In this document: in pieces, positions 1-43,698 of the stretch
Position numbering within the stretch: the first letter of the stretch is position 1
Layout of the letters: each line of letters starts with the position of its first letter
Notes under the pieces: generated by a model
Seen by the model: the letters and a program-made list of their open reading frames with translations, nothing else
Database searches by the model: none
What the model was told of the DNA's origin: nothing
DNA from: Candidatus Giovannonibacteria bacterium RIFCSPLOWO2_02_FULL_43_54
GTDB lineage: Bacteria > Patescibacteriota > Minisyncoccia > UBA11713 > 2-01-FULL-45-33
Length of the DNA stretch: 43,698 nt
Assembly: GCA_001778875.1 (NCBI GenBank)
Contig: MFIK01000010.1
Coordinates: 4,936 to 48,633 of the forward strand
Direction: 5' to 3'
Made by a program: the position numbers and the translations under genes

Positions 1-116
1 GCGAAACCTGTCTTAAGGTTCGTTCTAAATCCGAGAGTAAGGTTTGTCCGGTTACCACTATGAAAGATTTGGTAAAAATGGTCGAGGAGTCGGATAAGGT
101 GTTAGTGTTCGGATAA
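1..116 (+). CDS. 3' end of probable DsrE-family protein (partial)
   Basis: Frame from base 3 reads ETCLKVRSKSESKVCPVTTMKDLVKMVEESDKVLVFG*, resembling the C-terminus of DsrE-like proteins; the start lies outside the window. Confidence 0.6.
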   Translation, partial: ETCLKVRSKSESKVCPVTTMKDLVKMVEESDKVLVFG

Positions 117-177
117 CGAGTAAAAAATTATTATAAGATTAAAATAAATCTACGAAAACTATAAAATCCATTAAATC

Positions 178-1452
178 ATGAGAAATGTGCCCCGAACATA
201 TCTTGAAAAAGTTATTCTTTCACAACAAGTGCGCCGGGCGGACTTTTTACGATTCATGTCGGCGCGCCAAAAAAAAGAATTATTAAAGCGCGCTTTTTAT
301 TTACGGGGCAAGAGGGTCGTGCATATCAATGCCGTAGCGGACGGCGGAGGCGTCGCTGAAATACTTGCAAGCCTCATTCCATATTTGCGTTCTTTGGGAG
401 TGGAAAGCGACTGGTATTTTATCAATCCCGATGTCGGTAAAAAGTTTTTTGAGATAACCAATAAAATCCATAATGCCCTGCAGGGCGCGCCGGTAAAAAT
501 TAGCGGCCGGGAGTGGGCTGAATATGAACGGGTGGGCAGATTAATCGCATCTGAATTAGATAAGATTGACTGTGATGTTCTAGTTATAAACGATCCCCAG
601 CTACTTCTCGCGGGACATTACGCGCATCTTAATAAACATAAAATATATTTTAGCCACATTGACACCTCTTCGGTTTTTAAACCGGTTTGGGAAAAAATTC
701 TTCCCGCCGTCGTGTCTTATCATCGAATTGTTTTCAGTAACCGCGATTTCGTGAATGGAAACCTGCCAGGCCGCAAAGTAAAAATTTTCACGCCGGCAAT
801 TGACCCGTTGGCCGCCAAACAAAAAATTGTCCCCCAAAAAGAAGCCCGCCTGTATCTTGAAAAACAAGGCGGCGTTCCCCAAAATTGCCCGCTCATCATT
901 CAAGTATCGCGTTTTGACATTTGGAAAAATCCAATGGGAGTTGTCCAATCTTTCCGAATAGTTCAAAACACATACCCTAGTGCGCAGCTGGCTTTGGTTG
1001 GTTTCAACATTGCCAAGGATAATCCTGCGGCGCATGTGATTTATAAAGATATCGCGGCAGTTGCCGGAAAATCCCGCGATATTTTTTTGTTTTTTGATCC
1101 GAAAGGAAAAGATGTTTTAGAATTTACCGTTATGGCGCAAAATGCGGCTGACGTCATTGTTCAAAATTCAACCAAAGAGGGATTTGGCTTGGTGGCAACA
1201 GAAGCAATGTGGAAACGACAAGCGGTAATCGGCGGCCCGGCTTCGGGAATTAGGAAACAGATTCGAAACGGTAAAAACGGCTTTATCGTGAAATCCCCCG
1301 AGGAAATGGCTCAAAAAATAATTTTTCTTTTATCCCGTCCTGCGAAAAGAAAGAGACTGGGGAATTCAGCGAGAAAAACTGTTTTAGAGAATTTTTTATT
1401 TCCTCGTCTGGTTTTGGATCATCTTAAGCTTTACCGGTCTTGTTTAAAATAA
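178..1452 (+). CDS. treT: GT4 glycosyltransferase, TreT-like trehalose synthase
   Basis: HINAVADGGGVAEIL, QVSRFDIWKNPMGV and STKEGFGLVATEAMWK motifs are typical of TreT-type GT4 enzymes. Confidence 0.75.
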   Translation: MRNVPRTYLEKVILSQQVRRADFLRFMSARQKKELLKRAFYLRGKRVVHINAVADGGGVAEILASLIPYLRSLGVESDWYFINPDVGKKFFEITNKIHNALQGAPVKISGREWAEYERVGRLIASELDKIDCDVLVINDPQLLLAGHYAHLNKHKIYFSHIDTSSVFKPVWEKILPAVVSYHRIVFSNRDFVNGNLPGRKVKIFTPAIDPLAAKQKIVPQKEARLYLEKQGGVPQNCPLIIQVSRFDIWKNPMGVVQSFRIVQNTYPSAQLALVGFNIAKDNPAAHVIYKDIAAVAGKSRDIFLFFDPKGKDVLEFTVMAQNAADVIVQNSTKEGFGLVATEAMWKRQAVIGGPASGIRKQIRNGKNGFIVKSPEEMAQKIIFLLSRPAKRKRLGNSARKTVLENFLFPRLVLDHLKLYRSCLK

Positions 1453-1523
1453 AATCAGATGATACTTTATAAAATGCGTGACAATAGTCGTAAGTCGCGA
1501 ATTTAAGTTCTTAAATTATAACC

Positions 1524-2858
1524 ATGACAATAAAATTACGAGTTATCACAGATTCTCTGCTTATTCTGGCTCTTGTCTTTGGACTGGCAGTGTTCGGCGG
1601 ACTTGCGACACAGGCGGTTTCGGCGGGCTCACCGCAGACAGCCAGTATCCCGGAACGGGTAATTGTAATCTTTAACCACGCAATCAACGAGGATGCGAGA
1701 GCCGCTCTTGAAAATGCAGGCGGCCGAGTGCTTAAAGAACTTCCGCTCGTAAACGGCGCAGTTGTGCTTTTGCCGAATGAGGCGGCCGCATCTGATATCG
1801 GTACTTTGGCGGGCGTTCGTTCCATTGAAAAGGACGCGTTGGTTTTTGCTTTGAAGCCACCGGAAGGTTGTACTCCATGGCCTGATTGCAAGAACGGTGG
1901 AGGTGATGGCGGTTCTACCCAACCGGCAGAAGTGCTTGAGTGGGGCGTTGATCGTATTGATGCCGATCTTGCCTGGAGTGCGAGCTCAACGGCAAGCAGG
2001 GGCACTTCTGTAAAGGTGGCAGTTATTGATACCGGAATAGATAAAGACCACGCCGATTTGACGGGCAATATAAAAGGGGGTGTGAATTTCGTTGCTCCGA
2101 ATAGCGGACCGCCGTGGACGCGCGTTGTCGATCCTGAAAAGTGGGACGATGACAACGGACACGGAACGCATGTAGCCGGTATTGTTGCCGCGGCAGATAA
2201 CGAAATCGGCGTCATCGGCGTTGCGCCCGAAGCGCATCTTTGGGCAGTGAAAGTTCTTGACCGCAACGGCTCGGGATATACGAGTGATGTGATTGACGGA
2301 ATTACTTGGGCGATGAATAACGGCATGCAGGTTATAAATATGAGTTTGGGCACAGCAAGCGACATTCAAGCAATGCATGACGCGGTTGATGCCGCGTATG
2401 CTGCCGGCGTTGTGATCGTTGCCGCGGCCGGAAACTCTGGCGATGGCGATGGTTCTACGAACGAGGTGATTTACCCCGCCAAGTATTCTTCGGTGATTGC
2501 CGTTGCCGCTACGGACAACAACGACTTGATAGCGTATTTCAGTTCAGATGGAGCAGAGGTTGAATTGGCAGCTCCCGGCGTGAGTATTCGCTCAACTTGG
2601 AATGACGGTCTCTACAACACCATTAGCGGAACTTCAATGGCATCTCCGCATGTTGCTGGAGCCGTTGCTTTAGTGCTTGCAACTGCAGTGCAGTCAGCAT
2701 ATGACGTTGATGTAGACGGCGCATGGGACCCTGCAGAAGTACGCGCAGCGCTTCAGGCGGCCGCGGATGATCTGGGAACCGCAGGACACGACAACTTCTA
2801 CGGATATGGATTGGTTGACGCAGAAGAAAATGTGACAGGAATCCAGACAAACCCATAA
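1524..2858 (+). CDS. Secreted subtilisin-family (S8) serine protease with propeptide
   Basis: Signal peptide, I9-like propeptide, and catalytic triad motifs VIDTG, NGHGTHVAG and SGTSMASPHVAG. Confidence 0.95.
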   Translation: MTIKLRVITDSLLILALVFGLAVFGGLATQAVSAGSPQTASIPERVIVIFNHAINEDARAALENAGGRVLKELPLVNGAVVLLPNEAAASDIGTLAGVRSIEKDALVFALKPPEGCTPWPDCKNGGGDGGSTQPAEVLEWGVDRIDADLAWSASSTASRGTSVKVAVIDTGIDKDHADLTGNIKGGVNFVAPNSGPPWTRVVDPEKWDDDNGHGTHVAGIVAAADNEIGVIGVAPEAHLWAVKVLDRNGSGYTSDVIDGITWAMNNGMQVINMSLGTASDIQAMHDAVDAAYAAGVVIVAAAGNSGDGDGSTNEVIYPAKYSSVIAVAATDNNDLIAYFSSDGAEVELAAPGVSIRSTWNDGLYNTISGTSMASPHVAGAVALVLATAVQSAYDVDVDGAWDPAEVRAALQAAADDLGTAGHDNFYGYGLVDAEENVTGIQTNP

Positions 2859-2884
2859 ACCCTTTGGTCTCAAGTTCATACACA

Positions 2885-2949
2885 ACCAAAAAGCACCTAC
2901 TGGGGCTTTTTGGTACATGAAAAACCACCGGCTAAAGCTGGTGGTTTTT
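2885..2949. terminator. Two adjacent hairpins, likely bidirectional intrinsic terminators between convergent genes
   Basis: ACCAAAAAGC...GCTTTTTGGT (2885-2914) and AAAAACCACCGGC-TAAA-GCTGGTGGTTTTT (2920-2949). Confidence 0.75.
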
Positions 2950-2950
2950 A

Positions 2951-3364
2951 CTAATTGAAATCCATATTCGGATACGCTTTGATCAGCTTTTCTAATGCAT
3001 CACTATCGCCCAGCATACGCAGTGCTTCGGCAAACAAATGCTGGTCACCCATTTGTCCGTGATGGTTGTTGCCGCCCGGTTTTTGGTAGCTTCGCAACAC
3101 CGCAAAGAGCTTAGCTCTCGGATCTACTGTGCCTTTCTCATTTTCTAGCTCTATTCCGGCGTGTCTAGCTATCGCTCCGGCCTCTATTACGAATTCTCCA
3201 CTTTCCTTGCTAGCCGCCATTTCTTTATGCAGAGCGTCTTCATAATCTGCTCTGTTTATAATACCGCCAAGCTCGCGATATTTGTCGTAAGTATCAGCGT
3301 TCTTTTCGGTATACTTCATATAGCCCACATCTTCATATATGTCTTCTTTGCCTTCTCTCATCAT
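2951..3364 (-). CDS. Hypothetical protein
   Basis: 137-aa ORF with protein-like composition, ending at the terminators; no recognised motif. Confidence 0.65.
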   Translation of the reverse strand: MMREGKEDIYEDVGYMKYTEKNADTYDKYRELGGIINRADYEDALHKEMAASKESGEFVIEAGAIARHAGIELENEKGTVDPRAKLFAVLRSYQKPGGNNHHGQMGDQHLFAEALRMLGDSDALEKLIKAYPNMDFN

Positions 3365-3460
3365 CTAATAATACATAATTTTTTGCAAATACAAAAACAC
3401 CCGGAAACCGTAACTATATATGAAGCAGGGAAGTTCTATTTATCAGAAAAAGTATTCAAA

Positions 3461-4014
3461 TTGCCAAAATTAAAGGTTTTACGGGATGAGGTTGTTTTTG
3501 ACGGCGCTTTTATAAGAACGATCAAAAGGCATTTTAAGGATAAAAAGGCCGCGAGCAGATTTGGGAGATGGTTGAACGGAAAAATTGCAAAAGGATAGTT
3601 GTCATTGCCGCAATCACGCCGGAGAAGGAAATTATTTTGGAAAAGATCTTTCGCGTGCCATTCAAGGATTATATTATCGAGTTGCCTGCTGGCCTCATGG
3701 ATATAGAAGGGGAATCCGAAGAATCTGCCGCGAAGAGGGAACTCCTGGAAGAGACCGGCTATGCGATTGATGAAATGTTGTTTCTGGACGCAGGCCCATT
3801 TAATACCGGACTTCTCAAAGATGAGCTTGCAATATATCTTGGCTTGAATGCGCGAAAAATCAAAGAACCCGAACTCGAGAGCTCTGAGGATTTGACGGTC
3901 ATAAAGGTGCCTCTGAAAAATCTGCTGAATTTTTTGGCAACAAGCCGTTTAAAACATGACATAAAAATTCCCGCTGTTTTAGCGCATTTGGCTGCGCGCG
4001 GCCTATTTATATAG
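3461..4014 (+). CDS. Nudix hydrolase (ADP-ribose pyrophosphatase-like), split by a -1 frameshift at about 3541-3547
   Basis: Nudix box ELPAGLMDIEGESEESAAKRELLEETGY in the 3568-4014 frame. The N-terminal part (TTG 3461, LPKLKVLRDEVVFDGAFIRTIKRHFKDK) is in another frame and joins as KDKK-GREQIWEMVERK. Confidence 0.8.
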
Positions 4015-4608
4015 GCCGTTTTTCTTTATGTACGCGGATATTTTCGGAAGGAGATAGGGGATACCGGAATATCCTTTTTTGATGAAATTGCGGATGATGG
4101 TGCTTGAAATGTTCACCCAGACAATATCTTTGTCCACCAACTTTATATTCGGCGGAAGTTTATCGGGAACTTTTGTTTCCGGTTTTCTTATTGCCAGAAA
4201 ATTCGCATTGTTCCAGAGCTCGTTGCCTTTTATCCAGTCATAGCGGATATTCCACAAAAGTTCGGATCCTATTAGAAAATAGAATTTATTGCCGGGATAT
4301 TTTTTTTCCAGTTCAATTTTTGTATCATAAGTCGTCGTCAGTCCGGGGCGGTCGAGTTCCAGCATTGAAATTTTAACAGGCACCGCCGAGCGTCCAGAGA
4401 ACTCGCGTATAAGTATATTCAGCATTTTGACGCGATGTTTGCCGGGCGTACCGATGTGCTTATCCTTTCTTTCAGAAGACGGCATTATCCAAATTTCATC
4501 GCATTCAAAATTCCGCAAAACGGCCTCGATAGCTATCGCGTGCCCGATGTGAGGTGGATTGAACGACCCTCCGTAGATTACTATTTTCTTGCGTTTTTCA
4601 GTTGACAT
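4003..4608 (-). CDS. nadD: Nicotinate-nucleotide adenylyltransferase
   Basis: YGGSFNPPHIGH (HxGH), FLIGSE and ISSTIIR motifs. Start placed at MSTEKRKK (4608) to avoid overlap with prs. Confidence 0.92.
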   Translation of the reverse strand: MSTEKRKKIVIYGGSFNPPHIGHAIAIEAVLRNFECDEIWIMPSSERKDKHIGTPGKHRVKMLNILIREFSGRSAVPVKISMLELDRPGLTTTYDTKIELEKKYPGNKFYFLIGSELLWNIRYDWIKGNELWNNANFLAIRKPETKVPDKLPPNIKLVDKDIVWVNISSTIIRNFIKKGYSGIPYLLPKISAYIKKNGLYK

Positions 4609-4630
4609 TTTAATATCATTATGATAAACT
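4602..4630 (+). promoter_or_regulatory. Sigma70-type promoter for prs
   Basis: TTGACA (4602-4607), 17 bp, TAAACT (4625-4630), upstream of ATG 4661. Confidence 0.6.
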
Positions 4631-4660
4631 AATTTCAGAATATTTGAAAGGGGATGCATT

Positions 4661-5620
4661 ATGATCATATTCTCTTGCAAAACAATGAAGCAGCTTGCCG
4701 ATAAGATTTACGCTGAATTGTGTGCGTTATCTGCCAGACGATTGAATATTGAGCCACGGCCCAGACTTGGAAAAATAAACTGGGACGAATTTGAAAAAAG
4801 CTGGCCGAATTATTCAATTGAAAATCCTGAAGGTACGGTGCGAGGTAAAGATGTTGTTTTTATCATGCACATGCCTGCTCCGGAAGATGTTTTCAAGCAG
4901 CTAGCTGTTGCGTGCGCGTTTCCGAGATATTTGGCAAAGAGTCTTAAGATAGTTCTGCCTCTGTTTCCAACCGGTACAATGGAACGCATTCAAAAATCGG
5001 GTGGAATTGCCACCGCAAAGACCTTGGCGCGTGAATTATCTCAAGTTCCGCTTACATGCACAGGGCCGGTTGAGCTCATGATGTTTGATCTACATGCTTC
5101 CGTCGAAAGATTTTATTTCTCCGATAATATTTTGCCTGATCCGCAGAGTGCCTTGCCTATCTTAAAAGAGAGAATACGGTCCATGGATGGTGTAGCAATT
5201 ACATTCCCTGACGAGGGTTCTTATAAGCGCTTTGGGCAGGAATTTGAAGAATATCCCATGATACTTTGCTATAAAAAGCGCCGGGGTGCAGACCGAAAGG
5301 TCACGATCGTTGAAGGTGATCCTGCAGGAAAAAATGTCTTGATCGTAGATGATCTCTCGCTGACAGCCGGTACAATGGTTGAGTGCGCCAAAGCCGTTCG
5401 TATATTCGGGCCATTGAGCATATCCGGATACGTGACCCATCCCGTTTTTCACGACGATAGCTGGCAAAAAATTATAAATTGCGGTATCTTTACTAAATTC
5501 TGGGTGACCGATTCGTGCCCATTTACCACTAATACAGTTTTTGATCCATTCAGAATAAACTCGTCGCTATTCGAAGTTCTTTCTCTCGCTCCGACTATCG
5601 CCAAAATTTTAGCCAGCTAG
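4661..5620 (+). CDS. prs: Ribose-phosphate pyrophosphokinase (PRPP synthase), class II-like
   Basis: PRPP loop VLIVDDLSLTAGT, FPDEGSYKRF, DLHA, YVTHPVF and VTDS motifs. Confidence 0.88.
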   Translation: MIIFSCKTMKQLADKIYAELCALSARRLNIEPRPRLGKINWDEFEKSWPNYSIENPEGTVRGKDVVFIMHMPAPEDVFKQLAVACAFPRYLAKSLKIVLPLFPTGTMERIQKSGGIATAKTLARELSQVPLTCTGPVELMMFDLHASVERFYFSDNILPDPQSALPILKERIRSMDGVAITFPDEGSYKRFGQEFEEYPMILCYKKRRGADRKVTIVEGDPAGKNVLIVDDLSLTAGTMVECAKAVRIFGPLSISGYVTHPVFHDDSWQKIINCGIFTKFWVTDSCPFTTNTVFDPFRINSSLFEVLSLAPTIAKILAS

Positions 5621-5626
5621 AAAATT

Positions 5627-5664
5627 AAACCCCGCTCCAGCATAGCCGAGGCGGGGTGTTTTTT
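5627..5664. terminator. Hairpin between convergent prs and pncB
   Basis: ACCCCGC...GCGGGGT followed by a T run. Confidence 0.55.
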
Positions 5665-6928
5665 AATATGTGCACGACTCATTGAGAGTTACGGTGTGTC
5701 CGAAAATTTTTTTGAATCTTTCGATGTCTTCGGGCTTTCCCATTGCCTTGGCAAGATTGTCGGAAAGCTTTACTGTGCCGTGTCCGTTGGATTCAACGAG
5801 TTTGATGACCATCGATAAAGGGCTAAATCCAAGATCATTGGTCAGGTTCGTCCCCCAGCCATAAGTTGTTCTGAAGGACGCGATCTTTATCTTATTGCGG
5901 AAATGGTTCGTGATCTTGACCATTGTATCTATATCCAAGCCATCGCTGAAAACGATAAATTTGGTCTTTGGGTCGATGCCGTGTTTTTTATAGAACCTAA
6001 GAGCCTTTTCGCCGAATTCAATCGGGTCTCCAGAATCTTGGCGAAGCCCCTTCCACTTTTCAGCCTGTTCTTTGGTCATATCGCTGAAGAAAAAATCGGA
6101 ACCGTAAGTATCTGTAAGGGCAATAGAAAGACCAAATCCATATTCATCCCACCAATCCTCTAAAACTTTGTTGTGGGAAGCGCGAATTTCATCATCGTCG
6201 CCGTGCATAACTCCAGACACACCCATATCTGTCTCATGAGCGTTGGTTCCCATAGAGAGAAGGTTGCAGTTATTGGCAAGGAGCACATTGGAAGTTCCAA
6301 GAAGCTGATTTGGGATTTCCGCCGCCAATGTATGTACGACATATTTCTGCCAATCACGGCTGAAGCGCCTGCGTGTTCCGAAATCGCTGAATGTGATTTT
6401 CGGATTTGCGCGGAGTTTTTTGATCTTCTCTGCGAGCCGAAGCTTGCCGGTTGCGTATACGATGTCCTGTTCAAAAGAAGTTTTCTCCGCCATCAAGGCT
6501 CTGTAATAAAGCTCATTGATAATGGAGAGAACTAAAGTTTCCCAATAAATTGCCTCGGACCAAAGTCCTTCAAATGTCAGTTCGTAGTCGTCGCCGACGC
6601 GTTTAAGTTCGTATGGAGGAAGTTTCAGATTTTTCAAAAACTCAAGATAATCTTCTTTGAACATCCGCTCACTGTATTCGTTTGTTCCGCGCAAGTAATG
6701 AAGTTCGCTCGACCTGAATTTTAAAGTTCGAACGTGATCGAGTTCATAGCGGAGATAGTCTTCCTTAACGCAAGCTGCTAAATGCACATCTTTCGTGCGC
6801 ACCTTAAGAGCATATTTAACATGGACATCCGGATATCTGTGAAAAATAAGCTGGCCCATCGTGAACTTATAAAAATCAATGTCCAGCATGGATTCAATAA
6901 TGAATTTCGGAAGTTCTATTGCATTCAT
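5663..6928 (-). CDS. pncB: Nicotinate phosphoribosyltransferase
   Basis: DIDFYKFTM, DFGTRRRFS, GTSNV, GTNAHE, RQDSGDP, FSDGL, GWGTNLTND and KLSDN motifs. Confidence 0.96.
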   Translation of the reverse strand: MNAIELPKFIIESMLDIDFYKFTMGQLIFHRYPDVHVKYALKVRTKDVHLAACVKEDYLRYELDHVRTLKFRSSELHYLRGTNEYSERMFKEDYLEFLKNLKLPPYELKRVGDDYELTFEGLWSEAIYWETLVLSIINELYYRALMAEKTSFEQDIVYATGKLRLAEKIKKLRANPKITFSDFGTRRRFSRDWQKYVVHTLAAEIPNQLLGTSNVLLANNCNLLSMGTNAHETDMGVSGVMHGDDDEIRASHNKVLEDWWDEYGFGLSIALTDTYGSDFFFSDMTKEQAEKWKGLRQDSGDPIEFGEKALRFYKKHGIDPKTKFIVFSDGLDIDTMVKITNHFRNKIKIASFRTTYGWGTNLTNDLGFSPLSMVIKLVESNGHGTVKLSDNLAKAMGKPEDIERFKKIFGHTVTLNESCTY

Positions 6929-7536
6929 CCCAGCACCTTCTTCGTCGTGATGACTTTCGCGCCGGCTTTTTTCATTTCTTTTATTGCTTTCGCGCCATCG
7001 GTAGGCTTCAAATTAACCGCGCGTACAGCGTCCTCCAAAAGGTAAACCTTAAAACCGAGTTTCAGCGCGTCGAGCACGGTTGCTTTCACGCAGTAATCCG
7101 TGGCAAGTCCGCCGATGTAGAGATCTGTAACATGTTCACTTGTGAGCAGTTCTTCCAGGTTTTGCCCGGCGTAATTGACACCGCCAAAACCGGAATAAGA
7201 TGTTTCATCCTCGTCTTCAGTCATTCCTTTAGAAATGATCTCGGCGCCGATGAAGCGCAGGTCATCATGAAAACAGGCTCCAAAGGTGTGCTGGACGCAG
7301 TGCGGAGGCCAGACGCCGCCGAAGTCTTTGAAATGCTTGGTTTTCTCCGGATGCCAATCCCGCGTCGCAAAAACTGGGAATCCCTTCGCGTAAAATAACT
7401 CCGCTCTAGAATTTAAAGGTGCTACAACCTCATCCCCGCGGGGGACAGCGAGGCTTCCACCGTGGCAAAAATCGTTCTGTGCGTCCACGATAATCAACGC
7501 GGACCTCTTTACCTCTTTTTTCATTCGTTTTAGCAT
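6925..7536 (-). CDS. pncA: Nicotinamidase/pyrazinamidase
   Basis: VDAQNDFCHGGSL, TRDWHP, WPPHCVQ and GLATDYCV motifs; ATGA overlap with pncB; SD-like AAGGAGG upstream. Confidence 0.96.
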   Translation of the reverse strand: MLKRMKKEVKRSALIIVDAQNDFCHGGSLAVPRGDEVVAPLNSRAELFYAKGFPVFATRDWHPEKTKHFKDFGGVWPPHCVQHTFGACFHDDLRFIGAEIISKGMTEDEDETSYSGFGGVNYAGQNLEELLTSEHVTDLYIGGLATDYCVKATVLDALKLGFKVYLLEDAVRAVNLKPTDGAKAIKEMKKAGAKVITTKKVLG

Positions 7537-7556
7537 ATCTAGCTCCCTCCTTGATT

Positions 7557-7575
7557 TAGTGTTCTAAATACACTA
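7557..7575. promoter_or_regulatory. Candidate NrtR operator overlapping the pncA promoter
   Basis: TAGTGT-N7-ACACTA palindrome (GT-N7-AC core). Overlaps the minus-strand -10 TATAGT (7572-7577), with -35 TTGACA at 7596-7601. Confidence 0.8.
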
Positions 7576-7702
7576 TATATCTATATCTAGAACAATGTCA
7601 ATGTTCGCAAGGTTTCCTGCTTGCATTCCTAGCATTTTCCCATATTTTTGTCAACTGAAAAACACTATATCTAACTAAAGCTTTGCACAATAGTTTTATT
7701 TT

Positions 7703-8206
7703 TTATTTTTTAACCATGGCCATTCGGATGAGGTCGTGGTATTGGCCGCGCCAATAGTATTCGTCTTTGAGAATTCCTTCTTTTTTGAAACCAAGCTTTT
7801 GGTAGATGTGCCATGCTTTTTTATTCGTTACCCAGCAGACACCCCAGACTTTGTGGAGTTTTAACCTAGAGAAGGCGATATGCAAAAGATGCCCGATAGC
7901 TTCCTCTGCGAAGCCGTTGCCCCAGTTTTCTTTGGTTATGAATACAGAGAACCTGCCGAATTTGTTCGGCCAGCTGATCTGATTTATGGAACACTGGCCG
8001 ATATAGGCGTTATCGGCTCTGCAGAATATTGAAAAAGCAAAATCGTTTTTGCCGGCAATGACCTTCTTGATAAATTTAAGCTCTTCTTTTTTAGTAAAAC
8101 CCTTGAAGTTCTGGAAGTTTTTAACGACGTCCGGATCATTGACCCATTTCATTATATTTTCTATATCTTCCTTTTTGAGGGGTTTTAAAATGAGACGATT
8201 TTGCAT
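7703..8206 (-). CDS. GNAT N-acetyltransferase (RimL/SpeG-like)
   Basis: WGNGFAEEA, NKKAWHIYQKLGFKKEG motifs; TGATG overlap with the nrtR stop. Confidence 0.85.
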   Translation of the reverse strand: MQNRLILKPLKKEDIENIMKWVNDPDVVKNFQNFKGFTKKEELKFIKKVIAGKNDFAFSIFCRADNAYIGQCSINQISWPNKFGRFSVFITKENWGNGFAEEAIGHLLHIAFSRLKLHKVWGVCWVTNKKAWHIYQKLGFKKEGILKDEYYWRGQYHDLIRMAMVKK

Positions 8207-8901
8207 CAAAAGAATTTTTTAAGCGAGGAGGGTTTCCGCGACTTGAATTCGTAGAGCTTCGCCGGCCTTGAGCGCGTGCCTCTTAAGATCTGCTTGGTCG
8301 GACGGATGAGGTCAAGCGACAGGAATTTTTTCCTGAAGTTTCTTTTATCGAGTTTTCTGCCGAAAATTATTTCATAGGCTTTTTGCAATTCGGAGAAGGC
8401 GAAGAATTTTTGCAGAATGGAATAGACCACGTTTGTGTATTCAAGTTTCGCGCGAAGACGCAAGAGCGCTAGCTCAATAATCTCTTTATGGTCGAACGCG
8501 AGGCGCGGCAATTTATTTACCGGATAGAGTTTTGGAGACTGAATGCCTGCTTGCCGGTTAGGCAGGTTCTTCCCTAGCCTTATTTTAAGATTTTTTTCTT
8601 CGACAAGAGCAAAATAGGTTATTGAAATTGTGTGCCCCCGCGGGTCGCGGAAACGCGAATCAAAAGTATAGAGCTGTTCCAGATATCCTCCGGCCTGGAC
8701 TCCGGTTTTAGATCGGAGCGCTCTTTTAGCGGCCTCAAGCCCGCTTTCATTTTTCAATAAAAAGACGCCTGGAAGTGCAGGCGAGCCTTTGAATGGGACA
8801 TCGGCGCGCTTGATCAAAAGCACCTTAAGCACTCCGTCTTGTATAGTAAAGATAACAGTGTCGGCTGTGACATATGGCGATTCGTAAATTATTTTTTTCA
8901 T
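8206..8901 (-). CDS. nrtR: NrtR transcriptional regulator (degenerate Nudix domain plus winged helix)
   Basis: VLLIKR, YLEQLYTF, RDPRGHTISITY, LAFDH, LDKRNFRKK and RPAKLY motifs. Nudix box lacks the catalytic glutamates. Start at MKKIIYESP (ATGA overlap with nadE). Confidence 0.9.
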   Translation of the reverse strand: MKKIIYESPYVTADTVIFTIQDGVLKVLLIKRADVPFKGSPALPGVFLLKNESGLEAAKRALRSKTGVQAGGYLEQLYTFDSRFRDPRGHTISITYFALVEEKNLKIRLGKNLPNRQAGIQSPKLYPVNKLPRLAFDHKEIIELALLRLRAKLEYTNVVYSILQKFFAFSELQKAYEIIFGRKLDKRNFRKKFLSLDLIRPTKQILRGTRSRPAKLYEFKSRKPSSLKKFF

Positions 8902-10895
8902 TTCAAATCTTTTAACCAAATTTTTACCTCCGCGTCCGATGGCATGCGCCAGTCGCCTCGTGGTGAGAGGGAGACGGACCCGACCTTCGGCCCGTCCGGC
9001 ATTACGGATCTCTTCCACTGATTTTTGAAAAATCTTGTAATAAAAACTTTCAGCCATTTTTTGATTTCGGCTTCGGTAAATTTCGACTTGGAAGCTAAGC
9101 TTCCAAGCGGAAGCTTAGCTTCCTGAAATGCTAATTTTGCCAGAAAAAGGATTTTCGAAGTAGAAGAGCCCCACCTGACGAAATGATAAAGAAAAAAGTC
9201 GTGCAGGGCATAGGGCCCGACCAGCTTTTCGGTTTCTTGTATCTTTGTCTTTTTATCGCGAGCTTGTCGAACGGTCACAAGCTCAGGTGAAATGGGGGTC
9301 GCCAAAATATCTTTAAGAACTTTTTGGGCGCCCAAAAATTCTTTTTGCTCGGAAACCCAATTTACAAGGTATTTAACAAGGGTTTTAGGGATACTGGCGT
9401 TAACATTGTAGTGTGAAATATGGTCGCCGTTAAAAGTGCACCAGCCGAGCGCAATCTCCGAGAGGTCGCCGGTGCCCAATACTATCCCATGAAGCTGGTT
9501 CGATTTATTCATCAGGATCATTGTGCGGTATCTGGCTTGGGTATTTTGATAGGTTACATCTTCCGCGCCTTTGTGTTTCAATTCTGCAAGATGAACCGTT
9601 ACTCCTTTTAAGATGTTTATTTCTTCTAAGGTTATTCCAAGCGCTTCAGCGAGTTTTTTTGCGTTTGATTTCGTCCGCTTCGAGGTCCCGAACCCTGGCA
9701 TCGTGAAGGCATAAATATTTTTTTTCGATAATTTCAGCAATTCGCAGGTTTTTACGGCGACAAGCAGAGCAAGGGTCGAGTCCAGTCCTCCGGAGAGCCC
9801 GAGGATGATTTTATTCATGCGCGCGGACTCAAGCCGTTTAGCAAGTCCGGCGGTCTGGATCGAAAAGATTTCCTCGCTTCTTTTATCGAGCTCCAGGGTG
9901 TTTTGAGGGACGAAAGGATATGGGTCGATATGTCGGGATAAGGATGTCACACGTCCACTTGGACGTCCGACATCAAAGTTTGGTATTTCAATAAATCTAA
10001 AGTCCTTTTTTGGAGATTCGCGGATAGATTCTCCGAAGCTCGTTGTTTTAGCGCGGTCGTGGAGAAGGTGTTCAATATCAATATCGCCGTAAATTATTTC
10101 TCCGTCGCGCTCGAATCTTTTTGATTCTTTTATGATCGTCCCGTTTTCTGCTATTATCGCGTGCCCGCCGAAAACAAGATCGGTGGTCGATTCATTTACT
10201 CCGCAGCTTGAATGTATATAAGCCGAGATGATGCGCGCCGATTGCTGAATAACCAGGTCTTTTCTATAATCTGCTTTTCCGACCAATTCATTCGAGGCAG
10301 AAAGGTTCGCGATGATATTCGCGCCGTGGGGCGCCTGATAAGAGCTGGGAGGATTTGGCGTCCAAAGGTCTTCACAGATCTCAATGCCCAATACCGCTTC
10401 AGGAAAGCCGGAAAATCTGAATAAAATATCTGTGCTGATCGGAATATCATTTCCAAGCAGTTCCGATGAAAAAAACGTTGCGGTCAGGTCTCTGGCCGAT
10501 GCGAACCAGCGTTCTTCGTAAAATTCTTTATATCCGGGAATATAGGTTTTGGGGACGATTCCTAAAATTTTTCCTTTGCAGATTACTATGGCCGCGTTAA
10601 ATAATTTTCCTGATGTTTCGATCGGCGCTCCGACGATGATGAGAGATTTAATTTCCTCAGAGAAAGTCTTAATTTTATTAAGGCTTTCGGTCGATTTTTC
10701 CAGCAGTTTCCGCTGAAAAAAAAGATCGGCCGAGGTGTAGCCTGTGGTCGAAAGTTCTGGGAAGACAATTATTTTAGCGCCGTTTGTTTCCGCCTTTTTT
10801 GCAAATTCGATGATCTTTTCGGCGTTGTATTCCATGTCGGCCACTTTGAGAGGAGGGGATACGGCCGCTATTTTTATGTATCCGAAGTTTTCCAT
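8898..10895 (-). CDS. nadE: Glutamine-dependent NAD(+) synthetase
   Basis: Nitrilase-fold triad motifs FPEL, PKTYIP and EICEDLW, plus LGLSGGLDST, GTGDLSE and LSPRGDWRMPSD. Confidence 0.97.
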   Translation of the reverse strand: MENFGYIKIAAVSPPLKVADMEYNAEKIIEFAKKAETNGAKIIVFPELSTTGYTSADLFFQRKLLEKSTESLNKIKTFSEEIKSLIIVGAPIETSGKLFNAAIVICKGKILGIVPKTYIPGYKEFYEERWFASARDLTATFFSSELLGNDIPISTDILFRFSGFPEAVLGIEICEDLWTPNPPSSYQAPHGANIIANLSASNELVGKADYRKDLVIQQSARIISAYIHSSCGVNESTTDLVFGGHAIIAENGTIIKESKRFERDGEIIYGDIDIEHLLHDRAKTTSFGESIRESPKKDFRFIEIPNFDVGRPSGRVTSLSRHIDPYPFVPQNTLELDKRSEEIFSIQTAGLAKRLESARMNKIILGLSGGLDSTLALLVAVKTCELLKLSKKNIYAFTMPGFGTSKRTKSNAKKLAEALGITLEEINILKGVTVHLAELKHKGAEDVTYQNTQARYRTMILMNKSNQLHGIVLGTGDLSEIALGWCTFNGDHISHYNVNASIPKTLVKYLVNWVSEQKEFLGAQKVLKDILATPISPELVTVRQARDKKTKIQETEKLVGPYALHDFFLYHFVRWGSSTSKILFLAKLAFQEAKLPLGSLASKSKFTEAEIKKWLKVFITRFFKNQWKRSVMPDGPKVGSVSLSPRGDWRMPSDAEVKIWLKDLK

Positions 10896-10915
10896 TTTGG
10901 GGCTTGACTTTTTAA

Positions 10916-10934
10916 TAGTGTTTATTATACACTA
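10916..10934. promoter_or_regulatory. Candidate NrtR operator between divergent nadE and nadK
   Basis: Second TAGTGT-N7-ACACTA copy; overlaps the + strand promoter TTGACT (10904-10909), 18 bp, TACACT (10928-10933). Confidence 0.8.
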
Positions 10935-10944
10935 ACACTATCAT

Positions 10945-11781
10945 ATGTTAAAACGCGTGTCAATATATTTTCGTAACGACAATCCGCGGTCGGTACTCTG
11001 GGGCGGAAAGATAACAAAATGGATAAATGCAAATTATCCCAAAGTTTTGCTCTCCGCGAAAAAACCGCAAGTGGTCATAGCGGCTGGAGGTGACGGAACT
11101 TTGCTTGAAGCCGCGCAGAAATTCAAGAATCCAAACCCGGCCATATTCGGGCTAAATACCGGACATGTTGGATTTTTGGCGTCGGTAAGGGACGAAAAAG
11201 ATTTTTTTAAGGCACTGCGCAAATTATTTAAAGGCGAATACCGGGTTTCAAAAAAGATGATGATAAAAGCGGAAGTGTGGAGGCGGGGCAGAAAGATTTT
11301 GGATACGAACGCGCTAAACGAAATCTCGATTCAAAACCCGCTCGGAATGGTTGAGCTCGAGGTTGCAATTGACGGACATCCATTTCAATATATTCATGGA
11401 ACCGGAGTGATGGTGGCAACAGCCACGGGCTCTACTGCGTACAATCTTTCCGCGCACGGGCCAATCATTATGCCCGATATTAAGTGCATGGTACTTACCG
11501 AAATAATGGATCACAATATTCCGACGCCTTCAATTGTAATAAAGCGCGACAGGGAAGTGGAAATAAAAGTATTGGATTTCAGGAAAAGAGGACTGATAAA
11601 GATCGCAAAAACCGGCGTGCCGGCGGATGTTCTGATAACCGCGGATATCGGAGAAAGTCTTATGGCCTTGGAAAAAGGCGACGTGATAAAAATAAAGCGC
11701 ACGCCATTGCTCGTTAAATTCGCAGAGCTTGAGCGCGGATACTTCTTCAAATCCCTCCAAGAAAAATTCGGGTTTAGGTAA
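10945..11781 (+). CDS. nadK: NAD(+) kinase
   Basis: GGDGT, GLNTGHVGFL, ALNE and ATATGSTAYNLSAHGP motifs. Confidence 0.95.
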   Translation: MLKRVSIYFRNDNPRSVLWGGKITKWINANYPKVLLSAKKPQVVIAAGGDGTLLEAAQKFKNPNPAIFGLNTGHVGFLASVRDEKDFFKALRKLFKGEYRVSKKMMIKAEVWRRGRKILDTNALNEISIQNPLGMVELEVAIDGHPFQYIHGTGVMVATATGSTAYNLSAHGPIIMPDIKCMVLTEIMDHNIPTPSIVIKRDREVEIKVLDFRKRGLIKIAKTGVPADVLITADIGESLMALEKGDVIKIKRTPLLVKFAELERGYFFKSLQEKFGFR

Positions 11782-11823
11782 TCTGAATAACATTCCAACA
11801 TTCTTTTGATATATAGCCGCAAT

Positions 11824-13644
11824 TTACTTAATCTTAAAAATTAAAATCGACATTCCGCCACGGACAACAGGGGCTTTTCCTTTGAGCCATGAATAAGTGT
11901 CTTCCGGCTTTATGGCAATGTTGCCGACGGGTCGCGCCTGATTTCCCATCAGAGAATTTACCGAAACCGCAAAATAGGACCCAATTGGAGGCGGACCTTT
12001 TGCTGACCACCATGACTCATATTTATCTCCCAGATAATATTTAGGGTCTCCTCCTCCAAAATAATCCAGATAGATCTTATCTATATTTAATTCTTCTATC
12101 CGCGTTACCAACCTTTTTAAATCCTGCCCCCAGTCATAATTTGAATCCGTAGCCGCCATATAGCCGTCATTCGTTCCCTTACCTAAAATATTGTAATATG
12201 ACAGAAAATATGGATACGCTATTATAATATTTAGCGCCATAAATAGAATTATCATGGAAAAAATAAAATATTTCGGAGCCGGCTTTATATAATTTTCGTA
12301 AAAAAATCTTACCCATTCCCAAAATGATGCCGGTTCGTCGAAAGAAAGCCGGCGGAGCCAAATTATTATTTCGCGGGATACTAAAAGATAAGTGAACGGA
12401 AAAACAGGAAGGATGTGTCTTACGCCGATATTGAGAGGATTTAGTATTGAGGAGATCCAATAGACCGCGATAAAAACAATGCCGGCAAAAAGCGAAAAAT
12501 TATCCGCGATCCATTCCTGAACAGCTTCTTTCGAGCGCTCGCCTTGTTTTATCCGAAAAACCGCCAATATCAGCGCCGCAAGCAGCATCAAATGGAAAAG
12601 CAGCTGCTCTTTTAGTAAATACAATGTGGGGAAATAATACCACCAGCCGTCGGATGATAATTCGCCCATAAAATATGCGGCGTTGCCTCCGGCAGCGCGC
12701 CGCGCGACCATCAAAAATCCGAAGAAATATTGGCCCAAGGGACGCGTAATTTTATGTTCAACAAGCCAAAGGTCTATTTTGGGCAACGCTTCAACTTTAT
12801 ACCCGCTTAAAATATATTTAACATCCGCGACATTCTGCTCCTGCGGATAGTTCCAAATATGGAACGCGTATACGACCCAGATGACGGCAATTGCGATAAA
12901 ACCGGCGATTAAAAGCCGAAACAAGGCCTCTGCAGCAGATTGTTCTTGAAGAATCTCTGCCTTCGGCCTTTTCTTAATCCAGCACCAGAGCAAAAACAAA
13001 ATTCCGTAAACTGGCAAAAGAAGAACAAGCGAGAATTTGAACATCAAAACTATCCCCAAAACGATTCCGAGCAAAATTGTTCTCCGCCAATCTGGACGCT
13101 CTAAAAATTTAAGAAAAAATATTATACCCAAAAAGAATCCGAAAGCCGCCCCGAGGTCTGTTGTCACAAAACGCGCATGAGCGAGTACGGTTGGTGAGGT
13201 AACGAAAAGAAATAAAGTTAAAAGGCCTACGCGCGTACCATATTGCTTTTCAGCCCACAAAAATAAGAGCCATCCGAAAAGGATCGCCAAAAGCATGATT
13301 GTGAGGCGCGAAGCAAAAAGTATTTTATCGGGGTCGTTATCGAATTCATATAAAAGCGCGTGCCCGGCCATCCATTGGCGGTCATTAACATTTTCGATAT
13401 TCCAGAAATCCGGACGCAGGTCAAAGTTTAAATTTTGAAATAAAAGCGGGAAGGCGGCCAAATCTTTAAGAAGCGGAGGGTGCTCGGGGTTTATTCGTGA
13501 ATCCTGATATTTCAAATAAGTGTATCCTGCGGGAATATGCGCCACCTCATCGAACGTCGCCGAATCATTCCATGAAGACCCTATCATAAGCGCCAGCATG
13601 CCCCCCAACATCAATCCAGCCAAAATTTTTGAGAATCTATGCAC
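11824..13644 (-). CDS. Multi-pass membrane glycosyltransferase (GT-C; PMT_2/ArnT-like)
   Basis: Many transmembrane segments; TFDEVAHIPAG, NPEHPPL, FVTTD, GVRHILP and DSNYDWGQDL motifs. Confidence 0.8.
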   Translation of the reverse strand: MHRFSKILAGLMLGGMLALMIGSSWNDSATFDEVAHIPAGYTYLKYQDSRINPEHPPLLKDLAAFPLLFQNLNFDLRPDFWNIENVNDRQWMAGHALLYEFDNDPDKILFASRLTIMLLAILFGWLLFLWAEKQYGTRVGLLTLFLFVTSPTVLAHARFVTTDLGAAFGFFLGIIFFLKFLERPDWRRTILLGIVLGIVLMFKFSLVLLLPVYGILFLLWCWIKKRPKAEILQEQSAAEALFRLLIAGFIAIAVIWVVYAFHIWNYPQEQNVADVKYILSGYKVEALPKIDLWLVEHKITRPLGQYFFGFLMVARRAAGGNAAYFMGELSSDGWWYYFPTLYLLKEQLLFHLMLLAALILAVFRIKQGERSKEAVQEWIADNFSLFAGIVFIAVYWISSILNPLNIGVRHILPVFPFTYLLVSREIIIWLRRLSFDEPASFWEWVRFFYENYIKPAPKYFIFSMIILFMALNIIIAYPYFLSYYNILGKGTNDGYMAATDSNYDWGQDLKRLVTRIEELNIDKIYLDYFGGGDPKYYLGDKYESWWSAKGPPPIGSYFAVSVNSLMGNQARPVGNIAIKPEDTYSWLKGKAPVVRGGMSILIFKIK

Positions 13645-13681
13645 TATTTCATTTTAAGCCAATTAGTTTTAAAATACGAGG

Positions 13682-14770
13682 ATGCTAATAACCTTACTGA
13701 TATTTTTCGTAATACTTTTGGTTCTTGTGCTTTCGCACGAAGCGGGGCATTTTTTTTCGGCGCGCGCTTTCGGAATAAATGTCGAGGAATTCGGCTTTGG
13801 GTTGCCTCCGCGAATGTTCGGCATAAAAAGCAAAAAGGGGATTCTCTATTCTTTTAATTGGCTGCCTTTCGGGGGATTCGTAAAGATAACCGGAGAAGAA
13901 GGCGGCGAAACGTCTGATCCGACAAATTTCAGCGCGAAGCCCGCATGGATTCGCGCCACAGTGCTTGCGAGCGGTATTGCCATGAATCTGCTGCTTGCAT
14001 ATATTGTTTTTTCAATAATAACAGGCCTCGGAACCTACGAAGCAATAGACGATAAAGACGCCGCAACATATCCCGATGCAAAAGTTACAATAATACAAGT
14101 TTTGCAAAATTCTCCCGCAAGCGAGGCAGCTTTGATGGAAGGTGACCAGATATTGAATGTGGTAAGCGAAGCAAATTCGCTTACGCCGAAAAATATTGAG
14201 GAGGTCCAAAAATTCATTGCTAATCATAAAGGCAAGGAGCTTTTGCTTATGATAAAAAGAAATGGAAACGAATTTACAAAAATCATAACACCACGCAAAA
14301 ACCCTCCTGAAGGGGAGGGTCCCATGGGCGTTGCTTTGGCATTGCTTCATATTAAAAAAGCCCAGTGGTATTTAACGCCTATTGAGGGCGCGAAACTCAC
14401 CTGGTCGGCAACTGCCGCCACAGCGGAGGGTTTTTGGGGCCTCATCAAATCTGCTTTTGAAAAAGAGGATAGAAAAGATCTTCAAATCGCCGGGCCTGTA
14501 GGAATTTTCAACCTTACTGCTTCCGCCCGGAGCATGGGTATTACAACCTTGCTTACTTTTTTAGCATTGCTTTCAATTAATCTCGCAATAATAAATATTT
14601 TGCCTATTCCGGGCCTCGACGGAGGGAGGCTGTTTTTTGTCATTATTGAGGCAATCCGCGGCAAACGGATATCAATGCAGGCCTCTTCCTGGATACACGG
14701 CGTCGGCCTCGCCATCCTAATCATCCTCATGCTCGCCATCACCTTCCACGATCTCTCAAAGATTTTTTAA
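13682..14770 (+). CDS. rseP: RseP-like site-2 protease (M50) with PDZ domain
   Basis: HEAGH, LPFGGFV and NILPIPGLDGG motifs, plus a PDZ segment. Confidence 0.92.
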   Translation: MLITLLIFFVILLVLVLSHEAGHFFSARAFGINVEEFGFGLPPRMFGIKSKKGILYSFNWLPFGGFVKITGEEGGETSDPTNFSAKPAWIRATVLASGIAMNLLLAYIVFSIITGLGTYEAIDDKDAATYPDAKVTIIQVLQNSPASEAALMEGDQILNVVSEANSLTPKNIEEVQKFIANHKGKELLLMIKRNGNEFTKIITPRKNPPEGEGPMGVALALLHIKKAQWYLTPIEGAKLTWSATAATAEGFWGLIKSAFEKEDRKDLQIAGPVGIFNLTASARSMGITTLLTFLALLSINLAIINILPIPGLDGGRLFFVIIEAIRGKRISMQASSWIHGVGLAILIILMLAITFHDLSKIF

Positions 14771-14793
14771 ATCCCCTTCCATTCCACCATCTC

Positions 14794-15550
14794 TTTGGTC
14801 AACGTGGCAGGTTGACCATTTTGCGCCGACATATATAATAGAGTCTATGAACAAACAAACTTTTTTCGAAGGAGAGCAGCCATTATTTCACATATTTAAC
14901 AGGGGTGTTGAAAAAAGAGAGATTTTTTTAGACGACAACGACAGAAATAGATTTTTATTTTTACTTTGCGTCCTTCAAGGCGATATTTTTTTCAACCACT
15001 CGTCGAGACTGGCTAAGGAGTTTGGTCAACGTGGCAGGTTAGCCATAGAGGAAATTATCGGAGATATTATAGACGCTAAAGTTGTTGAGCTTGTAGGTTT
15101 TGTTCTTATGCCAAATCATTTTCATTTGATTGTTCAGGAATTGAAAGAAGGAGGTGTTACTAAATTTATGAGCCGGCTGTCTAATAGTTATACAAAGTAT
15201 TTCAATATCAAAAATGACCGTAAAGGTTATTTGTTTGGTAGCAGTTTTCATAAAAAATTGATTGATACAAATGAATACCTTTTGCATCTATCGGCATATA
15301 TTCATCGCAACCCCCGCGAAATAAAGAAATGGAACAATAAGGAGAGTGATTATCCTTGGTCCAGTTATCAAGATTATATTGGCGAAAACAGATGGGGCAG
15401 CCTGTTGAATCCGGAAATAATTTTAGATCAATTCTCCAACAAAAAAGAATATTTAGAATTTACCAGATCCAGTAGTGCAAAATTAAAAGAATTCGAATTG
15501 GCATTGGAATTTGACTAAAGTTAAATGATCAACCTGGCAGGTTGACCAAA
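14794..15550. repeat. Three REP-like palindromes associated with the RAYT gene
   Basis: TGGTCAAC-GTGGCAG-GTTGACCA at 14796-14818; variant inside the CDS at 15023-15045; variant at 15526-15548, with TTTGGTCAAC on the minus strand. Confidence 0.85.
14847..15518 (+). mobile_element. REP-associated tyrosine (HUH/Y1) transposase, RAYT-like
   Basis: HIFNRG, VLMPNHFHL (HUH), YTKYFN, YIHRNP and YPWSSY motifs; flanked by REP palindromes. Confidence 0.9.
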
Positions 15551-15639
15551 GTACGCTTATTATAAGCTTCCACTTTTAGCAATCTGTCAAGTTTTTAACG
15601 AAATTTGCCTTAAATGCTTTCTCCCGCTAAGATTTGAAT

Positions 15640-16887
15640 ATGTTGCAATCTAAACTATTCACAAAAATGGAAAAAACTCCTCCGCGCGACGAGGAGAGCC
15701 TGAACGCAAAGCTTTTGGTGCAGGCCGGATTTGTGCAAAAGCTTATGGCGGGAGTTTATACTTTTTTGCCGTTGGGTCTCCGCGTTTTAAATAAAATAGA
15801 AAATATCGTCCGCGAGGAAATGAATAACGCCGGCGCCATTGAAATGCTGATGCCCGGACTTCAGCCGAAAGAAAATTGGGAGGCGACGAAAAGATGGGAC
15901 ACTTTCGATGCGCTTTTAAAAACAAAGAGTAAGTTCGGCGGAGAGTATGCCATGGGACCGACACACGAAGAAGTTGTTTACCCGCTTCTAAAAAAACATC
16001 TGGCTTCTTACAGAGACTTTCCGGTTGCCGTTTATCAGATACAGACAAAATTTCGCGACGAAAAACGCGCGAAGTCGGGATTATTGCGGGGCAGGGAATT
16101 CCGGATGAAAGACTGCTACAGCTACCATGCGAGCGATGAAGAACGCGACAAATATTATGACGTGATGAAAAATTCTTACATGAATATTTTCAAGCGCCTT
16201 GAACTTAATGCCGTTCCCACGAACGCCGGTGGAGGAACTTTTTCCGAACTATCAATGGAGTTCCAGGTGCTTTGTGCCGCAGGAGAGGATGTGATTTACT
16301 TATGCGAAAACTGTAATGTCGCGGTAAATAAAGAATTGTCAGGCGATTTAGCGGCAAAATGCCCAAAATGCAAAGATCTTACGAATGAAAAAAAATCGAT
16401 AGAGGTCGGCAATATTTTTCCGCTTAAGGAAACATTCGCGAAAAATTTCAACCTTGTTTTTAAAGATAATACTGGCAAAGAAAAGCTTGTTTCAGCCGGG
16501 TGCTACGGTTTGGGAACCTCGCGCGTAATGGGCGCTATAGCCGAGGTAAAAAATGATGATTTTGGCCTAATTTGGCCTAAAAGCGTCGCCCCTTACGATA
16601 TCCACTTGGTCTATTTGAAAAGCAATGATAGGAATGTAATGGCGGAAGCTGAAAAGTTCTACCGTAAATGCCTTGAGGCCGACGCTGGAATCTTGTTTGA
16701 TGATCGCGACGATGTTTCCGCCGGGTCGAAATTTGCCGAAAGCGATCTTATCGGGATTCCGTTGCGGGTGGTCATAAGCGATCGGACGCTGGAAAAAGAG
16801 TCCGCTGAAATAAAAAAACGAAACGAAAAAAACGCCGGTTTAGTGAAGCTCGACGATTTGGATTCGTATATTAGTAAAGATTCGTAA
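15640..16887 (+). CDS. proS: Proline--tRNA ligase, short form without the editing insertion domain
   Basis: GPTHEE, QIQTKFRDEKR, GLLRGREFRMKD, EVGNIF and GCYGLG motifs; anticodon-binding domain present. Confidence 0.95.
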   Translation: MLQSKLFTKMEKTPPRDEESLNAKLLVQAGFVQKLMAGVYTFLPLGLRVLNKIENIVREEMNNAGAIEMLMPGLQPKENWEATKRWDTFDALLKTKSKFGGEYAMGPTHEEVVYPLLKKHLASYRDFPVAVYQIQTKFRDEKRAKSGLLRGREFRMKDCYSYHASDEERDKYYDVMKNSYMNIFKRLELNAVPTNAGGGTFSELSMEFQVLCAAGEDVIYLCENCNVAVNKELSGDLAAKCPKCKDLTNEKKSIEVGNIFPLKETFAKNFNLVFKDNTGKEKLVSAGCYGLGTSRVMGAIAEVKNDDFGLIWPKSVAPYDIHLVYLKSNDRNVMAEAEKFYRKCLEADAGILFDDRDDVSAGSKFAESDLIGIPLRVVISDRTLEKESAEIKKRNEKNAGLVKLDDLDSYISKDS

Positions 16888-16897
16888 TTCGTAGTTT

Positions 16898-17950
16898 ATG
16901 TTTAATAAAATTTTCGGCGCATTCTCCAAAGATCTTGGCATAGACTTGGGGACCGCGAATACGCTTGTCTATATCAGGGGCGAAGGGATCGTTATCAACG
17001 AGCCTTCCGTCGTCGCGTTAAATAAAAAAACAGAGCAGGTTGTGGCTATCGGAACTGAAGCAAAAAAAATGGTCGGGCGCACTCCCGGCCATATCATTGC
17101 CGTGCGCCCTTTGGTAGACGGCGTAATTTCCGACTTCGAAGTTACGGCGGAAATGCTCACTTATTTTATAAAAAAAGTCCACAGCGCCGGAGCCCAGCTT
17201 TTCGCAAGACCGCGGATAGTGATCGGAATACCTTCAGGGATTACGGAAGTTGAAAGGCGCGCAGTGCGAGACGCGGCCAAGAGCGCCGGAGCCCGCGAAG
17301 TTTATCTGGTTGAAGAGCCAATGGCCGCGGCGATAGGAGTAAGATTGCCGATCCAGGAAGCTGTCGGAAGCATGGTCATAGATCTTGGCGGAGGCACGAC
17401 GGATATTGCGGTGATCTCATTGGGAGGAGTTGTCGTTGCAAAAAACCTCCGGGTGGCCGGAGACAAATTTAACGAAGATATAGCCGCGTATGCCAGAGAT
17501 GAATTTAAACTTGTGATTGGAGAACGGACCGCGGAAGATGTTAAAATTGCCATCGGTTCTGTATGGAAAACGAACGAAACGCTCGAAGGGACGCTACGCG
17601 GACGCGATCTCGTCACCGGACTTCCGAGAGAAGTTATTGTCACAGACACGGACGTGAGAGCCGCGCTCGCAAAATCAGTCAAAACAATAACCGAAGCCGT
17701 TAAGGCGGCGATAGAAGAAACTCCGCCGGAGCTCGTAAGCGACATAATGCATAGGGGCATTTTAATGGTTGGCGGAGGAAGCATGATAAGGGGGCTGGAT
17801 AAGCTGATCGAACGCGAGACAAAAATGCCGGTCTACATGGCCGAAGATCCGCTGACCGCCGTAGTGCGCGGAACAGGAATAATTCTAGAAGAGCTGGACA
17901 GCTTAAGAGATGTTCTGATCGAAGACGACTATGACATTCCTCCAACATAA
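16898..17950 (+). CDS. mreB: Rod shape-determining protein MreB
   Basis: GIDLGTANT, EPSVVA, EEPMAAAIG and DLGGGTTD motifs. Confidence 0.97.
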   Translation: MFNKIFGAFSKDLGIDLGTANTLVYIRGEGIVINEPSVVALNKKTEQVVAIGTEAKKMVGRTPGHIIAVRPLVDGVISDFEVTAEMLTYFIKKVHSAGAQLFARPRIVIGIPSGITEVERRAVRDAAKSAGAREVYLVEEPMAAAIGVRLPIQEAVGSMVIDLGGGTTDIAVISLGGVVVAKNLRVAGDKFNEDIAAYARDEFKLVIGERTAEDVKIAIGSVWKTNETLEGTLRGRDLVTGLPREVIVTDTDVRAALAKSVKTITEAVKAAIEETPPELVSDIMHRGILMVGGGSMIRGLDKLIERETKMPVYMAEDPLTAVVRGTGIILEELDSLRDVLIEDDYDIPPT

Positions 17951-18656
17951 AAAACAAAATTACTTCAGATATTCGGTTTTGGCGGTCTTTTCCGCCGCCG
18001 TGATAATGCTCGCGGTCATTTTTTTAAAAGTAAAGGGGGCGGAAACTCTTGTTTTTAAATTATTTTCAAAAGCGAATTTTTTGAGGCCGCTCGCGATCGG
18101 ACAAAATAATCAGGAATCGGTGCTTCTACTTGCCAAGATCTCGGACTTAGAAAAAGAAAATCAGCTATTGAGAGAGAGCGTCGGTTTGGGCGGTACACAG
18201 GGCGAAATCCCTGCGAAAGTCGTATTGGGAGGCGGATATATTTTTTCTGAAGCTCTTTATATAAACGAAGGTTCGGGTTCTGAAATTCACGCCGGCGACA
18301 TTGTTTTATCGCCGGAGAAAATTTTTGTCGGAAAAATATCGGAGGTTGGAAGAGATTGGAGCAAAATCAAGCCATTCGGCGCTTTGGGCGAAAAAATTGT
18401 CTTGCGGTTCGGTCCGAATAAGGAAATTGCCGTTTTTGCAACAGGATTAGGCCGCGGGGAATTGAGTGCGGAGCTTCCGAAAGATACGCAAATAATGCCC
18501 GGCGAAACAGTATGGCTTGGAGAAAAACCCGAGTATGCCGCCGGCCTCATTTCGGAGGCCGGCAAAGTTGATGGCGGAGAGATCCAAAATATCATTATCA
18601 AAAGCCAGCTTCCTTTCGGCTCGCTGTTAAATATCGTTATCTTAAAAAGCCGGTGA
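17931..18656 (+). CDS. mreC: Rod shape-determining protein MreC
   Basis: N-terminal transmembrane helix, coiled coil LEKENQLLRE and beta-rich domain; follows mreB. Confidence 0.8.
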   Translation: MTFLQHKKQNYFRYSVLAVFSAAVIMLAVIFLKVKGAETLVFKLFSKANFLRPLAIGQNNQESVLLLAKISDLEKENQLLRESVGLGGTQGEIPAKVVLGGGYIFSEALYINEGSGSEIHAGDIVLSPEKIFVGKISEVGRDWSKIKPFGALGEKIVLRFGPNKEIAVFATGLGRGELSAELPKDTQIMPGETVWLGEKPEYAAGLISEAGKVDGGEIQNIIIKSQLPFGSLLNIVILKSR

Positions 18657-18955
18657 TCTCTATTATTTTTCCTCTGCTTATCGGTTTTGTGTTCGATATC
18701 TTGGCCGGAATAAAATTCGGTTTTTATTTCGTTCCGGCGCTGATAATGAGCGTGGTATTTTATTTTTTGCCTTTTATTTTTGTCTGGCTAAATATCGCCA
18801 TCGCGTATCTCGCGGCTTTCGTGGCCATGATTATCTGGTCTTATTTTCTTGCTGGCATGAATTTTTCTTCCTCGCGGTTCATAAGCCATATCGCGTTATA
18901 TTTACTAATCATCGGGGTGACTCTATATTTAATAAATGTCTTACAAAAAAAATAG
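18653..18955 (+). CDS. mreD: Small membrane protein, probable divergent MreD
   Basis: Hydrophobic ORF with GFVFDILAG, located between mreC and pbp2. Confidence 0.55.
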   Translation: MISIIFPLLIGFVFDILAGIKFGFYFVPALIMSVVFYFLPFIFVWLNIAIAYLAAFVAMIIWSYFLAGMNFSSSRFISHIALYLLIIGVTLYLINVLQKK

Positions 18956-20654
18956 GCGGGGGATCGAATTCGAAGAAATTTTCCTCGATGCCGCGAATAT
19001 GCCCGGATATCATAAGGAAAATCTCGAGGGATCGATCGAAAACCCGATAAAAAATAAAATATTTTTGGCGCTCGGCGCGGTTTTTTTTCTATTGGGCGGA
19101 TTATTTTTGACGAGGCTCGGATATCTCCAGATTGTAAAAGGCGATGCTTTGCGGGAAAGATCCGAGAATAATTATATAAAGATCTCAAAGACCGAGGCCG
19201 CGCGTGGGATAATTTATGACCGGAACGGTGCACCGCTTCTTAGTAATGCGCAAGGTGGTGGTGGTGGTGATGATGATTGGGAAAGGATTTATCCGGAATC
19301 AGGTTTTTTACACTTGATCGGCTTTACAAGCAGGGCGAATAAAACGCCTGGCGACCCGAAGCAAATTGAGGGGGTAGCCGGACTCGAAGCCTCATACGAT
19401 GAATTGCTTCGCGGGACCGCGGGCCGGGCGATCGAAGAAGTCGACGCGAAAGGGAAAATAGTCAGCTCTGGCATCGGAGAACCGAGCAGTGCAGGCAAGA
19501 ATCTTCTTACATCGATCGATAAAAACCTTCAGCTCAAATTGACAGAAATAATCATGCAAACGGCCGCTGACTATGGATTTACAGGCGGGGTGGGAATAGT
19601 AATGGATGTGACGAACGGCGAAATTGTCGCGATGACCAGTGTGCCTGAATTCGACCCGAACATTTTGGTAAGCGGCGATAAAAATTCTCCGGAAGCAGTA
19701 GCGGCCCTGGTAAACGACCGGAAAAAACCTTTTTTGAACCGCGCGGTCGGCGGTTTGTATCCGCCTGGCTCGGTCGTAAAACCTGCGGTTGCGCTGGGAG
19801 CTTTGGCGGAGCGCGTAATAAAGCCGGAGACGCAAATATTGAGTACTGGCTCAATATCTATTCCAAATCCTTATTTTCCGGACAAACCTACGGTGTTTAA
19901 TGATTGGAAAGCTCATGGATGGGTTGATATGCGAAGAGCAATAGCGGTTTCCTCGGATGTGTATTTTTATGAAGTTGGCGGAGGGTACGGCGACCAGAAA
20001 GGTTTGGGGGTGAATAATCTTAAAAAATATTTTTCACTTTTCGGATTCGGAGAACGCACGGAAATAGATATGCCGGGAGAGAAAGAAGGGTACGTTCCGG
20101 ATGCCCAAAACAACAAGAACAAAAGGGCATGGAACATAGGCGATACTTATCGTTTGACGATAGGGCAGGGCGATTTTTTGGCGACCCCGATGCAAGTTGC
20201 GGTCTATACGGCGGCACTTGCGTCAAAGGGGATTCTCGAGTATCCTCATTTAGTAAAGGCAACCATGGGCAACAACAAAGAAGCGGATGAGTGGTTTGAT
20301 TATGCGCCGAAAAGAACGGACTTGCGCGACACCATACCGGAAGATTTTTTTACTGTAATTCATGAGGCAATGAGGGGAAGCGCCACGTATGGAACAGCTT
20401 CGGGCTTGGGAGGACTTCCAATAGCGGTTGCCGCGAAAACAGGTACGGCCGAGATTGGGGATACGGGGAGGGTGCATTCATGGTCCATCGGATTTTTCCC
20501 ATATGACAAGCCACGGCTTGCGTTTACCATACTTATGGAAAATGGCTCCGCGGCAAATCTGGTAGGAGGGACTCATGTTGCGTTACAAATGATACAATGG
20601 ATTGCACAAAACAATTTCTTATCCAAGCTGGATAATGGTATAATTATTAAATAA
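18936..20654 (+). CDS. mrdA: Class B penicillin-binding protein 2
   Basis: PGSVVK (SxxK), SSD and KTGTAE motifs; RGIIYDRNG; in the mre operon. Confidence 0.9.
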   Translation: MSYKKNRRGIEFEEIFLDAANMPGYHKENLEGSIENPIKNKIFLALGAVFFLLGGLFLTRLGYLQIVKGDALRERSENNYIKISKTEAARGIIYDRNGAPLLSNAQGGGGGDDDWERIYPESGFLHLIGFTSRANKTPGDPKQIEGVAGLEASYDELLRGTAGRAIEEVDAKGKIVSSGIGEPSSAGKNLLTSIDKNLQLKLTEIIMQTAADYGFTGGVGIVMDVTNGEIVAMTSVPEFDPNILVSGDKNSPEAVAALVNDRKKPFLNRAVGGLYPPGSVVKPAVALGALAERVIKPETQILSTGSISIPNPYFPDKPTVFNDWKAHGWVDMRRAIAVSSDVYFYEVGGGYGDQKGLGVNNLKKYFSLFGFGERTEIDMPGEKEGYVPDAQNNKNKRAWNIGDTYRLTIGQGDFLATPMQVAVYTAALASKGILEYPHLVKATMGNNKEADEWFDYAPKRTDLRDTIPEDFFTVIHEAMRGSATYGTASGLGGLPIAVAAKTGTAEIGDTGRVHSWSIGFFPYDKPRLAFTILMENGSAANLVGGTHVALQMIQWIAQNNFLSKLDNGIIIK

Positions 20655-20669
20655 ACAAAAAACAAATAT

Positions 20670-21137
20670 ATGCAGGATGATTCACAATATTTTAGCAAAG
20701 AGGGCCTGGAAAAATTAAAAACCGAGCTTGAATTTTTAAAGACCAAAAAACGTAAAGAAATTGCCGATCGTTTAGAATTTGCAAAAAGCTTGGGGGACCT
20801 TTCGGAGAACGCTGAATATTCGGAAGCAAAAGAAGCGCAAATGCTCAACGAATCAAAGATCGCCGAATTTGAGGATATTTTAAGGCGCGCGGTCATCGTG
20901 GCTCACGATTCAAAGCAGGACAAAGTTGACATAGGTTCAGAAGTTGTTATTGAAGATGACAAAGGCAAGCAGATGAAATTAATAATTGTGGGTTCGCAGG
21001 AATCATCTCCGGCGGAAAACAAAATTTCAAACGAATCCCCGCTGGGAAAAGCCGTTTTGGGACACAAAAAAAATGAAAGCGTGAAAGCCTTTACGCCGTT
21101 AGGCGAAAGAGTATATAAAATTATCCAAATAATTTAG
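20670..21137 (+). CDS. greA: Transcription elongation factor GreA
   Basis: GDLSENAEY and ISNESPLGKA motifs. Confidence 0.97.
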   Translation: MQDDSQYFSKEGLEKLKTELEFLKTKKRKEIADRLEFAKSLGDLSENAEYSEAKEAQMLNESKIAEFEDILRRAVIVAHDSKQDKVDIGSEVVIEDDKGKQMKLIIVGSQESSPAENKISNESPLGKAVLGHKKNESVKAFTPLGERVYKIIQII

Positions 21138-21141
21138 TTTA

Positions 21142-22617
21142 ATGTCCGCCGGAGAAGAAATCCGAAAGGAGAGGATAAAAAAACTTGAAAAACTGGCCGA
21201 AAATAAAATAAATCCTTATCCGGCTAAGGTTGATTTTGCGCGGACGGAAATCGCGGAGGTAAAAGCGAATTTTAAAAAACTCGCCTCTAAAAAACCGAAA
21301 CCTATCGGCATCGTAGGGCGCGTTTTGGCGAAAAGGGGACACGGCGGAATAATGTTTTTGGACGTCTATGATGGGACGGAAAAACTGCAAGTTTTGGCCG
21401 CCGAAGACAAATTGGAAAAAGAAACATATTCTTTGCTTCAGGAAACAATAGATGTGGGGGATTTCATCGCGGTCTGGGGGAAGCCTTTTTATACAAAGCG
21501 CAAAGAGCCGACAATTGTGGTGGAAAAGTGGCAGATGCTTTCGAAATCATTACGCCCGCTTCCCGAAAAATGGCACGGCCTCGTGGACGTTGAAGAGCGT
21601 TTCAGAAAAAGATATTTGGATATTTTGATGAATGGTGAAGTAAAAGGAAAAGCAATTGTTCGCAGTAAGATCATTTCTGCGTTGCGGAGCTTCTTGGACA
21701 ACGAAGGTTTTCTTGAAGTAGAAACGCCGGTTTTACAAACCCTCGCGGGAGGGACTTCAGCAAGGCCTTTCAAAACCCATCACAACACGCTTGATATCGA
21801 TCTTAACCTTCGGATAGCGCTTGAAATACATTTAAAACAGCTTCTTGTCGGTGGTTTGCCGAAAGTATATGAGATGGGCCGGATATTCCGAAACGAAGGG
21901 ATAGACGCCACACACAACCCGGAATTTACGATGCTTGAAGCTTACGCCGCGTACTGGGACGAAGAGCAGTTGATGAAATTCATCGAAAAACTAACCGGAG
22001 AGCTTGCAAAAACAGTATCAGGAAACAAAGCTGTTGTTTTCGGCGAAAATAAAATTTCATTCAAGCCGCCGTTCAAGCGGATAAACTTTTTCGACGCGCT
22101 TGAACGCTACGCGATGATAATGGATTACGGAAAAAAAACTAGAGATGAACTTGTTACGATAGCGCTCCGCTTCGGTTTAAATCCGGAACCGCACGATTCA
22201 AAAGGAAAGATCGCTGATAAGATATTTGCCAAGGTCTGTCGGCCGAAATTGATCAATCCTACGTTCGTAATGAACTATCCGGCCGATATCCTTCCTTTGG
22301 CAAAACGCTCTGAAAAAGATCCCGGGACGGTTATTGCGTTTCAGCTGATAGCCGGAGGCATTGAACTGGTTAAGGCATTTAACGAATTAAATGACCCGAT
22401 TGACCAGCGCGAACGTTTTAAAAAAGAACTGGAAAATAAAGAAAAGGGAGATTACGAAGCACAGCCAATGGATGAAGAATTTATCGAGGCCCTTGAATAC
22501 GGCATGCCTCCGGCCGCCGGCTTCGGCATCGGCATCGATCGCCTCGTCATGCTCTTAACCAACACTGACAACGTCAAAGAAATTATCTTATTTCCGACAA
22601 TGAAGCCTAAATCTTAA
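21142..22617 (+). CDS. lysS: Lysine--tRNA ligase (class II)
   Basis: LRPLPEKWHG, FRNEGIDATHNPEF and YGMPPAAGFGIGIDRL motifs. Confidence 0.97.
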   Translation: MSAGEEIRKERIKKLEKLAENKINPYPAKVDFARTEIAEVKANFKKLASKKPKPIGIVGRVLAKRGHGGIMFLDVYDGTEKLQVLAAEDKLEKETYSLLQETIDVGDFIAVWGKPFYTKRKEPTIVVEKWQMLSKSLRPLPEKWHGLVDVEERFRKRYLDILMNGEVKGKAIVRSKIISALRSFLDNEGFLEVETPVLQTLAGGTSARPFKTHHNTLDIDLNLRIALEIHLKQLLVGGLPKVYEMGRIFRNEGIDATHNPEFTMLEAYAAYWDEEQLMKFIEKLTGELAKTVSGNKAVVFGENKISFKPPFKRINFFDALERYAMIMDYGKKTRDELVTIALRFGLNPEPHDSKGKIADKIFAKVCRPKLINPTFVMNYPADILPLAKRSEKDPGTVIAFQLIAGGIELVKAFNELNDPIDQRERFKKELENKEKGDYEAQPMDEEFIEALEYGMPPAAGFGIGIDRLVMLLTNTDNVKEIILFPTMKPKS

Positions 22618-22636
22618 TTCATGCTATAATAAAATT

Positions 22637-22813
22637 ATGAGCGACTATATGATAAAAATATTCATAGTTTTATTATTACTTCTTATTTTGAGTCTTGTTC
22701 CGATTTGGCCGGTTGCGAGTATATTTGGTGAATGGAAAATCAATTCGCTCGAATATTTCGGCGGCTGCTGGCAGGGAGATGTCCGGATATGCGATTACAA
22801 TCCATTTGATTGA
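22637..22813 (+). CDS. Small 58-aa membrane or exported peptide (not in the ORF track)
   Basis: MSDYMIKIFIVLLLLLILSLVPIWPVASIFGEWKINSLEYFGGCWQGDVRICDYNPFD; extended -10 TGCTATAAT lies 6 nt upstream of the ATG. Confidence 0.6.
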   Translation: MSDYMIKIFIVLLLLLILSLVPIWPVASIFGEWKINSLEYFGGCWQGDVRICDYNPFD

Positions 22814-22933
22814 ATCTGTGAATAACTTAGCTTAAAGCCACAAAATCCGGCTTTAAATAAGGGCTCGACGTGAGTCGCGGCTCTTTTAGTTTCACTTGAA
22901 TATGTTTCATTGATGGGATATACTAAAAGCGAG

Positions 22934-22972
22934 GTGGGATAAAGTGGATAAATCTGTGGATAATGTGGATAA
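22934..22972 (+). promoter_or_regulatory. GTGG repeats upstream of mraZ (MraZ operator-like), two of which are perfect DnaA boxes
   Basis: GTGGG 22934, GTGGA 22944, and TGTGGATAA at 22955-22963 and 22964-22972. Confidence 0.65.
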
Positions 22973-23004
22973 CTTTAATAAACCGGCTTAAAGCTTAAAT
23001 AAAA

Positions 23005-23439
23005 ATGTTAATAGGGGAGTATCTGCATACGATAGATAATAAGAACCGCCTCTCTGTTCCTTCAAAATTTCGAAAGGAGTTGGGAAAAACGGTTATTTTG
23101 ACGCGCGGTTTGGACAAATGCCTTTTTCTTTATCCGGTAGCCGAATGGAAAGTGCTCGCCGACAAACTTGCCAAACTGCCGCTTGGAAAATCCGACACCA
23201 GAAGCTTTGTCCGCACAATGATCGCTGGTGCGACCGACATTGAGATAGACGCGCTTGGAAGAATTTTGCTTCCGGACTATCTGAAAGTTTATGGGAACCT
23301 TAAAGAAGCTGCGATGGTTGTGGGACTCTACAAACGCGTTGAGATCTGGTCTCCGGAATTGTGGCAGACATACAGCGAGAACGCATCAAACAGCGTGGAG
23401 AAGGTCGCGGAGAAATTGGGAGAGGCCGGACTATACTGA
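23005..23439 (+). CDS. mraZ: Transcriptional regulator MraZ
   Basis: IDNKNRLSVPSKFR, TRGLDKCL, DALGRILLP and RVEIWS motifs. Confidence 0.97.
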   Translation: MLIGEYLHTIDNKNRLSVPSKFRKELGKTVILTRGLDKCLFLYPVAEWKVLADKLAKLPLGKSDTRSFVRTMIAGATDIEIDALGRILLPDYLKVYGNLKEAAMVVGLYKRVEIWSPELWQTYSENASNSVEKVAEKLGEAGLY

Positions 23440-24314
23440 TGAGCATTCATGTACCGGTTTTGGCGGGCGAGGTAAAAGTACTTTTAAATCTGAAAGATGG
23501 AGATAAGGCGATCGATGCGACGATGGGCGCGGGCGGCCACACAAGAGGCATTCTTTTCTCGGTCGGTGGATCGGGAAGAGTGCTCGCGATAGAGCAGGAC
23601 GTGGAGATGATAAAAATGTTCGGCGATGTGCCGCAAAATCTGACCGTCGAGAACGCGAATTTCAGGCAGATAGACGATCTTGCGGAAAGAAACGGCTTTG
23701 CCACGGCGGACGCGATATTGTTTGACCTTGGAATATCGCGCTGGCATTTCATTGAAAGCGGCAGGGGATTTACTTTCGGGAATCCTAATGAACCGCTAAT
23801 AATGAATCTCGATAAAAATTCCGATGTAAGCGCCGCATCGATCCTAAACAGTATGGACGAAAGGGGTCTCGCAGGAATGTTCGCGGAGCTTGGCGAGATA
23901 CGGCCGGATATCGCAAGGAAGCTGGCAAGAGAAATAGCAGAGACAAGAAAGAAAAGAAAATTCGTCAAAGTCGGAGATTTGCTCGCCGTTGTCAGTAAAG
24001 CGGTACTCAAAAGAGGCAAATTGCACGAAGCAACCAAGATATTCCAGGCGCTAAGAATTAAAGTGAACGAAGAACTTGAAAATTTAGATATAGCGCAAAA
24101 AAAAGCTTTCGATATTCTCGCCACCGGAGGACACCTTGCAATAATATCCTTCCATTCGCTGGAAGACAGAATAGTAAAAAATTATTTTCGGGAATTATCG
24201 AAAAACGGCAAAGCGGTCATTTTGACAAAAAAACCGGTTATCGCGCGAAGGGAAGAAATTTTACAAAATCCCTCAGCAAGGAGCGCTAAATTAAGAGTAA
24301 TAGAGAAAATTTAA
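23439..24314 (+). CDS. rsmH: 16S rRNA (cytosine1402-N4)-methyltransferase
   Basis: HVPVL, DATMGAGGH, FDLGIS, FQALRI, ISFHSLEDR and RSAKLR motifs; start at MSIHVP (TGATG overlap with mraZ). Confidence 0.96.
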   Translation: MSIHVPVLAGEVKVLLNLKDGDKAIDATMGAGGHTRGILFSVGGSGRVLAIEQDVEMIKMFGDVPQNLTVENANFRQIDDLAERNGFATADAILFDLGISRWHFIESGRGFTFGNPNEPLIMNLDKNSDVSAASILNSMDERGLAGMFAELGEIRPDIARKLAREIAETRKKRKFVKVGDLLAVVSKAVLKRGKLHEATKIFQALRIKVNEELENLDIAQKKAFDILATGGHLAIISFHSLEDRIVKNYFRELSKNGKAVILTKKPVIARREEILQNPSARSAKLRVIEKI

Positions 24315-24323
24315 ATAAATAAA

Positions 24324-24671
24324 ATGAGTTTTTTGGAATTATCATTATATACATACGAAAGCCCGGTATTGTATGCGGCAAAAAGAAAGGCTATATTGAA
24401 AACCGGCCTTTTTATGCTGATCATATCGGTAATTTGCTATATCTTGTTTTCGGGAGCGATCGTCACCAATAATTTAAAAAAAACGGAGTTGGTTCGCGAA
24501 TTGAACGCCGAATCTCGCGTGCTGGAAGGAGTGCGTTCGGAACTCGTCGCCGGAGACGCAATGCTTACGATCGATTATCTCGGAGGGTTAGGCTATAAAG
24601 AAACAAAAAACCTAAATATTTTAAAACGAACGAATAATGTTGCGGACAACAACACAAAATCCTACCAATAG
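24324..24671 (+). CDS. ftsL: FtsL-like cell division protein
   Basis: Single transmembrane helix plus coiled coil, between rsmH and ftsI; positional call. Confidence 0.55.
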   Translation: MSFLELSLYTYESPVLYAAKRKAILKTGLFMLIISVICYILFSGAIVTNNLKKTELVRELNAESRVLEGVRSELVAGDAMLTIDYLGGLGYKETKNLNILKRTNNVADNNTKSYQ

Positions 24672-26337
24672 AATAAACACGATAATTTTGATCGTAGTTC
24701 TGATAGGAGTCCTGATAGGCATCAGGCTTTTTTTTCTGCAGGTGGTGAACTACAGCTATTATGAAGCGCGGGCGGAGGGCCAGCAAAGCTTCAAAAAAAT
24801 ACTGGAAGCCAAACGGGGGAATATTTTGGCGAAAACAAAAACCGGCGAGGAAGTTTTTTTAGCGGCGACCAGGAACGGTTATATTTTATTCTTAAATAAT
24901 AAACTTTTACAGGTACAGGAAAAAGACTGGCTTTATGATAAATTAAACGGCGTAACGCCGATCGATAAAGCGCTTTTTACAAAAGCAGTGTTGAAAGAAA
25001 ACGATCCGTATGAAATTTTAAAAAGGCGCGTTAGTCAAAATGAAGCCGACGCAATTACCGCGCTCAAGCTGCGGGGGGTCGGTTTGGAACCGGAAAGCTG
25101 GAGGTATTATCCTTTGGGGATGTTTGCCGCCCACGCGCTCGGATTTATCGCGGAATCTGATAAAGGAGAATTGGAAGGCAAATACGGAATTGAAAAATAT
25201 TATAATCTTAAATTAAACGGCGAGGAAGGAGCGATAGTTGCCGACAGAGACGCCAATGGCCTGCTTATTGCGCTTGGAAAACAATTGGTGACGGACGCGG
25301 AAGAAGGGGAAAATATAACACTGACCATTGATCCCGATCTGCAGCGTTTTGTTGAAGCGGAAACTGTGAAAGTTATGGAAAAATGGAGTGCCATAAGCGC
25401 GGGAACGATAATTATCGAACCAAAAACAGGGAGGATCAGGGCTATTGTAGCGGCTCCGGCTTTTGATCCGAATGAATACCAAAAAGAAAAAAATCTCGGG
25501 GTATTTTTAAACCCTTTTACTGAAAAAATATTCGAGATGGGTTCGGTTTTTAAGCCTCTCACGATAGCCGCGGCGCTCGACCGGGGTGTTATTACGCCCG
25601 AAACAACATATGTCGACAAAGGCGAAGTAAAGATAGGAACCGCCGTCATACATAATTACGATTATAAGGCACGTGGAACTGTTAATATGACGCACATACT
25701 GGAAGAATCATTGAATACAGGTGCGGTTTTTGCCATGCAAAAAGTCGGCGGAGAAAGGCTGCGGGAATATTTTCATAATTATGGTCTGGGAGAAAAATTG
25801 GGCATCGATCTGCCAGGCGAATTAAAAGGTGACCTTTCAAATTTGGATTCCGGCCGGGAAGTGGAATTTGCAACGGCATCTTTCGGCCAGGGGATAGCAG
25901 TAACTCCGATCGAACTTGCAATGGCTTTGTCTTCTCTCGGCAACGGAGGCAAGCTGATGAGGCCTTATTTGAACGCGGCAAATTCTCCGCAGATGATACG
26001 CCAGGCAATAAAGCCGGAAACATCAACGACGATCAGCAAAATGCTCGTGGATGTTGTGGATCTCGCTTTAGCGGGAGGCAACGCAAAGATCGCGGGATAC
26101 AGTATTGCCGCGAAAACCGGCACGGCGCAAATCCCGAAAAAAGACGGAAAAGGATATAGCGACCAATATCTGCACACTTTTTTCGGTTATTTTCCGGCGT
26201 ATAACCCGCAATATTTGATATTGATGTTCCTGGAAAAGCCGCAAGGAGTAAAATACGCGTCACATTCGCTTACGGATACTTTTAGCGAATTGGTAGAATT
26301 TATGATAAGTTATTACACAATTCCACCGGACAGATAA
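24637..26337 (+). CDS. ftsI: Class B penicillin-binding protein (FtsI/PBP3-like)
   Basis: GSVFK, SLN and KTGTAQ motifs; dcw position. Confidence 0.9.
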   Translation: MLRTTTQNPTNRINTIILIVVLIGVLIGIRLFFLQVVNYSYYEARAEGQQSFKKILEAKRGNILAKTKTGEEVFLAATRNGYILFLNNKLLQVQEKDWLYDKLNGVTPIDKALFTKAVLKENDPYEILKRRVSQNEADAITALKLRGVGLEPESWRYYPLGMFAAHALGFIAESDKGELEGKYGIEKYYNLKLNGEEGAIVADRDANGLLIALGKQLVTDAEEGENITLTIDPDLQRFVEAETVKVMEKWSAISAGTIIIEPKTGRIRAIVAAPAFDPNEYQKEKNLGVFLNPFTEKIFEMGSVFKPLTIAAALDRGVITPETTYVDKGEVKIGTAVIHNYDYKARGTVNMTHILEESLNTGAVFAMQKVGGERLREYFHNYGLGEKLGIDLPGELKGDLSNLDSGREVEFATASFGQGIAVTPIELAMALSSLGNGGKLMRPYLNAANSPQMIRQAIKPETSTTISKMLVDVVDLALAGGNAKIAGYSIAAKTGTAQIPKKDGKGYSDQYLHTFFGYFPAYNPQYLILMFLEKPQGVKYASHSLTDTFSELVEFMISYYTIPPDR

Positions 26338-26342
26338 AATTT

Positions 26343-27638
26343 ATGAATTTTTTTAAAAAAATAGTCACTTCAACATTGGTGATGCTGGCAAAAAGGGCAA
26401 TCGGGCGATTCAGGCCTAAAATAATCGGCATCACAGGCTCCGTTGGCAAATCGTCCGCCAAAGAAGCGATTGCGGTTGTGTTGGGAAGCAGATATGACGT
26501 GCGAAAAAGCCAGAAAAGCTATAATAGCGAGATAGGCCTTGCGATGGCGGTTTTGGGTTTGAGTACGGCATGGAGGAGCTCCGTCGGCTGGCTCAAAAAT
26601 ATTATACTTGGATTTCAAGTCGCATACGGCCCGCTTTGTTGGCTCAAAACGGGCAAAACATTTTCAAAAATCTTAATACTTGAAATGGGAGTAGATAGGC
26701 CTAATGATTTTGATAAATTACTGAAAATAGTAAAACCAGACATCGGAGTTGTGACGGCCATCGGACAAATTCCCGTCCACGTTGAATTTTTCTCGGGGTC
26801 GGAAGCGGTGGCTAAAGAAAAATCGAAACTGATAAAAAGTCTCTCGTCGGATGGCACCGCGATATTGAATTTCGACGACGAAGTAGTTTGGGAAATGCAC
26901 GAAAGAACCAAGGCTAAAGTCTTTTCTTTCGGATTTGGGAGTGGCGGGGACATGCGGGCATCAAATTATAAAATAGATCTCACCGGGATTAATTTTAAAT
27001 TGAAAAAAGACGGTGCGTCGGTTCCTGTACGTTTAAATAAAGTATATGGAAAACAGCATGTTTACGCAGCAATGGCCGGGGCCTCGGTCGGATTGGCATT
27101 TGGCATGAATCTAATAGAAATTTCCGAAGCTCTCCAAAAATATTCTGCTCCTCCTGGAAGGCTGAAATTGATCGAGGGAATAAAAAACAGCTGGGTATTG
27201 GACGATTCATACAATGCCTCGCCTTTAGCAGCTCATGCGGCGCTCGACGTGCTCGGCGATCTCCAAACAAATGGAAGAAAGATAGTAGTTTTCGGCGATA
27301 TGCTGGAAATTGGCAAATATACAATAGAAGCCCATAAAACGCTCGGTCAGCTCTCTGCAAAATACGCCGATCATATCGTTACCGTTGGCCCGCGCTCAAA
27401 ATTTACGGCGGAAGGCGCAATCTCTTCCGGCACGCCAAAAGAAAACGTAAAAAGTTTTTCGACATCGGATGAAGCAGCGCCATACATTAAGGAATTAATA
27501 AAAAAAAGCGACTTGATCTTAGTAAAGGGTTCGCAGGGCATGCGCATGGAAAAAGTGGTTTTGGAAATTATGGCGCATCCGGAAGACGCGGAGAAACTGT
27601 TGGTGAGGCAGGATGAATATTGGAGAGATAAAAAATAG
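26343..27638 (+). CDS. murF: UDP-N-acetylmuramoyl-tripeptide--D-Ala-D-Ala ligase
   Basis: ITGSVGKSS, SYNSEIG, LEMG, DDSYNASP, GDMLEIG and LVKGS motifs. Confidence 0.93.
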   Translation: MNFFKKIVTSTLVMLAKRAIGRFRPKIIGITGSVGKSSAKEAIAVVLGSRYDVRKSQKSYNSEIGLAMAVLGLSTAWRSSVGWLKNIILGFQVAYGPLCWLKTGKTFSKILILEMGVDRPNDFDKLLKIVKPDIGVVTAIGQIPVHVEFFSGSEAVAKEKSKLIKSLSSDGTAILNFDDEVVWEMHERTKAKVFSFGFGSGGDMRASNYKIDLTGINFKLKKDGASVPVRLNKVYGKQHVYAAMAGASVGLAFGMNLIEISEALQKYSAPPGRLKLIEGIKNSWVLDDSYNASPLAAHAALDVLGDLQTNGRKIVVFGDMLEIGKYTIEAHKTLGQLSAKYADHIVTVGPRSKFTAEGAISSGTPKENVKSFSTSDEAAPYIKELIKKSDLILVKGSQGMRMEKVVLEIMAHPEDAEKLLVRQDEYWRDKK

Positions 27639-27656
27639 GTGTATAATAGACAATAT

Positions 27657-28421
27657 ATGTTAGACGAACTCAAAAAGATCGGGTTGTCGGAGAACGAGGC
27701 GGAAGTATATATTGCGCTTCTTGAATTGGGTTCTGCCACGGCGCAGGAGATTGCCGCAAAGTCCGGCATAAAGCGGACAACCATCTATGTGCAAATTGAA
27801 GCCCTCCTGAAAATTGGGCTCGTTTCGTCTTTTGAAAAAGAGATGAGTAAGGGGAAAGTCCCGAAAACGTATTTCAGGGCGGAGGATCCGGAAAATCTTA
27901 AACGCGTTGTCGAAAAAGAAAAATCAACCACACAGGAAAAGGAAGACTCTCTCAAAAAAACTCTCCCTGATCTGGAAAGGCTTTTCCTTTCTTCGGGTGA
28001 GCGTCCGCGCGTAAGATTCTTTGAGGGTGTGGAAGGACTTAATGCTATGCAGGATGAATTTTTGAAAACTAAAGATAATTTGGTAGAGACTATTTCTTCA
28101 TTAGACGACGTTTTAAGAATTTTTCCTCAACATCCGGAAAAAAATACGCCTAGACGCATAAAAAGGCATATTGCCTCCAAACTTATCTATACATCTTCAC
28201 GAGGACCATTTCTTGAAAAAGAAAATAAAGAAATGCTGCGCGAAACACGTTATTTCCCGCCGGATAAATTTCATTTTTCCTGCGATATTGCTATTTACGG
28301 GAATATTGTCGCAATTTCCTCGTTACGAGGAGAACCGTTCGGGATAATTATAGAAAGTGAGCAGATTGCGAATTCCATGCGATCAATGTTTTATCTTGCC
28401 TGGAAAGGTGCGGATAAATAA
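27657..28421 (+). CDS. TrmB-family transcriptional regulator (winged helix plus effector-binding domain)
   Basis: IGLSENEAEVYIALLELG, IAAKSGIKRTTIY, PRVRFFEGVEG and C-terminal IAIYGNIVAI...IANSMRSMFYLAW; TATAAT just upstream of ATG 27657. Confidence 0.88.
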   Translation: MLDELKKIGLSENEAEVYIALLELGSATAQEIAAKSGIKRTTIYVQIEALLKIGLVSSFEKEMSKGKVPKTYFRAEDPENLKRVVEKEKSTTQEKEDSLKKTLPDLERLFLSSGERPRVRFFEGVEGLNAMQDEFLKTKDNLVETISSLDDVLRIFPQHPEKNTPRRIKRHIASKLIYTSSRGPFLEKENKEMLRETRYFPPDKFHFSCDIAIYGNIVAISSLRGEPFGIIIESEQIANSMRSMFYLAWKGADK

Positions 28422-28436
28422 ATTAAATAAAAATTC

Positions 28437-28468
28437 AGCCGTACTGGGGTACCAGTACGGCTTTTTTT
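28437..28468. terminator. Intrinsic terminator after trmB, possibly bidirectional
   Basis: AGCCGTACTGG-GGTA-CCAGTACGGCT followed by a T run, with A-rich sequence upstream. Confidence 0.85.
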
Positions 28469-28596
28469 GATCAGGTATTCTGCCCGATCAAACGCAAAAC
28501 AGTAATTTATGCTTTTTTGCAAAACACATCTTTACACATCCTTTTGTTAGATCGGTTGCCAATAGCGACCAAAAAAAACAAGACAACAAACAAGTC

Positions 28597-28728
28597 TCAA
28601 TCCGCAATTTTTATAGTCCGTGCATTTCGCATCACTTCCTTTCCTCCTTGTGATGCCGCTTTGCGTTCGAGTGTACCCCCCAAGCATAGCGACCAAGCCG
28701 CTAAGAGGGGAAAGTTGATATTTTCCAT
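28597..28728 (-). CDS. 43-aa small ORF convergent on trmB (not in the ORF track)
   Basis: MENINFPLLAAWSLCLGGTLERKAASQGGKEVMRNARTIKIAD; SD GAGGAGG upstream; has its own promoter. Confidence 0.5.
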   Translation of the reverse strand: MENINFPLLAAWSLCLGGTLERKAASQGGKEVMRNARTIKIAD

Positions 28729-28771
28729 TTACCCTCCTCACGGCAAGTTGTTGAATTTACATTCTGTTGTA

Positions 28772-28800
28772 AGTCTAGCATATCTAATTTTAAAAGTCAA
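28772..28800 (-). promoter_or_regulatory. Sigma70-type promoter with extended -10 (minus strand)
   Basis: TTGACT, 17 bp, TAGACT, with the TGn extension (TGcTAGACT). Confidence 0.7.
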
Positions 28801-28871
28801 TAGGTGTCATCTGATTACAAAACATTTCAAAATGCAAAATAATGGCTTTAAATAAGAGCTTTTTTGCTAAA

Positions 28872-28889
28872 ATGACATATTTATGTCAT
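28872..28889. promoter_or_regulatory. Palindromic operator candidate
   Basis: ATGACATA-TT-TATGTCAT, ending 6 bp before the -35 of the + strand promoter. Confidence 0.6.
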
Positions 28890-28895
28890 AGGTAC

Positions 28896-28924
28896 TTGAC
28901 AAGAATTCAAAACGGGAGTATACT
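28896..28924 (+). promoter_or_regulatory. Near-consensus sigma70 promoter driving the ORF/structured-RNA array
   Basis: TTGACA (28896-28901), 17 bp, TATACT (28919-28924). Confidence 0.85.
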
Positions 28925-29160
28925 GACAAAAGTTAAGTCTTAACAATTTGTCAGTAGCCAAACGGTTGGCGGAACTTTTCTAGGCAGGGCATCGATCTTT
29001 AATAAAAAACAATTTGATCGCCCCTGAACCACTTTAGAGGTTTTAGGCTAATCACAAGGTTATTGATACATGGGTAGGGTCTCCTGAGGAGACCAGAAGT
29101 CAGATTAGACATGGGTGTCTGACTTCCGGTCTCCTCAAAATTTAAAAAAATAGGAGGCCT

Positions 29161-29253
29161 ATGATTCGAGTCGGTAACCGGATCCTCTGGGTCGGCAAGG
29201 ACGGATTGCTCTATAGCACCCGCACCGCCGCCCTTGAGTCCTTCAAGGACTGA
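29161..29253 (+). CDS. 30-aa small ORF (not in the ORF track)
   Basis: MIRVGNRILWVGKDGLLYSTRTAALESFKD; AGGAGG at 29152-29157, only 3 nt before the ATG. Confidence 0.5.
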   Translation: MIRVGNRILWVGKDGLLYSTRTAALESFKD

Positions 29254-29258
29254 CAAAT

Positions 29259-29470
29259 GAGGGTCAAGTGGGAGACCTGCCTGCCGGCAGGCAGGAAAAT
29301 CCCGGAGCCGGTAAGTCGGCTTGGCAACAGAACCCCCCGCGAACGGGGAAACTTGATGGAAAGTCAAAGTACCTTCTTCTCCGGTTCAAACCCGGACTTC
29401 CATCAAAGTTCTAACATTCCAACATTCTGCAGAATATAAGAATGTTACGGAATGAGGATTTTGATGGGAG
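29259..29470 (+). ncRNA. Structured module 1, ending in conserved hairpin copy 1 (29397-29470)
   Basis: Nested stems GAGGGT/ACCTTC and CAAGT/ACTTG enclose several hairpins, then TCCGG/CCGGA and CTTCCATCAAAG/TTTTGATGGGAG. Confidence 0.55.
29276..29295. repeat. Perfect 20-bp palindrome CCTGCCTGCCGGCAGGCAGG (REP-like)
   Basis: Seen directly; a degenerate copy lies inside nrtR at 8546-8566. Confidence 0.8.
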
Positions 29471-29512
29471 TAAAAATTCCCAAAGTTGAAAAACAATATG
29501 ACAGGCTCCGTG

Positions 29513-29741
29513 GTGAGACGGCGTCCCGTGCCTGCGAAAGCGGGGCGGTGGGCTTGGAGGGGATCGTAAGCCCCCGTAAGCCAGTCTATGACTATCCCAG
29601 GAGAAAGGTACGCTTAACCCCTCCGAAGGCGGTCTGCAGACTGCCATCTCACTCCGGTTAAAAATTTAACCGGCTTCCATCAAAGTTTATTTTATTTAGC
29701 AATCGGATTGCTAAGTGGCAAAAAGTAAATTTTGATGGGAG
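29513..29741 (+). ncRNA. Structured module 2, ending in conserved hairpin copy 2 (29674-29741)
   Basis: Closing stem GTGAGA/TCTCAC, a GAAA-tetraloop hairpin, GGAGGGG/CCCCTCC, then CCGGTTA/TAACCGG and the conserved hairpin. Confidence 0.55.
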
Positions 29742-29824
29742 CGTAAAAATGAGAACATTCACGCTCCAAGGAGTAAAAGGATAGTTCTTTTTAAAAAATA
29801 GTTCAGAAAAATTTGGAGGACGAG

Positions 29825-30040
29825 ATGAACCAATGGTTTCGTTATTTTCTTGGAACTCCGCAAAGATTTTTGCGGACGTTCGTGGTAGTTGGTCTGATTG
29901 TCGTGATTTTAAACCCCGGCCTACTTGCGTTGGCAGTAAACCGTTTTCTTGGAGAGATGAACCCGCTTATCGGGCCTCTTCTGCAAATCGGAATTGTTGT
30001 CGCCGGCATTAGAATAATACTCTTCGGCCGGAAAAAATGA
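29825..30040 (+). CDS. Small membrane protein, hypothetical
   Basis: SD GGAGG at 29815-29819; two hydrophobic segments and a basic C-terminus. Confidence 0.75.
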   Translation: MNQWFRYFLGTPQRFLRTFVVVGLIVVILNPGLLALAVNRFLGEMNPLIGPLLQIGIVVAGIRIILFGRKK

Positions 30041-30119
30041 AAAACGGGCCAGTGGTTTAGACAAAGGGAGTAACAATGCATGGCGCCTTTCGCCATATCC
30101 GAAACCAAGAGGAGGTACC

Positions 30120-30470
30120 ATGGAAGTATTTCTTTACCGTTCGGACGATGAAGAAGGCGCAAGCAACGGCGGCGGTTTTACCAGGCTCCTGTGCGTGGAT
30201 CGGAAGGTCCACGTTACACACAGCGGAAGCTGGTACGACCAGACCGGTTGCGAGTACGACGCCTTTGATTCAGAAAACTGGGAAGTAACCGGGCCATGCG
30301 ACGGCAGTTGTACCCCAAAAGGGTTTCTAACTGTCGAAGCAGTGGATCTGGTCAACCGATTCTTAAGTTCCGATGGCAAGGATTTGCACGGGTGGTCGAA
30401 AACCACTAAGCGCTATCCTGATGCCAAGCGGAACGAAGATCGGACACCCAGGAGACTGAATCGCTGGTAG
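30120..30470 (+). CDS. Hypothetical protein
   Basis: SD GAGGAGG upstream; 116 aa; no recognised family. Confidence 0.7.
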   Translation: MEVFLYRSDDEEGASNGGGFTRLLCVDRKVHVTHSGSWYDQTGCEYDAFDSENWEVTGPCDGSCTPKGFLTVEAVDLVNRFLSSDGKDLHGWSKTTKRYPDAKRNEDRTPRRLNRW

Positions 30471-30693
30471 TCCTAACCGTTTACACAAACGTAATGTGCC
30501 GTGGGGTTAAGGCAAAGATAACCCACGTTAAAGGGCGTCCGGCTCATATAGAGCCTTAAGCTGCCCTGACCTAAACTCGGTTTAGGTCAAAAGTGCCGAG
30601 GATCTAGCAACGGAAGTCATAGCGCTTCCGGCTTCCATCAAAGCTTCTCTTCTCTAATTCGCGCGAATAGGAGAATAGAGATTTTGATGGGAG
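30468..30693 (+). ncRNA. Structured module 3, ending in conserved hairpin copy 3 (30632-30693)
   Basis: Four successive hairpins (e.g. TGACCTAAAC/GTTTAGGTCA), then CGGAAG/CTTCCG and the conserved hairpin. Confidence 0.55.
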
Positions 30694-30751
30694 TAATGGA
30701 TAGCTCTTTGTTTAAAATATATAGTCAAAAACAGAAAAGGAGAAAACTAAA

Positions 30752-30943
30752 ATGAAATGTCCGGATTGCGATGAAGAAATGGATAGAGAAGACGGTGCGA
30801 GCATTAAGGGTGCACCAAACTGCATTTATTCGTGTGAAGAGTGCGGGAGCGAATTCGTGTGGACGAAAGGCGTGAAAGGATTGAGGCGGATTGCTGAGGG
30901 AGTCCCGAACTCCGCGGCAATTTTGAACAGAAACCATTTCTGA
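30752..30943 (+). CDS. Small zinc-ribbon protein
   Basis: CPDC and CEEC pairs; SD AAGGAG upstream. Confidence 0.75.
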   Translation: MKCPDCDEEMDREDGASIKGAPNCIYSCEECGSEFVWTKGVKGLRRIAEGVPNSAAILNRNHF

Positions 30944-30962
30944 AGAAAAGGGAGGCAAGCTA

Positions 30963-31580
30963 ATGAGCGAAAAGTGCGGCTGGGAGCTTGAAACTCTCAG
31001 CGAACTTTGCTCGCTCTGGCGAAGCGGTGCACATGGATATTCGCTGGAGTTCCTCGCGGATACCATTTGCACCAACCTTGCGCGGCAACGCAGATTCGGC
31101 GGAGACGAAGTTGGCGTGAAAGTTGCTTTAGAGCTTCTTTCCTCAGATCTAAGTCTTGCCGAATCGGCGCTTGAAGATATTCTTGCAAAAGAATTATTCA
31201 AAGCCGTACTGGGCTTCGTTAAGAAGATCCGGCGAAACGGACTTGAGCGGTATGATGATTGCGATAAGTTGTATGATGTCGCGAGCGAGGGCAACCACCT
31301 TCTATGTGACTACGACTCATTTCATCTGCTACTCAAGACATTGTCGGATGCTTCACTTCCGCAATCGGGGCGCGAGAAGCTCGCAAAAGAAAAAGCGTGG
31401 TTTTCGTTAACCACACGGCTTCTTGAGCGGTACTTCTATGTGTTCTGGTCTGCGTCGCTCATGGCGGACGGTTATTGCCGACACTGGAAAGTTGAAAGCA
31501 ATAATCCGCTCTCGCTCATGAAGCACATCGTGGAACTTCCGGAAGGAACAAGTTATGAAGAGTTTAAACGCTCTCTGTAA
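30963..31580 (+). CDS. Hypothetical, probably alpha-helical protein
   Basis: SD GGGAGG upstream; 205 aa; no recognised family. Confidence 0.7.
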   Translation: MSEKCGWELETLSELCSLWRSGAHGYSLEFLADTICTNLARQRRFGGDEVGVKVALELLSSDLSLAESALEDILAKELFKAVLGFVKKIRRNGLERYDDCDKLYDVASEGNHLLCDYDSFHLLLKTLSDASLPQSGREKLAKEKAWFSLTTRLLERYFYVFWSASLMADGYCRHWKVESNNPLSLMKHIVELPEGTSYEEFKRSL

Positions 31581-31624
31581 TTTTTTCTTTTTGAGGTTTA
31601 GGGAGTACGAAGTGAACCGGAGAA

Positions 31625-31914
31625 GCAACGCGCAGAATCCCCCGCCTGACTGCGCGGAAAGTTGCCTTGCTCCGTTTGAGACGGAGAGCTCCGACTAGCG
31701 TCGGGAGTTTGCAACACACCAAGCTATAAAAGTTAGAGGCTGAAAGCTATCCCGTTGCAACTGGCGCCCTGCCTAAAAACAGGGCTGGTGATAAATTAAG
31801 GGGAAAAGATTTGCGGAGGATAGGATAAAAAAATCTTATCCCCCTTCCATCAAAGTTTTTATAAAATTATCTACTATGATATATCATGGTACTTTATGAA
31901 AATTTTGACGGGAG
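31625..31914 (+). ncRNA. Structured module 4, ending in conserved hairpin copy 4 (31844-31914)
   Basis: Stems GCAAC/GTTGC, GCGCAG/CTGCGC, CTCCGT/ACGGAG, TTGCAAC/GTTGCAA and GCCCTG/CAGGGC, then GGATAGGAT/ATCTTATCC and the conserved hairpin. Confidence 0.55.
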
Positions 31915-31955
31915 TACCGGAGGAAATTAAATAAAAATATACTAAAAAAGACTTT

Positions 31956-32312
31956 CTAAGCCCGTTTATCGATAGCGGCTTGGAGCTTTTCTTTCCATGT
32001 ATTTTGAGAATGGATTATCCTTTCGGCGCCCAAAGCCATAAGTTCTTTTTTTGTTTTTGCTTTTTCCGCGATGGGCTTCCAATATTTATTTAAAATTACC
32101 TCGCTTTCCGCTTTTGTAAATCGTGACGAAGGCGGTTTTTCAAAAACTTTTTCATCCACTTCGATCGGCTCCGACAAATCAACAACAAACGCGGCGTTGC
32201 CTTTGCGCTCATTTTCCAAAGCAATCGCTTTAGGGAAAACTGTTCCTCTATATCCATTGAACCCTTCGATTTCATTAACAAAACTGAACAAAGATTTTGG
32301 CTGATTTTCCAT
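31956..32312 (-). CDS. Hypothetical protein
   Basis: 118-aa ORF with protein-like composition, convergent on the array. Confidence 0.65.
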   Translation of the reverse strand: MENQPKSLFSFVNEIEGFNGYRGTVFPKAIALENERKGNAAFVVDLSEPIEVDEKVFEKPPSSRFTKAESEVILNKYWKPIAEKAKTKKELMALGAERIIHSQNTWKEKLQAAIDKRA

Positions 32313-32425
32313 GAACGGGAACCTTTCCGGATCAGGTAAGCTAGGCTTACTCTCTGGGCCGCTTCCATATTATAAATATTAACTTAATTTGGAATTTTTA
32401 GCAAATACTGCTATATTTTTCTGAT

Positions 32426-32526
32426 GCTCCTGTCGTCCCCGCCTGCAACGCTATGCCAACCCGTATCGCTACGCGAAGCGTTGCTGGCGGGCGTAGCATT
32501 GCGGGCAAGTAGTCTGGTTAGTCACG
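32426..32526 (+). pseudogene. 5' remnant of a tRNA gene interrupted by a 72-bp palindrome
   Basis: Removing 32438-32509 gives GCTCCTGTCGTCTAGTCTGGTTAGTCAC, similar to the 5' half of the adjacent tRNA-Glu; no T-arm is seen. Confidence 0.55.
32438..32509. repeat. 72-bp nested palindromic element, copy 1
   Basis: Differs at 3 positions from the copy in cysS (41337-41408). Confidence 0.9.
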
Positions 32527-32549
32527 ATTTTCTTGAAATTTTAATCCAC

Positions 32550-32624
32550 GGCCTCATCGTCTAGTCTGGTCTAGGACACACGGTTCTCATCCGTGGAACT
32601 CGGGTTCAAATCCCGATGAGGCCA
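32550..32624 (+). tRNA. tRNA-Glu (anticodon CTC)
   Basis: Acceptor GGCCTCA/TGAGGCC, anticodon arm CACGG-TTCTCAT-CCGTG, T-arm TCGGG-TTCAAAT-CCCGA; CCA is not encoded. Confidence 0.95.
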
Positions 32625-32691
32625 TATTTATAGAATGCATTTGATAAATCCAGGCGCGGGAGCTAAGGATAGGTCAGATACAGGTATTTGA

Positions 32692-33018
32692 ATGTTGCGA
32701 AAAGTTTTCTTTGATGTGGCTACGGATTTGATCAAACTTTACTTATTTTTTACCGGTCCATGGCGGCGAGCAAAGTTTTATACAGCATGGAATTTCTATC
32801 AACAGGATGATGTGTACCGCGAGCGACTGAGGGCTTTGGGCTTTAAATTTGCCGTCAGCGCTTTTTTGGACAGCAAGGCGAATCAAAAATATTGTCTAAA
32901 GATGGAGCTCCTGCGGCACCCCGAACTGAAATGGCGGATAATCTTTCTGCCGTGGACGATTGAGCGACCCGATATTTTCGACATTGCCACAAATTCCGGA
33001 ATTACTTCATACAGCTAA
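32692..33018 (+). CDS. Hypothetical protein
   Basis: 108-aa ORF followed directly by a terminator. Confidence 0.55.
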   Translation: MLRKVFFDVATDLIKLYLFFTGPWRRAKFYTAWNFYQQDDVYRERLRALGFKFAVSAFLDSKANQKYCLKMELLRHPELKWRIIFLPWTIERPDIFDIATNSGITSYS

Positions 33019-33046
33019 AAAGCCCATCTGCAGTGGGGCTTTTTTA
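33016..33046. terminator. Bidirectional-type intrinsic terminator
   Basis: TAAAAAGCCC...GGGCTTTTTTA. Confidence 0.75.
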
Positions 33047-33074
33047 TTTAAATAAAAATGTTAAACTTAACATA

Positions 33075-34124
33075 ATGATGCTCTACATTATCTTAGCTTT
33101 GGCGGGAGGAATAGCGGTTGGTGCCATAATATTTTATTTTTTGGGAAAAAGAGGCGGACAAGATGAAGGCGGCGAAAAAGAATCGCAGGCGTTTTTGATG
33201 CTACAAAACCAGATAAATGAACTGCACCGCGCGGTGGATCAGAAAATGGGGGAGTCGACGAAAATAATGCAGCATCAGTTCGGCGAATCATCAAAACTTG
33301 TCCGCGACGTGACGGAACGTTTAACGAAATTGGACGAAACCAACCGCCAAGTTATAGGGTTTACCGACCAGCTGCAAAACCTGCAGGATATTTTGAAAAA
33401 CCCGAAACAAAGGGGTATTTTGGGTGAATATTATCTGGAAACCCTTTTAAAAAATGTTCTACCTCCGGGGAGCTATCAGATGCAGTATCCTTTCAAGGAC
33501 GGGACAATAGTGGACGCGGTTGTATTCGTTAAAGAAAAAATAATCCCAATAGATTCAAAATTTTCCATAGAAAACTATAACCGTCTCGTTGAAGAACGGG
33601 ACTCTAATGAAAAAGAAAGGCTGGAAAAATTATTCAAACAGGATTTAAAAAACAGGATAGATGAGACCGCAAAATACGTTAAACCCGAAGAAGGGACACT
33701 CGATTTTGCTTTTATGTTTATCCCGCACGAAGCGATTTACTACGATTTGCTCGTGGCACAGGTCGGTGCGGTGAAAGTGAATACGCGCGACCTTATTGAA
33801 TACGCTTTCAAAGAAAGGCACGTTATTATCGTCTCACCTACCTCATTTTTGGCTTATTTGCAGACTGTTTTGCAAGGATTAAAGGCGCTGCAAATCGAGG
33901 AATCTGCCAAAGAAATAAGACAGCGCGTGGAAGAATTGGGCAGGCATCTTATGAGCTACGAAGATTTTATGAATAAGATCGGTAAAAATTTAGGAACGAC
34001 TGTTTCCGCCTACAACAGCGCGTCAAAGGAATTCAAAAAAATAGATAAAGATGTCATGCGGATAACCGGAAAAGGGATTGAATCTGACCTCGGTCTGCTT
34101 GAAAAACCGGAGGAAACGGAGTAA
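33075..34124 (+). CDS. rmuC: DNA recombination protein RmuC
   Basis: N-terminal transmembrane helix, coiled coil, and PKQRGILGE, IPIDSKF, TLDFAFMFIP and VSPT motifs. Confidence 0.92.
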   Translation: MMLYIILALAGGIAVGAIIFYFLGKRGGQDEGGEKESQAFLMLQNQINELHRAVDQKMGESTKIMQHQFGESSKLVRDVTERLTKLDETNRQVIGFTDQLQNLQDILKNPKQRGILGEYYLETLLKNVLPPGSYQMQYPFKDGTIVDAVVFVKEKIIPIDSKFSIENYNRLVEERDSNEKERLEKLFKQDLKNRIDETAKYVKPEEGTLDFAFMFIPHEAIYYDLLVAQVGAVKVNTRDLIEYAFKERHVIIVSPTSFLAYLQTVLQGLKALQIEESAKEIRQRVEELGRHLMSYEDFMNKIGKNLGTTVSAYNSASKEFKKIDKDVMRITGKGIESDLGLLEKPEETE

Positions 34125-34157
34125 ACTAAATGCAGATATCGCATTCAGGGAGGGGAA

Positions 34158-34346
34158 ATGGCCGCAAGGCGGTTTAAAAATAAAAAAACGTTAAAGAAAA
34201 AGCATAGGAATTTTGCCCAAATGATAAAGTACGCAAGCCCGCGAGAAATCGAAAAAATATTAAAACGAGTGAGTAAGATTATTAATGAGCTAAACAAAAC
34301 AAGAAAAGTAAAGCCATCATCACTAAAACGCCCAATGGACATGTAG
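34158..34346 (+). CDS. Small basic hypothetical protein
   Basis: SD GGGAGG upstream; lysine-rich 62 aa; hairpin AAAACGCCC/GGGCGTTTT overlaps its end. Confidence 0.45.
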   Translation: MAARRFKNKKTLKKKHRNFAQMIKYASPREIEKILKRVSKIINELNKTRKVKPSSLKRPMDM

Positions 34347-34388
34347 GGCGTTTTGTTTTAACTTTTGTTTAGATGCTATATTACAAAT

Positions 34389-36365
34389 ATGCCTAGATCA
34401 GCGGAATCTAAAAATTGGGGATTTGATGTGAAGAATCTGGATAAGAGCGTCCGTCCGCAGAATGATTTTTTCCGGTTCGCCAACGGCGGATGGCTGAAGA
34501 AAAATCCTATCCCACACGACGAGAGCAATTGGGGGTCTTTTTATCTTTTGCGGAAGGCGAGCGATGAAGCGCTCAGCAATATTCTGGAGGGCTCCAAACG
34601 CAAGAACGCAGCTCACGGATCAAATCTCCGGAAGGTGCGCGATTATTATCTGAGCGCGATGAATGAGAAAAAGCTCAACAAAGAGGGTGCGGAGCCTCTT
34701 CACAAATTCTTTGACATGATAGACAACCTTAAAAACTCGGATGATGTTGTTGCACTGTCTGCATATTTCCGGCGGATAGGCATTTCCTCGCTGTGGCGGG
34801 TTGATGCCGACCAGGACATGAAAGATAAGAGCATCGTGGCGCTGTATTTGGAACAAAGCGGACTGGGGCTCCCCGACAGGGACTATTATCTTAAAACAGA
34901 TACGAAATCGAAAGAGATTAGACAAAAGTACGTCGCGCATATTGATAAAATGCACAAGATTGTCTTTGGCCGGAACCGGAATCCTGAAAAAGCCTCTTTT
35001 ACGATAATGAACATAGAAACACGGCTCGCCGAAGCTTCAATGACAATGGTTGAGCGAAGAGACTACGAAAAGCAGTACAATAAAATGCGCTTAGCCGGGC
35101 TCCGACGCCTTGCCCCGAATATTGACTGGGTAAAATATTTTTCCGTCATCGGCGCGCACGCAAAAGGACAGCTTATAGTGATGCAGCCGTTATTTATCAA
35201 AACGGCGGGAAAAATGCTTTCAGATATTCCGCCGGAAAATTGGAAGCATTATTTCAAGTGGAAAGTTATAAGTGCGTTCGCGGGCTATTTGAGCGACAAA
35301 CTGGCCGATGAGCGTTTCAATTTTTTCGGGAAAGTTCTTTCCGGCCAAAAAAAGATGAAACCGCGATGGAGACGGGCCACAAACGAAATAGATTCGGCTT
35401 TGGGAGAAGCGCTCGGAGAGCTCTATGTCGCGGAGCATTTTCCGGAAAAAGCGAAGAAAAGTATCAATAAACTTGTGGATAATCTGATTTCCTCATACCG
35501 CGAGCGGCTAAAAGCGCTCGATTGGATGGAAAAAACAACCAAGAAAAAAGCTCTCGAAAAACTCGCGGCATTTACCAGAAAACTCGGATATCCGGATAAG
35601 TGGAGAAATTATGGCAAGCTGAATATTTCGCCCCACTCTTATCTGGAAAACCATATCGCGTCGTACACATTTGAATTTAAGCGCAGTATGAAAAAAATAG
35701 GTAAACGTCCTGACAAAAAAGAATGGGGGATGACGCCGCCCACAGTGAACGCTTATAATAATTTCCTTTTCAACGAAATAGTTTTTCCCGCAGGCATAAT
35801 GCAGCCGCCGTTCTTTGATCCTAACGCGGACGATTCCGTGAACTACGGCGCGATAGGCGCCGTAATCGGACATGAGTTGACACACGGGTTCGACGACAAA
35901 GGAAGCATGTTCGATAAGAACGGCGAAATGAAAAATTGGTGGGAGAAAAAGGATAGAAAACTTTTTCTGAAAAAAGCTCAAGGCTTGATTAGTCAATTCA
36001 ACAAATATGAGGCGCTTCCGGGAGTATATGTCAACGGCAAGCTGACGCTGGGAGAAAACATTGCCGATTTGGGAGGGCTTGTAATCGCGTTCCGTGCTTA
36101 TCAAAAAACGATCCGGGAAAAAGAACGGAAAATTATTGGCGGATTTACCCCGGAGCAGAGATTTTTCCTGGGAGCGGCATACGCGGAGTGCGGGCAGGCG
36201 AGGGAAGCCGCACTAAGGCAACAAATCAATACAGACCCACATTCGCCGTCTGAAGCAAGAGTAAATTTACCGCTTGCGAATATGACAGAATTTTATGATG
36301 CTTTCGGCGTTAAAAAAGGCGACAAAATGTGGCGCCCCGAAAAAGACAGGGTTGTCATTTGGTAA
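34389..36365 (+). CDS. M13-family metallopeptidase (PepO/neprilysin-like)
   Basis: DFFRFANGGW, LGLPDRDYY, VNAY, HELTH, GENIADLGG and DPHSP motifs. Confidence 0.95.
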   Translation: MPRSAESKNWGFDVKNLDKSVRPQNDFFRFANGGWLKKNPIPHDESNWGSFYLLRKASDEALSNILEGSKRKNAAHGSNLRKVRDYYLSAMNEKKLNKEGAEPLHKFFDMIDNLKNSDDVVALSAYFRRIGISSLWRVDADQDMKDKSIVALYLEQSGLGLPDRDYYLKTDTKSKEIRQKYVAHIDKMHKIVFGRNRNPEKASFTIMNIETRLAEASMTMVERRDYEKQYNKMRLAGLRRLAPNIDWVKYFSVIGAHAKGQLIVMQPLFIKTAGKMLSDIPPENWKHYFKWKVISAFAGYLSDKLADERFNFFGKVLSGQKKMKPRWRRATNEIDSALGEALGELYVAEHFPEKAKKSINKLVDNLISSYRERLKALDWMEKTTKKKALEKLAAFTRKLGYPDKWRNYGKLNISPHSYLENHIASYTFEFKRSMKKIGKRPDKKEWGMTPPTVNAYNNFLFNEIVFPAGIMQPPFFDPNADDSVNYGAIGAVIGHELTHGFDDKGSMFDKNGEMKNWWEKKDRKLFLKKAQGLISQFNKYEALPGVYVNGKLTLGENIADLGGLVIAFRAYQKTIREKERKIIGGFTPEQRFFLGAAYAECGQAREAALRQQINTDPHSPSEARVNLPLANMTEFYDAFGVKKGDKMWRPEKDRVVIW

Positions 36366-36403
36366 ATTCAATGTTAATCTTCATTTAGAAAAAGGAAGTA
36401 CAG

Positions 36404-36604
36404 TTGAAATATCAGCGACCATTTTTAACGGATGAAGAAATAGAAAAAATCGCCCAAAATTTAGCTGAATATCTCAAAGATCCGGACAGCAAAGAATCAA
36501 CAATAAAATTCTTAAAAGCTGCGCGTGAACGCATCGAGGCATCAAGAGAAATGTGGCGCAAGGCCCACGAATTTCCGCCGGACATTCTAACCCGCCGCTA
36601 TTGA
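36404..36604 (+). CDS. Small hypothetical protein
   Basis: TTG start with AAGGA upstream; helical 66 aa; hairpin plus T run at the end. Confidence 0.5.
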   Translation: MKYQRPFLTDEEIEKIAQNLAEYLKDPDSKESTIKFLKAARERIEASREMWRKAHEFPPDILTRRY

Positions 36605-36678
36605 TATAGCGGCTTTTCTTTTTTATTAGTCTGTGCTAGCATTCGTATATTAGTATTTATTCGTAATTTCGTAACCTT

Positions 36679-36987
36679 ATGAAATTAGCTGTAATTGAGA
36701 CCGGCGGGAAGCAGTACCTGGTTTCCGCGGGCCAAAAAATAATGGTGGAAAAGCTCGACGGTAAGACCGGCGAAAAATTAACTTTTGATAAAGTTCTGAT
36801 GTTGGCTGACGGCGATAAAGTTGAAGTAGGCAAGCCGTATTTGGCCGGCAAAAATGTGATTGCGGAACTTACTGAACAAAAGCGCCTTCCCAAAGTCATT
36901 ACCTACAAATATCATTCAAAGAACCGCTACAGAAATAAAAAAGGCCACAGACAATCTGTGACCTTGGTAAAGATACTTTCTGTTTAA
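36679..36987 (+). CDS. rplU: 50S ribosomal protein L21
   Basis: AVIETGGKQY, VEKL, GKPYL and KKGHRQ motifs. Confidence 0.97.
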   Translation: MKLAVIETGGKQYLVSAGQKIMVEKLDGKTGEKLTFDKVLMLADGDKVEVGKPYLAGKNVIAELTEQKRLPKVITYKYHSKNRYRNKKGHRQSVTLVKILSV

Positions 36988-37283
36988 GGATGCAGTAAAA
37001 ACGGAGAAAATTGGCCGTTTGAATCTAGAACTTCTCCGTATAAAAATTGCTTATCGATATGCCGATGGGTGTTTTTGGTTTCAATCAACCATCTTTTGTT
37101 TTCGCACCTCAATGCACCTATAGCATTACCAACGCCTAAAACTATATGCAACCTGTCCCGTACCTGCTTATCACGAATATCAAAAGTTATGTACGAACTT
37201 TTATATGCGTCATTGTATTGAACATGTACAACCGGGAACCAATCAGCTAACCTTGCGCCGTTAAATCTGATTTCAAAGGTCAT
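36984..37283 (-). CDS. Hypothetical protein
   Basis: 99-aa ORF downstream of recR with a purine-rich upstream sequence; no motif. Confidence 0.45.
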   Translation of the reverse strand: MTFEIRFNGARLADWFPVVHVQYNDAYKSSYITFDIRDKQVRDRLHIVLGVGNAIGALRCENKRWLIETKNTHRHIDKQFLYGEVLDSNGQFSPFLLHP

Positions 37284-37317
37284 TTTTAACCCCCCTTCTC
37301 ATAAGATTCAAGCATTC

Positions 37318-38070
37318 CTACCTCCTATTGTCAAGGGCGTTGCGGAGGGTCATCTCGTCCGCGTATTCCAACTCAATACCTGTTGAAAGACCGCGTGCCA
37401 GACGCGTAATTTTCACTTTTAAGGGCTCTAATACGCGGGTTATGTAGTTTGACGTGAATTCGCCTAATTTAGTGGGGGAGAGGGCGAGGATTATTTCAAG
37501 GCTCGCAATGTCACTTGCCTCGGCGCCAGATTTTGCAAGGACACGCATATCTCGCTGCTGCGAGATTGCTCTGCTCGCGCCGTCGCGCTGCGCAAGGTCT
37601 TGCAAAACCTGTGCCTTCGGCATCGTGTTTAAGCGCCCGTTTTTTCCGGAATGTTCAGTATTTACGCGCTCAAATAATTTTTTGATCCTCTCGCGAACCA
37701 AGCCTTTTTCTTCCAAAGGATCGATCATGCCGCCCAAAATGTGGTAAAGCCCATCGTAAACTCCCGCTCGCTCCATATTTAAAAGATCGCTATCTTTTTC
37801 CAAGACCATTATTTTATTCTTGTCGCGCTTGGAATTTAGGCCACAGAACGAGCATATTTTTTCGCCGTTTTTAACCGAAAACGCGCGGAAGCAAATGTTA
37901 CATCTTTTTAAATGTTTGGGGATTTCCGCGATTGCGTTGGAGAGCTCATTTTGCTCATCGTCCGTAAAATCCAAAAGCGCCCACAAAAATCTATTTGCCT
38001 GCCGCGGACCTATTCCCGGAAGTTTTTCCAGAAGTTTCCTTAAATGATTAAAAAAATCCGATCCCACCAA
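37318..38070 (-). CDS. recR: Recombination protein RecR with an in-frame insertion of about 50 aa
   Basis: KLPGIGPR HhH motif, CNIC/CSFC zinc finger, YHILGG, and ITRLARGL...LEYAD. Confidence 0.92.
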   Translation of the reverse strand: MVGSDFFNHLRKLLEKLPGIGPRQANRFLWALLDFTDDEQNELSNAIAEIPKHLKRCNICFRAFSVKNGEKICSFCGLNSKRDKNKIMVLEKDSDLLNMERAGVYDGLYHILGGMIDPLEEKGLVRERIKKLFERVNTEHSGKNGRLNTMPKAQVLQDLAQRDGASRAISQQRDMRVLAKSGAEASDIASLEIILALSPTKLGEFTSNYITRVLEPLKVKITRLARGLSTGIELEYADEMTLRNALDNRR

Positions 38071-38119
38071 ACTATTTTAGCATATTATCGAGAAGCCAAG
38101 AACCTTGCTTCGAAGATGG

Positions 38120-39502
38120 TTATTCAAAATTGCGTTCGAGAGGGGAGAAGCTGACTTTTTCTTGGTTGAAGTACAGCGTCACTTTGCCCAACGGGCCGTT
38201 CCTGTGCTTCTCGACCAGAATATCCGCCTGGTTCGGCCGGTCCGAGTTTTCTTTAACTCTATCCTCGCGGTGAATGAACATGACGACGTCCGCGTCCTGC
38301 TCGATTGCTCCGGAATCGCGGAGGTCGGAGAGCTGTGGTTTTTTATTTGGACGGTTTTCAATTTGCCGGTTTAATTGCGAAAGTGCCAAAACCGGAACAT
38401 TAAGTTCGCGCGCCAATCCTTTTAGCGACCGCGAAATTTCCGTAATCTGCTGAACCATGCTTTCTGATTGGGTTCTTGGCACCATAAGCTGAAGGTAGTC
38501 CACAACTATCAATCCGAGGCCCTTTTCCGCCTTCAGCCTCCTTGCTTTGGCCCGCATCTGCATAATATTTATGGATGCCTCATCATCAATGTACAAAGGC
38601 GCGTTTTTCAAATTATCAAGACTATCGCGTATCCTTTGAAAATCTTCGCTCTGCGAAGAAAGTCTTCCGGTGCGCAACTTCCAAAGATCAACATTGGCTT
38701 CGGCGGAAATTAACCGGTCGGTTATCTGGTCAACGGACATTTCCAGAGAAAAAATTCCCGTCGGGATCTTTTCGCGCATGGCGGCGTGCCGCGCGATATC
38801 CATTGCGAGCGTTGTTTTACCGAGAGACGGGCGGGCCGCGAGAATTATCAGGTCGGATTTTTGCAAGCCGGATAAAAGATTATCGAGTTCGCGGAAACCG
38901 GTGGGAACGCCTCGCAAAGCGCCGTCTCCTGCGTTGTTATGAAGCTTGTCTATCCTTTCCCATGCTTCCTCCAGCGCCGCGGAAACCGGCATGAATCCTT
39001 TGATAAGGGATTTATGGGCGATTTGAAAAACTTTTTGCTCGGCGTCGTCTAAAAGAGTGTCTATGTCGCCATCTTCCTGGTATCCCAATTGTGAAATATC
39101 GTGAGAAACCGAAATCAGATCGCGTAAAATTTTCTTTTTCTTGATTATTTCGGCATAATAGGTTGCGTTTGAGGCGGTTGGCACGCTGTTTACCAGATTG
39201 GTAAGGTAAGACTGGCCACCGATGTCTTCAAGTTTTTTGGATTCTTTGAGCGAATTTGAAACGGAGAGGATATCTATGGGTTTTTGCTTTTCAAAAAGCG
39301 CCAACATCGCGTCAAAGACCATCCGGTGCTCCGGTTTATAAAAATCTTCACCTCCCAAAATATCCACTATCTTGTCCATTGCGCTCCCATCCAACAAAAT
39401 CGAACCCAACAGAGAAATTTCCGCTTCAACTTGCTGTGGCGGCATTCTTGAGACTGAAAATGGCGAAAGGATTTGTGCCATTAATTTAATCTTAGAGTCC
39501 AT
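38120..39502 (-). CDS. dnaB: Replicative DNA helicase DnaB
   Basis: AARPSLGKT, FSLEMS, VDYLQL, LSQLNR and DLRDSGAIEQDAD motifs; no intein; exact start uncertain. Confidence 0.97.
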   Translation of the reverse strand: MDSKIKLMAQILSPFSVSRMPPQQVEAEISLLGSILLDGSAMDKIVDILGGEDFYKPEHRMVFDAMLALFEKQKPIDILSVSNSLKESKKLEDIGGQSYLTNLVNSVPTASNATYYAEIIKKKKILRDLISVSHDISQLGYQEDGDIDTLLDDAEQKVFQIAHKSLIKGFMPVSAALEEAWERIDKLHNNAGDGALRGVPTGFRELDNLLSGLQKSDLIILAARPSLGKTTLAMDIARHAAMREKIPTGIFSLEMSVDQITDRLISAEANVDLWKLRTGRLSSQSEDFQRIRDSLDNLKNAPLYIDDEASINIMQMRAKARRLKAEKGLGLIVVDYLQLMVPRTQSESMVQQITEISRSLKGLARELNVPVLALSQLNRQIENRPNKKPQLSDLRDSGAIEQDADVVMFIHREDRVKENSDRPNQADILVEKHRNGPLGKVTLYFNQEKVSFSPLERNFE

Positions 39503-39576
39503 AAATCAAAAAAGCAACAACCGGAAAAAGTGTAAAAGCAGTGCATAGCCGTGTCGCACAATGTTATAATACAAAT

Positions 39577-40506
39577 ATGATAAATAATGTTTTGATTTTT
39601 GTCGCGGCGTTTCTGTTGGTTATTAAAGGGGCGTTGCTGGCCACAAAATATGCGGAAAGACTCGCGGAAAATTTTCATTTATCGAAATATACCGTTGGTT
39701 TTATTATTGTTGCCATTATATCTATACTTCCGGAGACATTTATATCCATTAACGCGGCAATCGAAGGAATACCGGCGTTTGGGCTTGGGATGCTTTTCGG
39801 CTCAAACATCGCCGACCTAACTTTGGTTTTTGCGGTAATCATTTTGACGGCCGGCCGGAGCCTTAAAGTTGAGAGTAATGTGTTGAAAAACCGTGCTTAT
39901 TCATTCCTTCTTCTTTTGCCGCTTGTCTTGGGTTTGGACGGGCATTTTTCCCGTCCGGAAGGAATGGTGCTTATTATTGCCGGAGCGATATTTTATTATA
40001 TAACCCTGAAGGACGGTACTGATGGATCGCCTTATTTGCACAATGGGGAAGGACGTATTAAAAATTTTTTAATGCTGCTTTTGAGTATGGCGATACTGCT
40101 CGTCGGCGCGCACTTTACAGTAACTTCGGCAACCGCAATTGCCGGTTATCTGGGAATAAGCCCGATTCTCATCGGAATGCTTGTTGTCGGACTGGGCACC
40201 ACAATGCCGGAACTTTTCTTTTCTTTGAGATCCGTAAAAAAAGATGACGACTCGCTAGCGATAGGGGATATTCTCGGTACGGTACTTGCGGACGCTACCG
40301 TCGTGGTTGGCGTTCTGGCTTTGATCAGCCCGTTCGCGTTCCCGCAGAAAATAATCTATATAACTGGCGCGTTTATGGTTGCGGCTTCATTCATTCTATT
40401 TCACGTTATGCGCTCCGGCAGGACAATCTCAAAAAAAGAAGCGTATTTTCTTTTTTTCTTTTGGCTGATGTTCGTTTTAGCAGAGTTGATGGCGATGAGA
40501 GGCTAG
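39577..40506 (+). CDS. Sodium:calcium (CaCA) antiporter, YrbG-like
   Basis: Two repeats: SILPE...GSNIAD and TTMPE...GDILGT; about 10 transmembrane segments. Confidence 0.88.
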   Translation: MINNVLIFVAAFLLVIKGALLATKYAERLAENFHLSKYTVGFIIVAIISILPETFISINAAIEGIPAFGLGMLFGSNIADLTLVFAVIILTAGRSLKVESNVLKNRAYSFLLLLPLVLGLDGHFSRPEGMVLIIAGAIFYYITLKDGTDGSPYLHNGEGRIKNFLMLLLSMAILLVGAHFTVTSATAIAGYLGISPILIGMLVVGLGTTMPELFFSLRSVKKDDDSLAIGDILGTVLADATVVVGVLALISPFAFPQKIIYITGAFMVAASFILFHVMRSGRTISKKEAYFLFFFWLMFVLAELMAMRG

Positions 40507-41990
40507 GCGTGGTGTTTTAACAACGGACCTCCATGCGCGTCCTGGATCTCCCAGCCAAGATCATAGATTTTTTGGCGCAGAAAGTCGGCAACGGCAAAAT
40601 CATGTAATTTTCTGGCGGTCTCCCGCTCTTTTAGAAGCCGTAAAATATCCTCGCCGGGTTTTTTCGGCTCGCGGCGGACATCGGCAAGTCCAAACCCAAA
40701 CATGCGATCGAACTCCAAAATAAGCCCCAAAACCTCACTTGCGGCGTATTTTTGACTATTTTTATTGTATTCGTTTATGATCACCCAGACTCGCGCCAGA
40801 GCTTTCGGCGTATCAAGGTCATTTAAAAAAGCTTCTTTCGCCTCGCTTGCAAATTTTGCAAGGACACACATATTTTTTTTATCTTGCAAAACTTGTGTCC
40901 TTGGCTCATTAAGCTTTTTTAAATTCAAAACGAAATCTTTAAGGCGTTCCAAAGAATTCTGTGCGAATTTTAACGACTCCAAGGTAAAGTTGAGTTGTGT
41001 GCGGTAATGCGCGCCAAGCACTAGATATCGAAAGGCAAGTGGGTCGAAATTTTTATTTTCAAGGTCGCGCAACGTAAAAACATTTCCTAGAGATTTCGAC
41101 ATCTTTTTCCCGTCCACCAATAAATGCTCGCCCTCAATAAAATATTTTACGAATCTTTTTTTTGTGGCACCCTCCGACTGCGCTATTTCATTTTCATGAT
41201 GCGGAAAAAGCAGATCGATGCCTCCGGCATGGATATCAAAGCCCTCTCCCAAATATTTCATACTCATCGCGGAGCACTCAATATGCCACCCAGGGCGCCC
41301 TTCGCCCCACGGAGATGGCCATGACGGTTCGCTGTCCCCGCCTGCAACGCTATGCCAGCCCGCATCGCTACGCGAAGCGTTGCTGGCGGGCGTAGCATTG
41401 CGGGCAGGTTTTTTTGCTTTCCACAAAACAAAATCTTCCGCACTTCCTTTTTCGTATTCGTCGGAATCGGTTCTGCGGAAGTCCGATCCGCCTTTGGCGA
41501 GATCCGACTTCCGAAGCCGTGAAAGCCGGCCATACTTTTTGAATTTAGAAACATCAAAATAAACCGACCCGTCGGAGCGATAAGCAAGCTTATTTTTTAT
41601 CAGTGTTTTTATCACGCCTATCATTTCCTTAATATGGTCCGTCGCTTTCGGATATTTCCACGCGGGTTCGATATTTAATTTTTTAATATCGTTATAAAAC
41701 GCCGCCTCATAAGGTTTCGTAAATTCAAAAATACTTTTTTGGGCCTCTCGCGCATTTTTGATTATCTTATCTTCGACATCGGTTATATTTATCACGTGCT
41801 TTACTTTATATCCTGCGGATTCCAGCGTGCGGCGCAATACATCTTCAAAAATATAAGTCCGCAAATTTCCGATATGCGCGTAATTATAAACCGTCGGTCC
41901 GCAAGTATATAAACCGACTTGCCCTTTTTTAGTCGGCTTAAAAATCTCCTTTTTGCGCGTTAAAAAATTGTAGAGCTTAATCGTAGCCAT
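40503..41990 (-). CDS. cysS: Cysteine--tRNA ligase with in-frame palindromic insertions
   Basis: CGPTVY, HIGN, GRPGWHIECS, FPHHENE and KMSKS motifs. Confidence 0.97.
   Translation of the reverse strand: MATIKLYNFLTRKKEIFKPTKKGQVGLYTCGPTVYNYAHIGNLRTYIFEDVLRRTLESAGYKVKHVINITDVEDKIIKNAREAQKSIFEFTKPYEAAFYNDIKKLNIEPAWKYPKATDHIKEMIGVIKTLIKNKLAYRSDGSVYFDVSKFKKYGRLSRLRKSDLAKGGSDFRRTDSDEYEKGSAEDFVLWKAKKPARNATPASNASRSDAGWHSVAGGDSEPSWPSPWGEGRPGWHIECSAMSMKYLGEGFDIHAGGIDLLFPHHENEIAQSEGATKKRFVKYFIEGEHLLVDGKKMSKSLGNVFTLRDLENKNFDPLAFRYLVLGAHYRTQLNFTLESLKFAQNSLERLKDFVLNLKKLNEPRTQVLQDKKNMCVLAKFASEAKEAFLNDLDTPKALARVWVIINEYNKNSQKYAASEVLGLILEFDRMFGFGLADVRREPKKPGEDILRLLKERETARKLHDFAVADFLRQKIYDLGWEIQDAHGGPLLKHHA
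41337..41408. repeat. 72-bp nested palindromic element, copy 2, in frame in cysS
   Basis: Encodes PARNATPASNASRSDAGWHSVAGG between WKAKK and DSEPSW. Confidence 0.9.
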
Positions 41991-42017
41991 TTTGCTAATT
42001 ATGCCACAATTTCGGGC

Positions 42018-42932
42018 TTAAAACCACTTTCGGTGCTTGAAAAAGAGAAGCATGCCTAAGATGGCGGCGATGATGACGGCGAGAATGGCGATAAAATCAT
42101 ATGGCCGGCCGTAGAATTCATCGGGTGCTATGGCCATTGAAAAGATCGAGGCCGTGAGAGTTAATGGAAACGTGACAAAAGCCATCAGCGTAAGGCGTTT
42201 CATAATTTCATTGGAACGCATTGATAGGAAAGAAATGTTCGTGTCATAAAGCGTTTCTATGGTCTCTTTGTGATTTTCCAGCATATTCCAAACCTTTGAA
42301 TATTCGCCGACGATGTCTTTTAAGTAAGGTTCCATGTCCTTGCCGAAAAAATTAAGTCCGTGGGAGGCAAGCGATGTCACTACCGTTTCGTGTGGTTTTA
42401 TCGCCCTTCTGAAATTCAGAATGTCCCGTCTCAAGAAAAATATTTCTTGGATCGTCGCCTCATCTTCTCTCGCCGCGAGCCTGTCGTCTACCGAGTCTAT
42501 CTTTAATTTAATATGATCAAGCTCCCGCAAAGCAAAATCATAAAGACGAGTAAGCATCTGATAAAACACCATGCTGACACCGCCCGAAAACAGACGGGCC
42601 AATTCATCCTTGTCCGATTCCAATTCGTTAAAAAATTCCGTGAGTGCCCCCTTCTCATCGTACCTAACGGTTATCAAAAAATCCTCGCCGATAATGAAAT
42701 CAATCTCGGAACCGAGGCTCGTTCTTTTTTCATGGTTAAAAACGGGGAAGTGGAGAATTAGATACAGGAAATTCTGAAATTTATCGACTTTGGGCCGCAA
42801 CGACGGGTGTGTCAGCTCCTCGGCGACTACCGGGTGAATGTCGTAATTTTCCACCAAGCGGTCTAATTCTTCCCAAGTAGGCTTATCCGCGTATATCCAG
42901 CGCTTATCATGCCATTTTAATTCTTTTATCAT
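42018..42932 (-). CDS. corA: CorA-family divalent cation transporter
   Basis: RPKVD, EIDFIIG and NEIMKRLT motifs with two C-terminal transmembrane helices; the GMN signature is replaced by SMA. Confidence 0.85.
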   Translation of the reverse strand: MIKELKWHDKRWIYADKPTWEELDRLVENYDIHPVVAEELTHPSLRPKVDKFQNFLYLILHFPVFNHEKRTSLGSEIDFIIGEDFLITVRYDEKGALTEFFNELESDKDELARLFSGGVSMVFYQMLTRLYDFALRELDHIKLKIDSVDDRLAAREDEATIQEIFFLRRDILNFRRAIKPHETVVTSLASHGLNFFGKDMEPYLKDIVGEYSKVWNMLENHKETIETLYDTNISFLSMRSNEIMKRLTLMAFVTFPLTLTASIFSMAIAPDEFYGRPYDFIAILAVIIAAILGMLLFFKHRKWF

Positions 42933-42977
42933 ATATATGTATTGTAATATAAAAAGTAATTTGGGATAATAGAGTAC

Positions 42978-43698
42978 ATGTGGAATTGGAAAAAGCTCGG
43001 ATTGTTTATCGGAGCCACCGCGTTGCTCGGTGCGGTTTTTTTCGTCGGATTATACACAGGTCTGCGGCTTCCTGCGGAAAATAAAATATCCAAGGTGCTC
43101 TCGCAAAATCCTCCGGCACCGCTTCCGGACGAAGTTGACTTTGCCGCCTTCTGGCAGGCGTGGTCAATCGCCGAGCAAAAATTCGTAGATATCGATAAGA
43201 TAGAAAGGCAGGATATGGTCTATGGTGCCATTTCAGGATTGCTAAAGTCCATGGACGATCCATACACAGTATTTTTCACGCCAGAAGATAACAAGGCATT
43301 CCAGGAAGAGATCAAAGGAGAATTTCAGGGAGTTGGGATGGAAGTCGGCATAAGAAAAGAAATTCTAACAGTTATCGCGCCGCTGAAAGGATCGCCGGCG
43401 GAGCGCGCCGGAATCCGCGCTGGAGATAAGATATTAAAGATAGATGATAAATCTTCTGCAGACCTTACGCTGGAAGAAGCGGTAAGGACGATACGCGGAG
43501 AGAAGGGAACAAAAGTAAAACTTGTAATTATCAGGAACGGCGAAGACGACAGCAGGACTTTCGAGATCGAACGCGCGGTCATAAATATTCCGGTACTCGA
43601 CACGGATAACAACGCATCGTCCAAGATCTCCAAAGAAAACGGGAAACCGGTCGAAGAAACGGATGCCGAAAAAAACGGGATATTCGTCATTAAATTAT
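42978..43698 (+). CDS. ctpA: Carboxyl-terminal processing protease (S41, CtpA-like), partial
   Basis: MWNWKKLG... transmembrane segment, MDDPYTVF, FQGVGMEVG and PDZ segment SPAERAGIRAGD; runs off the window end and is absent from the ORF track. Confidence 0.9.
   Translation, partial: MWNWKKLGLFIGATALLGAVFFVGLYTGLRLPAENKISKVLSQNPPAPLPDEVDFAAFWQAWSIAEQKFVDIDKIERQDMVYGAISGLLKSMDDPYTVFFTPEDNKAFQEEIKGEFQGVGMEVGIRKEILTVIAPLKGSPAERAGIRAGDKILKIDDKSSADLTLEEAVRTIRGEKGTKVKLVIIRNGEDDSRTFEIERAVINIPVLDTDNNASSKISKENGKPVEETDAEKNGIFVIKL

Follow-up and report, generated by a model that had tools for sequence, protein, structure and literature searches.

A hairpin-punctuated array carrying candidate folded non-coding units in Candidatus Giovannonibacteria

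Results

Organization of the array

The stretch of DNA analysed here (43,698 nt, referred to as the window), from a groundwater bacterium with a tiny genome, contains an array in which long hairpin repeats delimit a row of units. Upstream of the repeats lie a TrmB-like regulator gene and its terminator, which are followed by a promoter, a structured leader, a short ORF (sORF), a folded segment designated module 1 and then the hairpin-separated units. The features are listed below; G numbers denote related genomes and L numbers denote loci (L104 and L112 come from metagenomes, while L043 is the locus of G003).

27639-28421, plus strand: TrmB-like winged-helix regulator gene (PF01978 TrmB, E 6.1e-18)
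28437-28462, plus strand: intrinsic terminator of the regulator gene, an 11-pair stem followed by a T run (z of the covering scan window -6.07)
28872-28889, no strand assigned: operator-like palindrome (ATGACAT, 4 nt, ATGTCAT), just 5' of the -35 hexamer
28896-28924, plus strand: sigma-70-type array promoter (TTGACA, 17 nt, TATACT; 11 of 12 matches)
29067-29139, plus strand: conserved leader domain with two CATGGGT motifs and one long stem
29161-29253, plus strand: 30-codon sORF, AGGAGG (a strong ribosome-binding site) 5 nt upstream
29259-29376, plus strand: module 1, a closed domain with four hairpins (same architecture from independent folds of the window and G003; model R3)
29276-29295, no strand assigned: REP-type palindrome in the loop of module 1 hairpin 1, absent in G003
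29351-29363, plus strand: extra copy of the right-arm core (GATGGAA) within module 1 (2-mismatch match on the minus strand; conserved in G003)
29380-29396, plus strand: small hairpin abutting repeat 1, predicted from the fold
29397-29470, plus strand: hairpin repeat 1 (74 nt), with a widespread palindrome as its centre
29471-29673, plus strand: ORF-less cassette with module 2 (closed domain 29510-29652, small hairpin 29655-29673)
29674-29741, plus strand: hairpin repeat 2, the bare hairpin of G002 plus a RAYT-type REP in the loop
30484-30631, plus strand: module 3, a conserved, structured tail closing the following cassette (93.3% identity to G003 over 150 nt)
30632-30693, plus strand: hairpin repeat 3
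31590-31843, plus strand: module 4, GC-rich non-coding tail of the last cassette (with identity to G003 and L112)
31844-31914, plus strand: hairpin repeat 4, the end of the array

All four hairpin repeats have CTTCCATCAAAG as the left base and TTTTGAYGGGAG as the right base, and these form a continuous stem with a fixed 12 pairs, while the middles are variable. This is the sole array of its kind in the 740-kb assembly. The 203-nt unit between repeats 1 and 2 consists entirely of module 2, and the two units that follow it carry small ORFs (with no match in Pfam or NCBIfam), each ending in a GC-rich non-coding tail, modules 3 and 4, respectively. Modules 1 and 2 had been taken in a preliminary description of the sequence for tandem domains. 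They are not simply in tandem: a hairpin repeat stands between them and the sORF lies directly before module 1.

The promoter at 28896-28924 is the best site of the region and is kept in G002, G003, G011, G017, L104 and L112. The palindrome upstream of it may serve as an operator, and comparable palindromes were found at the equivalent place in L112, G002 and G003. On the plus strand, no terminator-like site was detected from position 28462 to 32108. In the leader, 7 of the 21 pairs of the long stem were changed on both sides (RNAalifold, six loci), and a covariance model of this domain (R2) identified one copy each in 6 of 41 genomes, all of them from the array-bearing family.

Distribution of the array in related genomes and metagenomes

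The hairpin pattern was present in 6 of the 20 genomes of the family that were searched, and the pattern and leader model combined identified seven genomes, representing three genera, of Candidatus Giovannonibacteria. G002, G003, G011 and metagenome locus L104 repeat the succession of regulator, promoter, leader and units. The assignment of the TrmB-like homologues adjoining these four arrays, and the array of G017, where the regulator gene is divergent, relies on a reading of translated gene ends. At metagenome locus L112, the promoter, leader and units were seen.

Scans with the hairpin pattern yielded 33 loci in all species genomes and 63 in metagenome contigs, and no matches in viral contigs. 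Judged by extended pairing and taxon, about one third of these 33 and 63 loci are probably real. The other pattern matches, approximately two thirds, came from unrelated taxa, had no extended pairing and were rejected as chance. In contigs from four other runs the arrangement of the array was unchanged, with no junction variant; a single joint that "goes back" fell within the palindrome at the centre of repeat 1, and only the palindromic centres showed excess depth. The region 29221-29887 was identical in contigs of another run.

Palindromes in the hairpin middles

REP-type palindromes, of the sort that flank the Y1 transposase genes of this genome, make up most of the hairpin middles. Five Y1_Tnp matches were identified in the genome, flanked by palindromes of the repeat 2-centre type, and the bare form of repeat 2 occurs in G002 and L112. 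The centre of repeat 1 recurs in many genomes and showed a 10- to 20-fold excess of depth in the four runs, while the palindrome of module 1 has three exact copies in the genome and many in its relatives. REP/RAYT elements are recognized as dispersed palindromes, some of which flank a Y1 gene; within the array only the inserts, and neither the modules nor the base hairpin, fitted this description. The array is like REP/BIME elements with their RAYTs in that its hairpin loops hold the Y1-flanking type of palindrome and module 1 holds another. It differs from them in the base hairpin, which is not dispersed, occurs as four copies in one array and is unrelated in sequence to the transposase-adjacent REPs.

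Strand bias of the hairpin repeats

A set of 40 hairpins was hand-picked from 124 pattern matches, the remaining 84 being dropped as duplicates or as sequences from unrelated taxa without extended pairing. The outer 13 pairs of these hairpins comprise 417 Watson-Crick, 80 G.T, 14 A.C and 9 other pairs, and at positions 13-19, which are unconstrained by the pattern, 43 G.T pairs were counted versus 7 A.C pairs. With the orientation set by the search pattern, the sense strand, which is the strand of the promoter and of most ORFs, was the more stable in 38 of the 40 hairpins (means of -27.2 versus -19.3 kcal/mol). The excess of G.T pairs and the greater stability of the sense strand therefore favour the transcript, and the hairpins seem to act as RNA. 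These data are also compatible with single-stranded DNA of the sense strand; it tolerates G.T pairs too, which counts against the RNA reading. The right arm of the repeat ends with GGGAG, and at two loci (L104, ∼4070-4085, and L047, ∼5540-5565) this is the sole Shine-Dalgarno-like sequence before an ORF.

Folding of modules 1 and 2

The closing strings named in the preliminary description were located at their positions (GAGGGT at 29259-29264 with ACCTTC at 29371-29376, and GTGAGA at 29513-29518 with TCTCAC at 29647-29652). RNAfold returned closed multibranch folds for both modules, with the GAGGGT/ACCTTC stem enclosing four hairpins in module 1 and the GTGAGA/TCTCAC stem closing module 2. The REP palindrome was placed in a hairpin loop of module 1, as had been proposed, and the C-GAAA-G hairpin expected in module 2 was found at about 29533-29547. 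Two other proposed stems stood only in part: CAAGT (29265-29269) and ACTTG (29351-29355) are present in module 1 but their pairing is not kept in G003, and GGAGGGG (29557-29563) and CCCCTCC (29618-29624) are present in module 2 but lie outside the minimum-energy fold. The modules are genuine GC islands (0.56-0.61, compared to 0.25-0.31 in the spacers). They were originally noted to share no obvious primary sequence, but both have a terminal small hairpin which starts with TCCGGTT and abuts the next repeat.

The stability of the modules was compared with that of shuffled sequences (RNAfold), with the following results.

Module 1 (29259-29381), plus strand: -50.5 kcal/mol, z -2.77, 1 of 200 shuffles as good
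Module 1 (29259-29381), minus strand: -50.0 kcal/mol, z -2.53, 2 of 200 shuffles as good
Module 2 (29513-29652), plus strand: -61.2 kcal/mol, z -2.70, 3 of 200 shuffles as good
Module 2 (29513-29652), minus strand: -58.0 kcal/mol, z -2.38, 2 of 200 shuffles as good

Both modules fold better than shuffled sequence, which was the check suggested at the outset, with modest z values that do not go beyond those of the surroundings. In a sliding scan (140-nt windows over 28401-32390), the modules reached z values of -2.6 to -3.1, compared to -3.1 to -3.7 for the ORF at 30120-30470, and the outliers were the hairpin repeats (-3.9 to -6.8) and the terminator (-6.1). The folding signal of both modules is modest, nearly equal on the two strands and no stronger than that of the neighbouring ORF.

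The suggestion that modules 1 and 2 might be of ribozyme or riboswitch type found no counterpart in Rfam. At the gathering threshold, the only match in the whole window was a tRNA at 32550-32624; at E values up to 10, region 28400-32600 gave only microRNA-type hairpin matches at chance level, and ten related loci gave only tRNAs. RNase P RNA was excluded as an identity of the modules, its gene being located on another contig. The distribution of the modules is too patchy for either 6S or SRP RNA, neither of which was found anywhere. The non-coding reading of the modules in the preliminary description is supported: they have no ORF start context, and module 2 has no protein relative and no Pfam match.

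The sORF and module 1

The distance from the stop codon of the sORF to the closing stem of module 1 is 5 nt in the window and 3 nt in G003, a genome of the same genus that carries both the sORF and module 1. Of the codons of the sORF, 6 differ synonymously and 4 non-synonymously between these two genomes (5, 3 and 9 differences at the first, second and third codon positions), and it is therefore regarded as coding. In a sample of 301 genomes of the class, which did not include G003, its protein was identified in its own genome only.

The window and G003 copies of module 1 are 76.5% identical over 102 aligned bases. When folded independently, they produced the same closing stem and the same four hairpins. 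Hairpin 3 is formed by CCCCG/CGGGG in the window and by CCGCG/CGCGG in G003, so one pair has been changed on both sides. A model built on the G003 copy alone (R3) matched module 1 of the window end to end (52.3 bits, E 1.3e-10, a rough value because the model calibration was shortened). In this alignment, of two sequences only, the closing stem and hairpins 1-3 were kept, the register of hairpin 4 was not, and in the loop of hairpin 1 the REP palindrome was aligned as an insert of 24 nt. Module 1 tolerates this insertion, which is counted against its reading as an RNA domain. A search of 38 sources with R3 recovered the window and G003 only; two more matches (E 0.28, on the wrong strand and inside an ORF) were taken as chance.

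The core of the repeat's right arm recurs, conserved in both genomes, as the 5' strand of hairpin 4, where it is complementary to the next repeat's left arm. From this complementarity, the GATGGAA copy could engage in an alternative pairing with the left arm of repeat 1. The proposal that both modules are functional non-coding RNAs gained some support for module 1, from the R3 match, the kept stems and the two-sided pair change; for module 2 there was none.

Presence and absence of module 2

BLAST searches with module 2 yielded no homologue in 61 genomes, 10 genome loci and 62 metagenome loci, and a single-sequence covariance model (R1) yielded none in 39 sources or 101 genomes. Its plus-strand frame (69 aa) matched only one identical 65-aa entry among 1.84 billion representative proteins, and its minus-strand frame (78 aa) had no relative among proteins of 42-137 residues; the plus-strand frames also gave nothing in Pfam.

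In G003, module 1 is followed by one hairpin and then by the membrane-protein unit, with module 2 and one hairpin absent. Metagenome locus L112 shows 91.6% identity to the window over 30074-31869, and there the stretch comprising the sORF, module 1, repeat 1 and module 2 has given way to another ORF with a 235-nt tail. On the right, the breakpoint coincides with the left base of repeat 2. Since module 2 is absent from both G003 and L112, it is a unit that comes and goes. The original view of the modules as cargo of the array is borne out by the loss of module 2 with its hairpin in the first case and by the exchange of the whole block from the sORF to module 2 in the second.

Sister modules in other cassettes

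Among the 23 inter-hairpin segments of nine loci, six contain no ORF of 45 codons on either strand. These ORF-less segments are 112-204 nt long, with a GC content of 0.46-0.66, and four of them form, as module 2 does, a closed multibranch domain plus a small hairpin abutting the next repeat. One ORF-less unit is common to G011 and L104, and in this case all 44 predicted pairs were kept, with 4 double and 7 single changes and many G.U pairs. The inserts as a whole range from 112 to 1792 nt and contain genes, tRNAs or folded domains, and the cassette ORFs are GC-rich (about 0.5). A tRNA-Tyr lies within a unit of the G011 and L104 arrays, and a tRNA follows the first module in G017.

The preceding ORFs of module 3 in the window and G003 have no BLAST match, and across genomes this module was found behind at least three different ORFs. 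In its family (six sequences), 7 of 26 pairs were changed on both sides, with invariant loops. Module 4 shows 79.7% identity to G003 (L043) over 202 nt and 94.6% to L112 in its last 240 nt. Small hairpins precede most of the repeats read in relatives, and a related one precedes repeat 2 (29655-29673). Folded non-coding units are a regular part of these arrays, and the best support for modules 1 and 2 as putative functional units is the analogy with these sister modules.

Comparison with integrons

The attC sites of integrons bear the inverse of the core GTTRRRY in addition to the core itself. According to a published account, this core is common to attI and attC and is the site of recombination, which proceeds via a folded bottom strand (PMC8876359). 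Near the 3' end of the 40 hairpins, GTTRRRY was present in one case on the plus strand and in none on the minus strand, and it never occurred together with the inverse core on either strand. An integron integrase was not found at the head of the array, where the TrmB-like regulator is located instead, and the 34 ORFs around seven other loci included no recombinase. The sole PF00589 match in the genome lies on contig C14 and is of the Xer type (TIGR02249, 127.9 bits versus a cut-off of 265). It is the top (coding) strand that folds better in 38 of the 40 hairpins, although folding energy is no recombination assay. Unit differences from G003 and L112 are compatible with gain and loss of cassettes at the repeats, but some L112 breakpoints lie away from hairpins, and the four runs contained no junction variants. 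On the whole, the locus cannot be classed as an integron, although it may function in a similar manner.

Discussion

The array described here can be compared with several known systems. With integrons it shares a single 5' promoter ahead of successive units, each of which terminates in an imperfect hairpin that is conserved at its ends and variable in between; these units are mostly family-less ORFs, some are ORF-less, and they differ between close relatives. It differs from integrons in carrying neither the integron integrase nor the GTTRRRY core, and in having a conserved continuous 12-pair stem. The sense strand folds better here, as opposed to the bottom strand that is described for attC (PMC8876359), and tRNA genes and long structured tails are carried in this array. 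In CRISPR arrays, too, a promoter and a leader stand ahead of a series of conserved repeats, which form hairpins in RNA and separate inserts that vary, and the present array shares this layout. Here, however, the inserts are 112-1792 nt long and contain genes, tRNAs and folded domains, and the repeat middles are variable. No cas genes turned up, none of the ORFs scanned between and beside the repeats matching any Pfam family, and no CRISPR family of Rfam was matched.

A further comparison can be made with the DUF1874 motif (Weinberg et al. 2017, PMC5737381). The motif is structured and occurs in consecutive intergenic regions with no 5' integrase, its nature as RNA or single-stranded DNA being left open there; the authors discuss its recurrence without an integrase as a possible unusual attC (section 23) and cite integrase-less arrays among the cassette arrays of integrons. 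The order element, ORF, element, ORF is the same in both cases. The DUF1874 motif is a multistem structure with a conserved internal loop, whereas the recurring element here is a simple long hairpin and the multistem parts, i.e., the modules, vary by unit. This motif (PMC5737381) and the ORF-less integron cassettes, some of which encode regulatory RNAs (PMC8876359), are the nearest published parallels. No earlier description of such arrays in these bacteria was found in the literature searched, which included few subscription journals.

The explanation that we tentatively prefer, and to which we assign a little less than an even chance, is that the array forms a single regulated transcript whose hairpins serve to insulate or delimit the units, with modules 1 and 2 as compact sense-strand RNA domains within cassettes. 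The long transcription unit would comprise the hairpin-separated units behind the TrmB-like regulator gene, the near-consensus promoter and the structured leader. Module 1 would represent the 3' domain of the sORF unit and would be coupled to the sORF: with the closing stem 5 nt past the stop codon, a terminating ribosome would therefore open this stem, and the spare right-arm core could pair with the next hairpin's left arm. Module 2 is a stand-alone ORF-less unit composed of a closed multibranch domain and a small 3' hairpin, and the five other ORF-less units of related arrays are of its kind. Intergenic hairpins in operons can shield upstream RNA. The hairpins of the array, once in RNA, would most probably act as insulators, end-protecting structures or protein-recognition sites, and the closed modules would persist as compact RNAs, possibly serving as stability or scaffold domains. 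The transcription of the array, any processing of the transcript and any function of module 2 are to be read as predictions. RNase III would be the obvious cutter of long hairpins, and its domain was not found in this assembly, which is 96% complete; we therefore name no processing enzyme, and this absence counts against the RNA-domain reading.

The hairpins might alternatively be recombination sites folded from single-stranded DNA, in an analogue of the integron that is compatible with a role in RNA, and module 2 might be an ORF-less cassette captured site-specifically by a recombinase encoded elsewhere or unrecognised. Units are indeed gained, lost or swapped between close relatives (G003, L112), with one breakpoint against L112 at the left base of hairpin 2, and module 3 has been joined to several different ORFs. 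The fixed locus, the one strong promoter and the family-less cassette ORFs also fit, and so do the published ORF-less cassettes, some with regulatory RNAs, and the recurring integrase-less motif discussed as a possible unusual attC (PMC8876359, PMC5737381). Such a system nevertheless appears unlikely in view of the missing recombinase beside every array examined (the sole tyrosine recombinase being Xer-type and on another contig), the near absence of the attC core, the better folding of the coding strand, the uniform junctions in four other runs and the breakpoints against L112 that lie away from hairpins; moreover, ordinary recombination at short repeats can yield deletions of this sort. We are equally sceptical of the view that the modules are functionless GC-rich debris, such as decayed coding sequence or leftovers of palindromic elements that happen to fold. 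Module 2 was an orphan in every search, GC-rich sequence folds by composition, the z values are no better than that of the ORF at 30120-30470, the two strands fold almost alike, REP-type palindromes collect at the locus, and the cassette ORFs are GC-rich as well. Debris would, however, less readily account for a module 1 architecture that is kept at 76.5% identity with a two-sided pair change, for sister modules with compensatory changes and invariant loops that outlast the adjacent ORFs, for the recurrence of ORF-less units (6 of 23) with a common layout of closed domain plus hairpin, or for the identity of module 2 in contigs from other samples.

Least probable among these alternatives, and in our view improbable, is a role of the modules as cis-regulatory leaders, in which module 1 would sense translation of the sORF and switch the next hairpin, and module 2 would serve the membrane-protein unit as a riboswitch-like leader. 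The position of the stop codon just before the closing stem in both genomes suits this idea, as does the complementarity of the GATGGAA copy to the left arm of repeat 1 in both, and at L104 and L047 the GGGAG end of the right arm is the only sequence resembling a Shine-Dalgarno site. On the other hand, the membrane-protein unit is present in G003 without module 2 and therefore does not need it; no riboswitch family was matched, neither module is followed by a terminator-like hairpin and T run, and the switch in module 1 is backed by two sequences only. A broader proposal, which we consider conceivable though rather doubtful, is that the array is an undescribed platform of the ultra-small CPR bacteria for cassettes of folded non-coding RNAs, tRNAs and micro-proteins, all expressed from one regulated promoter, in which a conserved hairpin of RNA or single-stranded DNA takes the place of attC without an integron integrase, modules 1 and 2 being two new classes of compact, mobile non-coding RNA.

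The genomes of CPR bacteria are tiny and have little spare DNA, yet several kilobases of this locus are given over to folded non-coding segments, micro-ORFs and a tRNA, with a single strong promoter ahead of them. If the hairpins are punctuation in RNA, they would represent a new means by which numerous small RNAs and peptides are packed in one transcript. If they are recombination sites, the array would be an integron-like system that has neither the enzyme nor the site of integrons, and would widen the known range of gene shuffling in bacteria. Either way, the array offers well-delimited candidate RNAs, some of them already with compensatory changes, that are directly testable.

REP-type palindromes in the loops of array hairpins

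Comparison of the window with the array loci of G002 (L047), a genome of the same family, and of a metagenome (L112) showed that the A-rich loops of pre-existing hairpins are insertion places of REP-type palindromes. Repeat 2 of the array (29674-29741) consists of the 40-nt bare hairpin found in these two loci (L047 4156-4195; L112 3270-3310), with a 27-nt palindrome added in its loop. A different palindrome was acquired in the same manner by hairpin 1 of module 1, the folded non-coding domain at 29259-29376. The window also contains a match to a Y1 (RAYT-like) transposase, around and within which 26-nt palindromic repeats are located (at 14794, 15021 and 15524).

Y1 transposase match in the window
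14847-15518, Y1 transposase (RAYT-like)

A second array-like locus, situated at a different genomic place, was identified in G001, another member of the family (L036 4400-6100, minus strand). Its components are a separate near-consensus promoter, a GC-rich leader of 330 nt that does not resemble the CATGGGT leader, two small ORFs, a tail, and a hairpin that is almost the same as repeat 3 in the window.

Contents and surroundings of the arrays

Very basic micro-proteins of approximately 43 residues, with a motif of the type PLPRQ..GG...KGKRGYDR, are recurrent array content across three genera, and tRNA genes are located within individual array units.

Micro-protein and tRNA genes in array loci
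L047 4272-4403, micro-protein (G002)
L128 ~1045-1165, minus strand, micro-protein (G017)
L048 ~2385-2528, minus strand, micro-protein
L024 395-482, minus strand, tRNA-Tyr (G011; ARAGORN)
L104 ~3625-3710, tRNA-Tyr (metagenome; read from the sequence by eye)
L128 ~1190-1265, minus strand, another tRNA (G017; read from the sequence by eye)

In the window and in G003 the array likewise has tRNA genes as neighbours, and on a Sungbacteria contig an array lies beside a run of 14 tRNA genes. A 76-nt GC-rich repeat is present in the window in two copies (32435-32510 and 41334-41409) that are 96% identical and separated by 8.9 kb; the first of these is located immediately 5' of the tRNA at 32550-32624.

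Housekeeping RNAs and RNase III

The model of the bacterial small SRP RNA (RF00169) matched none of the 20 family genomes, one of them complete, at E <= 0.01, and neither the large SRP model nor the 6S model had a match in the window's own assembly (G000). The SRP and 6S RNAs are either strongly divergent here or absent. An RNase III domain (PF14622, PF00636) was not found in the G000 assembly, which is 96% complete.

Conserved elements upstream of the array and of cassette ORFs

In one family of cassette ORFs, a small conserved hairpin (ATGGCGCC/loop/GGCGCCAT-like) is located approximately 20 nt 5' of the ribosome-binding site. In the array promoter, the -35 hexamer is preceded, at a distance of 6 nt, by a palindrome that has counterparts at the equivalent position in L112, G002 and G003.

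Upstream elements
window 30079-30097, small hairpin
L047 ~3025-3045 and ~4415-4435, small hairpin
L112 ~3447-3465, small hairpin
window 28872-28889, palindrome ATGACAT, 4 nt, ATGTCAT

The palindrome at 28872-28889 is a likely candidate for the operator of the neighbouring TrmB-like protein.

Follow-up and report, generated by a model that had tools for sequence, protein, structure and literature searches.

A conserved two-hairpin element on the coding strand separates small genes in CPR bacteria

In a 43,698-nucleotide stretch of the genome of Candidatus Giovannonibacteria bacterium RIFCSPLOWO2_02_FULL_43_54 (hereafter the window), we found a conserved two-hairpin signal on the coding strand that separates small genes and matches no described RNA family or recombination site. 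The element sets a variable G+C-rich hairpin directly against a long hairpin whose base, CUUCCAUCAAAG / UUUUGAUGGGAG, is conserved, together with two G·U pairs in it, U3·G and G12·U. The four hairpins of the window are members of this wider, previously undescribed element. Here we document its structure, strand, position and conservation, its link to a regulator and promoter, and its modular variation between relatives, and we weigh what it may do.

Four copies in a single array

An initial reading of the window, made from the sequence alone (the sequence-only reading), had placed four related hairpins on the + strand, and their coordinates, strand and arms were confirmed (Table 1). All four copies carry the arms CTTCCATCAAAG (5′) and ATTTTGAYGGGAG (3′). 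In the whole 740,563-base genome, a gapped two-arm pattern matched four forward and no reverse sites; the same pattern read backwards, which served as a control, matched none in either orientation. A genome-wide check for scattered copies placed all four within this one array locus. Folded as RNA with the short upstream hairpin, copies 1–4 reached −42.8, −41.8, −38.6 and −36.1 kcal/mol, energies that none of 200 shuffles attained in any of the four cases (z scores in Table 1), whereas the opposite strand, folded as DNA, gave much worse energies of −20, −18.6, −14.2 and −10.7 kcal/mol. Folding also bore out finer points of the sequence-only reading: a short hairpin precedes each long one at a distance of 0–2 nt, the interiors show no sequence kinship among copies yet lengthen the stem in each, the conserved base holds two wobble pairs, and copy 4 has one A·C mismatch. 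Copy 2 corresponds to the 42-nt form of G002 (L013, 4155–4196) with an additional inner stem-loop. This form, with a 19-bp stem, is the minimal one, and the window copies are longer; lengths range from 41 to 93 nt, with every copy on one strand within its array. The interior type of copy 3 was found in at least five distinct flanking contexts, and copy 4 is the final element of the array.

Table 1 Features of the array and its surroundings (window positions; handles such as G003 and L206 are ours for other genomes and loci)
Feature	Positions	Strand	Basis or remark
Y1 (HUH) transposase-like gene	14847–15518		Within the window; one of 5 in genome
TrmB/TrmBL2-like winged-helix regulator gene, 260 aa	27639–28421	+	Pfam PF01978, E=6e-18
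Bidirectional intrinsic terminator after regulator gene	28437–28462		11-bp stem and T run; both strands scored
Divergent short ORF, 43 aa	28597–28728	−	ORF list; reverse-strand promoter 28772–28800
Palindrome ATGACATATTTATGTCAT	28872–28889		Sequence; just upstream of −35 hexamer
Array promoter TTGACA-17-TATACT	28896–28924	+	11/12 in promoter scan
Structured leader	28931–29160	+	Fold z −3.6 and −5.7
ORF, 30 aa	29161–29253	+	AGGAGG ribosome-binding site; conserved in G003
Short hairpin 1	29381–29396	+	Abuts long hairpin 1
Long hairpin copy 1, 74 nt	29397–29470	+	z −7.6; covariance model R1 39.4 bits
G+C-rich spacer, no convincing ORF	29471–29654	+	Fold z −0.05
Short hairpin 2	29655–29672	+	RNA fold
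Long hairpin copy 2, 68 nt	29674–29741	+	z −9.5; R1 54 bits
GTTCTTT junction motif	29784–29790	+	5′ of next ribosome-binding site
ORF, 71 aa, hydrophobic	29825–30040	+	Missing at this place in close relative L206
Small 5′-UTR hairpin ATGGCGCCTTTCGCCAT	30080–30096	+	Recurs before several cargo genes of relatives
ORF, 116 aa, no family	30120–30470	+	Kept in G002, L206 and L128
Short hairpin 3	30612–30629	+	RNA fold
Long hairpin copy 3, 62 nt	30632–30693	+	Interior type AATTCGCGCGAAT; z −5.4
ORF, 63 aa, zinc-ribbon-like (four Cys)	30752–30943	+	ORF list
ORF, 205 aa, orphan	30963–31580	+	Family and protein searches
Short hairpin 4	31818–31841	+	RNA fold
Long hairpin copy 4, 71 nt	31844–31914	+	One A·C mismatch; z −6.5; R1 52.6 bits
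tRNA-Glu(CUC)	32550–32624	+	Just past array end

The conserved helix and its strand

Covariation, which the sequence-only reading had proposed as a check, supports the helix, and its structure is under selection. In a seed of 19 sequences (15 distinct rows), 94.7% of cells were paired and both sides had changed at 7 pairs. Neither the covariation score nor the percentage paired was equalled in any of 500 shuffles, and the count of pairs changed on both sides was equalled in 1 of 500; sliding the 3′ partner by 1–3 columns left just 42–62% of cells paired. Among 76 distinct hairpins, 16 basal positions were paired in 51–76, with U3·G present in 55 and G12·U in 68. Compensatory types were seen at position 7 (UA in 70, CG in 5), position 10 (AU in 66, GC in 6), position 15 (UA in 51, CG in 18, AU in 4) and position 16 (UA in 53, AU in 11, CG in 5, GC in 2). 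The basal helix has no conserved bulged base. The arms are identical between the window and a locus titled Saccharibacteria, where the neighbouring regulators are 37% identical, which points to a sequence constraint beyond common descent.

On the gene strand we counted 236 G·U pairs against 18 A·C 1×1 mismatches, compared with 31 against 62 on the other strand, and the fold was more stable on the gene strand for 77 of 80 hairpins. The selected fold is that of the sense-strand single strand, not of duplex DNA. The preference for a fold of the transcribed strand, first suggested by the G·U pairs of the window copies, was upheld by an excess of such pairs on the sense strand only and by the poor folding of the opposite strand.

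Regulator, promoter and cargo

In at least 12 loci the array is preceded by a TrmBL2-like regulator gene, and homologues of the window's regulator precede the hairpins on the same strand in 6 array loci and in further genomes of the same family. The best PDB relatives of this regulator are TrmB and TrmBL2, and its Atlas clusters are 91–100% TrmB. On the + strand, the promoter that follows the gene is the array's sole strong sigma-70-like site, and the same promoter follows the regulator gene in all six loci that we read. No + strand terminator-like site was found between 28925 and 31950; by this arrangement, a single 11/12 promoter and no internal + strand terminator, the array is predicted to be one transcription unit. 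The palindrome ATGACATATTTATGTCAT is a putative operator of the TrmB-like regulator, and other loci have comparable TGTCA..TGACA repeats at the −35 hexamer. Within the leader we found a long hairpin (29086–29135) and an outer helix (29077–29085 with 29152–29160) that covers the ribosome-binding site of the first ORF; the leader motifs AGTTAAGyC and GGGTAGGG are common to relatives. The reverse-strand promoter of the divergent ORF scored 9/12 with TG in the promoter scan. The N-terminus of this ORF is kept in two relatives, where it is shortened to 16–17 codons, as judged by eye in an alignment of four same-genus loci.

The units of the array include long untranslated stretches and units without an ORF, and the G+C content of the array reaches 0.45–0.575 in 200-nt windows, against 0.435 for the genome. 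The 205-aa ORF belongs to no Pfam, NCBIfam or PHROG family and retrieved three proteins at E ≤ 0.001 among 5.8 billion, itself included. No recognised immunity family was found among the cargo genes.

Junctions between units

The hairpins are always placed after a stop codon and ahead of the ribosome-binding site that follows, and they are co-oriented with the ORFs: across 11 arrays, 72 ORFs led by a Shine–Dalgarno sequence share the strand of the hairpins, against 17 that do not. A short hairpin (stem of at least 6 bp, gap of at most 3 nt) abuts 62 of 74 copies, compared with 11.7% of control positions. Exact GTTCTTT follows 37 of the 74 copies, at a distance of 0 or 10–19 nt in 35 of them and 27 nt in two, and frequently touches the Shine–Dalgarno sequence of the next gene. 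The motif has a strand bias of 57:5 inside arrays and is not a general gene-start motif in the studied genome. Of 73 copies, 25 can also form an alternative 3′ helix with 4 bp or more, compared with 3.8% of shuffled flanks, and this helix covaries (GGGAC/GUCCC, GGGGA/UCCCC and GGGAA/UUCCC).

The sequence-only reading had further described multibranch structures of 120–190 nt in the spacers. This held for three of five stretches (29254–29396, 30471–30612 and 31740–31843, with z of −3.0, −2.5 and −2.2), whereas 29495–29640 (z −0.05) and 31600–31745 (z +0.14) folded no better than shuffles. These less structured spacers, the 42-nt form, the GUUCUUU motif and the TrmB-like regulator with its single promoter had not been part of that reading.

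Spread across CPR genomes and turnover between relatives

A covariance-model search revealed same-strand arrays of 3–8 copies in many CPR genomes with several class names, in records titled Saccharibacteria, Zambryskibacteria, Ryanbacteria, Sungiibacteriota, Giovannonibacteria, Paceibacterota and Minisyncoccia. Five other array genomes surveyed with the model gave 3–11 matches each, some places matching on both strands, and copies were confined to one contig in three of these five, as in the studied genome. No true viral member was found among IMG/VR viral contigs. In the window, the tRNA-Glu alone reached an Rfam gathering threshold, and at E ≤ 5 nothing of weight fell on the hairpins (best mir-4773, 25.7 bits against 100). 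The earlier idea that the system is modular and repeated, and without a match among known families, was strengthened by the Rfam search and by the search of other genomes.

Comparison of relatives, a check that the sequence-only reading had proposed, showed that cargo differs even between close ones. Close relatives are approximately 91% identical over window positions 30074–31869, yet carry differing units on either side, with breakpoints at hairpins or at AGTTCTTT. G003 lacks a counterpart of segment 29381–29671, which comprises short hairpin 1, hairpin 1, the spacer and short hairpin 2 (comparison with L111). Relatives retain their shared units in the same order (ORF98 before ORF116; ORF116, ORF63, ORF205), which looks like descent with insertions and deletions and less like free shuffling. 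Single copies also occur between ordinary genes, such as Nramp and ORFs that we named by eye from their translations as methyltransferase-like and ABC-transporter-like.

Possible functions of the element

Our leading interpretation, which we hold tentatively, is that the double hairpin punctuates a long polycistronic transcript as an element of the sense-strand RNA, with a part in processing, 3′-end protection or the control of translation. The single strong promoter would be under the TrmBL2-like regulator, and RNA polymerase starting there would transcribe the leader and every unit. Where a unit ends, the short G+C-rich hairpin would stack on the long hairpin in the RNA, and a conserved factor would recognise the base of the long hairpin, including U3·G and G12·U. 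The module may then provide a stable 3′ end for each upstream segment, mark an endonucleolytic cut near the single-stranded GUUCUUU and set ribosome access to the following gene. This last role is suggested because CUUCC in the base resembles an anti-Shine–Dalgarno sequence and GGGAG a Shine–Dalgarno sequence; the small alternative 3′ helix competes for GGGAN in one third of copies. Covariation has no bearing on this role, as both partners hardly vary. Units would be lost, gained and swapped at the hairpins because each bears the same 12–13-nt arms, and exchange at these points would make the array hypervariable.

Among the options raised by the sequence-only reading, RNA processing sites fit best: co-orientation, sense-strand G·U pairs and placement between stop codon and ribosome-binding site all favour them, with cleavage itself a predicted step. 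Like the RNase III hairpins of the T7 early transcript, the hairpins span about two helical turns and lie between the cistrons of what is predicted to be one long transcript, and the 19-bp minimal stem, set between stop codon and ribosome-binding site, is of T7-type size (about 20 bp or more). T7 hairpins remain as stable structures at the 3′ ends of upstream messages, and we propose that the same may happen here. At T7 sites the cut falls at an internal loop and the sequences have little in common; here, by comparison, the 12–13-bp base hardly varies among distant hosts, a second hairpin sits next to it and the element belongs to a chromosome rather than to a phage. A gene for RNase III, a candidate host nuclease, is present in all five other array genomes and was not found in the studied genome, which is 96% complete. 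As far as is known, RNase III needs less than twelve invariant or near-invariant base pairs. A gene for RNase Y adjoins the regulator in L048, and the matching ORF of L087 is cut by the locus end. A general processing signal would be expected genome-wide, and in the studied genome and three of the five others all copies are on one contig, so a putative array-specific reader must be assumed. Turnover at the hairpins, swapped interiors and ORF-less units are equally expected from a cassette system that acts on DNA.

Such a system, in which the sense-strand single-stranded DNA hairpin and GTTCTTT form the recombination site of an integron-like array, is somewhat unlikely. A putative recombinase would insert, excise and shuffle small-ORF or non-coding units, whose cargo would be expressed from the upstream promoter. 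As in integron cassette arrays with attC sites, chromosomal ones and integrase-less CALIN clusters included, a promoter heads co-directional, mostly orphan units (4 here, 3–8 in other loci). Each unit closes with an inverted repeat that is imperfect and variable in length and that has a conserved base and a free top; the repeats stay within the array, and the cargo differs between relatives. The breakpoints at hairpins or AGTTCTTT, the recurrence of one hairpin type in at least five flanking contexts, the confinement to one contig in most genomes surveyed and the raised G+C content of the array are also consistent with cassettes, as are large serine recombinases near hairpins in three loci and tRNA genes at four array ends. 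Yet no recombinase is consistently adjacent, and the constant neighbour, in the place of an integrase, is the winged-helix regulator. The window contains no integrase or reverse transcriptase, as had been noted; the genome's single tyrosine recombinase, its single large serine recombinase and its three reverse transcriptases are all encoded on other contigs. The tyrosine recombinase, on contig C14 rather than on C10, scored 85 bits against the integron-integrase model TIGR02249, whose cut-off is 265. Neither attC core, R″ RYYYAAC or R′ GTTRRRY, was found on either strand of the arms, and GTTCTTT is not part of the helix and carries pyrimidines at the RRR positions of the attC core. attC sites fold on the bottom strand and are marked by extrahelical bases, whereas here the sense strand is selected, no bulged base is conserved and GUUCUUU is tied to the next ribosome-binding site. 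The kept order of shared units and the single copies between ordinary genes also count against a cassette site. Cassette recombination sites, another option of the sequence-only reading, thus retain the architecture and the comparison with relatives in their favour, but lack a linked recombinase and failed the attC-core and integrase tests. We also considered the rAID-1 clusters of Bacteroidales, which are defined by a 5′ XerD-like recombinase and low-G+C cargo and are described as reminiscent of integrons: their small genes change fast, run co-directionally in long arrays and are separated by repetitive intergenic sequences (bioRxiv 10.1101/471110). The array of the window shares this general layout. 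Its 5′ gene is TrmB-like, however, its cargo exceeds the genome in G+C content, no immunity family was recognised in it and the genome's only tyrosine recombinase is encoded elsewhere, on another contig; we did not assign the array to rAID-1.

An unlikely, though broader, possibility is a cassette platform of CPR's own without an integrase, in which a TrmBL2-like repressor and one promoter serve small-ORF and structured-RNA units delimited by the double hairpin and GUUCUUU, and in which the same element cuts, caps and gates in RNA and is an exchange site in DNA. Exchange would then take place within and between lineages, through an enzyme or through short-homology recombination.

That the element is a selfish miniature insertion element, a MITE- or PATE-like unit of about 100 nt that targets GTTCTTT and has no host function, we consider improbable. 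One hairpin type does occur with unrelated flanks on both sides, some copies have GTTCTTT on both sides in a manner resembling target duplication, and the genome encodes five Y1 (HUH) transposase-like genes. Against this, GTTCTTT lies within 60 nt ahead of the hairpin in just 7 of 74 copies, the Y1 gene of the window has a hairpin of its own at its flanks that differs from the element (GGTCAAC..GTTGACC), and Y1 genes were not found in two of the five array genomes. Copy number is low and copies are mostly clustered; the arms are conserved across hosts whose regulators are 37% identical, and their positions covary, which implies selection on structure. REP/BIME sequences with their RAYT (Y1) partner are likewise short, co-transcribed intergenic hairpins that can stabilise upstream mRNA and act as recombination junctions, but REPs are dispersed and numerous, in contrast to four copies in one locus. 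With no dispersed copies in the studied genome and with different hairpins flanking the Y1 gene, assignment to REP/BIME or to an IS200/IS605-derived PATE was rejected.

Still more doubtful is a signal acting on transcription, whether a put-like antiterminator, a pause or attenuator, or a Rho shield, through which a long, partly untranslated operon would be read through or graded. The two stems abut and would act in cis on the nascent transcript as in HK022 put, units contain long untranslated stretches and no canonical terminator lies inside the array. But put occurs once behind each of two promoters, whereas this element follows every unit, including the last, and there are no terminators to overcome and no U-tract after either hairpin; the link with GUUCUUU and with the ribosome-binding site suggests a post-transcriptional role. 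The put-like antiterminator proposed by the sequence-only reading therefore fits poorly. Finally, we give very little credence to the arms being half-sites in duplex DNA for the neighbouring TrmB-like dimer: regulator and hairpins co-occur and ATCA/TGAT in the arms recalls what we take to be TrmB-family half-sites, but the arms are 18–69 nt apart in the copies compared, the interior is itself selected to pair, two conserved positions differ between the arms such that G·U is retained on one strand only, and a separate perfect palindrome lies at the promoter.

Implications for CPR biology

The ultra-small CPR bacteria (Patescibacteria) make up a large share of bacterial diversity, and to our knowledge very few regulatory RNAs or mobile platforms are known from them. 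The element described here can be searched for by a covariance model, a junction motif and a partner regulator with its promoter, and it marks a hypervariable locus of orphan small genes in records whose titles name several candidate phyla or groups. If it is an RNA signal, it would be a new, strongly conserved recognition helix for a protein or nuclease, with two invariant wobble pairs, and an entry to mRNA processing in organisms that can hardly be cultured. If it is a DNA site, it would define a cassette system without a known recombinase. A platform of CPR's own would amount to a hypervariable, regulated store of small effectors in cell-attached organisms. Either way, as RNA signal or DNA site, the arrays are a natural place to seek the small proteins and RNAs that these episymbionts may use on hosts, rivals and phages.

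Four hairpins in one putative transcription unit

We found all four long hairpins of the sequence-only reading in place on the + strand, each with CTTCCATCAAAG as its 5' arm and ATTTTGAYGGGAG as its 3' arm. Across the whole 740,563-base genome the two-arm pattern gave four forward and no reverse matches, a backward-read control pattern gave none, and a covariance model found no additional copies. Folded as RNA, a long hairpin together with its short neighbour reached -36 to -43 kcal/mol (z -5.4 to -9.5), an energy that none of 200 shuffles matched for any pair; the opposite strand folded much more weakly. These folds bore out the description of interiors that are unrelated yet extend each stem, and of a short hairpin just upstream (gap 0-2 nt). 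The multibranch structures proposed between ORF and hairpin stood up only in part (z -3.0, -0.05, -2.5, +0.14 and -2.2). A search for sequencing runs that contain 28800-32400 listed 20 DNA runs and no RNA run. Contigs from DNA runs over 27000-33500, in four partially covering datasets, are low-depth fragments of the same organism; the joints listed in them have sides of at most 44 letters (at most 34 in five of seven), and the read-depth peaks above hairpins 1 and 3 derive from contigs of other organisms.

On the 3' side of the regulator gene a bidirectional terminator comes first, then a short ORF with its reverse-strand promoter, next a palindrome and finally the array promoter. Because this strong promoter stands alone and no + strand terminator-like site was found from it to the last hairpin, the array appears, by sequence, to be a single transcription unit consisting of a structured leader (folds with z -3.6 and -5.7) and four units. 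In the predicted leader fold, an outer helix pairing GGGUCUCCU with AGGAGGCCU would cover the ribosome-binding site that serves the first ORF (start codon ATG, 29161). In 200-nt windows the G+C content of the array rises to 0.575, against 0.435 for the genome overall. The cargo consists of ORFs of 30, 71, 116, 63 and 205 amino acids, each with a ribosome-binding site. Searches of Pfam, NCBIfam and named PHROGs returned no family for them, and the only match among the array ORFs tried was a weak PHROG of unknown function for ORF63; for the 205-amino-acid protein, a search of 5.8 billion proteins yielded two relatives.

The divergent ORF between regulator and array promoter encodes 43 amino acids in the window and 16-17 in L206, a close relative, and in G003, a genome of the same genus; its N terminus, MEN(H)INFPLLAAW, is kept in L206. 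In loci titled Saccharibacteria its place is taken by reverse-strand sequence of about 400 nt that is conserved and non-coding. Considered as a structured RNA, the reverse-strand interval between regulator and promoter gave a weak consensus fold (-6.5 kcal/mol) in an alignment of four same-genus loci. Several cargo genes that are unrelated to one another have a second small conserved hairpin, (A/G)TGGCGCCTTTCGCCAT, 15-25 nt 5' of their ribosome-binding sites. We also observed a family of very basic ORFs of 43-57 amino acids (motif PLPRQTGG..KG..Y.R) directly 3' of hairpins in the arrays of distantly related CPR lineages; the array in the window has no member of it, and the family's 43-47-amino-acid members have eight homologues, all without a name.

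Positions of features in the window and, where a locus is named (L followed by a number), in other genomes or metagenomes
Feature	Position	Strand	Remarks
murF	26343-27638		left flank of the region
TrmB-like winged-helix gene	27639-28421		left flank, beside murF
Short divergent ORF	28597-28728	-	strong ribosome-binding site
Divergent promoter	28772-28800	-	
Array promoter, TTGACA-17-TATACT	28896-28924	+	score 11/12; sole strong + strand promoter in the region
Predicted leader fold	29077-29160		
Long hairpin 1	29397-29470	+	arm match
Long hairpin 2	29674-29741	+	arm match
Long hairpin 3	30632-30693	+	arm match
Long hairpin 4	31844-31914	+	arm match
tRNA-Glu	32550-32624		right flank
rmuC			right flank, with tRNA-Glu
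Small hairpin (A/G)TGGCGCCTTTCGCCAT	30080-30096; L013 ~3027, ~4417; L206 ~3651; L128 ~385		
Basic ORF family	L013 4271-4402; L087 6422-6559; L128 1087-1260		
Basic ORF family	L048 1468-1608, 2284-2424; L051 30-173	-	
Y1 (HUH) transposase-like gene	14847-15518		motifs HFH, YIHRNP
Small hairpins GGTCAACnTGGCAGGTTGACC	14799-14820, 15528-15549, 15025-15046		two flanking the Y1 gene, third inside it
Large serine recombinases	L077 4928-6634, 6791-7915; L079 1907-3448; L098 3843-5645		
Last array unit with tRNA-His(GUG)	L206 5480-5712		
Palindromes ACCCCCACACCAAA..TTTGGTGTGGGGGT	L121 5727-5756; L119 8661-8710		downstream of TrmB orthologues (genomes G005, G017)

Anatomy of the element and selection on one strand

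Comparison of 74-80 copies revealed a common anatomy. Immediately 5' of the long hairpin, at a gap of 0-3 nt, lies a short G+C-rich one whose sequence varies; 62 of 74 copies have such a neighbour with a stem of 6 bp or more, as against 11.7% of 1,480 control positions. In the long hairpin, 12-13 conserved pairs form the base beneath a free top, and its length ranges from a minimal 42 nt (19 bp and a tetraloop) to 93 nt. For its last five bases, GGGAN, a UCCC-type word lying 5-8 nt further downstream offers another pairing partner; this alternative helix is possible in 25 of 73 copies but in 3.8% of shuffled flanks, and it covaries (GGGAC/GUCCC, GGGGA/UCCCC, GGGAA/UUCCC). Half of the copies (37 of 74) are followed by an exact GTTCTTT, 35 of these at a spacing of 0 or 10-19 nt. 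The motif often touches the GGAG box of the next gene, and over 46 kb of arrays its strand bias is 57:5. We rejected it as a general 5'-untranslated-region motif, as it is not tied to gene starts in this genome: 6.1% of its 244 genomic copies precede an ORF led by a Shine-Dalgarno sequence, versus 2.5-5.5% for five control words. As a target-site duplication it is a weak candidate, preceding the hairpin in only 7 of 74 copies.

Covariation supported the helix. In the seed alignment 94.7% of cells were paired and seven pairs had changed on both sides; of 500 shuffles, none reached its covariation score or percentage paired and one reached the count of double changes. Sliding the 3' partner by 1-3 columns reduced pairing to 42-62%. 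The basal positions carry many compensatory pair types across 76 distinct hairpins, and the arms have changed together 3' of TrmB orthologues in other genera, for example in AUCCCACCAAAG..UUUUGGUGGGAG and UCUCUUUCAGAG..UUUCUGAAAGGGA. The two strands also differ strongly. On the gene strand we counted 236 G.U pairs and 18 A.C mismatches, compared with 31 and 62 on the other strand, and the gene-strand fold was the more stable in 77 of 80 hairpins. Of the 76 hairpins, 55 keep the basal wobble pair U3.G and 68 keep G12.U. This asymmetry, together with the conserved wobbles, rules out recognition of symmetrical duplex DNA. Selection acts on one strand, running with the genes, as RNA or as sense-strand DNA. 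A crude test of neighbouring gene strands for the 74 copies, based on the largest ORF of at least 70 amino acids on each side, gave same/same 21, same/opposite 16, opposite/same 13 and opposite/opposite 10; because G+C-rich DNA yields spurious antisense ORFs, we replaced it with one using ORFs led by a Shine-Dalgarno sequence.

Arrays recur in CPR bacteria with a TrmB-like regulator

A search for the two arms, in which each prokaryote species was represented by a single genome, gave 56 loci, about 22 of which are CPR records (titled Saccharibacteria, Zambryskibacteria, Ryanbacteria, Sungiibacteriota, Giovannonibacteria, Paceibacterota or Minisyncoccia, or untitled bins). The CPR matches carry a 42-nt perfect hairpin, identical letter for letter in several. 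Matches elsewhere (for example in Nostoc, Bacteroides and Poribacteria) were single and folded poorly, and we treated them as chance. R1, a covariance model of the long hairpin built from 19 of the CPR copies, detected further same-strand arrays: six copies within 3.5 kb in L048, six in L087 (eight on the whole contig), five in L062, and four each in L079, L051 and genome G002. A metagenome scan added others. In three of five other genomes surveyed the copies are confined to one contig; the remaining two have scattered single copies between ordinary genes. Matches occur in nine of 20 genomes of the window's family, this one included, in five of 41 of a class sample, with weaker scores, and, under stricter filters, in one of 151 of a phylum sample, namely this genome. 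No true member of the element was found in IMG/VR. A loose two-arm pattern gave 32 single matches there, but each either folded poorly or stayed at or below 28.9 bits, in contrast to array copies, most of which score 30-67.5; we rejected these matches as chance, and with them a viral origin. The perfect palindromes ACCCCCACACCAAA..TTTGGTGTGGGGGT may represent a strongly diverged hairpin base; R1 gives them only 11-12 bits. Divergent arms were seen in G005, G017 and G032.

Six independently found array loci have, upstream on the same strand, a gene for a TrmB-like protein of 246-260 amino acids, and such a gene also precedes hairpins in G003, G007, G009, G010, G011 and G018, all of the window's family. 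The closest solved relatives of its product are TrmB and TrmBL2. All six loci are built alike: the regulator and a terminator are followed by about 400 nt containing a reverse promoter, then by AT-rich DNA in which a palindrome sits at the -35 element, by TTGACA-17-TATAMT and by a G+C-rich leader. Between the window and a Saccharibacteria-titled locus the regulators are 37% identical and the hairpin arms are the same. Selection therefore maintains the arm sequence, beyond any effect of recent spread or of concerted evolution. G003 has several TrmB-like paralogues on small contigs (C44, C73, C74, C75 and C82), three of which also carry a hairpin copy, and this suggests that a genome may have more than one regulator-plus-array locus.

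Units turn over between relatives, and no linked recombinase was found

The sequence-only reading had proposed comparing relatives for gain, loss or shuffling of units. Three relatives, L206, G003 and L128, were informative. L206 is about 91% identical to the window across 30074-31869, but has a different first unit, lacks the 71-amino-acid ORF, carries an additional unit (a 98-amino-acid ORF and a hairpin) 3' of hairpin 2, has other interiors in hairpins 3 and 4 within conserved flanks, and ends in an additional unit carrying tRNA-His. Some breakpoints coincide with AGTTCTTT. G003 is without 29381-29671, that is, hairpin 1 and an ORF-less spacer, and L128 shares the 116-amino-acid ORF (95% identity) but continues with another neighbour. 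Interiors of the hairpin 3 type turn up between at least five different sets of flanks. ORF-less units exist, and the order of shared units is kept between relatives. About 130 nt 5' of the tRNA-His of L206 end in a T-arm-like and acceptor-like sequence that ARAGORN does not call.

As the sequence-only reading had noted for integrases in the window, no recombinase linked to the array was found in this genome: its lone tyrosine and large serine recombinases lie on other contigs, and with the integron-integrase model, whose cut-off is 265 bits, the former scores 85. Large serine recombinases (XisF/Ccr-like) stand within a few kilobases of hairpin copies in three CPR loci, in one of which (L079) the gene adjoins a cluster of five tRNA genes. 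Five Y1 (HUH) transposase-like genes are present. The one in the window, with its near-identical small hairpins GGTCAACnTGGCAGGTTGACC, is a REP/RAYT-like pair; we rejected Y1 transposases as the acting enzyme, since this one is flanked by a different hairpin of its own and Y1 genes were not found in two of five array genomes. Neither Pfam model found RNase III in this 96%-complete genome; the enzyme is present in all five other array genomes and in a same-genus genome. In L048 a gene next to the regulator encodes RNase Y; the matching ORF of L087 is cut by the locus end. Three reverse transcriptases of 279-338 amino acids are encoded on contigs C6, C9 and C31 of this genome.

A candidate RNA signal between units

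Tentatively, and at somewhat less than even confidence, we favour the element being an RNA signal that punctuates the units of a long transcript, closing each unit and preparing the next. This reading draws on the wobble pairs of the sense strand, on the position of the element, strictly after a stop codon and before the next ribosome-binding site, where the junction motif lies, on the single regulated promoter, and on a competing 3' helix made of words resembling Shine-Dalgarno and anti-Shine-Dalgarno sequences. Cleavage, protection and translational gating are activities that the element might then have. A cassette mechanism acting on DNA, which we consider rather unlikely, would fit the confinement of copies to arrays, the near-invariant hairpin base and the turnover of units. 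It is compatible with the RNA signal, because repeated arms would promote exchange either way. A selfish miniature element, which we regard as improbable, a transcription-level signal, if anything more so, and a duplex operator, very improbable indeed, fit less well.

Among known systems, integron cassette arrays and the rAID-1 clusters of Bacteroidales (10.1101/471110) are closest in architecture, and the intercistronic hairpins of the T7 early transcript are closest in working principle. The hairpin array belongs to none of them. Of the defining features, those amenable to testing (core sites and an integrase, the folded strand, dispersed copies, a cognate transposase) all came out negative. 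The absence of core sites agrees with the earlier description of an attC-like architecture without attC core sequences, and an Rfam search found nothing similar, consistent with its failure to match a known family. We rate the hairpin array as a structured-repeat-delimited gene array for which the literature outside subscription journals yielded no published description of the element. It is possibly a cassette platform of a new type.
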